In this document: positions 1 to 64,000 of the stretch, in pieces
Layout: the number at the start of each line of letters is the position of its first letter
Position numbering within the stretch: the first letter of the stretch is position 1
NCBI GenBank assembly: GCA_965263295.1
Contig: OZ253665.1
Coordinates: forward strand, 1,280,001-1,344,000
DNA from: Spirochaetia bacterium
GTDB lineage: Bacteria > Spirochaetota > Spirochaetia > SP-2023
Length of the DNA stretch: 64,000 bases
Reading direction: 5' to 3'
Notes under the pieces: model-generated
The model's database searches: none
What the model was told of the DNA's origin: nothing
Seen by the model: only the letters and a program-made list of their open reading frames with translations
Position numbers and translations under genes: made by a program

Positions 1-1235
1 CTTTGCGGGTCGTAGGTGGCGTAGGGGTTGCGGTAATCCGCATCGTAACCGCCGACTCCCGGCGGCACGATGGTCTGGGCGGCAATGCTGCGGTTATTGT
101 AGAAAATCTCCTCGATTTTCTCGTGATTCAATGCCAGGGACATGGCCTGCCGCAATTTGGGATTGTCGCGGAAAACCGGCAGATCCATATTAAAAAAAGT
201 ATAGGTGACATCCAGCAGCGGGTTTATATCCAGCCATATCCCCTGCTCCTTCATCTCCGGAGACAGTTCGCCGCCAATCACGGCCGTCGCGAAGTTATCC
301 TTGGGGATGCCGCTCACATCCAGCTCGCCGTTGAGGAATTTCAGCCACTGCACGCTGGATTCCGGAATGACATGATAGACGACTGTGTCACAGAAGGGCA
401 GCTGGCGCCCCTCGTACTCCTCTAGCACTTTCATTCCCAGTCTTTGCCGGGCCTTGGAACCCGCCTCGGAGGCCGCGGGAAAGGTCTTGCTGCGATAATG
501 CGGATTGGCCTGCAGCACGTGCTGCGAACCGGGGATGGACTCGGTGTGATCGTAGTAATAGGCGCCGGTGCCGATCGGATAATTGGCAAAATCCTCGGCA
601 CCGTAGAAATCCAGCGCCTCCTGTGCCACGGGCATGCTCGCACTCATGGCCAGGGTATAAAGGATCTGGGGATAGGGTGCACTCAAAACCAATTGGATGG
701 TATAGTCGTCGAGCGCCTTGAAGCCTTCCACAGGGCTAGCGTAGTCGGCTCCGGCCTCGGCCCACTCGTTCAGCCCCTGAATTCTGCCGTCGAAGAGCCA
801 CCAGCTGTCGGCCTTGTTGGCCGGGTCGGCGAGTCTCTTCATCGATAGAACAAAGTCGTGGGCATTGACCGGCCTGCCCTTGCCTTCAGGAAAGACCTCG
901 CCGAGAGGATCGTAAAAATGGGCATCCTGCCTGAGTTGAATGGTATAAGTCAGGCCGTCCGCGGAAACTTCGGGCATGGAGAGGGCGATCTGCGGTTCCA
1001 GCTCATAGTCGTCAGTGGTGTATTTGTAAGCGTAGAGGGCCTCAGCGATCTGCCCAAAAACTGTGTTTGTGTATTTATCGCCAATCCGCGCGGGATCAAA
1101 GGGCTCAATTTTGCCGAGTAAATAACTGTTAAGCGTTTTTTCTGGCTCCTTTGGCTCCTTTTCACAGGAAAAGAGCGCTGCGGCCAAGATGGTCATGGAA
1201 CAATACATGGACAATACACGCAAAAAATTTTTCAT
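1..1235 (-). CDS. ABC transporter substrate-binding lipoprotein, family 5 (OppA/DppA-like); runs off the left edge
   Basis: Not in the ORF track. Manual translation of the N-terminal part from ATG at 1235 (RBS GAGGAGG) gives MKNFLRVLSMYCSMTILAAALFSCEKEPKEPEK...FDPARIGD...EALY...YELEPQIALSMPEVSADGLTYTIQLRQDAHF...VNAHDFVLSMKRLADP. It has a lipobox LFSC and the family-5 signature. Confidence 0.88.
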   Translation of the reverse strand, partial: MKNFLRVLSMYCSMTILAAALFSCEKEPKEPEKTLNSYLLGKIEPFDPARIGDKYTNTVFGQIAEALYAYKYTTDDYELEPQIALSMPEVSADGLTYTIQLRQDAHFYDPLGEVFPEGKGRPVNAHDFVLSMKRLADPANKADSWWLFDGRIQGLNEWAEAGADYASPVEGFKALDDYTIQLVLSAPYPQILYTLAMSASMPVAQEALDFYGAEDFANYPIGTGAYYYDHTESIPGSQHVLQANPHYRSKTFPAASEAGSKARQRLGMKVLEEYEGRQLPFCDTVVYHVIPESSVQWLKFLNGELDVSGIPKDNFATAVIGGELSPEMKEQGIWLDINPLLDVTYTFFNMDLPVFRDNPKLRQAMSLALNHEKIEEIFYNNRSIAAQTIVPPGVGGYDADYRNPYATYDPQ

Positions 1236-1492
1236 ACTTGCCTCCTCTATGCAAGAATTACACACGAATTCTGATTATAGAATTTAATCGCCAGAATTTA
1301 TTCAATCAGGTATTTTGTAGTCAGACGAGCAAATTAATTATTTAATTATTGATTTTGTATTTATTTTGCCTACCGCGCAATATCCGGCAATAGAGGCCGC
1401 ATAAAAACCTTGACCATAGGCGGCAAAAAGCATCAAGCCGAACAGGCTCAGCGAGCCGTCAGGCAAAATCCTAATCAGGCGGAAAATTATAA

Positions 1493-2623
1493 TCAGATTT
1501 TCGGCTTTTTGTACATAGCCTTAAGCCGTTTTTCTAGCGGTGCCAGCAACGGTGCCAGCAATGGATAGATGCCTAGGCCCTTGCTGAGGCGCTTACAAGC
1601 AACCATAAACCGACGCATGCGTGGCTGTGGGAGGGCCAGGCGAATCCTTTTATCTCCCAGAGCTCGCATGACTTCAGTCCATGCAGAAGCCAGCGCTTCT
1701 TCCGCCTCTTGGCGCAAGCCAAACGTATCCGCAGCTTCTAGCCACCAAGAAATGGCCCTGGGTTCCAGCCCTTTTGCCCTGATCTGATAAAAGAATCTTT
1801 GTTTCTGCCATTGCACAATTTGATGGTGCATCCGCTCTACATACATGGCATATTCCCTGTGCTGGGCAAAAAATGTCTTCCAGGCCCACAGAAGCTGCAT
1901 ACCGCAGTGCACAGTTTCTTGCGACAGGGAGCTATGCTTGGAGCGGTTCATGATAGACGCTTGATGCTGGCGATAATTGACTATTATTTTATCGATGATC
2001 ACATATTTTTGGCACAGAGCCAGCAGTTCCAAAATAATGTACGAATCGACCGAAAAGGCCCGGCGCTTCTGCCACGGCGGGCGTACGGCACTCTGGCCCT
2101 TCCATAAATTCGTCTTGTAAATCTTGCCCCAGGTCCGGCCGGCAATCTGCCCCGCAAAATAGGCTGAGAAGGCCTGCAAATTGTCGAAGACCTGCACCGG
2201 CTCTGCCGAGTCGGGATATACCACATTCAAAACCCTGCCGTCGTCCGCGGCAATTTCATTGTAGTAGGCCTGGACGATATCGGCGTCGTGCTGCACAATG
2301 GCCTCATAGAGTACCTGGCAGGCGTCTGGCAGCAAAGTATCGTCGCTGTCCAAAATCATTAGGTACTCGGCACTGGCCCTTTCGACGCCCGTAATGCAGG
2401 CTTCGTCCATGCCGGCATTTTCTGGGTGCTTCAAGGCGATGATCCGCGAATCCTTTGCGGCATATTCTTCGATAATTGCCTGCGAAGCATCCGGCGAGGC
2501 ATCGTTGACAAGAATAATTTCCAGTTCGCGCAAACTCTGGCACAACAGGCTGTCAATACATTGGCGCAGATATTTTTCCACATTGTAGACGGGAATGACA
2601 ATGCTGAGCTTGGCGCAATTCAC
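1493..2623 (-). CDS. Glycosyltransferase family 2 (GT-A)
   Basis: SIVIPVYNVEKYLRQCIDSL, ILVNDASPD and ILDSDD (DxD) motifs. Confidence 0.92.
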   Translation of the reverse strand: MNCAKLSIVIPVYNVEKYLRQCIDSLLCQSLRELEIILVNDASPDASQAIIEEYAAKDSRIIALKHPENAGMDEACITGVERASAEYLMILDSDDTLLPDACQVLYEAIVQHDADIVQAYYNEIAADDGRVLNVVYPDSAEPVQVFDNLQAFSAYFAGQIAGRTWGKIYKTNLWKGQSAVRPPWQKRRAFSVDSYIILELLALCQKYVIIDKIIVNYRQHQASIMNRSKHSSLSQETVHCGMQLLWAWKTFFAQHREYAMYVERMHHQIVQWQKQRFFYQIRAKGLEPRAISWWLEAADTFGLRQEAEEALASAWTEVMRALGDKRIRLALPQPRMRRFMVACKRLSKGLGIYPLLAPLLAPLEKRLKAMYKKPKI

Positions 2624-2833
2624 AAGCAGACCTTAGCGCGTCACAAACTGCACGAACGGAAACAGAGGGGCAAACATTTTCGCATTGTTGGATTATCTGC
2701 AGATTTCGTCAAGCCCTGCGGCAGCAAGGTGGCGGCAAGTGCCGCAAAAGATCTGACGGGCCCGAAAAAATGATGTAGAAAAAAATACAGTATAAAAAAT
2801 GAAATACAATATAACATAATTGGGAAAACACAC

Positions 2834-2873
2834 TTGACCAAATCTGGCCACATCAATAATATTAATTATCATT
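2834..2873 (+). promoter_or_regulatory. Sigma70-type promoter with an overlapping Fur-box-like site
   Basis: TTGACC(2834-2839)-17 bp-TAATAT(2857-2862). AATAATATTAATTATCATT (2855-2873) resembles the Fur box GATAATGATAATCATTATC. Confidence 0.55.
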
Positions 2874-2904
2874 TTCATAATTTTATTTTATAAAAGGTTA
2901 TTTC

Positions 2905-3921
2905 ATGAAAAGGCAAATTCTGATCGCCCTCGCAATCGCTGGATTGTTTCTGGTCGTTAATCAAGCCAATGCCAAAGGCCGGGCAGTTTCACAATCAAAA
3001 AAAGACACCAAAATCGCCAAAGTTCCTCAAATTGAGCTGGCAAGCCCGTTTGCACCGCTCGTCATGCCGATGGCGTATATTGTCGAAAACGGCCTACTCG
3101 GCGATGTCGCCGAAAAAACTGAACTGAAAATCTGGAATACGCCCGATCAGCTTCGCGCCATGTTGACAACAGGCGCCGTCGATTTTGCCGCCGTTCCAAG
3201 TAACGTTGCCGCAATTTTCTATAACAAAGGCGTCGCCCTAAAGATGGTGGATATCTCAATCTGGAAAGTGATGTATATCGTCAGTTCCAATCTGCAGATA
3301 GATTCCCTTGCCGACCTGAAAGGACAAGCCATCTCCGTTCCGTTCCGCGGTGACCAGCCCGACTTGATTTTCCAAACCGTCGCGCAAAGTCAGGGATTTG
3401 ATCCTCTACGCGATTTCACGATCCAATATGTCAGTTCTCCGCTGGACATCACCATGGGGCTCTTGGGCGGTCAAATCAAAAACGCCCTGTTAATTGAACC
3501 TGTCTCTTCCATGGTCATTATGAAAGGCAAACGCAAGGGAATGAGATTTGAGCGCGTTATTGATTTACAAAAAGAGCTGGGCAAAATTGACGGCTGGAAA
3601 AATCGTTTCCCGAATGCGGGCGTCGCGGCCCTGCCGTCGGTTATAAAAAGACCAGAGGTGCTTGAGGCCTTTGCCAGCGCCTACGAAAAAGCCGTGAAAT
3701 GGACGGTCGAAAATCCCGCGCAGGCGGCGAAACTGGCAGAGCAATACGTGCCCGGCGTCAACGCCGCGGCGTTTGAAGAGTCCTTGAAGCACACCGATTT
3801 TCAGGCAATTCGTTCCCGCGCGGTCAAGGCCGAACTTGAAACCATGTTCAAGGCATTTTTGCAGCTGAATCCGAAATCTGTCGGTGAAAAGTTGCCCGAC
3901 GACGGATTTTACTATCCGTAA
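2905..3921 (+). CDS. ABC transporter substrate-binding protein, NitT/TauT/SsuA family
   Basis: Signal peptide; SLADLKGQAISVPFRGDQPD and WTVENPAQAAKL segments; C-terminal LPDDGFYY; first gene of an SBP-permease-ATPase trio. Confidence 0.85.
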   Translation: MKRQILIALAIAGLFLVVNQANAKGRAVSQSKKDTKIAKVPQIELASPFAPLVMPMAYIVENGLLGDVAEKTELKIWNTPDQLRAMLTTGAVDFAAVPSNVAAIFYNKGVALKMVDISIWKVMYIVSSNLQIDSLADLKGQAISVPFRGDQPDLIFQTVAQSQGFDPLRDFTIQYVSSPLDITMGLLGGQIKNALLIEPVSSMVIMKGKRKGMRFERVIDLQKELGKIDGWKNRFPNAGVAALPSVIKRPEVLEAFASAYEKAVKWTVENPAQAAKLAEQYVPGVNAAAFEESLKHTDFQAIRSRAVKAELETMFKAFLQLNPKSVGEKLPDDGFYYP

Positions 3922-3964
3922 AGTTTTTTTCACTCTTTGAGACATAAGCTTGCTGGATGGCAAT

Positions 3965-4735
3965 ATGGACGAACAAAGAACCGAGTTATGGGCATCGCGA
4001 AAATTGTGGGCGTGCATTGGCGCTGCGGGTGTGTTGTTTGCCTGGTGGCTGTTATCGCTGTCCTTTAGCGATTTGATCGTCGCCTCGCCCTGGCAGACTG
4101 TCGCCGGGCTTGTGGGTCTTTTGAGTACAGTCGATTTCTACCGCGATTTCTTCATTACCTTGCAGCGATTCGCCCTTTCCTTGTTTTTCGGCGTTTTCTT
4201 CGGAATTACCTTCGGCGTCCTGGCCGGGTTGGAGAAACGGCTAAAATGGTTATTCGCACCACTAAACTGGATATTGATGACCATGCCGCCTGTGGTCTTG
4301 GTTATGCTCAGTATGCTGTGGTTTGGCATGGGCGGCTTTCAGACGATTTTTGTCACCACCTTGCTGATTTTTCCGATGATCTACGCCAATACGATGGCTG
4401 GAATTGAGTCTGTCGATCCCGATCTGCTCGAAATGGCCCGCATCTACCGTGCGGGCCGCGTTCGAATGATTCGTGAGATTTATTTTCCCGGCATTTATGC
4501 GCCACTGTTCGCTGCCTTGTCCCTGTCGGCCGGTATGGGCATGCGCATTGTTGTGCTGGCCGAAGTTCTGGGCGCGAGTAGCGGGATTGGTTATGCCTTC
4601 TCCTTATCGCGGACAAACGTCGACACCCCCAGCCTTTTTGCCTGGATCATTGTCTGCCTGTTCGTCGGTGGCGGCATCGACGGGATCTTGTTCACACCCA
4701 TAAAAAACCGCGTTTTGCGCTGGAAAGAGTTATAA
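3965..4735 (+). CDS. ABC transporter permease, NitT/TauT family
   Basis: Multiple hydrophobic helices; EAA-like loop GIESVDPDLLEMARIYRAG; VVLAEVLGASSGIG. Confidence 0.9.
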   Translation: MDEQRTELWASRKLWACIGAAGVLFAWWLLSLSFSDLIVASPWQTVAGLVGLLSTVDFYRDFFITLQRFALSLFFGVFFGITFGVLAGLEKRLKWLFAPLNWILMTMPPVVLVMLSMLWFGMGGFQTIFVTTLLIFPMIYANTMAGIESVDPDLLEMARIYRAGRVRMIREIYFPGIYAPLFAALSLSAGMGMRIVVLAEVLGASSGIGYAFSLSRTNVDTPSLFAWIIVCLFVGGGIDGILFTPIKNRVLRWKEL

Positions 4736-5377
4736 ATGATCGTTCTCGAAAAAGTCTATAAATCCTTTCAGGGAAAAACTGTGTTGGACAACGTTTCACT
4801 GCAATTGCTCAAGGGGCAGAGAGTTGGTCTGCTGGGTTCGTCCGGTGCCGGAAAAAGCACGATACTCAATCTGATTGCTCAAGTTCGCCAACCCGATTCC
4901 GGTCGCTGTTCAATTGCCGAGCGGCAACGTATCGCTTACGTTTTCCAGGAGCCTCGCCTGCTGCCCTGGAGAACCGCGCTGGAGAATGTATTGTTCGCCC
5001 TGGCCACCCTGGGAGAAAATGATAAGCGAAAGAAAAGGAAACAAATCGCACACGAAGCGTTAAGCGCCGTCGGCTTGAACGATGCCACCGCTCGCTTCCC
5101 CGGCCAATTGAGCGGTGGCATGTGTCAACGCGTTTCCATCGCCCGCGCTCTGGCCATACGGCCGGATATTCTGCTCCTTGACGAGCCGTTCAGCGCCCTT
5201 GACCAAAAACGCAAACAGTATTTGCTGGCAGACTTGAAAGATATGTTGCAATCCCGCCCCGGAATGACGGTTCTCTACGTCACCCATCATCCTGACGAGT
5301 TGCATGGCATTGTCGATGAAACGTACACGATTGAGAACGGGCGCCTCGCGCGGCAAGTTGCCTCAACACACTTGTAG
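4736..5377 (+). CDS. ABC transporter ATP-binding protein
   Basis: Walker A GSSGAGKS, Q-loop VFQEPRLLPW, signature LSGGMCQR, Walker B LLLDEPF, H-loop VTH. Confidence 0.95.
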   Translation: MIVLEKVYKSFQGKTVLDNVSLQLLKGQRVGLLGSSGAGKSTILNLIAQVRQPDSGRCSIAERQRIAYVFQEPRLLPWRTALENVLFALATLGENDKRKKRKQIAHEALSAVGLNDATARFPGQLSGGMCQRVSIARALAIRPDILLLDEPFSALDQKRKQYLLADLKDMLQSRPGMTVLYVTHHPDELHGIVDETYTIENGRLARQVASTHL

Positions 5378-5391
5378 TACAGGAGAAATCT

Positions 5392-5724
5392 GTGAAAACA
5401 ATAAAAAATTGTCCGACCGAAGTGGCCAAAAGTTTGGCTTCCCTAATCGAATACGAGGCCAAGCAAGTTGTGAGCATGGCACTCACCAATTCCGAACATG
5501 TGCAGATATCAATGTTCACGTTTGCCGATGGCGAAATGGTCAGCAGCGAGTCCTACGTGGGGGACACCCTGTATCTGCTTATTGAGGGGGCAACGAAGAT
5601 CACCATAGGTGAACAAAGCATCCCCCTGCGGGCCGGCGAGCTCTTTGCGGTAGGCGCCGGCGAATACCATTCTATCGGCGGCACTCAGGCGTTCAAAATG
5701 ATGCAAATAACCATAAACAGTTAG
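5392..5724 (+). CDS. Cupin domain protein (degenerate metal site)
   Basis: Cupin pattern GDTLYLLIEG...LRAGELFAVGAGEYHSI; RBS AGGAG before GTG. Confidence 0.75.
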   Translation: MKTIKNCPTEVAKSLASLIEYEAKQVVSMALTNSEHVQISMFTFADGEMVSSESYVGDTLYLLIEGATKITIGEQSIPLRAGELFAVGAGEYHSIGGTQAFKMMQITINS

Positions 5725-5779
5725 GCAAAATGGCAAGAAAAACAGAAGAAAAATAAAAGGAAAACAAAAGGAGGAAACA

Positions 5780-6133
5780 ATGAGTACGAACACGAGCACT
5801 CAATTGATTCAAAATATCGAGCAGGCAAAGGTCCACGATCTTGCCGGCATGATTGATTACAAAGCGGGCAAACTGGCGAGTTTGACCCTGGCGCAACAAA
5901 AAGGCGCCGGCATGACCCTGTTCGCCATAGACAAGGGGGAGGGCTTGAGCCCCCATAGTGCGCCCGGCGATGCATTTGCACAAGTCCTTGAAGGTGTCAT
6001 GGAAATGACCATTGACGGTCAGGCGCACACGCTAAAGGCCGGGCAAGTCATTGTCATGCCGGCCAATATCACGCATGCCGTGCGAGCCGTGGAACGATGT
6101 AAATTCCTGCTCTTCTTAGTCAAGTCCGAATAA
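5780..6133 (+). CDS. Cupin domain protein (HP0902-like)
   Basis: GLSPHSAPGDAFAQVLEG...LKAGQVIVMPANITHAV; RBS AGGAGG. Confidence 0.85.
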   Translation: MSTNTSTQLIQNIEQAKVHDLAGMIDYKAGKLASLTLAQQKGAGMTLFAIDKGEGLSPHSAPGDAFAQVLEGVMEMTIDGQAHTLKAGQVIVMPANITHAVRAVERCKFLLFLVKSE

Positions 6134-6252
6134 AATCCGGCTGAGATCCAGGTACAATCCGCGCGAATTCTGTGCCCTGAGGCAATCGGCATGAGGCCGT
6201 TTCCCGGCATTTGTCGCGGTGATAACGCGAAATTCTTCCATATGACAAGGAC

Positions 6253-7326
6253 ATGCTCATGAACCATTTATCTGCTGCCGCGTCCGACAAGCTTGTGGGC
6301 TATGTCGCGGTCGATACCAGTAATGAAGAGTCAAAACGCCATTTTGAACATATATTGAGCCAGTTGCGCACCTGCGGCTGGGAAATTGGCGGCAAGGCTT
6401 GTCACATTGAGCTTGCCGCGGCCGATGGCGTAAACGTGCAAACCTTGGAAAAAGCGACAATCATTCGTTGTGAAACGGCGGGTGAAAGCGAGTGCTTTAA
6501 GGCAATCAGCGCAGACGCATTCGCCATTCTGACTAGTCTGGGCGGCGGTGGAATGGAACAGGTCTTGGCACAAAGTATCGAAGATGAGCTGATCGTCGAT
6601 AAAGTGCTTGTCGGTTTGAACTGGAGCATGGTGCGTGCGGGGGAGCTGTGCGGCATTGCCCGCAGCCCGGCCCGCGGCACCGAAGGCGCACGCACGATTC
6701 GCCCCGAAGAAGGCTTGGCCGGTAAAAGCCTCAAACAGATGGCCAACTACCTGTGTTCGTCCGACCCCTTGCAACGTTCACTGGGACTCGCGGCCGTCAA
6801 TGCCTACTGGAACCGCCCTCGGCCACTTGACGAGACGAAAAAGTGGATGCGAGAAAAAGGTGGTTTTTCTGCGCTAGCCCCGCCCGGCGATGGTCTTGTC
6901 ATTGTCGGCGGATTTCGCGAGGCAGCGCGGAGACTGCCCGCCGCCCGCATTGTAGAACGCGAACCCAAGCCGGGAGATATCCCCGTCGCCGAGGCGCCGG
7001 CGGCTTTTGCCCAGGCAAAACAACTGGCGATCACTGCGCAAACCCTGATGAACGGCAGCCTGGAGCCAATCCTCAAGTCCAGTCAGATGGTGCCCTACCG
7101 TATGTTGATAGGGCCGAGTGCACCCCTTTGCCCCCGTCTTTTCGACTATGGTCTCGACGAAATCAGCGGCGCGGTGGTGATTGACCCAGAAGCTACGGAA
7201 CAATTCATCCTTGAAACCGGCACGATGGTCATGCTTGAGCATCTGATGAAAAAAATATATCTGCGCTCGCCCAATGTTCCAGTGCCAGGTTCCAGCGCCG
7301 GAGAACGGAATTGCCTGACGGGTTGA
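6253..7326 (+). CDS. DUF364/DUF4213 (Rossmann-like, putative metal-chelation) protein with an N-terminal extension
   Basis: VLVGLNWSMV, RSLGLAAVNA, ITAQTLMNGSLEPIL and IGPSAPLCPRLFDYGLDEISG match the DUF364 pattern. Confidence 0.75.
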   Translation: MLMNHLSAAASDKLVGYVAVDTSNEESKRHFEHILSQLRTCGWEIGGKACHIELAAADGVNVQTLEKATIIRCETAGESECFKAISADAFAILTSLGGGGMEQVLAQSIEDELIVDKVLVGLNWSMVRAGELCGIARSPARGTEGARTIRPEEGLAGKSLKQMANYLCSSDPLQRSLGLAAVNAYWNRPRPLDETKKWMREKGGFSALAPPGDGLVIVGGFREAARRLPAARIVEREPKPGDIPVAEAPAAFAQAKQLAITAQTLMNGSLEPILKSSQMVPYRMLIGPSAPLCPRLFDYGLDEISGAVVIDPEATEQFILETGTMVMLEHLMKKIYLRSPNVPVPGSSAGERNCLTG

Positions 7327-7342
7327 CTAGGTATCGCAACCG

Positions 7343-8296
7343 CTAGACTGACTGCCCTACACGAGAATTAAAATCGAGCCCAATATCAATTATGGGGGCA
7401 GAGTGAGTCAAGGCCCCGACAGAGATCAAATTCACTCCGCTCTCGGCGATACTCGCCAGCTGCGATAGTTCTATACGACCAGAAGCCTCGCAGAAAGCTC
7501 GCCCATTGACATAAGCCACGGCCTCGCGCATGTCTTTCGGGCTCATATTGTCCAGCAATACGCAGTCCGGACGCAAGGCCGGCTCGTCAAAGTCGACTTC
7601 GAAAAGTTGCTGCAGGCTATCTACTTCAAGCTCAATGCGCACCATATGCCCGCTGTTGGCCTTGGCGGCACGCAGGGCAGCTGTGATGCCGCCCGCCGCG
7701 ACGATATGATTATCTTTAATCATCACGGCATCAAAAAGGCCAAAGCGGTGATTGTGGCCGCCGCCACAACGTACGGCAAACTTTTCCAGCGTGCGCAATC
7801 CGGGCGTCGTCTTGCGCGTGTCGACAATGCGAGCCTGCGTGTGGGCCACGGCCCTTACGTAGCGGCGCGTCATAGTGGCAATGCCACTGAGGTGGCTCAA
7901 GTAATTCAGAGTCACTCGTTCGCGGCCCAATAACAAAGCCGCCGGGCCAGATATTTCAGCTAGCAAGGTGCCGGCCGGCACGACATCTCCGTCTGCTTGC
8001 AATAATTTCACCTGTACTGCCGGGGCGTCATATTGCAGGGCGACCTTGGCCAATTCTAGACCGCACAAGGCATAATTATCGTTCTGCGGCGCGACTCTGC
8101 CGCCGCGCAAGCGCAGCTGCGCTTTGATTTGCAATTGGGGATCAATACACGCCTGGCTGGTCAGATCTCCACTAAAACCCCAGTCCTCAGCAAAAGCCAT
8201 CTCCAAAGCTTGCCGAATAATATGCCCTGCCGGTTGCGGAATATAAGTGTGGCGCTCAAGGGGAGCTTCAATAGATAGGCCATTTTCTTTTTTCAT
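7343..8296 (-). CDS. nadC: Nicotinate-nucleotide diphosphorylase (quinolinate phosphoribosyltransferase)
   Basis: DTRKTTPGLR, HRFGLFDAVMIKDNH, LLDNM, EASG, SVGALTHSA. Confidence 0.96.
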   Translation of the reverse strand: MKKENGLSIEAPLERHTYIPQPAGHIIRQALEMAFAEDWGFSGDLTSQACIDPQLQIKAQLRLRGGRVAPQNDNYALCGLELAKVALQYDAPAVQVKLLQADGDVVPAGTLLAEISGPAALLLGRERVTLNYLSHLSGIATMTRRYVRAVAHTQARIVDTRKTTPGLRTLEKFAVRCGGGHNHRFGLFDAVMIKDNHIVAAGGITAALRAAKANSGHMVRIELEVDSLQQLFEVDFDEPALRPDCVLLDNMSPKDMREAVAYVNGRAFCEASGRIELSQLASIAESGVNLISVGALTHSAPIIDIGLDFNSRVGQSV

Positions 8297-8405
8297 TTCA
8301 ACTTCTGGGAGTCCTCAAAGATATATTTGCGATATATTTAAATGGAAAAGACTTATATTTTATGTGTTTGCCGGCTACTTCCTACGGGCTCATTAAATTC
8401 ACCAG

Positions 8406-10166
8406 TCAGTCCAGGGCATTCAGGATACGGCAAATACTTGGCCAGTCGAGAAAGCTGCGTCTGCCGCTGGTGTCATAGTGTTTCAACAGCTCTTGCAAGG
8501 CCGCGCCGAGCACTGGCGGGGGAGATGCGGGCTGAAAGTAGTGGCTGCCGCGCGATTCGCGGCGCAGTATGGCGGCACAGCTGATGCACAGTGCCGCCAC
8601 CACGGCATTCGAAACGGCCGCGCCAGCCGGCTCAAAGCGTGCTTGCGAAGGGTTCTGCAGTTCTGCCGGGCAGTGCGTGAGTAATTCGTGCACGGCATGT
8701 AGCAAGCCGCTGCTGTCGCGTTCGACGCCTACATATTGAGACATCAACTGTCGCAATGGAAATTCGGTGACCGCCGCGGATATGTTTGTCTGCGTACCGA
8801 TGACTTGCGGGAGAGGCATTTGGGATGTCTGCGGCGCATTGCCCAGTATCGCCAGCATATCGGCAGCCGCATTGCCAGCCATAACGACGGCTTCCAGCAG
8901 TGAATTTGAGGCTAAGCGGTTGGCGCCGTGCAGCCCGGTACAGGCCACTTCGCCGATTGCCCACAAGCCACTGACGGAGCTGCGCCCACGCAGGTCGGTG
9001 GCAATGCCGCCCATGTGGTAATGGGCAGCCGGTATCACGGGCAGCAAATTTTGCTGCGGGTCCAGGCCATGACGTTGAGTACTCTCCCACAGAGTCGGGA
9101 AGCGCTGCGAAAATTCTTCACTGCCTTGGCAGAGCTTGCGGCAATCCAGGAAGGCCCCGCCACTGTCACGGCGCGCGCGGAATACGGCACGGGCGACGAT
9201 ATCGCGTGGGGCCAGCTCTGGCCTCTCGTAGTGCCGAGCCGCGAGGTCTTGCCGCATAAAGCGCCGGCCATTGGCATCCCGCAATATGGCCCCTTCTCCG
9301 CGCAAAGCTTCACTGGCTAAAGGCTGGGGCGATTCCGCCAGATCCAGAGCCGTGGGGTGGAACTGCACAAACTCGCTGTCAGCGAGCACGGCCCCAGCGA
9401 CGGCAGCCATGCCCAAACCGTGTCCCTGAACACTGGGTGGATTTGTCGTGGCGGCAAAGAGGGCCCCAATGCCACCGCAGGCCAAAACGACAGCGCGAGC
9501 TGCCAGCTGGTAAACTTTTTCCTCACGGCGATAAATGACACCGCGAATGCCATTGCCCGACTTGGCCGGTATCAGTTGTTCTGCGATAGCGCCTTCAATT
9601 ATGGCGATTTGCTCGCGCCTTTTTGCGGCGGCGACGAGACAGGCCATGATCAAACGGCCAGAACTGTCGCCGCTACAACGCACTACGCGCTTAACGCTGT
9701 GAGCGGCCTCACGGGACAATGAGTATGATCGACCTTTTCCTGGCTCTGGTGGTCCAACCCCTGAAAAAGCTTCTTGACGGTCAAAAGGCACTCCGTAGGC
9801 ATCCAGTTGATGAATGTGCGCCGCAGCAGCTTCACAGATGGCCTGCACGACTTCGCTATCGTTGAGACCGGCCCCTGCGGCCAAGGTATCCTGGGCATGG
9901 AGCTGCGCTGAATCATCGGGACCGACGGCGGCGGCAATGCCGCCTTGGGCCCAGGAGCTAGCGTTGTTGTCACCTAGTGGCAAAGGCGATAGCAGGATTA
10001 TGGGCCAACGGCTGGATTCACTTAACTTGAGGGCGGCAAAAAGTCCCGCCAATCCAGCGCCGACAATTACAATGCCGTCGGCAAAATTTCTGTTTGCCGA
10101 ATCAGCCCGATCGCAAATTTCGGGCAGCTGAGTAAAGGGTTGAAAGTGAGGTGGGGCAGCTAGCAT
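8406..10166 (-). CDS. nadB: L-aspartate oxidase
   Basis: GAGLAG FAD motif, SSWAQGGIAAA, EFVQFHPTAL, SEALRGEG, ELAPRDIVAR, HYHMGGI, GLHGANRLASNSLLE, RRESRGSH; lies between nadA and nadC. Confidence 0.95.
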   Translation of the reverse strand: MLAAPPHFQPFTQLPEICDRADSANRNFADGIVIVGAGLAGLFAALKLSESSRWPIILLSPLPLGDNNASSWAQGGIAAAVGPDDSAQLHAQDTLAAGAGLNDSEVVQAICEAAAAHIHQLDAYGVPFDRQEAFSGVGPPEPGKGRSYSLSREAAHSVKRVVRCSGDSSGRLIMACLVAAAKRREQIAIIEGAIAEQLIPAKSGNGIRGVIYRREEKVYQLAARAVVLACGGIGALFAATTNPPSVQGHGLGMAAVAGAVLADSEFVQFHPTALDLAESPQPLASEALRGEGAILRDANGRRFMRQDLAARHYERPELAPRDIVARAVFRARRDSGGAFLDCRKLCQGSEEFSQRFPTLWESTQRHGLDPQQNLLPVIPAAHYHMGGIATDLRGRSSVSGLWAIGEVACTGLHGANRLASNSLLEAVVMAGNAAADMLAILGNAPQTSQMPLPQVIGTQTNISAAVTEFPLRQLMSQYVGVERDSSGLLHAVHELLTHCPAELQNPSQARFEPAGAAVSNAVVAALCISCAAILRRESRGSHYFQPASPPPVLGAALQELLKHYDTSGRRSFLDWPSICRILNALD

Positions 10167-10235
10167 GGTCGAATATGGAAACTCCTGAACTCTGGACTCG
10201 TTAAAAAGGCCGATAGACCGAAGGCTGTGGCTCTG

Positions 10236-11279
10236 TCATGAGAGTTGGATCATGCGTTCGACGGCGGCGCGGGCACGCCAGGCAATCGCGCTGTCGATTT
10301 CGACTGAGTTTTTCAGGTCAAGCAGGCTGTCCAAGATATTTTGCAGTGTAATGCGCTTCATGTGCGGGCAGAAGTTGCAAGGGCGAATGAAGCGCACCGC
10401 AGGTGCCTTGGCGGCAATGTTGGCGCTCATTGAACACTCTGTCACCAACATAACTTTTTGCGGTTTCTTTTCGCCAATCCAGCGAATCATGGCAGCTGTG
10501 GAGCCGGCGAAATCGGCCTCGCCAATAACTTCGGGAGGGCATTCGGGGTGGGCGACAATCTTCAGTCCCGGGTTGTCGCCGCGCATGGTGCGCAAATCTT
10601 CGGGGCTAAAGCGTTCATGCACCTCGCAGCGGCCCCGCCAGTTGATCAGCTCCAAACCTTCAAGGCGCAACTCGGCAGCCACGTTTTGAGCCAGGTACTC
10701 ATCGGGCAGCATAATGACTTTTTTGACGCCAAATTCAGCGGCGATGCGTCGCACAATATTGGCGGCATTCGCCGAAGTGCAAGTAACGTCACACTCGGCC
10801 TTAACCGCGGCACTGGTATTTACATAGATAACGATAGGCAAGGAAGGGTACTGCTGGCGTAGAAGACGTACGTCTGCGGCACTAATGGACTCCGCCAGCG
10901 AGCAACCAGCTTCCATGTCCGGAATCAAAACCAGTTTGTCGGGGTTCATTAGTTTAGAAGTTTCGGCCATGAAATGGACGCCAGCCTGAACGATGATGTC
11001 CGCATCAGTGCGGCCGGCTTCAATCGCCAATTGCAGGCTGTCGCCCCGAATATCGGCGACCCCGTGAAAAATCTCCGGGCCCATATAATTGTGGGCCAGG
11101 ATTACAGCATTACGCTGCTTTTTCAGTTCGTTAATAGCCTTGATGTAGGGAGCATGGAATACCCAATCAATAGGGGGAATAACGTCTTTGACCTTTTGAT
11201 ATACAGGCGCTAACTCTGTGGCCAGCTCCTCACTGTATTCCAGTGACGGGCGCTCAATAATCTGCTGCAGCTCAGACAT
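10236..11279 (-). CDS. nadA: Quinolinate synthase A
   Basis: ILAHNY, GVHFMAET, AGCSLA, YVNTSA, CEVHE, HPEC, TECSM, CPHMK. Start placed at ATG 11279 after GGAGG; the open frame extends to 11426. Confidence 0.96.
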   Translation of the reverse strand: MSELQQIIERPSLEYSEELATELAPVYQKVKDVIPPIDWVFHAPYIKAINELKKQRNAVILAHNYMGPEIFHGVADIRGDSLQLAIEAGRTDADIIVQAGVHFMAETSKLMNPDKLVLIPDMEAGCSLAESISAADVRLLRQQYPSLPIVIYVNTSAAVKAECDVTCTSANAANIVRRIAAEFGVKKVIMLPDEYLAQNVAAELRLEGLELINWRGRCEVHERFSPEDLRTMRGDNPGLKIVAHPECPPEVIGEADFAGSTAAMIRWIGEKKPQKVMLVTECSMSANIAAKAPAVRFIRPCNFCPHMKRITLQNILDSLLDLKNSVEIDSAIAWRARAAVERMIQLS

Positions 11280-11452
11280 GGGGGGATCCCTCCAGTTGCA
11301 AGGGGACTGTTTGTGGCTGGACGGGCGAATAGCCAAGTGGCGCGAAAAGCTGGCAAATGGCTGCGTAGCTAAACCGTTCCCTGAATTTCTAATCATCCAA
11401 GTCTGCTCACAAGTTTTCTGGGCCATTTGAGCTATCTGATACCTAGCCCTCC

Positions 11453-11480
11453 ATTATAGAGTTTATATGGCAATTGGCAA
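11453..11480 (-). promoter_or_regulatory. Sigma70-type promoter upstream of nadA
   Basis: Minus strand TTGCCA-16 bp-TATAAT. Confidence 0.5.
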
Positions 11481-11718
11481 AGTCGGTGACCAGGAGCTCA
11501 GAGGGAAAAACCACGACCCAGCTTGGACTTCAAGTAGCTTGCAAAATCACAGACTTAAATTGTATCTACTATTTTGTGAAATTATGCTTGTCGCGTCAAT
11601 CAATGCCCAAGGAATACAACAGAAGAGTTTTACTTTAAGGAATGCTTTTCTCTAGCATACGGCTGGGCACCGCTACATTTTTAGTCGTTATTTCTATGTT
11701 GGCAAGATTCTTGGCGGA

Positions 11719-13251
11719 TTAGCGAGATTCGTAGATATTGCGCAGCAGCTCTAGATTTCTTTCAGCTGTGAAGTCCTGTAAAAAACGACTGCGCGCAGCG
11801 CGGCACATTTGATCGTAACATTCCTGGTCCATTGAGGCCGCGGCCTTGATGGCCGCACTGATATTCTGAATCAGTTCCTCGTTTGAATAAGCGTCGGATA
11901 ACCGTAGTTCTCTTTGTGCCTGCGGGTTGCGGAAGAACGCTGCGAGTATACCATTGACTTGGTGATGCAGCAGTTCCGCGCTCGCTCCCAGGCAAAAACT
12001 TATGACAGGACGACCTGCCGCCAGGGCCTCAAGGATTGTCATCGGCATGCCTTCATACCAAATTGAAGGCAGGATTAGAAAATGGCAGCGTTGGAATTCT
12101 CGTTCTAAGGACGCTTGGCTCATCCGTCCCAAATATTCAATCTTTATCCGTGAGACTTGCTGTGGGACTTGCTGCGAGACTTGCTGTGGACTCTGTTCTG
12201 GGCCTTGCGGTTGAGAATCTTTCCCCCTAGCTTGTAAGCGGCATTGCCCAGAGCTTGTAGCCGCGACGCTGTGGGCGGCAATAAACTCTTGCAGCTCATT
12301 TTTGAGAGGGCCGTCTCCGGCGATACGCAGCTCTATATCCCGACCGACGCCACAATCATTGCGCAGTTGACGCATGGCGGCGAGCAGAACGCGCAGACCT
12401 TTTTCCTCACTCAAACGGCCGGCAAACAGGAGGCGAAAAGTTTTTTCCAGTTTGGGACCCACATCGCAAGCGCGGTCCATTTGTGTGGCAGGCAGAGACA
12501 GGAAATTGGGCTTATAAATAAACTTTTCTTCGGGAAAGCCAACCCGGCTCAATAAATTCTTCTGGGTAGAATTTAGATAAATAAAATGGTCGACATTTTT
12601 CTGCCAGCTTTTTAAGTACTTATGCACAGTCAGCATGCAGGCGACAGCCCAGGTCATTGCCCAGCTGTCACGGTAGCAGCGCGAACGCACAGCTGGACCG
12701 AAATGGCCGGCGGCAAAGCAACGCTGGCAGAGCTCGTGGCCAATAATCCGGCCCTTTGCGCGCAGAGGACGCATTAAAGAGGCTTGAGGGCAGTGCAAGC
12801 GGAAGTTATGTAAAGTATACAGGATTTTAGTATGCTTGCCTTGCCTCTGGCGGCGGCGCTTCCAGCGGCCCAGGACACGGAACACAGCCGGCGAAAGTAG
12901 AGCAAAGGTATTGTGAACGTGAATGACATCTGGATCGTATTGAGATAGACACTGTTGCAGGCTGGCGCAAACTTCCCGGTTCCAAATCGCCTTAAATAAT
13001 TGCCTGAGCGGACTTTTGTCTAGCAGTTCGCCATTCGGGCGAATAAAGCGCGACAACTCGTAGCCCCGCTTGAGTAATGCGGCCTCTTCCCGCACAACTT
13101 TGTCCTCTCCGCCCTCTTGCAAATATTCACAATGCACTTGCAAAACCTTCAGTTTGGGCTTTGGGTCCCCTGCGGTATCCTTTTCTTTCTGTTCCACAAT
13201 TGATCCCGTCCCAATCGGCGTTTTGGCGCTCGTCTGTAAAAGGCCCCGCAA
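11719..13251 (-). CDS. Glycosyltransferase family 4 (GT-B)
   Basis: GGEDKVV, DVIHVHNTF, TLHNFRLHCP, FAGRLSEEKG, LPSIWYEGMPMTILEALAAG; start codon uncertain. Confidence 0.92.
   Translation of the reverse strand: MRGLLQTSAKTPIGTGSIVEQKEKDTAGDPKPKLKVLQVHCEYLQEGGEDKVVREEAALLKRGYELSRFIRPNGELLDKSPLRQLFKAIWNREVCASLQQCLSQYDPDVIHVHNTFALLSPAVFRVLGRWKRRRQRQGKHTKILYTLHNFRLHCPQASLMRPLRAKGRIIGHELCQRCFAAGHFGPAVRSRCYRDSWAMTWAVACMLTVHKYLKSWQKNVDHFIYLNSTQKNLLSRVGFPEEKFIYKPNFLSLPATQMDRACDVGPKLEKTFRLLFAGRLSEEKGLRVLLAAMRQLRNDCGVGRDIELRIAGDGPLKNELQEFIAAHSVAATSSGQCRLQARGKDSQPQGPEQSPQQVSQQVPQQVSRIKIEYLGRMSQASLEREFQRCHFLILPSIWYEGMPMTILEALAAGRPVISFCLGASAELLHHQVNGILAAFFRNPQAQRELRLSDAYSNEELIQNISAAIKAAASMDQECYDQMCRAARSRFLQDFTAERNLELLRNIYESR
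12152..12187 (-). repeat. 12-bp tandem repeat x3 inside the GT4 gene (QQVS/QQVP)
   Basis: gagacttgctgt gggacttgctgc gagacttgctgt. Confidence 0.8.
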
Positions 13252-13401
13252 GATAAATACGTCAGGGCAGATTTATACTAAAATATTACAATTTATGACT
13301 GATTGCAAATGGCTCACGAAATTCCAAGTGGCGAAATTCAAGGGCCGAATCTAGGTGCAAGATGATGGACGAAACAGGGGCACACGATTAAACTCTGCAC
13401 C

Positions 13402-14526
13402 ATGTCACCAAAATACTCTAGTGTCGGAATTGAGAACGTCAATATATTGCGCAGCAGACGCCTGAAAGCCCCCATTGACTACAAGCGCGAAAACCCGACT
13501 AGCCCGGAGCTAGTGCGACATGTGCGCCAGAGTCGCGAAACTATCATCCGTTTGTTGCATCGCGAAGATGAGCGTTTGATGTTTATCGTTGGCCCCTGCT
13601 CCATTCACGACTATGACCTGGCCCTGGATTATGCCCGGCGCTTGAAGCGCTTGGCCGACGACGTGGCGCGGCACATTTTTGTGGTTATGCGCGTGTATTT
13701 TGAAAAACCGCGTACTGTAAAAGGTTGGCGCGGCCTGATCATTGATCCACATCTGGACGGTTCAAACAATATGGAAGAAGGTTTGCACTTGGCGCGCAAG
13801 ATTTTGCTGGATATCAATAAAATCGGCTTGCCAGCTGCCTCTGAGGTACTGGACCCAATCGTCCCGCAGTTTATCAGTGATCTCCTTTCCTGGGCGGCCA
13901 TTGGGGCCCGCACAACGGAGTCTCAGATCCACCGCGAACTTTCCAGTGGCCTGTCCATGCCCATTGGATTTAAAAACAGCACCGATGGCTCTTTCATGAA
14001 TTCAATCAACGGCATGGAAGCGGCCTTTTCTGGCCATACTTTTTTAGGTATGGACGAAGCCGGCAACTTGTGCTTACTGGACACCAAGGGAAATAAAAAC
14101 GCCCATTTGATTTTGCGCGGGGGGAATTTGGGACCGAACTACGACGCCGAAACAGTGCGGCAGACGGCATTGAATCTGGAAAAACGTGGGCTACCCAGTT
14201 CTATTATTGTCGATTGCAGTCATGCGAATTCCAGTAAAGACTTTACTCGCCAGCCGTACGTCTGCCGCGATGTGGTGACTCAATTTGTCCAAGGCCAGAG
14301 GGCAATACGCAGCATTATGCTCGAAAGTAATATTAACAGTGGGCGCCAGGACCTGCCCGCGCCAGAGAGCCTGAATGGCGAGGATCCAAAGAGCAAACTG
14401 GCGTATGGCGTATCCTTGACCGATGGCTGCATTGACTGGAAATGCACCGAAGAATTGATCCGCGAGTCCTTTGATATGTTGCATTCAGGCCAACAAAATT
14501 ACCACAATATGTTGCATAGAATCTGA
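13402..14526 (+). CDS. 3-deoxy-7-phosphoheptulonate (DAHP) synthase, class I-alpha (AroF/G/H family)
   Basis: VGPCSIHD, MRVYFEKPRT, AIGARTTESQIHRE, GFKN, ILRGG, VDCSHANS, YGVSLTDGCI. Confidence 0.95.
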   Translation: MSPKYSSVGIENVNILRSRRLKAPIDYKRENPTSPELVRHVRQSRETIIRLLHREDERLMFIVGPCSIHDYDLALDYARRLKRLADDVARHIFVVMRVYFEKPRTVKGWRGLIIDPHLDGSNNMEEGLHLARKILLDINKIGLPAASEVLDPIVPQFISDLLSWAAIGARTTESQIHRELSSGLSMPIGFKNSTDGSFMNSINGMEAAFSGHTFLGMDEAGNLCLLDTKGNKNAHLILRGGNLGPNYDAETVRQTALNLEKRGLPSSIIVDCSHANSSKDFTRQPYVCRDVVTQFVQGQRAIRSIMLESNINSGRQDLPAPESLNGEDPKSKLAYGVSLTDGCIDWKCTEELIRESFDMLHSGQQNYHNMLHRI

Positions 14527-14553
14527 TGCCGGAAGGGGTCGCGTCCGGCGTCA
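14524..14553. terminator. Hairpin between the convergent DAHP synthase and TolC genes
   Basis: TGATGCCGGA-10 nt-TCCGGCGTCA inverted repeat; no strong U-tract. Confidence 0.45.
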
Positions 14554-14572
14554 TATTTATCTCAATTTTCAG

Positions 14573-16063
14573 CTAAAAATATTGCAGATTGAGCTGGCCG
14601 CCCAACTCCAGTAAAATTTCTATAATTGCAAATACCAAATCGTCAGTCTCGTCTTGTAGGTCTTTGAGACTTTTTTGTGCCTCCAGTAGCTTGTCATAAC
14701 TGACTAGGCCGCGGCCATAAGAAAGCTCGGCTTCACGCAGGGCCTCCTTGGCTACGGCCAGAGAACTGTTTTTGACTTCGAGAAGTTTTTTGTTTTGCAA
14801 TAAATTCTGCAGACCGTCAATGTATTCCAGCCGTTTTTGACGCAGTGCCTCGTCATAATTTTCCTGAGCCTGCAGTAATTGATTGCGACCTTGCTGCACC
14901 TTGCGGTGTGCCGAGCTGAAGGGGAAAAAATTACTTAAGTCCCATGTGAGGCTGATACCGCTGCCAAGAGTGGTATTTCCCATTGTAGTTGTGATGTCTT
15001 GGCCATCGGAACGGTACAAGGAACTGCTGAAGGCATTTAGCGACAGTGAGCCAATGATGCTAAACTGTGGTAATAGATTCAGATAAGCCTCCCGTAGGCC
15101 GCTTTGAGCAGTTCGCAGAGCAAGTTCTTGCTGACGCAGATCCGGCATCTGCGGATTAAACGCTGGCAAAGCCTGATCCAACAGGCTGCTTACATTATGT
15201 TGCAGTTTGACCGCCACTTCCAGCTGTTGTTGGGGCACATAACCCAGCAACAGGTTCAGGGTGCGCTGCGCGCGCTCCAGGGTAAATTGTTCAGAGAGTA
15301 GAGTGGCTTGGCTACTTTTTGATTCTCTCTGGGCCGTCAAGAACTCCAGCCGCGAGATGCGGCCATTGTTATAATCATTTTGTGCATAACCGTAGTATTT
15401 TTCTGTTATATCGACATTCAAGTGACTACTTTGCAATCTTTTTTGCGCCTTTAAAACTTTATAGATCTGTTCGATCACTTCAATGGCTATGTTCTGGTGC
15501 AGTATTTCCTGCTCGACGAGTTGATTCTGATAATGGGAACTCAAGCCGCTCAGTCGCGTCAGTAGGGACATGTCGAACAAAGTAACGTTAGCCCCTAAGT
15601 TTGCCGAATACGGCACTGTTGTCTGCCAGTCTCTAGACCTCGTTTCCACATCTCCGCGGCGGCTATAGGGCTGGACGGAACTATTAACTCCGATATCGGC
15701 ACTGATATTGATACCTGGCACGAATTGGAGGTAGAATGCTTTGCGCTCGGCATTGGCCTCTTCTACAGAACGGCGTTGCGCTCTAAGTCTGATATTGAAA
15801 GCCCAGGCTTGATCCAGAGCCTGCTTCACGGTCAATTGCACTATGCCGTCCTGACTTTTCAAGCCGCGCGCAATGTCGTCCTGCATTGCGGCTTCGGTCT
15901 GGGCGATCAGGGCCTCAAGCGAATTCGTCGCCGGCGTTTCGGCTTGGCTTTGCCGAGTTTTTTCTTTTTTTTCTGCTGTCTCCTCTTCCTGCGCCTGAGC
16001 GCTGACGACAGAGCGGCTGACAAGTATCAGGCTGATTGCAGACAGCACAAAAAGCCTATTCAT
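14573..16063 (-). CDS. TolC-family outer membrane efflux protein
   Basis: Probable start MNRLFVLSAISLILVSRSVVSAQA (signal peptide) immediately after the RND stop; two OEP-like repeats (YNNGRISRLEFL / YGRGLVSYDKLL). Confidence 0.85.
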   Translation of the reverse strand: MNRLFVLSAISLILVSRSVVSAQAQEEETAEKKEKTRQSQAETPATNSLEALIAQTEAAMQDDIARGLKSQDGIVQLTVKQALDQAWAFNIRLRAQRRSVEEANAERKAFYLQFVPGINISADIGVNSSVQPYSRRGDVETRSRDWQTTVPYSANLGANVTLFDMSLLTRLSGLSSHYQNQLVEQEILHQNIAIEVIEQIYKVLKAQKRLQSSHLNVDITEKYYGYAQNDYNNGRISRLEFLTAQRESKSSQATLLSEQFTLERAQRTLNLLLGYVPQQQLEVAVKLQHNVSSLLDQALPAFNPQMPDLRQQELALRTAQSGLREAYLNLLPQFSIIGSLSLNAFSSSLYRSDGQDITTTMGNTTLGSGISLTWDLSNFFPFSSAHRKVQQGRNQLLQAQENYDEALRQKRLEYIDGLQNLLQNKKLLEVKNSSLAVAKEALREAELSYGRGLVSYDKLLEAQKSLKDLQDETDDLVFAIIEILLELGGQLNLQYF

Positions 16064-16065
16064 GT

Positions 16066-19000
16066 TTAACACCAGTCCCCTTCTGAGTCTACTTTTGTCA
16101 TGTTCTCTGGCCCGTATTCCTGCAGCAAGGTCAAGGACAGCTGACGGTCGCGTTTTGTCGGTATCAGGTTGAGCAGGCAAGGGATCATGAACAGAGTAAA
16201 CATAGTCGAGACGGCCAGGCCGCCGGCGACGGCAATGCCCAAGGGTTGCAGCACGTTCATGCCGTCGCCGAGTGCCAGGGCAATGGGCAGCATGCCCAGC
16301 AGCGTGGTAAACATGGTGATCAAGATCGGGGTCAGGCGCAAGGAGCAAGCATGGGCGATGGATTCACGCTTGAGCTGTGCGAAAGAGCGCTGCCCCGCTG
16401 CGGCACAGCGCTCTTTCAGGGTCAGCAGCACAAAGTCGATCATGATGATGGCGTTGTTGACCGCAATGCCACCGAGCAAAATCATGCCCAAAAGGGAGTT
16501 CAGCGAGATGCTGGAGTCGCAGAGCCAGAGAAAGAAAATGCTGCCCGTAATGCCCAGCGGTACCGTTACCAGAATAATCAGTGGGTAACGGTAGGAACTG
16601 AACTGGGCGCACATCAAGGCAAAAACCAGGAGCAAGGCGATGGCCAGGGCCGTGCCCAAGGAGCGGATGGCGTCCTGAATATCTTTCTTCGTGTCGAACC
16701 AGTTGTAGCTGACGCCCGGCATAACGACATCGGGGTTGGCTGCGAGCAGTTGTTCCAAATCTTGTTTTGCCGCATTGATCTGGGTCGGAGTGGCTGGGTC
16801 CTCGGTGTCTAAGTACAGGGCAATGTAGAATTGACGCGCACCGTCTACGCTCGCAATGCTGGACTCCTGCTCATCGCGCTCAAAAGTCACAAAATGGTGC
16901 AGGGGAATGTACTGGATGCCCTCGTCTACGCTCACCTGCACGGGATAATTGTAAATACTCTGGTAATCCCGGTTCCGGACCCGAGGATTTCGAATTTGCA
17001 CCGTGCGGGTATCGCTGCCTTTATCGCCCTGAACTTTGAGATCTTTTACGGTCGTCTGCAAGGAGTAGGACAATTCATTTTGCAGGTTGAGCCCGCTGAA
17101 TTTTTCAATCATGCCCCGCCGCGCTACCAGATTGAGGACAGGCTGGCCTTTGAGAGAGCTGGGTTCACTGTCGATGTAATAACGGTAGCCTTGCATGAAG
17201 TCTTCGACGTCAAGCTGCTCTTGCGGCTCATCTGCGTCCACAGCTTCTTCGGATGTCTCCGCTTCTCGCTCCTCGGTTGCGCCAGAGTCGCCCGCTTGGG
17301 AATCGGCAGCCTCACTATTCTTGCCGTCCGGATTTTCTTCGGCGGACACTTGGCTTTGCTGATCTGCATCACGGTTTCCCTGATTTTCCTTTAACTCATC
17401 TTTGTCTGTTTCCTGCTGTTTTTGCCGCGCGGCAAGGGCCACAGCCAAGGCCTTTTGGGCGGCCTCGACGCGCTCTTTTTGATCCTCATCAATCAGGCGC
17501 GTGACCGCCCGCAGGCTTTCGAGGACCTGGGTGGTTTCGGTGCCGCGGAATTCCAAGCGCAAGTCTTGAGTTTTAGGCAGGGGCAGTTCAACCGGGTCCC
17601 AGGGAAAGGCTTGAAAATGATATTCTTTGGCTGGATCAAATTCTAGCTCGGCGTTCTGGATGCCTGGACTCTGACCATTCGCCATGTCAGCTGCTGAGGC
17701 GCCCCGCGCCGGCTTATCCGCAGCGCCCGCCATTGCTTCTGGCGCCCCAGCTTCACCGCCAGCTTGCGCTTCTTGTCTCCCTTTTTGCTTCTTCTGCTGT
17801 AAAAATTCTTTTAGGCGTTCGTCGAAGTGCTGCTGCAAGGCCTGTAAAGCTGCGGCGCCGTGGCGACTGGAACTAAGGGTGATTATGGACAACATTGAAC
17901 TTTTATTGCCGGATTGCGAAAATACCGATTCTACCTTCGCGCCGAGGACGTCATAAATCTCTTTCGTCACGCCATCGATAAACGCGACAACAGCCTCCTG
18001 GTCTTCATAGCCCGGCTCAAATTTGAACCACACAACGACGCGGTTACTGCTGGGCGTGCCGATGATGGTTTGCCGAATGCGCGGGCCCAAAATAAACAGG
18101 CTGAGGGCAAACAGAACAATGCTGGCAGAGATGAACAGCCACTGTGCGCCGCGCCGCGCCAAAAAGGCGCGCAGAACGCGGTGGTAGGCTGCCGTCAAAA
18201 GGCCAGCAAAACGCTCGCTCAAACGTTCAAGGCGGCCGGCTTGATATGCGGAATGCCGCCCATCTCCGAGAGCGTCCTGAGGGCGAAACATATAAAAAGC
18301 CAGCACGGGAACGACGAGCAAGGCGATGATCAGGGAACAGAGCAGGGCAAAGACGATGGTCTGTGCCAGGTCGCCGAGTATGGCCTCTGCCAACGGCGCG
18401 GTAAAAGATAGCGGCAAAAAGACGACCACGCTGGTCAAAGTGGAGGCCAGCACGGGCAGCCAGACCTGCCGGGTCGCACAGGCCACGACCTGCCAGGCGC
18501 GCAACTGGGGCTCTTGCAGGCGAATGCGGTGGATGTTTTCCGTCACAACGATGCTGGCGTCTACCACCATGCCGGTGGCGATGGTCATCCCCCCCAGGGA
18601 AATCATGTTGATGCTGACGCCCATGTAATAAAGCAGACTCAACGACATTACAATTGTCAGTGGGATGGAAAAGGCAATCATCACGATGTTGCGCAATTGC
18701 CCCAGGAAAATAATCACGACCAAAATGGCGAGGATGGCCCCACTGAAGCCGGCATAGACGACGTTGCGGATGGCCAGATTGATGTAGTCCGCCGGGTCGA
18801 GAATTCGTTGCATCCGTACCTGACTCATCAAAGTCCCGTGGCTTTGGGCCTGCGCAATGATCTGGTCGAGGCTGCGCGAAATCAGGCGCAGGTCCGCGCC
18901 ATTTTCCGGATTGACAAAGACCAGAACGTTAGTTCTGCCGTCGATGCGACTGATCCATTCGTAGGGCTCATACCTAATCTTAATGTCGGCAATGTCTTTG

Positions 19001-19800
19001 AGATAGATCGGCTGTCCACCGCGCTCGGTAACTACTAGGTCCTCCATCTCGTAGAGTGTCAGCTGGTCTTTCTTGAAGCGCAAGTCGACCCACTCGTTCG
19101 AGATGGCAATATTGGCGATTGAGCTGCTTTTGTTTGTGCTCGAAATGCCATTGGCGACCTGGGCCGGGCTGATGCCATATTGCCGCATCTTTGCGCGATC
19201 CAGGGTGACATTGCTGACCAATTGCTCAACAGCTACACTTTCGACCTGAGCCACCCCCTTAATGCCGCGGAAACGCGGCACCAGATCGCGTTCAATCAGT
19301 TGGAAAATACTGTCAGCAGGCAAGGTATTGGAGGCAAATCCTAAATAGATTGTGCCACCTCCACTGTCGTTAGTATAGGAATATACCTCATAATCGTCCC
19401 GGCTATCTTCGGGCAGCGACTGGGCCAGGGAGCTGAACGTTTGTTCCACGCGGCGTTTGGCGTCGGCGTTGTCTATGCCCCAGTCAAAGGTCAGCTCATA
19501 TCCCACGCTATACCCGTAATCGCCGCGAACTTCACTGACGCCGTCGAGATTCCCCAGGCTTTCTTCAATCTGTTCGCCATAACTACTGTAAAAGTCGCTG
19601 GGGGGCAGGCCGGAACTCGGCACATAGATAGAGACTCGCGGGCGCTCTACCCCAGGGTAGAGACCGACACTGAGCTTGCGGCCGAGGTAGCCCCCCGCCA
19701 CGAGACATAGCAGCAGCAGCAGGACCACAATGCGGCGCTGGGCCAGAATGTGATACACATAACTGTGGCGGGCCTGCCGCAGTAGGGGGGAGTCGTTCAT
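16066..19800 (-). CDS. RND efflux transporter permease subunit
   Basis: SINMISLGG...GMVVDASIVVTENI, STLTSVVVFLPL, GIAVNNAIIMIDF, RLTPILITMFTTLLGMLPIAL, PLGIAVAGGL. Confidence 0.93.
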   Translation of the reverse strand: MNDSPLLRQARHSYVYHILAQRRIVVLLLLLCLVAGGYLGRKLSVGLYPGVERPRVSIYVPSSGLPPSDFYSSYGEQIEESLGNLDGVSEVRGDYGYSVGYELTFDWGIDNADAKRRVEQTFSSLAQSLPEDSRDDYEVYSYTNDSGGGTIYLGFASNTLPADSIFQLIERDLVPRFRGIKGVAQVESVAVEQLVSNVTLDRAKMRQYGISPAQVANGISSTNKSSSIANIAISNEWVDLRFKKDQLTLYEMEDLVVTERGGQPIYLKDIADIKIRYEPYEWISRIDGRTNVLVFVNPENGADLRLISRSLDQIIAQAQSHGTLMSQVRMQRILDPADYINLAIRNVVYAGFSGAILAILVVIIFLGQLRNIVMIAFSIPLTIVMSLSLLYYMGVSINMISLGGMTIATGMVVDASIVVTENIHRIRLQEPQLRAWQVVACATRQVWLPVLASTLTSVVVFLPLSFTAPLAEAILGDLAQTIVFALLCSLIIALLVVPVLAFYMFRPQDALGDGRHSAYQAGRLERLSERFAGLLTAAYHRVLRAFLARRGAQWLFISASIVLFALSLFILGPRIRQTIIGTPSSNRVVVWFKFEPGYEDQEAVVAFIDGVTKEIYDVLGAKVESVFSQSGNKSSMLSIITLSSSRHGAAALQALQQHFDERLKEFLQQKKQKGRQEAQAGGEAGAPEAMAGAADKPARGASAADMANGQSPGIQNAELEFDPAKEYHFQAFPWDPVELPLPKTQDLRLEFRGTETTQVLESLRAVTRLIDEDQKERVEAAQKALAVALAARQKQQETDKDELKENQGNRDADQQSQVSAEENPDGKNSEAADSQAGDSGATEEREAETSEEAVDADEPQEQLDVEDFMQGYRYYIDSEPSSLKGQPVLNLVARRGMIEKFSGLNLQNELSYSLQTTVKDLKVQGDKGSDTRTVQIRNPRVRNRDYQSIYNYPVQVSVDEGIQYIPLHHFVTFERDEQESSIASVDGARQFYIALYLDTEDPATPTQINAAKQDLEQLLAANPDVVMPGVSYNWFDTKKDIQDAIRSLGTALAIALLLVFALMCAQFSSYRYPLIILVTVPLGITGSIFFLWLCDSSISLNSLLGMILLGGIAVNNAIIMIDFVLLTLKERCAAAGQRSFAQLKRESIAHACSLRLTPILITMFTTLLGMLPIALALGDGMNVLQPLGIAVAGGLAVSTMFTLFMIPCLLNLIPTKRDRQLSLTLLQEYGPENMTKVDSEGDWC

Positions 19801-19848
19801 CGCAAGTTTTACTTACCTTGTACAGTCGCTCTCAGGTTTCCGCGGTTT

Positions 19849-20787
19849 TCAGTCCCGCGCAGCGGGACTTGAGTCTGTGCCCGTAGCGCTTTCGTCTGTA
19901 AACTCGTCGGAACCTAGTTGTTGCCCTTCCTTGACGATGACCCCGTTTAGTTCCGAGATATAGCGCTGACCCGCTTCCAGACCGTCGCGCACGCGCCAGA
20001 ATTCGTTGCGGCGCACATCGAGCTGAACCTGTTTAAGTGAAATTTTGTTCTCACCATCGACAAGCCAGACGGATTCTTTGCCATGGCGGCGCACTATCGC
20101 GCCGACAGGAATATAGAATCCCTCGGTAAAACTGAGCTGGCCGCTGGCAATCACAAACTTGCCGCCGTAAAGCTTGGAGTTGGGCGCAAAGGAGATGTCA
20201 ATCGGAAATAATCCCTGTTCGGTGGGAATGTAGTCGCGCTGCCACAGGCGGCCGGCAATCAGGTTGTCCGCACTCAAGTTGTCGCGTTTGCCGTCTAGGT
20301 GAATGTAAAAAGGTGTGTCGCTGTCGAGCAGCGGGAAATCGACGTCACTGATGTAATTACGGAGCAGGAGCGTGCTTTGATCGACAACCTGCAGGGCGGC
20401 TTCACTGGTGCCAACCATCTGCTGAGGCTTAATGGCTAGGCGAGAGACTATGCCAGAACTGCGCGCGTAGACCACGCTGATGCGGAATATTTTACCCCGC
20501 AAATCAATGGGCAAGACACTAAACAGTTTATCACCAGTGCGCACTCGTTGCCCTGAGCGCACATAGATTTCCTGGACCTCGCCAGATGCCACCGGATAAT
20601 GGCTTATGATCCGAATGGGCTGCAGTTGGCCTTGCAGTGGCAATTGCTGTGGCAATTTCTGCATTTGCAAGGTTTCTACCGTAACCTTCTGGGCCGGCAG
20701 CAAGGCGCCGCCAGCCCACAGCAGCGCACAGCACAACGCGGGCGCCCAATTTATAGCTGGGAAGTATCTAATGATATTGTGGGGCAT
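19849..20787 (-). CDS. RND efflux periplasmic adaptor (membrane fusion protein)
   Basis: Lipoyl-like SGEVQEIYVRSGQRVRTGDKLF; IPVGAIVRRHG...VWLVD...GLEAGQRYI; first gene of the tripartite operon. Confidence 0.85.
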   Translation of the reverse strand: MPHNIIRYFPAINWAPALCCALLWAGGALLPAQKVTVETLQMQKLPQQLPLQGQLQPIRIISHYPVASGEVQEIYVRSGQRVRTGDKLFSVLPIDLRGKIFRISVVYARSSGIVSRLAIKPQQMVGTSEAALQVVDQSTLLLRNYISDVDFPLLDSDTPFYIHLDGKRDNLSADNLIAGRLWQRDYIPTEQGLFPIDISFAPNSKLYGGKFVIASGQLSFTEGFYIPVGAIVRRHGKESVWLVDGENKISLKQVQLDVRRNEFWRVRDGLEAGQRYISELNGVIVKEGQQLGSDEFTDESATGTDSSPAARD

Positions 20788-21071
20788 GAGCTCGGCATTC
20801 CAGTCAACGGCTGTTCAAAACTCGGCAGAGGATAAAATACCTTCAATCTCAAGTCAAGGAGTTATCACAAGTTCCCGGTGTTGTCAAATTCATTCGCCCA
20901 ATTCAGATGAAATAATGGTGAAATAGTTATGAACTAACGGACTCAGATGGATTATGAATTTTGCTTGCACCATGCCGTTAGTCCAGTTAGAATCGCGCCA
21001 AAATAAATTGACAAAAGTAGAGCGGCAAATGGACCTGGTTCGCGAAATCTTGCTTTTAAAAGGATAATATT

Positions 21072-22490
21072 GTGGCATTTTATCTGACGTGTCTTTTGCT
21101 CGCGTCCATTATTTTTATTGTCGTGGCCACCAGCAAGCTCCACATTCACCCATTTATATGTTTGATTATGGCTTCTTTCATCGTTGCCTTTGGAGTAGCC
21201 ATCCCACAGGCAAATGGCTACTTACTTTTTACAGAAAAGCCCCCGATCAATTTTCAAGTTATTGCCGAAATTATCCGAGCTGGCTTTGGCGGCATCATCG
21301 AACACATCGGCATTGTCATCGTCTTAGGTGCCATTATTGGTGTCATTTTGGAAAAATCGTTAGCCAGCATCAAAATGGCCGATTTTATCCTCAAATTAGT
21401 TGGTCCCAAAAGGCCGGCACTGGCAATGAGTCTCATTGGCTGGCTCGTCTCAATACCGGTATTTTGTGACTCGGGATACGTTATCTTGTCCAGCTTGAGA
21501 AAAAGTGTGACCAGAAAATCAAAAGTTAGCGCCGTAACGATGAGCGTCGCCTTGGCTACGGGCCTTTACGCATCCCACACCTTGGTGCCACCGACACCTG
21601 GCCCCATTGCGGCAGCTGGTAATTTGAATCTGCAAGATTCCCTTGGCTCTATCATTCTTGTCGGCAGTTTCGTTTCTGTTTTTTCCATGCTTGCCGGTTT
21701 CTTCTGGGCCAAATACATCGGTCAAAAAATTGAAATTGAAGAAGATTTTGAAAATGCCAGACGGGCACGCGAATCAGCTCAGAACATAGACCCGGCCGAA
21801 GTCACAGAGGAATCTGCACCATTGCCTTCGACATTTATGGCGTTTGCACCTATTTTAATTCCCATCATTTTACTTTCATTGGGAACCATAGTGAAGTTTA
21901 TTTATCCCGCCGGCTCCGGCTTTGGCTGGGGTCTATTTGCATTTCTGGGAAAGCCCGTAAATGCTTTAATGATCGGTTTCTTTGTATCGCTAAAACTTTT
22001 GCCCAATTGGAACAAAGAGACTTTGACCGGCTGGATTGGCGAGGGGGTCAAAACAGCTGGTCCCATCATTTTAGTTACGGGCGCGGGCGGGGCTTTCGGA
22101 GCAGTGATTCAAGCAACTCCGATGGCAGAAATTATTGGCGACAATCTGGCGCACTGGGGGCTGGGGCTTTTGGTGCCTTTCATTATTGCTGCCGCATTAA
22201 AGACCGCCCAGGGCTCCTCTACCACCGCTTTGGTTGTCACATCCTCTTTAATCGCACCGCTGCTTGACGACTTGGGTCTAAATTCAAGCATGGGCGCCGT
22301 TTTAACGGTGATGTCCATTGGTGCCGGTGCCATGACCGTATCGCACGCCAATGATTCATACTTCTGGGTCGTGGCCCAATTTACCGGCATGGAAACCGAG
22401 ACAGCTTACAAAACACAAACTGTCGCCACACTGATTCAGGGACTCGTGACTATAATCGTAGTCATCTCACTCGGTTTATTCTTGTTATAA
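21072..22490 (+). CDS. GntP family (gluconate/glycerate:H+ symporter-like) permease
   Basis: KLHIHPF, IPVFCDSG, LVPPTPGP, KTAQGSST, SHANDSYFWV. Confidence 0.92.
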   Translation: MAFYLTCLLLASIIFIVVATSKLHIHPFICLIMASFIVAFGVAIPQANGYLLFTEKPPINFQVIAEIIRAGFGGIIEHIGIVIVLGAIIGVILEKSLASIKMADFILKLVGPKRPALAMSLIGWLVSIPVFCDSGYVILSSLRKSVTRKSKVSAVTMSVALATGLYASHTLVPPTPGPIAAAGNLNLQDSLGSIILVGSFVSVFSMLAGFFWAKYIGQKIEIEEDFENARRARESAQNIDPAEVTEESAPLPSTFMAFAPILIPIILLSLGTIVKFIYPAGSGFGWGLFAFLGKPVNALMIGFFVSLKLLPNWNKETLTGWIGEGVKTAGPIILVTGAGGAFGAVIQATPMAEIIGDNLAHWGLGLLVPFIIAAALKTAQGSSTTALVVTSSLIAPLLDDLGLNSSMGAVLTVMSIGAGAMTVSHANDSYFWVVAQFTGMETETAYKTQTVATLIQGLVTIIVVISLGLFLL

Positions 22491-22711
22491 TCCTACGAAA
22501 TGAGGGGAAGCCATCATGGCTGGACTCAAGTGCGCCTTCAGTCAAGCTTTGTGCCCCGATCGCGATTGGAAACAGCATTGACATTGGAAACAGCGCGATT
22601 GAAACCGAAAGGTTCTTGTTGCAATTCAAATGTGCTAATGCCCGGTCTTAGTCAGTCGACAGGGAAGCGGGTTTTTTAGTTTAGTATGTTAGCAAGTTCA
22701 AGACCCCCAAA

Positions 22712-23836
22712 TTATCTGTAATATATCTGTGTTAGATTTCTGTACGAAGTCGATAAATCTTTCTTCATTACCTCTGTATTTGTTTCCACAGATATACTGA
22801 ATCTTTCCAGGCTCTTACCCAGGGTGAAGAGAGAATCGTATTTAATAACTCCCAAATTAAGGCCATGTTCCAATTCAAGTGCGTTCGGGGTTCCTTTCTT
22901 CACACAAACTAGGCCTCTATTTGCCCGCAAGTAAGTTCTTGCACTGGAAACGCCTCCACGGCCTTGTAGCACAAAGTGGGAGCAAGACATAATAATACAA
23001 GTATAAACCAGCGAGTTAGTACGGGAATAATAGCTAATATCAATTATTGACTTTGCAAAAAACTTTATAAATATACAATACATATCTATTATTATTATTC
23101 TCTGTATTTTATTTGAGGGATCGACAAAAAGAATAATTTTATACTTATTCGATATCCGGGAAACAAGCAAACCATTGATAAATGCGATTACTTCAACCAG
23201 GTTAAAACAACCCCGTTTACTCCCCAGCAGAATTTTATTTTCCTGTACGTCATGAACAGTATTTTGCGCCAGTATTTCACCAAACAGCTTTGTGTGGACA
23301 ACCGGCATTGTTGAGAATGGATCGCGTGCTTCAATTATATTAAAGTCGCTTCTCCGCAAAATCTTTTCCAGCGGCCTTCTAAAAGCACCCCCATTAGTGA
23401 TAAAGTTTTTAATAAACGGAAGCATATAAATATCATCTTCACCAATACGCAATTCTTCACAAGGCATAATCTGCCCAAACCGTTTTATAGATTTCTTCCA
23501 CCTAGCCACTTCATCATCAGTAAGAAAGACATACATCCTCTCTATTGTTGAACTATCAAGGTCATACAAGTCCCGGCACACATAACTATTAAAAATAGTG
23601 AAAGACAAAAATGTTATGGAACTACTGAGTGAAATAGCTTCCACATCAGCCTTATTGTATGAAACAATGGGAATTTTTATGTAGGCCGGCAATGTAAAGT
23701 TGTCTTCATCATCCAAGGTAAGAAATACAAACCTACTGGATTGTAAACCACAACCAGTAACCAATACATCAATATACAAGTTAGTAAAAACATGGTTGGA
23801 TTTACCCACTATTACATGCTTCTCCAAATAATCCAT
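22712..23836 (-). CDS. Hypothetical protein, AT-rich; possibly a glycosyltransferase (WecF/GT56-like C-terminus)
   Basis: 374-aa ORF with RBS GAGGTG just after the permease stop; weak resemblance by eye of YTCIIMSCSHFVLQGRGG...KGTPN to WecF. Confidence 0.65.
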   Translation of the reverse strand: MDYLEKHVIVGKSNHVFTNLYIDVLVTGCGLQSSRFVFLTLDDEDNFTLPAYIKIPIVSYNKADVEAISLSSSITFLSFTIFNSYVCRDLYDLDSSTIERMYVFLTDDEVARWKKSIKRFGQIMPCEELRIGEDDIYMLPFIKNFITNGGAFRRPLEKILRRSDFNIIEARDPFSTMPVVHTKLFGEILAQNTVHDVQENKILLGSKRGCFNLVEVIAFINGLLVSRISNKYKIILFVDPSNKIQRIIIIDMYCIFIKFFAKSIIDISYYSRTNSLVYTCIIMSCSHFVLQGRGGVSSARTYLRANRGLVCVKKGTPNALELEHGLNLGVIKYDSLFTLGKSLERFSISVETNTEVMKKDLSTSYRNLTQIYYR

Positions 23837-23845
23837 TTAACACCT

Positions 23846-25093
23846 CTACCTCAATTTTTGCTCTTCCTTGGGATTAAAGCCTGCTTTTCTGATAATATCG
23901 TCGATGTCCTGCGTGCGCAATGACTGCGGATAAAAGACCTTTTTTGTTCTAAGATCGACAGAGCCCGGAATGCCGGCCTTCTGGAGGCAGGCTTCCAGTC
24001 GGTTCTTGCAGTCATGACATTCCATGTCCGGCACTTTAATAAAAGTCATGGCTGCGCCCCGACCTTTTATCTTCCACTTTTCTAAAGCATTCTGCATTCT
24101 TCTGATTAGAGGTTTCAACAGAAAGATCATCAGGAACAGCGCAATACCATAGTCAAGAATGGAGTGGTGGCTGTGCTGCTTCGTGGGATGTGCCAACTCG
24201 GAAACGCCGAGAGATTGGTACAGAAAATCTGCGGCATATCCGGTGAGCATTGAGGCCACAATTAAAAATCCGACATAGTAGCAGAGCTCCCTGCGGGTAA
24301 AAATGCTGCGCAGCATGACCATGGCACTGACGTTAAAGACCGGGCCAGCAGTCAGAAATACAAAGATATCCCCGATGCTCAGACCCTTGAGCAATAAACT
24401 GTAGGCGAGGGGCACGGAAGCGGTCGCGCAGACGTAGAGGGGCAGTCCGAGAACGAGCATGAACAAATGAGAGAAAAAACTCAGCTGCAAGACAGAGTTT
24501 TCCAGCAAGTTGTCCGGGAGGAAAAAACCCACCGAGGCTCCCAAAATCACGCCGCAAATATAGCGCATTGACATTTCACTGTTTAAGAAACGCACAAAGC
24601 TATAGTTGAAAGCCTCTTGGATATTGGGCCAGTTAAGCGCCTTCCTGGATTCTCTGGGTGTCTTCCCGTCGTCTTGTACTCGTCCTTCTCTTTGGGAGAC
24701 AGCGTGACGTTCCATAAAGAAGCCCCCTAGCACGCCCGTGATCAGGGCGCTCAGAACCCGAAACACAGCCGCGAATGGGCCTAAAATGCCGTAATACATA
24801 GTCACGGAATCCACGCCGGTCATCGGTGTGGAGATAAGGAAGGACGCCACCGCACCTTTGGACGCCCCGCGTTCCTGCAAAAATTTGGCTGTAGGTATAA
24901 CGCCACAACTGCACAGCGGCAGGGGAATGCCCAACGCGGTGGCCTTGATGCAGCTCCATCTCCCGCTCAAGTGCCGCAGAACCATCTCTTTTGTCAACAA
25001 AAGCTGGAAAATAGCGACAAATACCAGCCCCAATGTGAAGTAAAAAGAAACTTCCACGTAGTATTCCCATAAATACGATAAGAACATGGTCAT
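23846..25093 (-). CDS. DUF318/SO_0444-family metal permease with a C-terminal HMA-like domain
   Basis: GIPLPLCSCGVIP, FLISTPMTGVDS, PLYVCATASVP, FLTAGP, His-rich HPTKQHSHH, C-terminal VPDMECHDC. Confidence 0.9.
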   Translation of the reverse strand: MTMFLSYLWEYYVEVSFYFTLGLVFVAIFQLLLTKEMVLRHLSGRWSCIKATALGIPLPLCSCGVIPTAKFLQERGASKGAVASFLISTPMTGVDSVTMYYGILGPFAAVFRVLSALITGVLGGFFMERHAVSQREGRVQDDGKTPRESRKALNWPNIQEAFNYSFVRFLNSEMSMRYICGVILGASVGFFLPDNLLENSVLQLSFFSHLFMLVLGLPLYVCATASVPLAYSLLLKGLSIGDIFVFLTAGPVFNVSAMVMLRSIFTRRELCYYVGFLIVASMLTGYAADFLYQSLGVSELAHPTKQHSHHSILDYGIALFLMIFLLKPLIRRMQNALEKWKIKGRGAAMTFIKVPDMECHDCKNRLEACLQKAGIPGSVDLRTKKVFYPQSLRTQDIDDIIRKAGFNPKEEQKLR

Positions 25094-25118
25094 CCTCCAT
25101 ACCTCCAACTTTTTAAAC

Positions 25119-25154
25119 TAAATAAAAGAATATATGTTCTTTTATTTATGTCAA
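25119..25154 (-). promoter_or_regulatory. Palindromic operator (ArsR/SmtB-like) overlapping the permease promoter
   Basis: Perfect 12-6-12 inverted repeat TAAATAAAAGAA-tatatg-TTCTTTTATTTA (25119-25148), abutting TTGACA (25149-25154, minus strand) with TATTCT 16 bp downstream. Confidence 0.7.
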
Positions 25155-25266
25155 GTGTATTTCTATAACTTCAAAATTCTTCTATTGACAAACAAATAAT
25201 TAGTAGACATTAATTTATCATAATTTATCATTGGCGGGCAGCGTTTCGCCAACAAAGGGGTATGAT

Positions 25267-25841
25267 ATGTCTGATCGGCAAGCAGATTCGGCAACTTGGG
25301 AGATCGGTCTCATCGGCGGGGCAGAGAAACGCGACATCCGCATAGTGGAACACAACCCCGCGTGGGGCCAAATCTTCTGGCGCCACGTGGATCGGATCGA
25401 CGCAGCACTTTTCGGGCTTGCGCACCAGGTTGAACATATTGGCTCAACTGCAGTCAGTGGCCTGCCGGCGAAACCGATCATAGATATCCTCCTTGTGTCG
25501 TGCCCGACTCAGCCGAAGAGGCAGCGTACCTGCCTCAACTGCTCAATGTCGGCTATCAGCTGCGGGCAAGGGAACCAGACTTCCACGAACACCGGATGGT
25601 CCGAACGCCGCAGCGCGATGTGCATGTGCACGTATTCTCGAAAGGCAACGTCGAAATTGAACGCTACAGACTCTTCCGAGACCACTTGCGCGCGAATACC
25701 AAATGCCGTGACGAATACGCACGGCTTAAGCGTGATCTGATCGCCCAATCGCAAGGGGATATGGAAGCCTACGCCGGAGCAAAGACAGACTTTGTCGAGC
25801 ACGTCATCGCTCTCGCAAGACACGCGATGAATCAAAAATAA
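25267..25841 (+). pseudogene. GrpB family protein, frameshifted
   Basis: The N-half (IVEHNPAW...EHIGSTAVSGLPAKPIIDILLV) and C-half (HVHVF...FRDHLR...EYARLK...YAGAKTDFV) are in different frames; the break is at about 25495-25500. Confidence 0.85.
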
Positions 25842-25932
25842 ACTTGATCTGTTCAAAGCGTGATGGTAATATATCGGAGTATTTTGCTATAATTTAATCA
25901 ATAAAAATATTTCAAAATGAAAAGAGGAAATT

Positions 25933-27162
25933 ATGTTACCGTTAAAAAATGACCCCGCCATTATGGGGCTCCTGTCTGTGATTATCGGGGCCGTTTTTGT
26001 TACCCATGCCAGCTCGCATCCCTTTTGGAAGAAGCTGTACAGCTTCTTCCCCAGCGTACTCCTGCTTTGGTTTCTGCCCTCCATTTTCCACAGCGCGGGC
26101 CTGATTGATACCTCGGAGTCGAGGTTGTATTTTTTTGCCAGTCGCTACCTGCTCCCTGCCGGGCTGATTCTGATGATTATCTCGGTCGACTTGAAGAAGT
26201 TCATAGGACTTGGTCCCAAAGCCTGTGCGATGTTTTTGACGGGCACTCTGAGTATCATGATTGGAGGTCCTCTCGCTATCCTGATCATTGATCAGATAGC
26301 CCCCAGTCTGGTTGACGGCGATGTCTGGCGCGGTTTGACAACCCTGGCGGGGTCCTGGATTGGAGGTGGAGCCAACCAGGCCGCAATGAAGGAAGTATTT
26401 GTGGTTGACGATAAACTATTTTCTGCCTTGGTTGCCGTTGACGTTATCTGCGCCGCGTTGTGGATGGCCATCCTGTTGATCGCGTCGGGCCAGGACGAAA
26501 AAATTAATGCCTGGCTAAAAGCCGACACAAGCGCCATTGAAAAACTAAAATTCACGGTCAGCCAGTACGAAAAAGAAAACGCCAGGCCAGTGACAACCAC
26601 GGACATGATGAAAATCATTGCCATTGCCTTCGCCCTGACGGGACTGGCCCATTTCTTCAGCGACATAATTGCGCCACAAATTGAAATGAGAGCGCCCGGA
26701 TTGGCCCGGTATTCCCTCACCAGCCGGTTCTTCTGGTTGATGGTGCTGGCCACCACCTTTGGCCTGATCGCATCGAGATATAAAGCAGTACGCAATTTGG
26801 AGAACGCGGGGGCTTCAAAAATCGGACAGGCGTTTATCTATATTCTAGTCGTGACCATTGGTATGAATATGGATATCCTCGCCATGAAGGACAGTCCGGG
26901 ATACTTCTTCATCGGTATTCTTTGGTTGGCGATTCATGCTGCGCTCATGATTTTAATGGCGAAAATTATTCGTGCGCCCTTGTTTTTCCTGGCTGTAGGC
27001 AGTGAAGCCAATGTCGGTGGGGCTGCGTCCGCACCGGTAGTCGCAGCGGCCTTTCATCCCACGTTGGTTCCGGTAGCCGTTATACTCGCAGTCTTGGGCT
27101 ACGTGCTGGGCACATATGGCGCTTACATTACGGGCCTGATCATGCAGGCCGCCGCCAGCTGA
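25933..27162 (+). CDS. DUF819 family membrane protein
   Basis: LAGSWIGGGANQAAMKE and GSEANVGGAASAPVVAAAFH motifs; many TM helices. Confidence 0.88.
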   Translation: MLPLKNDPAIMGLLSVIIGAVFVTHASSHPFWKKLYSFFPSVLLLWFLPSIFHSAGLIDTSESRLYFFASRYLLPAGLILMIISVDLKKFIGLGPKACAMFLTGTLSIMIGGPLAILIIDQIAPSLVDGDVWRGLTTLAGSWIGGGANQAAMKEVFVVDDKLFSALVAVDVICAALWMAILLIASGQDEKINAWLKADTSAIEKLKFTVSQYEKENARPVTTTDMMKIIAIAFALTGLAHFFSDIIAPQIEMRAPGLARYSLTSRFFWLMVLATTFGLIASRYKAVRNLENAGASKIGQAFIYILVVTIGMNMDILAMKDSPGYFFIGILWLAIHAALMILMAKIIRAPLFFLAVGSEANVGGAASAPVVAAAFHPTLVPVAVILAVLGYVLGTYGAYITGLIMQAAAS

Positions 27163-27280
27163 AAACCCGGTGCGCAGAACAAAACCCGCAAAATAAATCT
27201 TTCCAAAATGACAATTGGAAGCGACTAGACAGGGGCTAAAAATCCATTCGCCCCTCTTGTTCCGCAGGAGTTGCATTGCC

Positions 27281-28498
27281 ATGTTTCACTTGTTGAAAAG
27301 CGACAGAAAGAATATCTTTGCGCGACTGCTCACCGCCTGGTTCATTTCCTCAATCGGCGACTGGCTCTACAAACTCGCTCTGCCGCTACTAGTCTTTGAG
27401 ATGACCGGATCGGCGGTCGACATGGCCGGCACTTTCGCCTTGACCTTTCTGCCTTTTCTGATCTTTTCGCTGGCCGGCGGGGTAATCGCCGACCGTTTCC
27501 AGCGCCGCCGCGTCCTGATCATTTGCGATCTGAGTGCCTTTGCCCTGCTCATAGCCCTGGCGCTGGCGGGCGACTGGCTCGCCTCCATGCCGCTGGTTTA
27601 TATTCTGGTTTTTCTGGTCGCCTCGGTCACGCCGATCCATCATCCGAGTTTCCAGGCCTTCATCCCTGAGATTATCGCTCATGACGATCTGCCGAAGGCC
27701 AATGCGCTGGTCAGCGCTTCGGACAACATCATTTCGATCGCCGCACCGATCCTGAGCGGTTTGATCGTCGCCGTGATCGGCCCGACGCAAACGATCATTC
27801 TCAACGCCCTGAGCTTCCTCGTCTCCGCCCTGCTCGTTGGCTCCATTCCCTTTAAGGTCAAAGAGAAAACAGACGCGGCGCGACGGAAAATCGCCGACAC
27901 CCTGCGCGAGGGCTTTGCCTATGCCTGGTCCCAGCCGGTGCTCAAATACGGCTCGCTTTTATTCGTCGGCAGCAATTTCGCCATCAATGTATTTCAGGCC
28001 AACTTGGTTTTTTATCTGGCCGACATTCTTCATGCCTCGCCGCCAATCATTGGCCTGGTCTTCACCCAGATCGGCATCGGCGCGCTGATCGGCTCCATCG
28101 CCGCGCCTTGGCTCATCAAGCGCTTTGAGTCCGGGCGCATCATCGTGATTTCGACGATTCTGGCCAGACTTTTCACCTTTCCCCTGCTGTGGGTTCGCAG
28201 CCCCACAATGGTCGGGGCGGTTTGGGCGCTGGAAACGGCCTTTGGCACTATCAACGCGGTCACATATTTTACCTTGAGACAACGCAGCGTGCCCAAGGAT
28301 ATACTGGGACGGGTGGTCGCCGTGACCCGCCTCGTTTCTTTTTCGAGCATCCCGCTGGCCTCGCTGATCGGCGGATTATTGCTGGCGCAAACCAATATCA
28401 CGGTCATCATTCTGGTTTGCGCCTGCGTGCGGCTGGCAACCGGCATGCTCGCCACGCTCTCGCCGTTGATGCGCTCTCCGTCCCGGCAGCCTGGTTAA
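27281..28498 (+). CDS. MFS transporter (MefA/DHA3-like)
   Basis: ISSIGDWLY, motif A GGVIADRFQRRRVLIICD, RQRSVPKDILGRV; ATG 27281 after AGGAG. Confidence 0.9.
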   Translation: MFHLLKSDRKNIFARLLTAWFISSIGDWLYKLALPLLVFEMTGSAVDMAGTFALTFLPFLIFSLAGGVIADRFQRRRVLIICDLSAFALLIALALAGDWLASMPLVYILVFLVASVTPIHHPSFQAFIPEIIAHDDLPKANALVSASDNIISIAAPILSGLIVAVIGPTQTIILNALSFLVSALLVGSIPFKVKEKTDAARRKIADTLREGFAYAWSQPVLKYGSLLFVGSNFAINVFQANLVFYLADILHASPPIIGLVFTQIGIGALIGSIAAPWLIKRFESGRIIVISTILARLFTFPLLWVRSPTMVGAVWALETAFGTINAVTYFTLRQRSVPKDILGRVVAVTRLVSFSSIPLASLIGGLLLAQTNITVIILVCACVRLATGMLATLSPLMRSPSRQPG

Positions 28499-28560
28499 GA
28501 TAGGAGCTATAGGAGCTGTCGCATTTTAGCTCGCATAATAAATGCCATTCGCATTCAGGT

Positions 28561-31500
28561 CTATTGCAGGCTGCTGAGCAGCTTGTGCAGGGCGCCAGTT
28601 TTCTGCCGCAATGCCTGATTGTTATCGCTTTTTTGCATTTGCTCAGCTCGATCAATTTGAGCAACTGAATCAAGTGGCTCGCGCTGCAAGTAGTCGGCGT
28701 TGCGACTGGTTTTCTTCTTGCCGTTTTTTTTGCCGCCGCTGCCAGGCTGGCGCCTTGCGGCGGCTTCACGTTGTTGTGCCAGCGCCTCCTCTAGTTCCAA
28801 ATAAGCTCCCAGATCGAGCAACAAGGAGTCACTCTGTTTGGGATTAATGTGGAAAATCTTCGGATAGCGCTGAATTTGCCGCATGATCTTTTCCAGGGGC
28901 AAGGAGCGGGCCTTGGAAAATCGTAGCTCCACATGGTTCTGCCGCTCTTTCAAAAAGTTAATACCGAGCTGCCGGCAAGTAACGCGCAGCTCGGCCAGTG
29001 AGAGCAGTGAATGGACTTCATCGGGGGGGGGGCCAAAGCGATCAAACAGCTCTTCATAAAAATCACTTAGCATTTCGGTGCGATCAATTGAAGAAATTCG
29101 TTTATACAAGTCAATTTTCTCCGTGGCATCGGCAATGTAAAAATCGGGAATATAGCCACTGTAGTCCAGTTCCAGCGAGATTTCCTCGGCCAATTCAGGT
29201 TCTGCGGCTAGCGCCGCAGAACCTGAATTGGCCGGGCGGCGACTCGTTTCCCCGTTCTGCTGGTCGAACTGGTAGCGGCGCTCGCTCATGGCCTTGGCCA
29301 GCATACTGGTGTACATCTCAAAACCGACCGAAATAATATTGCCCGATTGTTCGGGCCCCAACAGATTGCCAGCGCCGCGCACTTCTAGGTCTTTCATGGC
29401 CACTTTAAAACCAGAGCCTAGCTCGGTAAAGTCCGAAATGATCTTTAGGCGCTTCAGGGCCAGGTCACTCAGGCCGCTGCGATCGGGGTAGAACAAATAA
29501 GCGTAGGCCAGCTGATCGGAGCGGCCGACGCGGCCGCGCAGCTGGTACAGCTGGCCAATGCCGTAACGGTCGGCGCGGTCAATAATAATGGTGTTGACGT
29601 TGGGGATGTCGATACCGTTCTCGATAATGCTCGTGGCCAGCAGTACGTTGAAACCTCCATGGACAAAGCGATACATGATATCTTCCAGCTCCTTGCTGTC
29701 CATCTGACCGTGGGCCATCTCAATTAGGGCTTCGGGCACCAGCTCGCGCAGGAAGAGCAAAATTTCCTCCAGACTTTCGACGCGGTTGTGCAGATAGAAA
29801 ACCTGACCACTCCGGCTCAATTCTTGGCGTATGGCGCTGGCAATGCTCTGGGGGTTGAATTCACGCACAAAAGTTTCCACTGGATGGCGGTTGCGCGGCG
29901 GCGTCGTCAACATGGAAATATCGCGAATTTGTACCAGCGACATGTGTAGAGTGCGCGGGATCGGCGTAGCCGACATCGACAGGCAATCCACGGAGGTTTT
30001 AAGCAGTTTTAATCGCTCTTTGTGCTTGACGCCAAAGCGTTGTTCCTCGTCAATGACAATCAGTCCCAAGTTCCGTAAGTGGATATCCTTGGCCAGGATG
30101 CGGTGGGTACCGATCAAGATATCCACTTCACCTTTTTCGAGCGAACTCATCACGGCCTGCTGTCGCTTGCGCTCGACAAAGCGCGAGAGCATGCCGATGC
30201 GCAGCGGGAAGCGGGCAAAGCGCTTGCAAAAGTTATGGTAATGCTGTTCGGCCAAGATGGTAGTCGGACAAAGGACCAGGACCTGGCGGCCATTGCTGGC
30301 CATTTTAAAACTGGCACGCATGGCGACTTCGGTCTTGCCAAAACCGACGTCGCCGCACAGAAGGCGATCCATTGGTTTGGGGTTTTGCAAATCACCCTTG
30401 ATTTCCGCGACGGCCCGCAGCTGATCTGCTGTCGGCTCGTACGGGAAATCAGCCTCAAATTCTTCCATCAAGTCGTCGTCTGGCGGGCAACAAAAACCGT
30501 CCGACGCCGCGCGGCGGGTATACAGGCGCAGCAGGCGGTCGGCCAAGTCCTCCACGGCTTTTTGAGTTTTGTCCTTGCGTTCCTGCCATGCTTTGCCGCC
30601 GATGCGGTCGAGGCGCAAGTTAGCGCTCCCACTGCCGATGTAGCGCTGCACCATATTGACTTGTTCAATGGGCACAAACAGAGTGTTGTCGTCCGAGTAC
30701 TCAATGGCCAGGTAGTCGCGCTCCACGCGCGAAGTGCCGATGCGCTCAATGCCCTTAAAACGGCCCACCCCGTGCTGCACATGGACCACCAAGTCACCTT
30801 CTTTGAGTTCGACAAAGGAACTGATGATTTCACTTTGGCTCAGGCGTTGAGCGATACGTTCTTCTTTGTCGCGACGTTTGCCCACGTTTGCAGCGCCTCG
30901 GCCGCTTCTGCCCGTGCCCAGGATTTGCCATTCCTGCAGCAAAGCCAGCTTTTGCCGGGGAAACAAGGCTCCCTGACTCAGTTCGCCGTCGAAGAACTGC
31001 AATCTCTCGCCATAATTAAGGATGAAATCTTTGAGTATATGCCGCAGGCGCTGGGCCTGGGCCGTCGAACTACAACCAATGGCCACCTGGTATCCCTGCT
31101 CCAGCCAACGGCCAAGGTCTTCACTGAAGCGATTTAGGTTACCTTGATATTGCAAGGTGGCTTCGATGTCCAGAGGCCAGGGTTGGCCCTCAAACTCGTC
31201 GGTGATGACAGCTGCGCGGCAACGCGATTGTATGCGCGCTAGATTGACCGCAAAGCGTTGTGGATGCATTAGCTTGCGCTGCACAATTTCGGGCAAAAGA
31301 TTCTCGTTCAAGCGTTTGCCCGTCACATTCTTTTCCGGCCGAAATGCTTGCAGGCTCTGCTGGTAAAGCGCTTCTAGTTCTTGCAGGAAGGCCGCTTCTT
31401 GTCGTTCAATGCGCTGATAGCCCCAAAACAAAACCAGCGTCTCGGCATGGCTGCCGCCGCGCATGTAGTCCAGCAGATTGGCGGGTTGATCCCAGACCAG

Positions 31501-32496
31501 AGGGAAGAGCAGTTCTTCGGTTCTGATTTCCTGTTGCCGGGCCAATTTATCCAGCAGCTCGTCGATTTCGCTTTGCTGCCTCCCCCATAGCTCGTCCCAG
31601 TTGTCGGGCATCTCGCTATAGCCGAGGTCCTCGGGCCGTGCTTCGAGCAGCAGTTGCTCCAGTTGCCTGCGCAGCTGTTTTTGCTCGGATTCTTGCCACA
31701 GTACTTCCCGCAAGGGAAATACGCTAAACTCAGGAATGCCGCGCCGTGAGATTTGGCTGCTGGTATCAAAAATTTTGAGCATTTCGATTTCATCAAAGCC
31801 GAACCTTACGCGCACGGCCTCATCCTGTCCCGGCGGCAAAAAGTCCAGAACTTCGCCGCGCAAGGCGTACTCGCCTGGCAGACTGACGCGTGGCACCTGG
31901 TAATAGCCGTAGCTGCTCAGCAGTTCAGCCAGCTGGGTCGGTTGCATGGCGCTGCCCGCTTGCAAGTGCAAGATACTTTGCGAGAAGATTTCTGGTGGAG
32001 GCAGCACGTCGCCCAGGGCGCGCAGGCTGCATAAAACCAGGAGTGGTGGCTGTGTCTGTCGTTGTTCCGCTCGCTGCCAGAAGTGGATTTGCGCCAGAAC
32101 CGAGCTGCGTTCGGTGAACACGCGGTTCTGAGAGCGGATGCCCTTATACAGACTGCTGCCCCAACTGGGAAATATCAGCGCTTCTAGGCCCAGGGCCGCC
32201 AGGTCGTTGGCAAGTTCCCCAATGTCTTCACTGTTGGGCATGACGACTAACAGGCTGTGGTGCTGCTCAAGCAGCTGTGCCACGGCCAGAGCCGGGCTCA
32301 GCTGTAAACGCTCGCGCCAGCGCGCGCAGTTGCCGGCCTGCGCTTCTAAAGCTCTCGTCGCCAGGCCGGCGCCATCTTGCTGTGGCTGCGAAAAAACTTT
32401 ATCGCGCAGCAGCTGGTAAAGCAGCTGTGGGCTGTGTAATTTTTCGGAGATATTTAACGCTTCATTCACGGCTGTAGGCTTTGCGGACGGCTTCAT
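28561..32496 (-). CDS. mfd: Transcription-repair coupling factor
   Basis: UvrB-like GEYALRGEVLDF, CarD-like VVHVQHGVGRF, CGDVGFGKTEVA, DEEQRFGV, SATPIPRTL, QLRGRVGRS, DLEVRGAGNLLG, TRCF domain. Confidence 0.97.
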   Translation of the reverse strand: MKPSAKPTAVNEALNISEKLHSPQLLYQLLRDKVFSQPQQDGAGLATRALEAQAGNCARWRERLQLSPALAVAQLLEQHHSLLVVMPNSEDIGELANDLAALGLEALIFPSWGSSLYKGIRSQNRVFTERSSVLAQIHFWQRAEQRQTQPPLLVLCSLRALGDVLPPPEIFSQSILHLQAGSAMQPTQLAELLSSYGYYQVPRVSLPGEYALRGEVLDFLPPGQDEAVRVRFGFDEIEMLKIFDTSSQISRRGIPEFSVFPLREVLWQESEQKQLRRQLEQLLLEARPEDLGYSEMPDNWDELWGRQQSEIDELLDKLARQQEIRTEELLFPLVWDQPANLLDYMRGGSHAETLVLFWGYQRIERQEAAFLQELEALYQQSLQAFRPEKNVTGKRLNENLLPEIVQRKLMHPQRFAVNLARIQSRCRAAVITDEFEGQPWPLDIEATLQYQGNLNRFSEDLGRWLEQGYQVAIGCSSTAQAQRLRHILKDFILNYGERLQFFDGELSQGALFPRQKLALLQEWQILGTGRSGRGAANVGKRRDKEERIAQRLSQSEIISSFVELKEGDLVVHVQHGVGRFKGIERIGTSRVERDYLAIEYSDDNTLFVPIEQVNMVQRYIGSGSANLRLDRIGGKAWQERKDKTQKAVEDLADRLLRLYTRRAASDGFCCPPDDDLMEEFEADFPYEPTADQLRAVAEIKGDLQNPKPMDRLLCGDVGFGKTEVAMRASFKMASNGRQVLVLCPTTILAEQHYHNFCKRFARFPLRIGMLSRFVERKRQQAVMSSLEKGEVDILIGTHRILAKDIHLRNLGLIVIDEEQRFGVKHKERLKLLKTSVDCLSMSATPIPRTLHMSLVQIRDISMLTTPPRNRHPVETFVREFNPQSIASAIRQELSRSGQVFYLHNRVESLEEILLFLRELVPEALIEMAHGQMDSKELEDIMYRFVHGGFNVLLATSIIENGIDIPNVNTIIIDRADRYGIGQLYQLRGRVGRSDQLAYAYLFYPDRSGLSDLALKRLKIISDFTELGSGFKVAMKDLEVRGAGNLLGPEQSGNIISVGFEMYTSMLAKAMSERRYQFDQQNGETSRRPANSGSAALAAEPELAEEISLELDYSGYIPDFYIADATEKIDLYKRISSIDRTEMLSDFYEELFDRFGPPPDEVHSLLSLAELRVTCRQLGINFLKERQNHVELRFSKARSLPLEKIMRQIQRYPKIFHINPKQSDSLLLDLGAYLELEEALAQQREAAARRQPGSGGKKNGKKKTSRNADYLQREPLDSVAQIDRAEQMQKSDNNQALRQKTGALHKLLSSLQ

Positions 32497-32570
32497 AGCG
32501 ACAGTGTAAGCGTCTGCATAAAAATGACAATCCCGCAGGTACTGATTGTTTTAGAACGTTTCCCCTGACT

Positions 32571-32614
32571 GGCGGTAAAAGAGGCAACGCTTATGCGTCG
32601 CCTCTTTTACCGTT
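32571..32614. terminator. Long stem-loop downstream of dksA
   Basis: GGCGGTAAAAGAGGCAACGC-TTAT-GCGTCGCCTCTTTTACCGTT. Confidence 0.75.
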
Positions 32615-32638
32615 ATCCGAAAATTTGCTAACAAAGAT

Positions 32639-32989
32639 TTAACGTCCTTCGGAACCTTTCTGGCAGTCAATACACAATGGAGCATAGGGAATAGCGATTA
32701 AACGCTCTTCATCTATCTTCGCACCACACTTGACACAAAGCCCAAAACGTCCATTATTGATGCGACCAATAGCGGCCTCGACTTTGTTCAAGCGGTTTAC
32801 ATCCTGCGTGCCCAGTGCCTCCAGCAAGCGGATATCAATGTCATTTGAAGCTAAGTCCACGCTATCTTTTACAGAATCATTACTCGCAGCATCCAGAAAA
32901 TCAGCGCTTTCGGAGAGAATATTCTCCAATATCTGCGCGCGCATTTCATTCAACCGCTGCAACATTTTTTGACGAAATTGTTCTTCCAT
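32639..32989 (-). CDS. dksA: DksA/TraR family RNA polymerase-binding transcription factor
   Basis: Coiled-coil tip DSVDLA (DxxDxA); C4 zinc finger CVKC...IDEERLIAIPYAPLCIDC; RBS AAGGAGG. Confidence 0.88.
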   Translation of the reverse strand: MEEQFRQKMLQRLNEMRAQILENILSESADFLDAASNDSVKDSVDLASNDIDIRLLEALGTQDVNRLNKVEAAIGRINNGRFGLCVKCGAKIDEERLIAIPYAPLCIDCQKGSEGR

Positions 32990-33159
32990 TATACCTCCTT
33001 ACCCGGAGAGGGAATAAAGTTGGGCAAAATTAATCATCACCCCACGGTTTGTCAAGTAGGCTGTTTATATTACAATGAACATAGACGGGCCATTATTGAA
33101 TTCTCAAAATACGCCTGATTTTTAACATGCATTAATTAGGGAATTTAAGAATAAAAATC

Positions 33160-34335
33160 TTAAACGGTGATGTCTTGCAGGAGCTCAAGCATAAAGTCTC
33201 CCGTCCTCGCTCCCGTGTCAAAACCACTGACAGGGAAACGCTCCCACGCCCGCTGCACGGCGCGGTCCAGCTTGTCCGCCGCTGCCGTGAAACCAATATG
33301 CGACAACAGCAAGCTGGCAGCTCGCATAATTGAACGTGGGTCGACATAAGGCAAGCGGCCTTCAGCGATCAGGCGCGGTGCCGAGCCGTGAACCGGCTCA
33401 AACATTGCATATTTGTCGCCGAGATTAGCGCTGCCAGCCGTACCTAAGCCCCCTTGAATCTCCGCGGCCTCATCTGTCAATATATCTCCATAAAGATTGG
33501 GCAAAATCAATATTTGAAACTTCTTACGCAATTCTTTGTCAATCAGGTTCGCCGCCATAATGTCGACATACCATTCATCAATTTCCAACTCAGGAAATTC
33601 TTTTTGGGCAATTTCCTTGCAAATTTGCAAAAAACAGCCGTCACCGCTCTTGATTATATTGGCCTTGGTGACAATACTGACACGTCGTTTAGCTCGGTTG
33701 CGGGCATATCGCATCGCACTGCGGGCAATGCGCTCCACTCCGGGACGCGTGGTCACCGCAAAATCAAAGGCCAGTTCACAGCCATTTTGGAGCCCTTCGA
33801 GCATCAGGCCTTCAGAGCCAAGGATATAGGCCCCTTCCGTATTTTCACGAAAAAAGCACCAGTCGATGCCTTGTTCTGGGACGCTGACCGGTCGCACATT
33901 GGCATATAGATCCAGCTCCCGGCGCAAAGTCACATTGGCGCTCTCCAAGTTGGCTACACCCTGGCCAGCCTGCGGCGTTGTCGTTGGCCCCTTTAGCAGC
34001 ACATGACAGGACCTTATCTGCCGCAGGACATCCGCCGGTACAGAGCAATTTTGTGCCAGGCGATTTTCCAATGTCAGGCCTTTTATGTCGATCAGCTCGA
34101 CCTTGCCCGCAGCCATCTCTGTCCGCAGTAGGACATTGAGCACTTGCTCGGCATACTCGACGAGCACCGGGCCAATCCCGTCGCCACCCGCAAGAGCAAT
34201 GCGCATACAAGGCAAGTTGGTCAAATCCGGCAACTGCTTAGCAGATTGAATCCTTTGCGACCGCGCCTGTTGCTTTTCGAGCATATTGCGAAATTTGGTC
34301 AAAGCTCCTTCAATATCCAAATACTGCTCCGTCAT
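33160..34335 (-). CDS. Isocitrate/isopropylmalate dehydrogenase family protein
   Basis: GDGIGP, KGPTTTP, SANVTLRRELDLYANVRP, RENTEG, PNLYGDILTD, MFEPVHGSAP; substrate not resolvable by eye. Confidence 0.9.
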   Translation of the reverse strand: MTEQYLDIEGALTKFRNMLEKQQARSQRIQSAKQLPDLTNLPCMRIALAGGDGIGPVLVEYAEQVLNVLLRTEMAAGKVELIDIKGLTLENRLAQNCSVPADVLRQIRSCHVLLKGPTTTPQAGQGVANLESANVTLRRELDLYANVRPVSVPEQGIDWCFFRENTEGAYILGSEGLMLEGLQNGCELAFDFAVTTRPGVERIARSAMRYARNRAKRRVSIVTKANIIKSGDGCFLQICKEIAQKEFPELEIDEWYVDIMAANLIDKELRKKFQILILPNLYGDILTDEAAEIQGGLGTAGSANLGDKYAMFEPVHGSAPRLIAEGRLPYVDPRSIMRAASLLLSHIGFTAAADKLDRAVQRAWERFPVSGFDTGARTGDFMLELLQDITV

Positions 34336-34781
34336 GGCTTATCCTCCAGGAATCTTCTCAATGTAACGGCCGTAAAAATAATTTGGCAAGAAAATTACAG
34401 GCGGCAGAATCTAGCATAAATACCGGCATTTTGCAAATATGTGCAGGCTGACAAAGTGGTCTTCAATGTGATTGTGGCCTCTCAAAACAGGGTTGCGGCT
34501 ATTTCAACATCTTCAACATTGTGCGGAAGGTTCAGAATCTGAAATAATTTTGCACTCAATTGCCGCGAGAGAAAAGAAAAATACTCACGGATGACTTGAT
34601 CTGTAAAATTATTTTTTGCCATCAAATAGATAAATATCAGAAGACTGATGTGTGAAAGATTTATAATTCTGTCAATATTTGGACTTAAACTCATATAAGA
34701 GGATTTCTCAAACTTGTATTCTGGCATTATTTTATGTTAAAATCCGCCTAAAATATCGCTCAGAGAGTCAAGGGAGGTCTC

Positions 34782-36122
34782 ATGCTCATTTTAACCCTAA
34801 ATTGTGGTAGCTCATCGGCAAAATTTCAAATTTATGATTGGAAGGCCAAGGAAATTTTACTGGTCGGCCTGGTCGAACGTATCGGCCAATCTAATACCTG
34901 CCTGGAAATCAGTTTGCAGGACGGTTCCGAACAAAAGCAGGAAAAGAACTGTGAAGATCACGACCAGGCGCTCGCTTGGGTCATGAATGCAATTCAGCAA
35001 TCCGGGGTAGTCAAATCGTTAGAAGAAATCAAAGCGGTGGGTCATCGGATGCTACATGGTGGTGAAAAATTCACCAAATCAACCATTATTAACGAAGAAA
35101 CGATGAAAGTTTTTGAAAGTCTGGTAGACTTAGGCCCGCTGCATATGCCACCCAATATTAGTGGCGTCAAAGCGGCACAAAAGGCCCTGCCCCACGCTAC
35201 ACATTGTGCCGTGATGGATACAGCCTGGCACCAAAGCATGCCAGCTCAGGCTTATATGTACCCGCTACCTTACGAATGGTACCAGAACTACTCTGTGCGT
35301 CGCTACGGTTTCCACGGGACTTCCTATCTCTACACGGCAAAGCGTGCCGCCGCCTTATTGGGCAAAGAGCCCAAGCAGACGAACCTGATCATTGCCCACA
35401 TTGGCAATGGCGCCAGTATGTGTGCCGTTAGAGATGGTATTTGCATCGACACCACCATGGGGCTGACGCCGCTTGAAGGCCTAATGATGGGAACTCGTTC
35501 CGGCGATATTGACCCGGCAATTATTCCCTTTATGATGGAACGCCTGAATTGCAGCTCCAAGGATATCGACAACTATCTCAACAAAAAAAGTGGCATCCTG
35601 GGAGTGACGGAAGGTTTAATTGATCGCCGCGATGTCTACCAGAAGTGCGAAAGTGGCGATGAACGCCCCAAACTAGCTTTTGACATGGAATGCTACCGCG
35701 TCCGCAAGCAAATTGGAGCCTACACCGCCGCTCTGGGTCGCGTCGATGCTCTGATTTTTACCGCTGGTGTCGGAGAAATGAGTCCCGAATACCGCAGAGG
35801 CATGGCTGAAGGCTTGGATATCCTTGGCATTCAGCTCGATTCGGAAAAGAATACGGTATCCCGCACACGCAATTGCGAGACCCGCATTTCCAAAGATAAC
35901 TCACCGGTCGCGATTTTTGTCATTCCTACCGATGAAGAACTGGTCATGACGGCAGATGCCGTGGCTTTGATGGAAGGCACCTACGATGTGCATACGAAGT
36001 TTCATTATCATTTCGCAGACGCCCAATACAAGAATCCAGCTCGTGAAAGAGAGCTGCAGAAAAACCTAAAAAAGGATCCTAGACTACAAGATATCATTGC
36101 CCTGCCACCCAATCAAGGCTAA
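34782..36122 (+). CDS. ackA: Acetate kinase
   Basis: LNCGSSSAKFQ, VGHRMLHGG, RRYGFHGTS, TTMGLTPLEGLMMGTRSGD, FTAGVGE, IPTDEE. Confidence 0.96.
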   Translation: MLILTLNCGSSSAKFQIYDWKAKEILLVGLVERIGQSNTCLEISLQDGSEQKQEKNCEDHDQALAWVMNAIQQSGVVKSLEEIKAVGHRMLHGGEKFTKSTIINEETMKVFESLVDLGPLHMPPNISGVKAAQKALPHATHCAVMDTAWHQSMPAQAYMYPLPYEWYQNYSVRRYGFHGTSYLYTAKRAAALLGKEPKQTNLIIAHIGNGASMCAVRDGICIDTTMGLTPLEGLMMGTRSGDIDPAIIPFMMERLNCSSKDIDNYLNKKSGILGVTEGLIDRRDVYQKCESGDERPKLAFDMECYRVRKQIGAYTAALGRVDALIFTAGVGEMSPEYRRGMAEGLDILGIQLDSEKNTVSRTRNCETRISKDNSPVAIFVIPTDEELVMTADAVALMEGTYDVHTKFHYHFADAQYKNPARERELQKNLKKDPRLQDIIALPPNQG

Positions 36123-36572
36123 AATGCCCAATAAATTGTATGCGGAATAGATTGCTGCTCAATGAATCAATCACTTTTCTGTATACAATTTACCAAATAT
36201 TAGTTGCAAACGAATTTTATTGTGTCCAAAGAATGACGGCCTTAATATTGCAGCCTGATACTTCGATAGGGCAACGAACTGTCGTTTTGACAAGAATTTC
36301 AAAAGAATCAACAGATGCACTCTCAACAGTTTGCGAGCTTTAACGAAGCCCCTTGCATTCTGTAGTAGTTCATAGCATAATCTTGCAGTTAGCAATATTT
36401 ACGGCTGCGAACCGTGAGTGAGTAACTTCAGCCCAGCGCCAACGACATTATTAAATGCCCAGGCATGCGGTCTGTGGACAAATGACATGTTTGATATTTA
36501 TGTAGCCTTAAATTTAGCGAGGCGGGCTATCTGGACAGCTGCGAGGACAATGAAGGCGGGTGGAACCTAGCT

Positions 36573-37577
36573 ATGGCAAAAAATACTGGACTAAATTTCG
36601 CAAGGAAAAGTCATTTGAGGAAATTCTGTTTGCTTTTGCTCTCATCACATCTATTCATGTGGGTTTTCCCGTTGAACGCAGAGGATAACCTGATTTTAAA
36701 TGATGGGCGCACCCTACGAGGTTCCATATTGTCCATGAGCGACGACACTATCGTTTTTTATGACGCCCAAGCGGATAGCCGGCGACGTATTCCCAAAGCT
36801 TCTGTCGTGGGGGGGCGCTTTGGAGATGCCCCCTTAAAAACCAATGCCACGCCCGAAAATATTCTACAAAGTAACAGCCCCCCTCTGCTCCACCTTTCCT
36901 TTGACCAAAGCTTTGAAAATCTCGGGTCAGAAACGGCAGAAATAATTAGTAATGGCACCATTCCCTTCAGCGATGACCCGCGCAACGAGCCGAAAAAATC
37001 TGTATTGAGCACCGGTTCGGGCAGCTATGTCCGCATCAAAACCACACCCGTACTCAATACACTCAAAGAGTTTTCAAGCAGTTTCTGGTTTCGCAGTCTG
37101 GATACTCATCGCCCACAGTATTTGGTCAGCAAATGGAAAGCCGCCTACCTTAGTTCCCAGACCGCAGACGGTGTGTTTACAATCGGATATACAAATCCGG
37201 GAGGCAATCTGTTTATCTTCTTGGTGGACCAGAACGGCGCTTATCATCCATATTCTATCGACAACGCCATCCAGGACAACCTGAGTTGGAATCATGTTGT
37301 CGTCAGTTTTGGAAATCAACAGTTAAACGTATATATTAATGGCAACCTGGTTTCTTCCAACGATATCAGCTACGAACTATTTCGAGACAACAGCTCTGAT
37401 ATCCTTTTGATGACAGCAATTTACCGAGATGCGGATGAGAGCGGCAATATTAAAGAGGATTTCAGCACATTTAACCTGATTGGGCAAATGGATGATTTTC
37501 GCTTGTGGGACAGGGCCATAACCTCAGACGATGTGCGCAACTTATACCGCAACAGCTACTCCGTCAGTGGCTATTAG
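36573..37577 (+). CDS. Exported LamG/concanavalin-A-like jelly-roll domain protein
   Basis: Signal peptide; FSSSFWF, WNHVVVSF, LNVYINGNL, GQMDDFRLWDRAIT. Confidence 0.8.
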   Translation: MAKNTGLNFARKSHLRKFCLLLLSSHLFMWVFPLNAEDNLILNDGRTLRGSILSMSDDTIVFYDAQADSRRRIPKASVVGGRFGDAPLKTNATPENILQSNSPPLLHLSFDQSFENLGSETAEIISNGTIPFSDDPRNEPKKSVLSTGSGSYVRIKTTPVLNTLKEFSSSFWFRSLDTHRPQYLVSKWKAAYLSSQTADGVFTIGYTNPGGNLFIFLVDQNGAYHPYSIDNAIQDNLSWNHVVVSFGNQQLNVYINGNLVSSNDISYELFRDNSSDILLMTAIYRDADESGNIKEDFSTFNLIGQMDDFRLWDRAITSDDVRNLYRNSYSVSGY

Positions 37578-37669
37578 CGATGCCGCATGCATTCTGTGTC
37601 TTCGTAGGTATTTCTCAAGTTTTTTGTGATTATTTTGTGCGGGCAAACGAGCAAGATAACGGATAAAGT

Positions 37670-39991
37670 ATGTCGGATATAAATATTCCAGGGATCACCA
37701 AGAGCAAGTACCAAACCGACAAAATTATTGCCGGCTTGGTCAAGACGAAACAGATTGAACTCGACCGAATGCAGGCAAGTCGCGACGACTTGGAGCTGAA
37801 GCGCAAAGTTTGGCAAAGTATCAATATCTTGACCATGAAGCTGGAAGATAATGTTCGCAATCTGTATAATGTCGACAGTCCCTTTCGGCAGAAACTTTCT
37901 ACCAGCTCCGACAAGTCGGTACTTACAGTTACGAGCAACCGCCAAGCAGAGAGCGGTGAGCACATCGTACGCGTGCTGCAAACGGCAAAAGCAGACAGCC
38001 TGCATTCTGATGAAATTGCCAACGACTATCAGGTTTCCAACGGAAACTATACTTTTGGCACTGGTAAGGAAACAAAATCTTTCACTTTTAACGGCGGCAC
38101 ACTGCAACAGTTTGTTGCAGTCGCTAATCGTCAATTAAATGGTATTGCACATTTTAATGTGGTCAACAGCCGCGGCCAAAAACAAGTATTAGTTTTTGAG
38201 TCTGCCAAGAGCGGGGTAGAAAACCACCTCACCTTTGATGACCAAGGAAAAAAGCTGGCTCTGGACATCGGCTTGATTCTCGATGCCAATTCTTTACATG
38301 TCGATCTCCTGCAGGAGTCGCTAATTAGTCCTTTCAATGAACTTTCCAATTATAGTTTTTCCGCAAGCAAAAACGAAGTCAGCATTGATCCGGGGCAGGA
38401 GCTGCGCATCAGTTTGCCCAATAACTACACCGTGCGTTCTGGCAGTGTGATGCGCTATGATATCCTGGCCCCATCCGACAAGTTGCCCCCGATCAGTAAC
38501 ACTCCCGACAATCCAATTTTCTCTGGCGACGTGGACGGCGGGCCCGCGCCGCAAGCAGAGCAAGCAGAGCAAGCAGAGCAAGCAGAGCAAGCAGGGCAAG
38601 CAGAACAGCCAGAACAAGCGCAGCTGCCTGAAGACGTCAAAAATCGCCCACGGCCTAGTGGCGACGCCAGTGAAATGCCGCCGCCTTCTGCCACTATTGA
38701 TAATAACAGTATGGATAATGCAGGCAGCGACGAGGCGGTTACTGACATAGACTCAGGCGTAGTGCCGGCGAACCAAGGAAAGGATTCACAAGAGCAGGCT
38801 CTAGTCACAAACGACCCCAAAGATTTTCAAGAAGGCCAAGACAATTCGGCACAAACCTCAAACAGCAAAACCACAGATCGGCAGGATGACCCAATTAGAC
38901 CCAGCAACCCGGATTTACTCAAGTCAACAGCGAACTTCTACTTTGTACAGCAGGGCCGGCGCATCGCTGCCGGCCGCCGCGAAGGTGAAGTTCAAGCCAT
39001 TGGCGTGGCACACGAAGAGATACTGAGCCTGCACAGTATTGATGGCTTGCGTAATATCAGTGAAGTCGTAATACGCAATCCCAACCCCGGCCGCAAGATT
39101 ATTATACGCAACCTGCGCTTTGAGAATGCTGGAATTAAAACTGATTATCTCGCAACTCACCCTATCAGCACAGCGCAAAATGCAATAATTTCTTATTTGG
39201 GCGTAGAGATGGAACGTCCCAGTAACAACGTTGATGACCTCCTGCCCGGCCTAAGCCTGAACCTGAAGCAAGCCAAACCAGAAGAAGAGATTTTGATCCG
39301 CACCGAACCTGCTTACGAGGCTATAACCCAAAGAGTTGCCGATTTTGTAAATTCCTATAACGATTTGATGACACAGCTTAACATCGTCAGCACGAACAAT
39401 GAGATAGTTATTCGAGAAAAAACGGCCTTTACGGACAAGCAACGCGAAGAAGCGCGCGAAGTCTTGGGACTGCTGCAGAGTGACAGCAACGTGGCCAATC
39501 TAAAATACCGCCTGACAGGCAGCGTTGCCGATGGCTATCCCACCGGACTGGGCACTCAAACTCTTTCTGATGTCGGGATTTCGACAAACCTCTCTGGCCT
39601 CCAGGGAAGTATCTATCAGAACAAATTACGCGGTTACCTGGAATTTGATACAGAAATTTTCCAAAACGCCATGGAAGAGAACTTTGAAATGGTCAAAGAT
39701 ATCTTTGGCCGTGACAACGATGGCGATTACACCGTGGATAGCGGCAGCGCATTGGAAGTTCAGCGCATAAGTAATGGCTACACTCAAGCCGGCGGACCGA
39801 TTCCCCACAAAGTCAAGGACTTGGAGCGAAATATTGATGATAGCGAACGCCGTATTTCTGATTACAAAAATTATCTGCTTGATTATGAGGATGAACTAAA
39901 GCTTAAGTATGGCCGTATGGAAGGAACCTTGAACCAGTTAGAACGGCAACAACAGTCGCTAAAAAACTTCAGCGATTCTATGAACCGCTAA
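37670..39991 (+). CDS. fliD: Flagellar filament capping protein FliD (HAP2)
   Basis: MSDINIPG N-terminus, AQNAIISYLGVEMERPSNNVDDLLPGLSLNL, FVNSYN, LSDVGIST, C-terminal KYGRMEGTLNQLERQQQSL. Confidence 0.92.
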   Translation: MSDINIPGITKSKYQTDKIIAGLVKTKQIELDRMQASRDDLELKRKVWQSINILTMKLEDNVRNLYNVDSPFRQKLSTSSDKSVLTVTSNRQAESGEHIVRVLQTAKADSLHSDEIANDYQVSNGNYTFGTGKETKSFTFNGGTLQQFVAVANRQLNGIAHFNVVNSRGQKQVLVFESAKSGVENHLTFDDQGKKLALDIGLILDANSLHVDLLQESLISPFNELSNYSFSASKNEVSIDPGQELRISLPNNYTVRSGSVMRYDILAPSDKLPPISNTPDNPIFSGDVDGGPAPQAEQAEQAEQAEQAGQAEQPEQAQLPEDVKNRPRPSGDASEMPPPSATIDNNSMDNAGSDEAVTDIDSGVVPANQGKDSQEQALVTNDPKDFQEGQDNSAQTSNSKTTDRQDDPIRPSNPDLLKSTANFYFVQQGRRIAAGRREGEVQAIGVAHEEILSLHSIDGLRNISEVVIRNPNPGRKIIIRNLRFENAGIKTDYLATHPISTAQNAIISYLGVEMERPSNNVDDLLPGLSLNLKQAKPEEEILIRTEPAYEAITQRVADFVNSYNDLMTQLNIVSTNNEIVIREKTAFTDKQREEAREVLGLLQSDSNVANLKYRLTGSVADGYPTGLGTQTLSDVGISTNLSGLQGSIYQNKLRGYLEFDTEIFQNAMEENFEMVKDIFGRDNDGDYTVDSGSALEVQRISNGYTQAGGPIPHKVKDLERNIDDSERRISDYKNYLLDYEDELKLKYGRMEGTLNQLERQQQSLKNFSDSMNR
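38552..38623 (+). repeat. 9-bp tandem repeat in fliD (QAE)n
   Basis: CAAGCAGAG x4 perfect, followed by four degenerate units. Confidence 0.9.
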
Positions 39992-40082
39992 ATTATGCCG
40001 GCATAATACCCGGTTTACTTGCCTAAACAAATCCAGACGAGCTGGATTTTAGTCCCAGACCTAGTGCGAGAAGAGGTATGAA

Positions 40083-41798
40083 TTGAAAAAACGGAACATC
40101 AATCTACACGGCAAAATTCTTGCCGAAGCTTTTACAGCAGAAGAACAGCAATGCACGGGCCCCGACGACCAAGTGTATCCATTGGTCGGGGCGACACTCA
40201 ATGGCGAACTTTGCGGACTCAATCAGCCTGTACTCTTTGATTCTGAAATTGAAGCTGTTTATCTTAACGACTTCAAAGGCATGGCCCTCTATCGGAATGG
40301 ACTTTCCTTTGTCTTACTGCAGTCTTGGTACGCCCTGGCCGAAGGGTTGAGCGGAGGAGTAGAACAGGAAGCGAGCGAAGGTGAAAATATTCGTCAGGCT
40401 TTTAAGGAACTAGGCAACCTGACCATCGGGCCGACCATGGGCTCCAGCTTCTACTGCTACTTTGACAAAGAAATCAATCAGGCGTTAATCCTGAAACTTA
40501 AGCGGCAAATGCAAGCTTGGGTCGCGGCAGACCTGCCGATCAAACTAAATTATATCAGCTACACTTCAGCCGTGCAAAACTATGGGCACAAGGTTGAATG
40601 GCAGGAATATCTGAGCCTTTCCAACCGCAACCGCATCCCCGTGTATAGCCTGGCCGGCGAAGGACAGCTCACTAGCCCCCTGGTGCTTCCCTGCGTCCAC
40701 CGCTGTGGCCTCTTACAAGCCTTTGACTTGCAGAAAAAGGCCGGCGGTTTTTTCTTGCGTTTTCCCAGAAATGCCACTCCCTTTTTCGTGGGGAGTGATG
40801 CCGCATATGCTTCACAGCTACTTGATATCTACCGCAGTTACAAGCAGTGGAACCGGAATGTCGGAGTCGACAACGTGGCGAGCCTAGTGACTCGCACACA
40901 ACAAAAAAACGGTATTGACAAACTCATTACCTTATCTGAAATACACCAGCAGAAAAACATGGCCCAGATTGCCGATGCCGTGTTGCAGAGAGACTCGGCA
41001 CGCCTACTTTTGGTCGCAGGCCCCTCTTCTTCGGGAAAAACCACATTCACTAAAAAGCTGGCCCTGCAGCTAGAAATCTTGGGATATCAGACAGTCATCG
41101 TCTCTTTGGACGACTTTTATCTGGGCAAAGCGCTTGCCCCCAAAGACGAAGATGGCAAACCAGATTTGGAGTGCCTGGAAGCTCTAAACCTAGAACGCCT
41201 CAACCAGAACTTAAAAGACTTGTTAGCCGGTAAAAAAGTCGAGTTCCCGCGCTTCGACTTCACCACAGGACAGACGGCCCCCAAAGGCCATTGGCTGCAA
41301 TTGCCCGACAATGCCATCTTATTGCTCGAAGGTATACACGGCCTGAATCCCAAACTGACTCCCAGTATTCCGCGCGAAGAGAAATTCCACGTCTATATCT
41401 CGGCCTTGACCCAGTTAAACATCCTGCCTTCCCTGCGCATGCCCACTTCGGATAATCGGCTTTTGCGCCGCATCGTGCGCGACTACCAATTCCGCGGCCA
41501 CAGCGCCAACGAAACTCTGGCTCTGTGGAACTCGGTTCAACGCGGCGAGCGACTGCATATCTTGCCCCATCAGGACAAAGCCGACACGGTATTCAATTCG
41601 GCCCTTGAGTACGAAATACCCATCCTCAAGACATACGCCGCCCCTCTCCTAAAGCAAATCAAGCCTCGACAAGAAACCTACGCGGCAGCTAAGCGCCTGG
41701 AGAGCATCCTTTCATTTTTTCCGTCCTTGCCTTCAAGTCCAGTGCCCAAAGATTCAATCTTGCGCGAATTTATCGGCGGCAGCAGCTTTCACTATTAA
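40083..41798 (+). CDS. Nucleoside/uridine kinase with a ThrRS-N-like N-terminal region
   Basis: AGPSSSGKTT, SLDDFY, EGIHGLNP, DNRLLRRIVRDYQFRG, FNSALEYE, SILREFIGGS. Confidence 0.88.
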   Translation: MKKRNINLHGKILAEAFTAEEQQCTGPDDQVYPLVGATLNGELCGLNQPVLFDSEIEAVYLNDFKGMALYRNGLSFVLLQSWYALAEGLSGGVEQEASEGENIRQAFKELGNLTIGPTMGSSFYCYFDKEINQALILKLKRQMQAWVAADLPIKLNYISYTSAVQNYGHKVEWQEYLSLSNRNRIPVYSLAGEGQLTSPLVLPCVHRCGLLQAFDLQKKAGGFFLRFPRNATPFFVGSDAAYASQLLDIYRSYKQWNRNVGVDNVASLVTRTQQKNGIDKLITLSEIHQQKNMAQIADAVLQRDSARLLLVAGPSSSGKTTFTKKLALQLEILGYQTVIVSLDDFYLGKALAPKDEDGKPDLECLEALNLERLNQNLKDLLAGKKVEFPRFDFTTGQTAPKGHWLQLPDNAILLLEGIHGLNPKLTPSIPREEKFHVYISALTQLNILPSLRMPTSDNRLLRRIVRDYQFRGHSANETLALWNSVQRGERLHILPHQDKADTVFNSALEYEIPILKTYAAPLLKQIKPRQETYAAAKRLESILSFFPSLPSSPVPKDSILREFIGGSSFHY

Positions 41799-42030
41799 AA
41801 GAGATTGTCTCTGAGCTCTGATAAATCTGCTCCTTCGCCCTATAAATCGACATAGAATCAACAAAATGATCGACATAAACGGAGTAAAACTCGGACGTGA
41901 GTAATAAATTATGCCGCAATATCAGGAGTCACATTCGACGAAACATGACAATGTAGCCCTAACCGTATATTGGGGTCAATATACTCGTGCGTCCGGTTTT
42001 GAAAGCCTCCGGCAGAAAAATCCGGGCGAA

Positions 42031-42744
42031 ATGTTGCGAAGGCAGCTCCTACGCCTGGCACTGCTGGGAGTACTGCTCGTTGCTGCTTGCCAAAGCGCCG
42101 CCATTCGGCCAAGAGCGCCAAGTATGTCAAGTGCGGCAAATTCGTCAAGCGCACCCGGCAACTTAAAAAACACTCGCCAAACTTACGCGCCCCAAACCAC
42201 AGAAACAGAAGTGCCCCAAACAAAAACCAAATCCTTTACGCCTCAATCCCCAGAGATTACTCTTGCCAAGCCGGCAGGGCCGGCGGCAGAAACAACCGAA
42301 ACCGCAACAACCGTCCTTGACAAGGAAGAGACAAAGTCGAGGCACCCGTCTGGTCTGCTCGGTCGCTATGAAGTTTTTAACGCCGTTGCAATCGGGACTT
42401 CCAGACTTGGCCAGATCAAGCCTGGCGAATATTACTGGGGCAGTTTTGTGGTTACGGCAGAACGCAAATTACGCTTTTTTGTCGACGCAAAGCTACAGCA
42501 AAAATACCAAAGCTACTTTACCGAGCGAGACTTAAAAACGGCTAATTTTAGTATTTGCGGAGAGCTGCCGGCGAGCGGAGACCTGAGCCGCCTGTATTTT
42601 ACAACCCCGCGCCAGTCCGGCTTTTTATTCAGCGGCTCCATCCGGAGCCGCAAAGGTATGACTAACCTAGTACCCCTTTACTACCAGGGGCGCTTAGTCC
42701 GCGTCAAATTCACCAAGCGCCCGCTGCAATTAGGCCGGCAATAA
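42031..42744 (+). CDS. Hypothetical lipoprotein
   Basis: MLRRQLLRLALLGVLLVAAC lipoprotein signal, Thr/Pro-rich linker, then a beta-rich C-terminus; the open frame begins at 41911. Confidence 0.7.
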   Translation: MLRRQLLRLALLGVLLVAACQSAAIRPRAPSMSSAANSSSAPGNLKNTRQTYAPQTTETEVPQTKTKSFTPQSPEITLAKPAGPAAETTETATTVLDKEETKSRHPSGLLGRYEVFNAVAIGTSRLGQIKPGEYYWGSFVVTAERKLRFFVDAKLQQKYQSYFTERDLKTANFSICGELPASGDLSRLYFTTPRQSGFLFSGSIRSRKGMTNLVPLYYQGRLVRVKFTKRPLQLGRQ

Positions 42745-42770
42745 CCGGCAGCCAGCCTCCCAGACTTTGT

Positions 42771-42868
42771 CGTTTTCTTTAAATCCAAATCCCTTTTTCC
42801 AGCAAACGGCCAATACGTTTGGACATGGCCAAGGGGTCGGCAATAAGCAGACCGGCGGCCAGCTGGGC
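42771..42868 (-). repeat. Direct repeat, distal copy: duplicated htpG 3' end (98 bp)
   Basis: Identical to 43644-43741 by direct comparison. Confidence 0.95.
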
Positions 42869-42876
42869 TAGCATCT

Positions 42877-43515
42877 CTAAAAAAAATAGGTTATGGGGTA
42901 CACAAGAGCCTGGTAGAGTGTAAATTGAAAATGTCCTTCAAAGAACAGAGGAGCAGCCAGCCTAGTAAAGATCAGCCTATAACTGGAGAGTAATACAAGC
43001 CAAATCACGAGCGTAATTAAAGTTTTCTTAAAAAGGCCAACAACTGTTTGGTCTGCAATTTCATTAGCAACTCCCACTGAAGATCGTCCCGTGATCCAAA
43101 AGCCCAATCGACTCCCAAAAGAGTTAGCTAGTCTTATTTCAGATTCTTGATAAGCTTCATCATAGATTTTATCTCTAAGGTACTCTTTAAGGTTAAATCG
43201 ATAAACAATAATAAATTTTAAAGTAAGAGGAGTATTACGGATGAATGAGACAAGGCATGAAACCACATAGGAAAGATACAAACTACAGGCCCAATACTTC
43301 GCAGCCGACTCGGAGAAGTAAAAGACAGCCCAACATGCCAAGAAACCAATCAGACTGATTATAATCCCAACAATGCCTTTTATGATGGAAACCTGAATCT
43401 CTTTCCAGACTTGAGATGAAGCCTCGGTGATCCCCTGTTCTATCCTGTTTTCGATTAAGGCATTAACTCCTAGCCTGATGCCGTAAATGGCAACAGGCAC
43501 AAGTATCTGAATCAC
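42877..43515 (-). CDS. Hypothetical membrane protein (AT-rich islet cargo)
   Basis: 212-aa ORF with about 3-4 hydrophobic segments, located between the two direct repeats. Confidence 0.75.
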   Translation of the reverse strand: MIQILVPVAIYGIRLGVNALIENRIEQGITEASSQVWKEIQVSIIKGIVGIIISLIGFLACWAVFYFSESAAKYWACSLYLSYVVSCLVSFIRNTPLTLKFIIVYRFNLKEYLRDKIYDEAYQESEIRLANSFGSRLGFWITGRSSVGVANEIADQTVVGLFKKTLITLVIWLVLLSSYRLIFTRLAAPLFFEGHFQFTLYQALVYPITYFF

Positions 43516-43643
43516 GTCAATTTTCCCCCATGATCTTACCCCAGAGAGACCTTAGCAAAATTTTCAGAGAAATGAAATTAGCATTTTATTATAACCAACC
43601 GAAGATGCACAGCTACCAAAACCATACAATCCCCTGATTTTGC

Positions 43644-43741
43644 CGTTTTCTTTAAATCCAAATCCCTTTTTCCAGCAAACGGCCAATACGTTTGGACATG
43701 GCCAAGGGGTCGGCAATAAGCAGACCGGCGGCCAGCTGGGC
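43644..43741 (-). repeat. Direct repeat, in-gene copy: htpG 3' end (98 bp)
   Basis: Identical to 42771-42868. Confidence 0.95.
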
Positions 43742-45592
43742 CTGTTCCAGTAAAAGGTGGGCAACATCACTAATGTCGGCATCGGCTGAAGTGGTAATGC
43801 GCTCGTGCAGTCTCTGAACAATCGTATGGTCTGCGTTGATTTCCAAAATGGGCTTGGCCGCTGGAGCCTCCTGCCCCATGGCCCTCATCATTTGTTGCAA
43901 CTGCGCGGAAGGGTCGTTTTGGTCATCAATCACACAGGCCGGCGATTCCGTCAGACGCAATGAAAGCGTGACGTCCTTTACCTCATTCTGCAATACTTCT
44001 TTTAGCTTTTCGAGCAACTTACCATACTCTTTGCTCTTTGACTCCTGTTCTTTGTCGCTCCCCTCATCCTTTAGTTCGTCCGTGCTGCCTGCTCGATTGA
44101 CTCCCTTAATCGGCAAGTGCTTGTCGTCGAACTTGTAAGGTCCCAATTGGGAAGCAATAATCTCGTCGATCTCATCATCGAGAATTAAAACCTCAAGGCC
44201 CTTCTTTTTGTAGGCTTCTAGCAATGGAGAATTTTGCAACTGTTCGGCTTTGTGACCCGTAATATAATAAATGCTTTGCTGGGCGTCCTTCATGCGCTGA
44301 CAATATTCTTGCAGGGAAGTCCAGCCCTCGGCACCTTCCTTGCCCACGGTCACGGTGGAGCGAAAACGGATCAACTGCTGTAACTCTTCGCGATGCTCAT
44401 AATCACTGTACAAACCTTCCTTCAGCGGTCGGTTGTACTGTTCAATAAACTTGATATATTTTTCTTTGTCGTTTTTAGCCAGCAGGGCAAACTCACCCAG
44501 CAATTTCTTGACCGATGCCTTGCGAATCTGCTGCAATATGCGATTCTGTTGCAGGATTTCGCGGCTGACATTCAAAGGTAAATCTTCAGAATCAATAATA
44601 CCGCGGACAAAACGCAAGTAGACCGGCAGAAACTCTCGGTTGTCGTCACTGATAAATACCCGCCGGACATAAAGTTTGAGGCCAGAGCGGTAATCCGCTT
44701 GATACATGTCAAAGGGCGCTTTCTCCGGCACAAAGAACAGCGAAGTATACTCCAGCGTCCCCTCAGCCTGGGTATGGATCGTCTGCCAAGGCTCACAAGT
44801 ATCGTGGGCCAGGCTCTGAAAGAATTCCTTGTATTCTTCTTCTGCAATCTCCGATTTAGGGCGCTTCCACAGGGCTGAAGCGCTGTTGCACTGCTCGTCC
44901 TTGCATTCTTTGCCGTCCTTCTTTTCGCCTTTCTCGTCATATTGATCCTGATAACTCTTAAGAAAGATGGGGAAGGCCACATGGTTGGAGTACTTTTGAA
45001 TCACGCGCTCCAGACTCCAACGGGTGTTAAAACCTTCGCTGCCCTCGCGACCTTGGGCATCTTCGTTGAAATGCAGGGTAACTGTAGTACCGTGGTCCTC
45101 GCGCTCCGCTTCTGTCAATGTGTACTCTTCACTGCCATCGCTAATCCACTGGTATGCCTTCTCGCAGAGGGCTCTCTTCGTCAATACCTCTACCTTGTCG
45201 GCCACCATGAAAGCCGAGTAGAAACCCACGCCAAATTGACCAATTAAATTGGAATCCTTCTTCTGATCCTCGCCGAGAGAACTAAGGAACTTCTTAGTTC
45301 CGCTGCTGGCGACAGTCCCGAGATTCTCCGCCAGGTCCTCTTCATCCATGCCAATGCCATTGTCGATCACCTGTAGCTGCTTGCCATCCTCACTGAGTTC
45401 AATTTCAATTTTCGGATTGAATTCAAGACTTTTATAGGCCTCGTCTGTCAACGTCAGGTATTTAAGCTTGTCGATCGCATCGGAAGAGTTCGAAATGAGT
45501 TCGCGTAAAAAAATCTCGCGGTTTGAATAAAGTGAGTGGATCACTAAGTCTAAAATCTGTTTGACTTCGGTTTTAAACTTGCGTTTTCCCAT
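43652..45592 (-). CDS. htpG: Molecular chaperone HtpG (Hsp90)
   Basis: HSLYSNREIFLRELISNSSDA, DNGIGM, NLGTVASSGT, IGQFGVGFYS, DSEDLPLNVSREILQ. Confidence 0.98.
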   Translation of the reverse strand: MGKRKFKTEVKQILDLVIHSLYSNREIFLRELISNSSDAIDKLKYLTLTDEAYKSLEFNPKIEIELSEDGKQLQVIDNGIGMDEEDLAENLGTVASSGTKKFLSSLGEDQKKDSNLIGQFGVGFYSAFMVADKVEVLTKRALCEKAYQWISDGSEEYTLTEAEREDHGTTVTLHFNEDAQGREGSEGFNTRWSLERVIQKYSNHVAFPIFLKSYQDQYDEKGEKKDGKECKDEQCNSASALWKRPKSEIAEEEYKEFFQSLAHDTCEPWQTIHTQAEGTLEYTSLFFVPEKAPFDMYQADYRSGLKLYVRRVFISDDNREFLPVYLRFVRGIIDSEDLPLNVSREILQQNRILQQIRKASVKKLLGEFALLAKNDKEKYIKFIEQYNRPLKEGLYSDYEHREELQQLIRFRSTVTVGKEGAEGWTSLQEYCQRMKDAQQSIYYITGHKAEQLQNSPLLEAYKKKGLEVLILDDEIDEIIASQLGPYKFDDKHLPIKGVNRAGSTDELKDEGSDKEQESKSKEYGKLLEKLKEVLQNEVKDVTLSLRLTESPACVIDDQNDPSAQLQQMMRAMGQEAPAAKPILEINADHTIVQRLHERITTSADADISDVAHLLLEQAQLAAGLLIADPLAMSKRIGRLLEKGIWI

Positions 45593-45779
45593 AAATATTT
45601 CCTTCGTTTGCTCTAGTTTGGAATAAAAGTAAACAATTCATTGCCCGACGGCTAGAAAAATTTTACAGAAACGGCACTTTCGCGGATCAAGCGGACGCTA
45701 AGCCGGATTAAATAGCTTGCTTAAAATTCCAAGATAATTTACGATAAAGTATAAATTGCAACAGGAACGACAACACTAC

Positions 45780-46826
45780 ATGGAAAGACGCAAATTAGGC
45801 AGCTCCGATTTACAAGTCAGCAAAATCTGCCTGGGGACAATGACTTGGGGTTATCAAAACAGCGAAGCCGACGCTCACGCGCAAATGGACTACGCATTAG
45901 ATCGCGGGGTAAACTTCTGGGATACTGCGGAGCTTTACGCCGTGCCGCCATCTGCCGAAAGTTACGGCAAAACCGAAAGCTATATTGGGAAGTGGTTCGC
46001 CCAAACAGGTCGGCGCAAGGACGTTATCCTGGCCAGTAAAGTCGGCGGTTCAGGGCCGCAGTGGATTCGCACCGGCCGCGAGGGCTACACGCCTGAAGGC
46101 ATCCGCGAGGCCCTAGACAACAGCCTCAGGCGTTTACAGACAGACTACATTGACCTTTACCAGCTGCACTGGCCGCAGCGTCAGGTGCCCAAATTTGGCC
46201 TGCACGACTTTGAACCTTCCTGGCACAAAGACGATGATCGCCTAGAAGAAACCCTGGCCACTCTGGGCCAGCTAGTCGCCGCGGGCAAGATCCGCCATGT
46301 CGGCCTTTCGAATGAAACACCCTGGGGCGTCATGCGCTGTCTTGAACTCCAACGCCGCAATCCCGCTACATTGCCGCGCATCCAGAGTGTGCAAAATGCC
46401 TACAGCCTCGTAAACCGCATTGCCGACATCCACCTCTCGGAAGTTTTGCTGCGCGAACGGGTGTCCCTACTGCCGTATTCACCCCTGGCTGGCGGTCTTC
46501 TGAGTGGCAAATACCAAGGGGGGCAAAAACCGCAGGGAGCTCGTTTTACCACCTGGGGAGCCAGCCGCATGTCGCGCTACCTCAATTCGGACACCGATGC
46601 CGCTGTCAGCAATTATGTCTCTTTAGCTAAAGAATTTGGCATCAGTTCGGCAAGCCTGGCCAATGCGTTTGTCAACGATCGGCCTTTTGTCGCCAGCAAT
46701 ATCATCGGGGCAAGTACTATGGCCCAGCTTGAGGAAAATATCGACTCTGCCGAGCTGTGTCTCAGCAAAGAACTATTGGCCCGAATTGAAGAAATTCATT
46801 TGCGGCGGCCCAACCCTTCCGTTTAA
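45780..46826 (+). CDS. NADP(H)-dependent aldo-keto reductase (Tas-like)
   Basis: ICLGTMTWG, DTAELY, SLRRLQTDYIDLYQLHWPQR, GKIRHVGLSNETPWG, YSPLAGGLLSGKY. Confidence 0.93.
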   Translation: MERRKLGSSDLQVSKICLGTMTWGYQNSEADAHAQMDYALDRGVNFWDTAELYAVPPSAESYGKTESYIGKWFAQTGRRKDVILASKVGGSGPQWIRTGREGYTPEGIREALDNSLRRLQTDYIDLYQLHWPQRQVPKFGLHDFEPSWHKDDDRLEETLATLGQLVAAGKIRHVGLSNETPWGVMRCLELQRRNPATLPRIQSVQNAYSLVNRIADIHLSEVLLRERVSLLPYSPLAGGLLSGKYQGGQKPQGARFTTWGASRMSRYLNSDTDAAVSNYVSLAKEFGISSASLANAFVNDRPFVASNIIGASTMAQLEENIDSAELCLSKELLARIEEIHLRRPNPSV

Positions 46827-46898
46827 TTTTTGCACAAATAGTCAGACAATCCAGTCAATATAACAAGAAGGTTTACAAAGACTAAGGTACCGGAGGCA

Positions 46899-47687
46899 AT
46901 GATGAATAAAAAGCAGTATATGACATTTTTTCTACTATTAGTTTTGGGCCATTTCACAAATACCTCACTCAAAGGACAAGAGGCCGAAGCAGGAGAGAAC
47001 AATCAAACGAATTCCGATGAGCAAGATGAATCCATCGTTACCGATGATCATCTACTGAAGTTACAGCGCAGCTATTTGCTCAACTTAATGGTCTATAGCG
47101 ATGATCCTGGCGAAAAACCTCTCGCATTACAACGTCTGAGCCAACTGATTGACTCCGGCCAACTGCAACAGGATGACGAGCTGACCATCAACACTCTGTT
47201 GCGTTTGGCTCAGCAAGGTACAGCGCAAAAGAATTACGACAACGATGGCAACCTTACCAACAATAATTTTCTTGTGCGCGCCGCTGCCTGCAATCTAATG
47301 GGCAAACTGGGGGGCAATATAGTCAAAGCAAGTCTGGTTTCAATCATGGAAAGCGATAATGAACCAACTATTGTCGCCATCGCGATGGAAAATATTCTGA
47401 AGATAGACCCGCAAGGTAGCCCGACTCTAATTGAAAATATAGTCTCAAATTTCTATAAATATCATTACACCAATCGAGACAATGCACTTGCCAATACTTT
47501 CATTTATGTGGCCGCCGCATATGCGGCCAACAGTGATGGCAAACTGCTTTCACCCGCTTTATTACAGGCCGTTCACGATGTAAGCCTGCCAAGTAATTCA
47601 TATACAACAGCTATTCGAACCAAAGCCCGTTCACTGATACTTAACTGGAGTGGCGCGAGTTACCCGAAATATGAAGATGCCCAATAG
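46899..47687 (+). CDS. Exported HEAT-repeat-like protein
   Basis: Signal peptide; NFLVRAAACNLMGKLGG...DNEPTIVAIA helical-repeat motif; RBS GGAGG. Confidence 0.65.
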   Translation: MMNKKQYMTFFLLLVLGHFTNTSLKGQEAEAGENNQTNSDEQDESIVTDDHLLKLQRSYLLNLMVYSDDPGEKPLALQRLSQLIDSGQLQQDDELTINTLLRLAQQGTAQKNYDNDGNLTNNNFLVRAAACNLMGKLGGNIVKASLVSIMESDNEPTIVAIAMENILKIDPQGSPTLIENIVSNFYKYHYTNRDNALANTFIYVAAAYAANSDGKLLSPALLQAVHDVSLPSNSYTTAIRTKARSLILNWSGASYPKYEDAQ

Positions 47688-47839
47688 TTTTTACACCTTT
47701 GGAGATGGGGGCGAATCAGGATGAATTATGGAATGATTAAAGGACTGGACGTCAGTTGTGCTTTTGTCGCGAAAGAAAAACAAGAGTTGCTCAATTGAAT
47801 TTTTGTAAAGTTCTGCTAAAAATATAAAATAGGTTCATT

Positions 47840-48307
47840 ATGCTAGCAATAATTCTGATATTTATAGGTGGAGGTATCGGATCGGCTAGCCGTCACCTAG
47901 TTTCAATCAAAGTTGCAAAGCTGATACGGAACGGCTGGCCTGACTGGCTAGTATGGCAAGATTTTTCGTTGGCAACCCTACTTGTCAATATCCTGGGGAG
48001 TTTTGTTCTGGGATTTCTGGCTGTACTATACCGCCAATATATTTGTACCTCAACCCCGATGGCCCCTTCAATGGGCCTATTAAAGGTGCAACTATGGCAG
48101 CAGGTTTATATTCCCTTAATTTTTACTGGGTTTTGCGGTGGCTTCACCACTTTCTCATCGTATATGTTAGATATTTATTCTCAGTTTTTAGCGGGCCACT
48201 TTGTCGGAGCCGGAGTTGTCTTAAGCCTGCACATTGTTCTAGGCCTGCTTTTTGCCGGCTTGGGCGTAGGCTTGGCGGGACTATTGATTTGGCTAATAAA
48301 ACTTTAA
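47840..48307 (+). CDS. crcB: Fluoride channel Fluc/CrcB
   Basis: GGGIGSASRH, TLLVNILGSF, TGFCGGFTTFSSY. Confidence 0.9.
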   Translation: MLAIILIFIGGGIGSASRHLVSIKVAKLIRNGWPDWLVWQDFSLATLLVNILGSFVLGFLAVLYRQYICTSTPMAPSMGLLKVQLWQQVYIPLIFTGFCGGFTTFSSYMLDIYSQFLAGHFVGAGVVLSLHIVLGLLFAGLGVGLAGLLIWLIKL

Positions 48308-48503
48308 AAATATACATTCTGGGAACCTTACAACTGGCATCTGAGCCCTCGGACTCAAGAATTTCTAAAATTTAGTGGAGAAAGTACTGGAAACTCAAAG
48401 GTAAAACCTTCAAAATATATTTGATATTGTCGGTCAATGTACAGTCCGAACATCAATATAGGTCTAGCAGATTTCGCTTGTGTGAGGGGATTGAGCTTCA
48501 GGA

Positions 48504-49586
48504 ATGGAAACTATAGTGTTATCAAAACAAAAGTGGCTGCAAATTGCATATCTTTGCAGACAAATACGGATCCAGCTCGGCGGTTTGATTTTATACCTGA
48601 CAATGTTTTTGGGCTTTTTTTCAAACCATACTAATGCACTATTTGCGCAAGAAAAAATGGTTTACACGATTTCCCTCTATTCTGAGAGCAGTCGTGGTTC
48701 AAGTTTGAAGCTAGATACCGACAGTGGCTGGCTACCTGTCTCGACCATTTCGCGCGAATTATTCAACCGAGTTCCCAAACCCGCCAAAGGTGTTCTACGA
48801 AAGTGGCGTATACGGGCCGACTATGTGGAATTTGATACCCAGAAAAAAGCTGCCCTGGAAGTACTCTTTGAACCCCAAGAGGGTAAGCCCCTAGTTTTCG
48901 TCTTGCCTTGGAAAGATCGCAGTTTTGTTTCGCTGCAATCTGACCGCAGCAATTGGTTCATTCCCTACAACGAAGAGGAAGGCACACTAATCGACAGCGA
49001 GGCCAAAGTCTCCTTCCGCGTAGTTACTGAAGTCGGTAGTGGTGCAAGCCTAAATCTATCCGAAGCCGTTCTTGAAGCTTGGGACGTAGTAGTTACAGAA
49101 ACCCAAATTGCTTCTGGGCCTAGCCTGCCAAACATTGGCGAATCCGCTAACGATCATTTGATTGAGCTCTATCGCCAGGATGCTCTTCAATTTTCTCTGG
49201 ACTTTGTCAAGTATGGCCTCAATGGCCAACTGCCTAAATATTACTACTCTCAGGCTTCAACTATTTATGGCTTAGAAGACGGCAAAGCATACTCTGTATA
49301 TCGTTGGCCTCCACCGCAAAAAGACTATGGCGATGTATTCATCAACCTTTTTGTCAAGAACTATCGCTATAAAATTTATGACTACAATGAAATGAAAGAA
49401 ATTTATCCGGAGTGGTTTTCAAGGCGGCGCCAGTGGGCACCCAGCAAGACCAGTTATCTATTTGTCGGCGATCAAGTGCTTGTTGGCGGCGTTGATTTTG
49501 TCAGTGATAATATCCTCAAATTCGTAGTAGAATACCGAAAAGGTCGTTGGCAAGTTGTCGCCCGTCCGCTGGAAGCCAATAACTAA
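48504..49586 (+). CDS. Hypothetical exported protein
   Basis: 360-aa ORF with a signal-peptide-like segment ending ALFA; no family recognised. Confidence 0.7.
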   Translation: METIVLSKQKWLQIAYLCRQIRIQLGGLILYLTMFLGFFSNHTNALFAQEKMVYTISLYSESSRGSSLKLDTDSGWLPVSTISRELFNRVPKPAKGVLRKWRIRADYVEFDTQKKAALEVLFEPQEGKPLVFVLPWKDRSFVSLQSDRSNWFIPYNEEEGTLIDSEAKVSFRVVTEVGSGASLNLSEAVLEAWDVVVTETQIASGPSLPNIGESANDHLIELYRQDALQFSLDFVKYGLNGQLPKYYYSQASTIYGLEDGKAYSVYRWPPPQKDYGDVFINLFVKNYRYKIYDYNEMKEIYPEWFSRRRQWAPSKTSYLFVGDQVLVGGVDFVSDNILKFVVEYRKGRWQVVARPLEANN

Positions 49587-49598
49587 TCCATTCTAAAA

Positions 49599-49646
49599 TA
49601 ATCTAAAAAAGGCCAGGGCAATTCCCCCTAGGCCTTTTTTAGATTA
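49599..49646. terminator. Rho-independent terminator (potentially bidirectional)
   Basis: TAATCTAAAAAAGGCC...GGCCTTTTTTAGATTA inverted repeat with a T-tract. Confidence 0.8.
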
Positions 49647-49763
49647 AAGTAATTCCCATACGGGCAAGCCACCTGAATATCTAACTCTAAAATTACTGTG
49701 TCACACTTAGTCCCATAATCACAATATAGACAGACCTAAAAAAAGTAGGCAGATCAATAATTT

Positions 49764-51800
49764 ATGGCAAAACAAAGTAATCAAGAACAGCATGTCAGCC
49801 TAAGTCAATCCTTTCAAAAAATGAATGATGAAGTTTCAAAAAGTGTATTGCATGAAAACTTACAGAATGAGGGCCATCCGAAAAGCGACGCACAAGTTAA
49901 AAGTGACACCTCCCCTCCGCGGAAAATAGATTCCACCGAATTACCTGAGCACAACAGAGAAAAGATTCCAAAGCAATCTAGCGGAGCAGAGACCCCGGCC
50001 AAACCACTAAATTTTACGAGTACCGATCCGGTAGAAGAAGGACGTCTGCGCCATTTTTTGCGTCAGCTGGCTCGGCTATGTAACTTGCGCGGAGATATAA
50101 TTCCCAGAGCCCAGGAATCTCTGTTGCAAAAGTTTTTCTTAAACCGCCGGGATCGCCACCATTTACAACAGATGAGCCATGCCCATGCGCTCCGCTCTGA
50201 AGAAGCATTAAAAAGAGGAAATGCCAATTTATCCCTGCTGGAGCGAATTGAAGCCTGGCGTAAGATGCCACGCGACCTGAGCCTACTCCTAGATGTAGCC
50301 GAAGCCTATATTGAGCCGGGAAATTTTGCCAAAGAGCGAACTCTGAAAGTTCAAAATGCTAGGGCAAGCTTACCGGGTTTGCAAGCGAGCAAGTCAAACA
50401 AGTCCTCAGAACGACCAGAAGCTCCAGCAGAGCCAGTGGGGTCTACAAACATCGACAAAGGCCAAGCAAAGCAGAAACGGGCAAACGCTAAGCAACACAA
50501 AAATAAAGCGGCGAAGCGAGCTCGTAAACAAAATAAGAAGAATGCGCGGCAACTGTTCCAGTTGAACGCCTGGCAGTACCGTCGCCAGTCACTCAACTAC
50601 CTTAAAAAAGCCGTAGAGTTATCTATTGGCTTGGAGACGGAAAACCAGCAGGAAGGAGGCAGAACTTCAGACTATCTGAGCCGAGAACTCGCGCGACTGC
50701 AAAAATTGCAACAGAATTACCCCAGTATCAATTGGGAGCACTACACAGAAAAAATCCGTGCCTTGCAGGGACGACCGCGCAGGCGTTGGCCCCAAGTCAT
50801 TCTCGTTCTATTCGTGCTAGCTCTATCCACTTTGTTTTTTTTCTATCTGCCCTGGCGCAATTGGCTCTTCACTGTTCCCGAACGCCCGGCAGAAAAGACA
50901 GTTGAACGACCCAAAACCAGCGAGCAGACAATGCTCAATACACCTGTGCCTGTAGAATGGAGCGTTCCCCCCGAACAGGATCAAGACTTTGACAGAGCAA
51001 TTCAAAAGTCGCAAAGGTTTAAACTTAACCAGCATTACGTCTACGAAGTACAAGGCCACATTCGGCTCAAACCTGGCAAGCCAAATAAAAACGGAAATGG
51101 GGCAAGCGCTAACCTGGCTGATGAAACTGGCCGCTGGAAGCACTTGCAAGCTGCTCCACCTTTTGACCTCCTCCTGACTTACGAGCACAAAGGCCAGAAG
51201 TTTCACAAGCAGATAACATTTTCTTATGGCAATGATTCACAGCCCAACGAAGCACAGAATGCCCAATTAATGCGAGGTGATACCGTCTTGTTTCGCCAAG
51301 TATTCCGCTTGCCGGATGGGCCATCCAGCGACGATCGGCTACGGGCCCAATTGGCTAAAGTCGGCGAGCCGGCACCTTCGCGCATTGTAGATTTTCGTGA
51401 AGGAGGTTTTGCCCAGCCCCTACAGAGTATTGACCGACAAGGAAACCCAGTACCCAATCTAAATATGGCCTTCCGCGAGAAGGTCCAGATCGACGATGGC
51501 CAAAAAGTGCGCCTGTTAGGCTATGACCTAGAACTGCAAAATAGCAGTAAGCTCCCTTTGGACGAGTACGAATTACAATTGATCTGGCGCCAGGAGGATG
51601 GCATTCGCAGCAAAGAGAATTCTCCCGTATTACTGGAACGCAACTATCAAATGATTTCAGCTAGCGGCAGTAACCTTCCCGGACAATCCCGCACGGTCCA
51701 ACGTTTGTGGTTGCAAATACCAGAAGACTTAAACTATGCGGTAGAACAGCTAACCCCACAGGTGCGAATTGTGGAGAACCGCTTTGCCGCCAAACCTTAA
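49764..51800 (+). CDS. Hypothetical single-pass membrane protein
   Basis: 678-aa ORF; charged helical N-half, RRRWPQVILVLFVLALSTLFFFYLPW transmembrane segment, beta-rich C-half. Confidence 0.75.
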   Translation: MAKQSNQEQHVSLSQSFQKMNDEVSKSVLHENLQNEGHPKSDAQVKSDTSPPRKIDSTELPEHNREKIPKQSSGAETPAKPLNFTSTDPVEEGRLRHFLRQLARLCNLRGDIIPRAQESLLQKFFLNRRDRHHLQQMSHAHALRSEEALKRGNANLSLLERIEAWRKMPRDLSLLLDVAEAYIEPGNFAKERTLKVQNARASLPGLQASKSNKSSERPEAPAEPVGSTNIDKGQAKQKRANAKQHKNKAAKRARKQNKKNARQLFQLNAWQYRRQSLNYLKKAVELSIGLETENQQEGGRTSDYLSRELARLQKLQQNYPSINWEHYTEKIRALQGRPRRRWPQVILVLFVLALSTLFFFYLPWRNWLFTVPERPAEKTVERPKTSEQTMLNTPVPVEWSVPPEQDQDFDRAIQKSQRFKLNQHYVYEVQGHIRLKPGKPNKNGNGASANLADETGRWKHLQAAPPFDLLLTYEHKGQKFHKQITFSYGNDSQPNEAQNAQLMRGDTVLFRQVFRLPDGPSSDDRLRAQLAKVGEPAPSRIVDFREGGFAQPLQSIDRQGNPVPNLNMAFREKVQIDDGQKVRLLGYDLELQNSSKLPLDEYELQLIWRQEDGIRSKENSPVLLERNYQMISASGSNLPGQSRTVQRLWLQIPEDLNYAVEQLTPQVRIVENRFAAKP

Positions 51801-51839
51801 TAACATAAAAAATTTTTCCTGCACGTTTATCTCTGAACC

Positions 51840-52940
51840 TCACTGGTTCGTTACTGGTTCATTACTGGTCCTCACCGGTTCCTCTCCAGTCCAATGGTTA
51901 GGCCACGTGACGGTACCTTGAGTATTTATGTAGAGAAACTTGTCGCCCTGGCTGGCAGCCGCCAATCCCCCATAAAAATCGTGCGTATAACGAAAGATTA
52001 GAGGAGATAGCCAGCGGCCATCCCGATCAATGTAGCGAAAACCTTTATCCGTGCGCACCCAGGCAAAACCTTCATGAAAGTTACCGCCGGTCAAATATTG
52101 GCCAGAAATACAAACGTTACCACGGGTGTCAATATAGCCATAACGATTTTTATTTCGCATAAATACAGCGGCAAAGCCATACGAAAAATCCCCTGCATTC
52201 GGATATAGAGGTGCAATAATCCAGCTGCCATTGCTGTCGACAAAGCCATAGAGCTCAGTCTTATCATCTAAGGCCCGAGCCAAACCCGATACCGGATCGG
52301 CCGTAGCCAAAAACAGATAGCTGGGCGGCGTTGTTATTTCGCCTTGCTTATTGATAATACCAAATCGCCCAGAACGGACAAAATAGGCAAAGCCGGCCCG
52401 CATTGGCCCCGCAGCACTGACATTATCCAGGGTGAAAACTTCAGCGCCTTTTTTATCAATATAAATGACCCGATTTTCAGCGCTATACAAAACAGCAGCA
52501 AGCCCTTCAGAAAAGCGCCCCGCCTGAGCATACTGCGGGGGGATGACCCAACGTAACTGCCTGTCAACATAGCCCACCTTCTGGGCTACAACAACTCGCG
52601 CCATACCATCCGAAAACAGATCGAGCTTTTCTATCGGGCCGTAGTCGTCCGGAGCTTCCAATTCCTTGCCATCTAGATCGAGGTAAACCAAACTTCCATC
52701 ACGACACTGCACCGGGGCGAAACCCTCAGAATAGCGCTGCACATTCGGATATTTTGGAGGGACAAGCAAATCACCTTCACGATTGATAAACCCATAAGAA
52801 GAGTCTATTTTTACTGGATAGAGGGATTTATTACTGCTACATGCCTGTAATAACAATATCGTAGACAGACCGAGGCAGACACTTGCAATATATAAAGAAG
52901 TATTTTTGGGCAAAAAATTCCCAAACCAATTCATAAGCAT
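51840..52940 (-). CDS. WG-repeat (KWG-like) lipoprotein
   Basis: Lipobox LLQAC; repeats YGFINREG / FSEGLAAV / YGYIDTRG / FHEGFAWV; start moved to 52940 to avoid overlap with purB. Confidence 0.88.
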   Translation of the reverse strand: MLMNWFGNFLPKNTSLYIASVCLGLSTILLLQACSSNKSLYPVKIDSSYGFINREGDLLVPPKYPNVQRYSEGFAPVQCRDGSLVYLDLDGKELEAPDDYGPIEKLDLFSDGMARVVVAQKVGYVDRQLRWVIPPQYAQAGRFSEGLAAVLYSAENRVIYIDKKGAEVFTLDNVSAAGPMRAGFAYFVRSGRFGIINKQGEITTPPSYLFLATADPVSGLARALDDKTELYGFVDSNGSWIIAPLYPNAGDFSYGFAAVFMRNKNRYGYIDTRGNVCISGQYLTGGNFHEGFAWVRTDKGFRYIDRDGRWLSPLIFRYTHDFYGGLAAASQGDKFLYINTQGTVTWPNHWTGEEPVRTSNEPVTNQ

Positions 52941-52954
52941 ACCAAACAAAACTT

Positions 52955-54361
52955 TTACAGCCCCAAGTCTCGTAGTTGCTTGCGATATTGGCGACAAAGT
53001 TTGAGGCAATGCTGCTCACAACGTCCAAGATACTGTTCTGGACTCGCAAGAAAGCTCTCATCATACCCCACCCTAGCTAACTGCTCGCGCAAAACTTTCT
53101 GCAACTCCGGCTCTTCTTTTAGTAGCTCAGGCAAAGACTTTGAACTCTGCTCGCGTTTTAACGTCAAACGGCGCACTACTTCATGAGCATCACTCACGCC
53201 ACCCAATGATAGCAAAATGTACAACGGCTCGGCCAAAACCATGTCACCCAAGCGCTCCAAGTTGAGCTTCAGCTGTCTGTGCGACACAGCCAATTGGGCA
53301 ATTATACTATGCATACGCTCTGTCGCCAAACTAAAACCGGCGACAAAATCCACCACAAAGCGTGCTGAAGCTGAATTGGACAAGTCGCGTTGATGCTCGG
53401 AAATCTGATCCATATAAAAAGACATGACTCTCGGAGAAAAGGCCTTCCACAGACTTTTAACGTGTTCACAGTTCCAAGGGTTGCGCTTCTGGGGCATGGT
53501 TGACGAACCCACCTGAGTCGGCGAAAAATACTCGCGCACTTCGCCAATTTCAGAGCGTTGCAAGTGACGCAAATCGTCAGCTAGATTGGCGATAATACCA
53601 AAGGCCGTATTCAATTCCAAAAGCAGACGCAGCTGATATTCGGGCATAACAATCTGAGTTGAGTATTCAGAAGGCTTAAGACCCAGCAGTTCCAGGTACT
53701 GGCGCTCCATATCCTGCGGCTCATTGCTGATTAAAGACAACGCATTATAACCGCCCACAGCCCCGGCCAGCTTGCCGCGCAGATCGGCACTTAGTTCGCG
53801 CAGTTTCCCCATGCTCTGACCGAGGCGCGAGACATAAGAGGCCATGGCAAAGCCAAAGGTCACGGGCACGGCAAATTGCCCATGCGTGCGTCCCACCTGT
53901 GGGGTGGCGGCCTCGCGTTCCGACAATTCCAGCAGCCCCTTCTGTAACTTGGCCAGCTGAGGCAGAATTACCTGTTGCATAACATCTCGCAAGCGCATGG
54001 CATTGGAAGTATCGACAATATCCATAGAAGTGGCACCCAAGTGCACATAACGACGATAGGCCTGCGGTACCTTTCGCACCATGACATTCACCAGGGCACG
54101 CACATTATGGCAGGTTTTTTCCTCCTCGCGATATACCTCCTCAGGGTCGATTTCAACGCGGGACAATTCTTGCTCAATACAATTTAGATCTTTTCCCCGC
54201 ATCAACAGATGAGTTTTCAGCAAGGCCAGTTCGGCCTTAATTTGATAGCTTACAGCTGCTCTTTCGTCCAAGTACCGCCCCAGTTGCGCGTACAAGTCTG
54301 GGTAAGTATTCCGATAACGATGATCTATTGGCGAGAGGTTGGAAAACATATCAATATCCAT
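52955..54361 (-). CDS. purB: Adenylosuccinate lyase
   Basis: LSPIDHRY, VHLGATSMD, GRTHGQFAVP, GAVG, GSSTMPQKRNP, SEHQRDLSNSA. Confidence 0.93.
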   Translation of the reverse strand: MDIDMFSNLSPIDHRYRNTYPDLYAQLGRYLDERAAVSYQIKAELALLKTHLLMRGKDLNCIEQELSRVEIDPEEVYREEEKTCHNVRALVNVMVRKVPQAYRRYVHLGATSMDIVDTSNAMRLRDVMQQVILPQLAKLQKGLLELSEREAATPQVGRTHGQFAVPVTFGFAMASYVSRLGQSMGKLRELSADLRGKLAGAVGGYNALSLISNEPQDMERQYLELLGLKPSEYSTQIVMPEYQLRLLLELNTAFGIIANLADDLRHLQRSEIGEVREYFSPTQVGSSTMPQKRNPWNCEHVKSLWKAFSPRVMSFYMDQISEHQRDLSNSASARFVVDFVAGFSLATERMHSIIAQLAVSHRQLKLNLERLGDMVLAEPLYILLSLGGVSDAHEVVRRLTLKREQSSKSLPELLKEEPELQKVLREQLARVGYDESFLASPEQYLGRCEQHCLKLCRQYRKQLRDLGL

Positions 54362-54597
54362 ACAATGGTCAAACTTCCTTTGCACTTTAGTGCCCTGTTT
54401 TGCAAAATATGCGTTGAGTGCTTACGCTATTCTGAAAGCTTTAATATAGTGACTTGATAGACGGCCCTCAATGCTTTCGCTCAGTTGGGCCCAGATACCT
54501 AAGACTTCGCGGCAGATTTGACGTCTGCAAAATGCAGAAATTTACTTGAAAATCGTATATCTAAGAAAATATGTAGTTTCTCTGCCTATTTAAATGT

Positions 54598-55533
54598 ATG
54601 CTTGAACAAGTAAAAGCTTTATATCAAGAACTGCAGCCCACATTTGATCGCACGCCAGACAGGACCTCCCTCAGAGATACTCAGCTTGGCCGAACCAGGC
54701 TAGATAATAATAATAATAATATTAAGAGCCAAGGTAAACAAAATGCCCCAGGCATTACCAATGAAACAGATGAAGATTCAAGCTGTATGATTGAAAGGCC
54801 GCGCGAATGGCTTGAGCAAAAGGAAGTTGATTTTTTATACGATGAGTTACTACAACAATTAACGACTCGGGAAATTAGAGATTCACGCCAGAACGATAAT
54901 CTGTTGCCGCGCGAGAAACTGGAAGTCAGTGGTGCCGCTAGCTTAAACAACATTGAACTGCTCTGCCTTCTTTTGGGCAGCGGCAGCAAGCACATACCTG
55001 TACAAAAGCTTGCAAACCGAATATTGCCGCTCTTGTTGCAGCAAACATTTTCCTTGGAGCTAAAGACTCTGCTGGAGATCAAAGGTATGGGGCTAGGCAA
55101 AAGCACAGCCATTTTGGCCGCAATGGAATTGGCCCGACGCGTCTTGAACCCCAGCGGCCAAAAACTTAAAAACCCTGAAGCTATCCACAAACAAATTGCC
55201 CACTTTGCAGACCAGCAGGAGAACCTGATTGCGATCAACCTGAACGGAGCCTGTGAAGCCATTTCGATTCGGCTAGTTACTCGCGGCACGATTAACCACA
55301 GCCTGATACATCCGCGCGAAGTTTTCACCTATGCCATACGCGAACAAGCTCACAGCATCATCATAGCCCACAACCACCCCACTGGGTATCTACAACCCAG
55401 CGCAGAAGACATTTCCAGTACGCGGCGACTAGAGGAGGCAGCCCGCATTTTGGGCGTAAAACTACTAGATCATATTATTTTCTCTCAAAGCAATTATCTC
55501 TCATTTTCGGAACAGGGCCTAATGCAACACTAA
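54598..55533 (+). CDS. radC: RadC/UPF0758 JAB-domain protein
   Basis: PREKL...ELLCLLLGSG, HhH IKGMGLGK, IHPREVF, AHNHPTG...PSAED, LLDHII; start codon uncertain. Confidence 0.9.
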   Translation: MLEQVKALYQELQPTFDRTPDRTSLRDTQLGRTRLDNNNNNIKSQGKQNAPGITNETDEDSSCMIERPREWLEQKEVDFLYDELLQQLTTREIRDSRQNDNLLPREKLEVSGAASLNNIELLCLLLGSGSKHIPVQKLANRILPLLLQQTFSLELKTLLEIKGMGLGKSTAILAAMELARRVLNPSGQKLKNPEAIHKQIAHFADQQENLIAINLNGACEAISIRLVTRGTINHSLIHPREVFTYAIREQAHSIIIAHNHPTGYLQPSAEDISSTRRLEEAARILGVKLLDHIIFSQSNYLSFSEQGLMQH

Positions 55534-55557
55534 AATACCTCTAAATATGAATATTTG

Positions 55558-56883
55558 TTAAGGGAGATTGTCATAGTTTTCAATATGCAGATAATTGTAA
55601 TGAATAAAGATAGCTTGATTATGTTTGCCCAAAGTTTCTCTCAAGCGGGCAACATTGTAACGCGCTAGACCAATACCCAGTTTTTCCTGGCTTTCAGAAT
55701 AAATATCAATCAGGTCACCCTTTGAGAACTCACCGTCACAGGAGACAATGCCTACAGGCAATATGCTGACAACGTGCTGTTTACCGCGCAATTTTCTGGC
55801 CAGACCATCGTTGACGACAATACGGCCCTGTCCCGCAGCTAAGTCTCTTATAAACAACCACTTGCGTACACCACGTAGATTATTTTTAGCCTTATTTTGA
55901 ACTTTATTTCCCGCCTGCTCACGCATTTTGGGCAAGCTCCCCGGCCAATAGCTGGAAGACGGCAATACCAATGTGCCGAGCTCTGGTCTACGCTGCCAAG
56001 TTTCACCCCATTTGTCAAATATGGCCTTTGGCTCAATCTCCGTCTTTTCAATGATAGATTTTGCCGAATGGCAGACTCGCCCCAATATATTAAAGCCGGC
56101 CAATTCAGATACTACCTGTAAAATAATCTCCGACTGGCGCGCTGAGGCAATGCAAGTCGGCACACCAGCCCGGCTCATTTTACGTGCTGTCTCTAGCTTA
56201 CTGGCAATCCCGCCGCGCCCGCTGCTATTCTTACCTTCTAGCCGGGGCCAAACCGCAGCTTGTCGTGGGACTGCCGCTGCTCCCCCTACTGCCACTGGCC
56301 CAAGCAAAGGGTAGAGCCTTGCCCCTGGCTCGCGTGGGTCGCGGTCATAAACACCAGAAGCTTCTGTTAGTAACAATAGCAGATCAGCACCTAGCTGTTG
56401 AGCCAAGGCTCCGGCTAACTGATCGTTATCCGTAAACATCAGTTCATCAATTGAGACACTGTCATTCTCGTTAATAATTGGCAACAACTCTGGATAACCT
56501 TGTAAACTAAGCAACAAACGCTCCAAGTTAAGGTAATGACTGCGACTGATGAAATCATTTTTAGTCAACAACAATTGAACAACATGCAAGCCCTGTTCAG
56601 CGGCTAATTGACGATAGATTTGCATTAGCTCGACTTGCCCTATACCCGCTAAAATCTGCCGGGCAGCTGTATTATTGAGTTGCCTGTGCTCGTGCCAGAT
56701 GCTACGACCTGCGGCAACTGCCCCTGAACTAATTAGATAGACAACATGACCCCGCTCTTTAAGTTGAAATATTTGAGACAACAATTGAGCCAGAAATTTG
56801 CAATCTAGATGACTTTCCAAAACATCAGGGTTCGGCGGCTGCTGCAGTAATGACTGGCTGCCAATTTTCACCACAATTATCAT
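55558..56883 (-). CDS. proB: Glutamate 5-kinase with a PUA domain
   Basis: VVKIGSQSL, SSGAVAAG, PIINENDSV, FTDNDQLA, GRGGIASK, C-terminal SILPVGI...FSKGDLI. Confidence 0.93.
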   Translation of the reverse strand: MIIVVKIGSQSLLQQPPNPDVLESHLDCKFLAQLLSQIFQLKERGHVVYLISSGAVAAGRSIWHEHRQLNNTAARQILAGIGQVELMQIYRQLAAEQGLHVVQLLLTKNDFISRSHYLNLERLLLSLQGYPELLPIINENDSVSIDELMFTDNDQLAGALAQQLGADLLLLLTEASGVYDRDPREPGARLYPLLGPVAVGGAAAVPRQAAVWPRLEGKNSSGRGGIASKLETARKMSRAGVPTCIASARQSEIILQVVSELAGFNILGRVCHSAKSIIEKTEIEPKAIFDKWGETWQRRPELGTLVLPSSSYWPGSLPKMREQAGNKVQNKAKNNLRGVRKWLFIRDLAAGQGRIVVNDGLARKLRGKQHVVSILPVGIVSCDGEFSKGDLIDIYSESQEKLGIGLARYNVARLRETLGKHNQAIFIHYNYLHIENYDNLP

Positions 56884-56906
56884 CTGCTTTGATCAATCTC
56901 TTTTGA

Positions 56907-57800
56907 CTATTCAGCATGGCATAATTCGCCGTTACGCTGGATCCCCCGATCAATAGCCTGGGCCAACGCAGCCTGCAGTTGAGGCTCTAGCACCGACAAA
57001 GCCGCTTCGGTCACACCAGCTTTACTGGTCACGGCCTGTCTCAGACGGGCAGCCAAATTGCAGGAATCATCTGTTACCGCACTCATAGCTGGTTCTTTCA
57101 ACTTCGTATCCGCCAGATAGGCCGCCGCCCCCAAAAAGGTCGCTTCGGCCAAACTCGCCGCTTCATGCGGAGTAAAACCCCGTTTTTGTAGTTCAAGCTG
57201 TAACAATTCCGTTATCAAGTAAAAGTAGGCTGGGCCAGAGCCGGTAACTGGTGTCGCATTGTCCAACTGTGCTTCATTTTTACACCAGACAGCCTTACCG
57301 ATACGATGAACTAGCGTATTAATAATTTCTTTTTCCGCAGCACTGAGCTGCAGCCCCTCATCCGCATATAAAAGGTTGGCCCCCTGTCCCACTTGAGCCC
57401 CCAGATTCGGCATCAATCGTATAACGCGCAGATCCTGTTGATACGCTTTGTACCAAGAGAGCGGCAACCCAGCCGCCATCGTCAACCACAGACTGCCATG
57501 GCCAAACTGTAGGCAAGCCTTCAGTTGTTTTCGTATAACCTGTGGTTTCATACCCAGAATAATCAGAGTGAAGCGCAGAGACCTTTCATCAACAGATCGC
57601 TGCAGTTCAGGCAAGCTAGAAACCAGACGTATGTGGGGAGCGGCCTGAGTGTAATCTGAATGGGTTAGCAGTTTATGCCGCTGCCCTTCAGAGATGCGCA
57701 AAATCCAGACTTCCTTCCAACTATTACCTATCAGCGAAAGGCAAGCTTGCAGCATTGCTCCCGCCATGTGACCACAACCTAAAAATAGAAGATTCATCAA
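56907..57800 (-). CDS. proC: Pyrroline-5-carboxylate reductase
   Basis: LGCGHMAGA, MKPQ, IRLMPN, TGSGPAYFY, LRQAVTSKAGVTEAAL. Confidence 0.93.
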   Translation of the reverse strand: MMNLLFLGCGHMAGAMLQACLSLIGNSWKEVWILRISEGQRHKLLTHSDYTQAAPHIRLVSSLPELQRSVDERSLRFTLIILGMKPQVIRKQLKACLQFGHGSLWLTMAAGLPLSWYKAYQQDLRVIRLMPNLGAQVGQGANLLYADEGLQLSAAEKEIINTLVHRIGKAVWCKNEAQLDNATPVTGSGPAYFYLITELLQLELQKRGFTPHEAASLAEATFLGAAAYLADTKLKEPAMSAVTDDSCNLAARLRQAVTSKAGVTEAALSVLEPQLQAALAQAIDRGIQRNGELCHAE

Positions 57801-57815
57801 TCGTTTAACTTCCCG

Positions 57816-59699
57816 TTAAAAGTTACTAGCTTCAAGGATCAGCCCATCGTCATATTCAGCAAAGCGCTTTTCTGCCAAAAAGCGTCTGATCTTATGCGTC
57901 GTCGTCATATCCAATGGCAGCAACACGAAACGGACTCGATCTATCTTCTGATATGGCAAAAGTCTATTGTTAATACTTTTAATCTCAGACAACATTCTTT
58001 GCTTTAAATTTTCGTCGATAACTTCGCAAAACTTCTCAACCCCAAATCGAAGAAACTTTTCTGGATCGGCTTGTATCTGCTCTAACCAAGATTGCTCTAA
58101 CTCAGGGTAGACCACTAGTTCAAGTTTCTCGGTATCATCTGCATTATAGCCATGAACCATAACCTGTTCAAAGTGACTGCAAAACTGAAATAATTCTTCA
58201 ATTTCTTCTGGATAAATATTTTTTCCACCTGAAGTGACAATTACATTTTTACAACGGCCGGTAAGATAAAAAAAACCTTCGGCATCAAAATAGCCGATAT
58301 CACCTGTACGCAAGTAACCGTCTGGCGTAAAAACTTCGGCAGTAGCTTCTGCATTTTTATAATAACCTAACATTTTGTTCGGGCCATCAATGCACAGTTC
58401 CCCGACCGGATAACCTTCCTCTGTATTTGCAACTTGGCTCAATTCCGCCGGCATTTCCAGTCGCCCCTCAATCAGAGGCAACAATTTACCCACAGAGCGG
58501 AGCTCTGATGTTCCCGCAGGATTCAGGGTGACTATAGGGGACGCCTCAGTCAGACCGTAACCCTGTATAAAGTTTAGGCCCAACTGACGGTATTTCTCTC
58601 CCACCTCTGTCATCAATGCCCCAGCACCACAGATCAATATGCGAATATGATCAAAACCTATCGCCTTTAACACTCTTGCAAAGAATTTAGAGCCTATAGA
58701 CCATCCCATATAGTCTGCCACACCAGAGATTTTCAGCATCAAATAAAACCAGGTGCGCTTCACAAAATTCTGTGAACGCACCCGGCGTAAAATACCATTT
58801 AAAATCTTTTTGAACAACAGTGGTATACCCATGAATACTGTCACCTGGCCATCTTTCAAATCCTGCAAAATTTGCTGGACGGCCATACCACGGGGAAAAA
58901 TAACTTCACTGCCATGACTAAGACCTCCCAGAAATACGGCTGTCATGGGGTATGAATGATGCATCGGCAACAATAAATATATCCGATCACTGCTTAGAAT
59001 TTCTTGTAACCCGGGATACACACATTGAATTACATTGCTGGTTAAATTCGCATGGCTGAGCATAGCAATCTTCTCGTCACCTGTCGTACCCGATGTCGTC
59101 AATAGGGCCGCCAGATCATCACAATGTATCTGAACGATTGATCGCAGGTCGCCACTTACTTTGTATCTGTACGGCCTTAACAAATCCCAGAGGTTTTCCC
59201 AACTCTTACCCTGTGTATTTATTTTTCCTTGCAGCAAATACTTGCGATACATACTAGCACTGGATTCAAGCGCCCCCAGTCTCTGCAGTAGATCACCGTC
59301 CATAAAGACCAGTTTTGTCTTTGTAAATTCTATGATATGCTTGTGAAACTCTGCGCTGCTTCTGGCATCCAAGGGCACGACAACACATCCAGCACAAAGA
59401 GCGGCCAAATAAGTAATTCCCCACTCCGGACTATTTTTGCCAGAAATAACAATCCTATCGCCAGCTCCTAAACCTAAATCTTTTAGGGTAAGAGCCAAGG
59501 CCTCTACATATTCAGCGAGCTGCTTATAGCTTATACTGCTACGTTGATTCACCACAAAATTGGTAAAAGCATTGTTCTCCCCATATCGCTCCACGGTATA
59601 TTGGAGAACTTCTGGGATTGTAGGCCATACATTGGCAAAATTCTTGCCACGTAGACTCTGAATTTCAAAGTACTGCCAATTAGGATTGTCCCAATTCAT
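57816..59699 (-). CDS. Long-chain fatty acid-CoA ligase-like AMP-binding protein
   Basis: TTSGTTGDEK, QGYGLTEASP, GYLRTGDIG, TGRCKNVIVTSGGKNIYPEEIE, TTTHKIRR. Confidence 0.88.
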   Translation of the reverse strand: MNWDNPNWQYFEIQSLRGKNFANVWPTIPEVLQYTVERYGENNAFTNFVVNQRSSISYKQLAEYVEALALTLKDLGLGAGDRIVISGKNSPEWGITYLAALCAGCVVVPLDARSSAEFHKHIIEFTKTKLVFMDGDLLQRLGALESSASMYRKYLLQGKINTQGKSWENLWDLLRPYRYKVSGDLRSIVQIHCDDLAALLTTSGTTGDEKIAMLSHANLTSNVIQCVYPGLQEILSSDRIYLLLPMHHSYPMTAVFLGGLSHGSEVIFPRGMAVQQILQDLKDGQVTVFMGIPLLFKKILNGILRRVRSQNFVKRTWFYLMLKISGVADYMGWSIGSKFFARVLKAIGFDHIRILICGAGALMTEVGEKYRQLGLNFIQGYGLTEASPIVTLNPAGTSELRSVGKLLPLIEGRLEMPAELSQVANTEEGYPVGELCIDGPNKMLGYYKNAEATAEVFTPDGYLRTGDIGYFDAEGFFYLTGRCKNVIVTSGGKNIYPEEIEELFQFCSHFEQVMVHGYNADDTEKLELVVYPELEQSWLEQIQADPEKFLRFGVEKFCEVIDENLKQRMLSEIKSINNRLLPYQKIDRVRFVLLPLDMTTTHKIRRFLAEKRFAEYDDGLILEASNF

Positions 59700-59742
59700 G
59701 ATAACCTTCCGTTACACAATATTTAACTAATATTAAATACGG

Positions 59743-60336
59743 TCATTCTGCCAGTAATTTCTCCAGCGCAGCTACTACATTATCGTTCCGCCAGTCAATA
59801 CTGCCAACAGCCAATGCAACAATATAACCACTTTTATTGACAATCAGTGTCGCCGGCAGACCTTGAACACCATACTGATAAGTATTCAAGCCATTTGGGT
59901 CTAATAAAACTGGGAATGTATACTTATATTTTTCAATATAGTTTCCAACTGTTGCACGATCTTCTCCCGAATTGACGGCCAACCAAACTAGCCCTTGACT
60001 CTTCAGTTTCTGATGTAACGATTCAATAGAAGGCATCTCAGCGCGACATGGCGCACACCATGTCGCCCAAAAATTAATGACTACAACTTTATTGCGAAAA
60101 TCGGATAAAGTAAGTTCACGACGATCCTGCAAGCTTTCCAGCTCAAAGTCTAAAGCCTTGACCCTCTTATCGACAGGCAAGACGTGAATCCCCGCCGAAC
60201 TCAAACTGCTGAGATCAAGATTATCTGACCTCTCGTTACCATAGAGTTGCGCCATTCCTTCAAGGCACTCAAATATGAGAATACCTAAAAGCAATAAATG
60301 TAGCATCCGACTCTGTTTCAATATAATGGCAAGCAT
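59743..60336 (-). CDS. TlpA/ResA family thiol-disulfide oxidoreductase
   Basis: VVINFWATWCAPCRAEMP; YGVQGLPAT. Confidence 0.92.
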   Translation of the reverse strand: MLAIILKQSRMLHLLLLGILIFECLEGMAQLYGNERSDNLDLSSLSSAGIHVLPVDKRVKALDFELESLQDRRELTLSDFRNKVVVINFWATWCAPCRAEMPSIESLHQKLKSQGLVWLAVNSGEDRATVGNYIEKYKYTFPVLLDPNGLNTYQYGVQGLPATLIVNKSGYIVALAVGSIDWRNDNVVAALEKLLAE

Positions 60337-60460
60337 ATCCTACCTCTTTGTATTTAAGATATAATATCAGGAAAAGCGATTTTTTACATTTATCCCTATA
60401 ACTAAAAATCTCGCCATTTTGCTTGTTAAATAATAGGCAAAAATAGTATCGACCTGCTTT

Positions 60461-62407
60461 TTATGGGAATAGACTGAGCAAGCCAGTCGATAACCAAGGG
60501 ACATAAGTCACAAGCAAAACAAAAACTAGAGAAATAAGAAAAAACGGAACTACATATTTATAAACTTTTAGCAGGGGAATTTGAAAACGATAGGAGGCCA
60601 AAAATAGAGAAAGCCCTATCGGTGGAGTAATATATCCTAATTCTAGATTCGATAGAAAAATGATACCTAGTTGCTCGGCGGGGACTGAGAAAGACTCGCT
60701 TAAAGAACTGATTAAGGGGGCGACAATGTAAATGGCTGAAAAGATATCCAGAAAACAGCCAGTGAATAGCAGAACAATATTGATTAAAAGCAAGAAGCCA
60801 AGTGAACTTTCGACATGATTGGCAATATAGTTCTGCAAAAAACCATGAAAATTGAAGAACACAAAATGATCTGAATATGAGCGTGCAAAACCAATAACTA
60901 TTAAAATACCGCCCATAGTTGCCACTGAATTCAGAGCAATTGGCAACAGACGTTTAATGCTGAAGTCGCGGTGAATCAGCAAATTTAAGACCATTGCATA
61001 GCATACAGTAAGAGCACTAATCTCCCTAGCTGTCACTTTGAAATAGAAATAAGCTAGAAAAATAAACAAAGGTAAAAGTAGCTCGCCGGCCGCCATCCAT
61101 GATTTATGCAGCAAAGACTTTAGACTGGGATTCAGAATTACCGGCTTAGTCGATTTCTTACGTGCTTGTACGATAACCAACACACAAAGAACAACAGTCA
61201 TAATAATACCCGGCAAGAACCCGGCTAAAAACAGATTTCTGATACTGACCCCAACTTTTGTGCCATAGATAATAATAGGTAAACTGGGAGGAAACAAAAG
61301 GCCTATGCTGCTACAGGTCGTCAAAAGACCTATGCTAAAACTGCTACTGTAGCCGGCCTTCTTCATTATATTGTACAATAGGCCACCAAGGGCCAGGATG
61401 GTCACTCCGGAAGCGCCGGTAACAACAGTAAAAAATGTACTGGTAATAATAACAACAATACCTATTCCACCGGGCAAATTACGATATAGATGTTGAAAAA
61501 AGTCAACTAGGCGGTTGCTTGATTTACCTTCGGAAAGGATAAAGCCTGCCAAGGCAAATAACGGCAAAGAATTTAAATTCCCTTCTCCCGTAAACAAGGT
61601 GTAAAATGCATTGGGTATCAACTCAACTTGACTAAAATTAAGATTAAACAGGACATAGCTAACCCCCGCCAAAGTCAGAAAAATTGGGAAGCCCAATAAA
61701 AACAAGAGCAATGTAAAGCCAATAAGCCAGGGGCCAATCTTAGCAAACAGTAAAAATTGCTTTTCCTCCAAGGCAAAAAGCTTCTCTTGCTCTGCAAATG
61801 GCAGGTCGAAATCATTTATATAGTAATGAAGGATTGAAACTCGCGAGAGCTGCCAAGCAAGGGCGATACCAGCTAAAACCAGGACAACTTGCAGACATAA
61901 TCCCAGCAATGCTTGCTCGGAGATATCCAGCGGGTTACTTAGCATTAAACGCAAGATGAACAAGCCTATGGTTACTGGAAACACATATAAAACTGGGCGG
62001 AGCGCAACTCTTCCCACCAATTCATTGGGGTCAAAGCTCTGCAAAAAAACCCAAGAGGCAATTCCTAGCATTAGTAAAATCATTGTGGCCCAGAGCAACT
62101 TGACAGCGCTCAGTATCTGCTGCAAGCGAAGTGGCAAGTGGATATTAATTATCGAGAGTCCCAGGTGCATGTGTTGGCGCTGTGCATATAGACCCGCGCT
62201 CAAGGCTAATACAAATAACAAGTGGCCAGAATAAAACTCAGAACCGTAGAGCCCAGGCATGTGGAAAAAATTACGTAAAATGATTTCCAATAGAGGCAAG
62301 ATCAATAACGACGAAATTACGACTATATTGCCTAAATCTTCCAAGCGTCGAAGCCATTTGAACACCGGGACAGTCCAGCTTACGGCACTTAAATTTCCGA
62401 CAGGCAT
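60461..62407 (-). CDS. TRAP transporter fused small/large permease (DctQM)
   Basis: LPLFALAG, TGASGVTILALGGL, SSIGLLFPPSLPIIIYG, GCFLDIFSA, NLELGYITPPIGLSLF; N-terminal DctQ-like region. Confidence 0.92.
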   Translation of the reverse strand: MPVGNLSAVSWTVPVFKWLRRLEDLGNIVVISSLLILPLLEIILRNFFHMPGLYGSEFYSGHLLFVLALSAGLYAQRQHMHLGLSIINIHLPLRLQQILSAVKLLWATMILLMLGIASWVFLQSFDPNELVGRVALRPVLYVFPVTIGLFILRLMLSNPLDISEQALLGLCLQVVLVLAGIALAWQLSRVSILHYYINDFDLPFAEQEKLFALEEKQFLLFAKIGPWLIGFTLLLFLLGFPIFLTLAGVSYVLFNLNFSQVELIPNAFYTLFTGEGNLNSLPLFALAGFILSEGKSSNRLVDFFQHLYRNLPGGIGIVVIITSTFFTVVTGASGVTILALGGLLYNIMKKAGYSSSFSIGLLTTCSSIGLLFPPSLPIIIYGTKVGVSIRNLFLAGFLPGIIMTVVLCVLVIVQARKKSTKPVILNPSLKSLLHKSWMAAGELLLPLFIFLAYFYFKVTAREISALTVCYAMVLNLLIHRDFSIKRLLPIALNSVATMGGILIVIGFARSYSDHFVFFNFHGFLQNYIANHVESSLGFLLLINIVLLFTGCFLDIFSAIYIVAPLISSLSESFSVPAEQLGIIFLSNLELGYITPPIGLSLFLASYRFQIPLLKVYKYVVPFFLISLVFVLLVTYVPWLSTGLLSLFP

Positions 62408-62491
62408 ACGCTGTCCTCCTTTCTTTGTAACGCTGATTCTGCGCGTTGTAATAACAGCCTTTTAGTCGCCAAATGAAAAATAGAGAAAAGG

Positions 62492-63511
62492 TTAACGCGC
62501 CTGAATGATCTGCTGAGCCCTTTGATATAGATCGTTAGAAATTGTATGATGGGGGCCAATAACCTGTGGGTATCCCTTGCTGTTAAATGCATCTTGCCAA
62601 GCTTGCTCTTCACTTTCACTCGGCATATAAACTTTCAAACCGTTTTCTTCCATCACTTCCAAAGCCTTCGCATCCTGTTCCTGAGCCACACCAGAGAAGT
62701 CGCGAATCATTTTGTCCATTTCCTGCTGGATAACCGCTTGATCTGCAGAACTAATCCTGTTCCATATCCGAGTAGATATCAATACACCTCCCAATAGAGG
62801 TGCCACCTTTGAGTAAACCATATGCGGGGCAAAAGCAAACCATTGATAGGCAAGAGCCCCGATTGGTGTCGAATAAAAGCCTGTTAAAAGGCCATTTTGT
62901 AAAGAGACAAATGTATCAGAAAAGCTTACTGTGCTTACACGAAAACCTAAAGACTGCCATGCTGCCTGTAACTCTGGCTCCGATGGACTAATCCCCAAGC
63001 GAACATTGTTCACCTGATCGGGTGTACGGATATCATCCTTGTAAAACATATACACCCATCCCGAAAAGGCCCAGCCCAGAACTTTATAACCATTTTTAGC
63101 AAAGGATTTATTGAAGTCTGGCACCAGCTCTTGCATTACTTTCTCTAAATCTTCTTGGGTTTTAATAAAATATGGCAAGCTGAATACGAGAGTCTCAGGC
63201 ACTACAGATTTCAAGGCAATAGCCGTAAATATACCCGCATCTACAGAGCCTAAGCGCATTTTACGCAGCACTTCAGACTCGTCACCAGCCAAACCATTGC
63301 CGTAGACACGCACGCGCACACGGCCGTTGACCAACTTTTCAATGCGTTCAATCCCCGCATATAAGGCATCATTCCAAGGGGTGTTATCTGGAGTAAGAGT
63401 GGCAAGCTTAATCGTTATCTGCGCTTGTAAATTTGCAATTCCGCACAGCGAGACGAAGGCGAGCAGCAAACTTGAGCCAATTCGACGGCTCTTTCGTAAC
63501 AGGAAATTCAT
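62492..63511 (-). CDS. TRAP substrate-binding protein DctP (TatP-type)
   Basis: IKLATLTPDNTPW, GDESEVLRKMRLG, SLQNGLL. Confidence 0.9.
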   Translation of the reverse strand: MNFLLRKSRRIGSSLLLAFVSLCGIANLQAQITIKLATLTPDNTPWNDALYAGIERIEKLVNGRVRVRVYGNGLAGDESEVLRKMRLGSVDAGIFTAIALKSVVPETLVFSLPYFIKTQEDLEKVMQELVPDFNKSFAKNGYKVLGWAFSGWVYMFYKDDIRTPDQVNNVRLGISPSEPELQAAWQSLGFRVSTVSFSDTFVSLQNGLLTGFYSTPIGALAYQWFAFAPHMVYSKVAPLLGGVLISTRIWNRISSADQAVIQQEMDKMIRDFSGVAQEQDAKALEVMEENGLKVYMPSESEEQAWQDAFNSKGYPQVIGPHHTISNDLYQRAQQIIQAR

Positions 63512-63522
63512 CGACCCCTCTC

Positions 63523-64000
63523 CTAAAGGAAAAATTCTTCGGTCTTTTCGAGCAGGCGCTTTGCCTGCTGCTGATAAATTAAAATTGTCAGACGATTGGA
63601 AATATTCTCTTCAGCCTTAATAGCCAAAGCCCTTTTAAGGTAATCCTCAAAAAGTCTCTTGTCCTCCTGCGGGTTCTCCTGATTAGCCTTGATCCAGTTC
63701 GCCATGGCGACATACAGACTGGGATCTTGCCCTTCCGAGAGCCGCAGGCTCTCTTTAAAGTGATATTTGACAATGGCCCTGCGACTAGTAGAATCAATGC
63801 CTCGGCTACGGTAGTAATTTTCAAAAAAGGGCTTTACCAGTCCCAGGCTATGATTCATGGCCTCAACAATCTGCGAAGGCGGCAGAGATCCCATAACCGT
63901 AACCATGGAAGTATGCAAGCTGCCGTATCCATATTCAGGGTCAATCTGCATGGACCGCCACAACATTAATATCGGCCGTGCAACAGTCGTCAGCAACTCA
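63523..64000 (-). CDS. TRAP-associated T component (TatT-like), 5'-partial
   Basis: Helical TPR-like C-terminus (IDPEYGYGSLH...HFKESLRLSEGQDPSLYV...FEDYLKRAL...QQQAKRLL...FFL) directly upstream of dctP; runs off the right edge. Confidence 0.75.
   Translation of the reverse strand, partial: ELLTTVARPILMLWRSMQIDPEYGYGSLHTSMVTVMGSLPPSQIVEAMNHSLGLVKPFFENYYRSRGIDSTSRRAIVKYHFKESLRLSEGQDPSLYVAMANWIKANQENPQEDKRLFEDYLKRALAIKAEENISNRLTILIYQQQAKRLLEKTEEFFL

Follow-up and report, generated by a model that had tools for sequence, protein, structure and literature searches.

The window, that is, the whole 64-kb stretch of a spirochete genome that was analysed, contains an intact htpG (Hsp90) gene whose 3' end is present twice, with a single AT-rich gene, hereafter the cargo gene, lying between the copies. 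The locus is composed of the following features, given in window coordinates.

41911..42744, plus strand: convergent neighbour gene, 277 aa, no Pfam family (open reading frame; Pfam)
42759..42868, minus strand: distal (displaced) 110-bp target copy, 98 bp exact, three differences in the outer 12 bases (repeat comparison)
42779..42874, minus strand: possible 31-codon frame into the displaced HtpG tail (translation)
42869..43631, no strand: unique inserted DNA, 763 bp, 39% GC (absent from the empty-site contig)
42877..43515, minus strand: cargo gene, 212 aa, all-helical product, GTG start (open reading frame; starts of homologues match; model pLDDT 88.5)
43516..43631, minus strand: putative leader of the cargo gene, 116 bp (read from the sequence)
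43632..43741, minus strand: proximal 110-bp target copy, outer 12 bases fit the empty-site strain (repeat comparison; empty-site joint 42747 to 43632)
43652..45592, minus strand: htpG, 646 aa, intact, ending in the proximal copy (open reading frame; Pfam HSP90, E 3e-120)

The duplicated htpG end and its insert

Comparison of the window with itself reconfirmed the perfect duplication of the htpG end described in an initial annotation: positions 42771-42868 and 43644-43741 are identical, letter for letter, over 98 bp. With 12 outer bases, nine of which match, a 110-bp direct repeat is obtained (42759-42868 and 43632-43741; 97% identity, three mismatches, copies spaced by 873 bp). Read on the minus strand, this repeat comprises the 29 final codons of htpG, the stop codon, and 20 bases downstream. 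While the 98-bp core reported earlier stands, the remainder, which had been taken for an imperfect extension, belongs to the target. A strain with an empty site (see below) has one full 110-bp copy, and the target is therefore 110 bp, not 98 bp, long, leaving a unique insert of 763 bp. As had been noted, the DNA between the exact copies (775 bp) is AT-richer than the genome (39.5% versus 49.4% GC) and encodes one 212-aa protein in the orientation of htpG, both genes being on the minus strand. The 110-bp repeat is confined to this place, having passed a two-copy filter in the genome self-comparison, and no other copy of the 763-bp insert was found in the genome, a single contig of 2.41 Mb. The insert lacks terminal inverted repeats, and its one gene matches no integrase or transposase family in Pfam or NCBIfam. 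No tRNA gene is present in the 64-kb window, and no Rfam family in 41800-45800. The convergent gene at 41911..42744, whose product appears lipoprotein-like from a reading of its N-terminus, is the immediate neighbour of the one target copy in the strain with the empty site. At 38533-38631, the window also contains a tandem 9-bp repeat (Ala-Glu-Gln) within a long acidic, proline-rich stretch of a 773-aa gene whose product, by reading, resembles a flagellar cap protein.

The cargo gene lies on the same strand as htpG and ends with its stop codon eight bases before the distal copy. Its GTG start is preceded, eight bases upstream, by GGGGGA, which may constitute a good ribosome site, and a TATAAT hexamer is present in the leader at 43593-43588. 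There was no -35 match in the leader at scan threshold, no minus-strand promoter was called, and no terminator-like site was detected by the scan between htpG and the cargo gene; the promoter and terminator scan scored no better than shuffled sequence. Since no terminator separates the cargo gene from htpG, read-through from htpG is plausible. Two bases after the cargo stop codon, an ATG opens a 31-codon frame that continues in frame into the displaced HtpG tail and whose product can be aligned to the last part of the solved C-terminal domain of HtpG (1sf8). This frame is probably due to chance; a search of titles and abstract openings yielded no relevant report on HtpG tail peptides.

Contigs and unitigs from four of eight listed public runs were compared at the locus, with run X6 giving no coverage of the site. 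In the source-sample run (X1), the 98-bp unitig had a depth of 107, with flanks at 55 and 68 and the insert unitig (835 bases, both ends overlapping the repeat) at 50. The same unitigs were present at 99% identity or more in a run from a second study (X3), which thus contains both copies and the insert. The insert is not amplified relative to its flanks, although a minor circle could escape contigs. A perfect two-copy repeat may be created by faulty assembly, and no single contig or unitig in the runs compared spans both copies; however, with a repeat unitig at about twice the depth of the flanks and an insert joined at both ends in two studies, the repeat is real, and the probability of an artefact is close to negligible.

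An empty allele, which the initial annotation had proposed to look for, was found in a run from a third study (X5). A single contig of 2849 bases, at depth 2, carries one 110-bp copy and no cargo gene; in it, position 42747 is joined to 43632 by a five-letter stretch identical to the five letters that the window has ahead of its distal copy. The filled and empty alleles differ by a net 873 bp and by a 6-bp indel just outside the repeat. Compared with this one depth-2 contig, no host DNA was lost at insertion, and the target was duplicated; htpG remains intact and its displaced end lies at the far flank, as had been surmised. As seen in the same contig, the insertion is polymorphic within the species. 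The empty-site strain is otherwise ca. 98.3% identical to the window (83 differences in 4826 aligned bases, or 1.7%).

The empty strain's outer 12 bases aligned to the proximal version and differ from the distal one at three places. Forty of 87 differences between the strains were itemised, those within 12 bases of the ends of aligned pieces not being among them. Among these listed differences, six more fall in the flank beside the distal copy, within 37 bases (42663-42699), and the distal copy together with this flank has nine substitutions in 108 bases versus 1.9 expected at 1.7% (Poisson P ~1e-4). The 98 exact bases carry no allele signal, the chance of zero difference at 1.7% being 0.19. 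Two alleles appear to meet at the distal htpG copy, and the empty strain does not look like a simple pop-out of the allele in the window. Differences from the empty strain also cluster at 41958-41976, which indicates that mosaic patches are common between these strains and that the flank could have been replaced after insertion.

In three genus-mates (89-94% complete), HtpG is 81-84% identical, but the gene order around htpG differs from that in the window and in each of the three (L022-L024). None of them has a match to the cargo gene or a duplicated htpG end, and other genes lie behind htpG. Relatives carrying the same gene in the same place without the repeat, which according to the initial annotation would speak for vertical inheritance and a local duplication, were therefore not found among the three.

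The cargo protein and its family

The cargo gene is at the 4th GC percentile of the 1593 open reading frames. Its product had been called an orphan; an HMMER search revealed 34 distant homologues of 143-246 aa (20-34% identity), most of them full-length. A word-index protein search returned only the cargo protein itself and, with the alignment as query, three relatives; no longer forms of the protein were found by this search, which is a weak test. None of ten homologues or clusters looked up had a name, and matches in the ESM Atlas were below 0.9 and all nameless. The predicted structure is all helical (pLDDT 88.5), with two to four hydrophobic segments in ten family members. There was no Foldseek match to the model at E 0.001 in PDB or BFVD, and the best structural match (VIA Z 7.5) was to generic helical bundles. 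With the defence models of PADLOC-DB 2.0.0, the cargo protein matched no family at E 0.1, and nine PADLOC families each matched only one of 32 family members. Pfam and NCBIfam gave no match for the cargo protein and single-member matches only across the family. The idea that the cargo is anti-phage received no direct support from the PADLOC comparison.

The family profile had weak matches in seven of 400 other genomes of the phylum, six of them in one genus. Two of these matches, checked by HHalign, had probabilities of 95% and 68%, and two carry an N-terminal DUF1232 domain; one DUF1232-bearing protein aligned with the cargo family at 95% over 181 columns. In DUF1232 (PF06803) proteins from a different genus within the class (G223, G342, and others), it is the C-terminal 180-200 residues that align with the cargo family, whereas the cargo protein has no DUF1232 domain and is 16% identical to them. 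Fusions of DUF1232 to a cargo-like domain, 313-408 aa long, were observed in a same-class genus (L032-L037). A weaker homologue from that genus, a stand-alone protein of 209 aa, is encoded next to a WYL-domain regulator. No relevant report on DUF1232/YkvA function was found among titles and abstract openings.

Four metagenome loci contain a homologue, and the gene is AT-rich there too (28% GC versus 41-43% for flanking genes; L058, L060), its neighbours being either a DUF3944 gene or a pair of genes, one HTH and one DUF4230. At none of the four, three of which are only 1.5-3.2 kb long, does it lie beside htpG or between long flanking repeats, and no homologues were found in viral contigs. An itinerant accessory gene would show such a pattern. 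Judged from sequence, the cargo is most likely an accessory inner-membrane protein, which would be expressed by read-through from htpG or from its own leader. Neighbours of the WYL and HTH types point only faintly to defence; that the protein has a role in stress or phage defence is our guess, and we would put more weight against it than behind it.

Sister sites in the genome and in genus-mates

Genome self-comparison gave 16 isolated two-copy direct repeats, and a more sensitive scan gave 14. Six of the latter pairs were counted as five sites, two of them being pieces of one, and eight were set aside. Among those set aside, six were pieces of 80-89% identity that resemble gene remnants (one was read as an SDR fragment), one was a 324-bp pair at 82%, and one was a 480-bp pair common to two full-length paralogues. 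These AT-rich paralogues, of 517 and 480 aa, are 95% alike over the last 480 bp (genome contig 1930806-1939257) and flank proS-like and recF-like housekeeping genes, 6.9 kb apart. The five sites share the same anatomy, with duplications of 76, 92, 110, 585, and ca. 690 bp, while their targets and cargo are unrelated. The four sites other than htpG are, in genome contig coordinates:

1834400-1836062: 3' end of a POT transporter gene, duplication of 92 bp (93%); cargo, an alpha/beta hydrolase gene on the opposite strand
2093766-2095358: 3' end of a class I fumarase gene, duplication of 76 bp (95%); cargo, an SDR gene on the opposite strand
1956071-1958247: 3' half of a TauE gene and 199 downstream bases, duplication of 585 bp (96%); cargo, a 139-aa gene, 34% GC, no Pfam family
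157165-157853 and 160447-160691: 5' half of an endonuclease/exonuclease/phosphatase gene, duplication of ca. 690 bp; cargo, TauD and TauE family genes, 38-40% GC

At the last site, the repeats of 44 and 210 bp are pieces of one duplication, whose displaced copy lost 444 bp between 9-base direct repeats. The fumarase repeat ends exactly at the stop codon; an in-frame ATG precedes the displaced copy there, as it does at htpG. Of the six cargo genes, four rank among the bottom 5% for GC content. The five inserts are free of restriction genes and of terminal inverted repeats (best 5-7 of 14, random P 0.59-0.99), and they have no shared ends. Across the ten inner and ten outer boundaries, no word of 4 to 6 letters was enriched (P 0.58-1.0), and AGCT/CTAG, which had seemed to recur at the junctions, was without significance.

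Differences between the two copies were most informative at the TauE site. Of eight substitutions in 386 coding bases, seven are synonymous, as against 29% expected at random, and the 199 non-coding bases have none; the displaced copy has a 12-base and a 1-base deletion. The two copies look like working alleles of two strains rather than a working gene and a decaying fresh copy. At the fumarase and POT sites, two of four coding differences each change a residue, which also fits decay. Mismatches cluster at the repeat edges at three sites.

The genus-mates have no synteny at the four sister loci and hence afford no empty-site comparison there. A similar repeat filter applied to 63 genus-mate stretches (ca. 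1.25 Mb) gave 13 pairs, five or six of which look like the same footprint; these are counts from single stretches, not genome-wide copy numbers. The examples are:

G003, L024:15267-17772: 265-bp duplication of the 3' end of a DUF4469/HU-like gene; cargo, a 29%-GC pair of GmrSD_N and HEPN genes
G001, L103:6726-15059, L110:8559-13580, and L111:183-3338: candidate duplications of 598, 538, and 697 bp, respectively
G002, L089:8910-11447: candidate 60-bp duplication

The cargo in G003 is defence-like. The contents of the G001 and G002 candidates include a sugar-transport-like block, genes that by reading are type III methyltransferase-like, and an HTH block.

Origin of the insertion

The initial annotation had suggested that htpG is a dedicated integration site or cassette slot, with the repeats as attL and attR. 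Four unrelated further targets, the lack of a common motif, and a genome with only Xer-like recombinases speak against this. Two tyrosine recombinase genes (PF00589) are present, both more than 400 kb from the locus; by reading, one follows an ftsZ-like gene and the other precedes cmk- and rpsA-like genes, and both look like chromosomal Xer genes. Neither a serine resolvase (PF00239) nor an IS1634-family transposase was found in the genome (one contig, 92.6% marker completeness). No report of htpG as attB or integration site was found, the literature searched being thin in subscription journals. A long duplication lying wholly inside a gene breaks it, so that the targeting of gene ends needs no site specificity; according to the available part of PMC2853133, selection for a surviving target gene favours overlap with a gene end. 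We conclude that htpG is not special and is not an att site.

A footprint of this kind is well defined in other bacteria. It was reportedly first described by Nobusato et al. in 2000. As far as the available parts of the papers cited here go, it is known as 'insertion with long target duplication' (Furuta, Abe and Kobayashi 2010, PMC2853133), most published cases being from naturally competent species. In common with those cases, the insert at htpG is small (763 bp, less than 20 kb), low in GC, and free of mobility genes; the direct repeat is unique, exceeds 30 bp, spans a stop or start codon such that the target gene survives, and is single at the empty site of a conspecific strain. The published inserts contain restriction or modification genes, whereas here the cargo is a membrane protein gene, and at the four sister sites it is a hydrolase gene, an SDR gene, a TauD and TauE pair, and a gene for a family-less protein. 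A further difference is that the copies can here be read as alleles of two strains. No relevant report of such insertions in spirochetes was found. The locus thus shows a known structural footprint, to be filed outside the restriction-modification subclass, and gives evidence of neither a novel integration site nor a novel type of element.

We favour, as the probable explanation, a strain-variable gene gain in which DNA from a relative was captured by a RecA-dependent single crossover; on this reading, the gain at htpG would be recent. Of the two origins offered in the initial annotation, a homology-driven single crossover fits best, while the remnant of a larger element is disfavoured, no trace of an integrase being present in the 763 bp. 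The donor DNA would have come from a related strain in which the last 110 bases around the htpG stop codon were joined to one foreign gene, and would have entered the cell most likely by natural transformation. A RecA crossover within the 98 shared bases of the htpG tail, either with a re-circularised fragment, in which case a circular intermediate would be formed and one crossover would suffice, or with a fragment already carrying both copies, would leave htpG whole, the cargo gene behind it, and the recipient's htpG end displaced. The donor's outer end would then lie beside htpG and the recipient's at the far side, an assignment of the donor copy that we infer. Direct observation covers the duplicated htpG end with its insert, the empty site, the occurrence of further such inserts at unrelated targets, and the absence of dedicated enzymes; the synonymous pattern at TauE, which suggests two strain alleles, favours capture from a relative as well. 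The genome has recA, one comEC-family gene, and two dprA-family genes, which may allow natural competence but do not prove it; profiles of comEC and dprA, which are widespread, match 10 and 11 of 14 control genomes. Neither a donor allele (htpG and cargo gene without a distal copy) nor a circle was seen in the contigs of the runs compared. The cargo gene would first have been joined to an htpG end by an illegitimate joint.

There are experimental parallels. In E. coli, re-circularised DNA with partial homology produced duplications of 109-950 bp by a single crossover (PMC3240628, available part); as here, a homologous piece was duplicated around foreign DNA with no dedicated recombinase, but in a laboratory conjugation construct and at a frequency of ca. 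5e-9, while the present case is natural. Homology-facilitated illegitimate recombination, which is RecA-dependent and known from competent species, likewise brings in foreign DNA by one homologous anchor (PMC3240628, PMC5361080, available parts). In that process, the gain is usually offset by a host deletion of similar size, whereas at htpG no host DNA was lost and the anchor was duplicated. Any microhomology of 3-10 bp at the illegitimate joint would be hidden inside the repeat.

A different source of the same structure is copying in place: after fork breakage or stalling, or after a restriction cut, synthesis would have moved to a foreign template and come back ca. 110 bases behind. Both new joints would then need no donor already carrying the gene, double-strand breaks have been proposed to give rise to the footprint (PMC2853133, available part), and 98 identical bases with mismatches at repeat edges at three sites are as expected. 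Allele differences would, however, have to arise later, by mutation or replacement of the flank: the seven of eight synonymous changes at TauE and the mosaic allele at the distal htpG copy need this extra event, and none of the five inserts has a restriction gene. We regard copying in place as unlikely, though deserving of attention. Less probable still, in our judgement, is that the insert is what remains of an integrase island whose attB was the htpG 3' end and which has since been reduced to one gene. Attachment sites in the ends of protein-coding genes lead to the same outcome, a restored gene with its displaced end at the far flank. The anatomy at htpG matches, and a 97% repeat could outlast an internal deletion. 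Set against this are an insert with no integrase trace, a genome in which the two tyrosine recombinases are Xer-like and PF00239 is absent, no tRNA or Rfam family at the site, no report of htpG as attB, and no core common to the five sites, whose unrelated targets would require five lost integrases. The tRNA cases of such gene-end islands are covered in the available part of PMC2853133.

It is also conceivable that the gene is old at this place and that crossing over between the repeats later removed it from the empty strain. An exact 98-bp repeat is a substrate for deletion, and a single empty contig gives no direction. Yet excision by recombination within the 98 identical bases should retain the distal version of the outer 12 bases. 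The empty strain fits the proximal version instead and is therefore best read as never filled; with the cargo gene AT-rich and not found in any of the three genus-mates, we consider loss very unlikely. The remaining possibility, a non-autonomous element moved in trans by a transposase of the IS1634/IS1549 type, draws on the direct repeats of 8-514 bp left by these elements, a range like that seen here (PMC2266710, available part), but is highly improbable, as the genome has no transposase of this family and the five inserts have neither terminal inverted repeats nor shared ends.

Beyond RecA-mediated capture as such, within this genus an 873-bp circle, consisting of the gene and its own landing site, might pop out by RecA, spread by transformation, and re-insert behind htpG, where heat-shock transcription would drive a membrane-protein family that is possibly a new defence effector. 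This extension is speculative and we hold it to be distinctly unlikely; PMC2853133 itself states that experiments supporting release and re-entry of such inserts are lacking. As an added twist, the displaced tail, if translated as a 31-residue HtpG C-terminal piece, could act on the chaperone dimer.

The footprint is known while its mechanism is unsettled, and the htpG locus is a clear natural example of it, represented in public runs by both the filled and the empty allele. What the locus adds is an empty allele against which donor and recipient ends can be told apart, and non-restriction cargo at five sites of one genome. The occurrence of such cargo at the sister sites, in the genome and in the genus, argues that the cargo's own nuclease is dispensable. 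The locus also defines a new family of small membrane proteins, as yet without a name.
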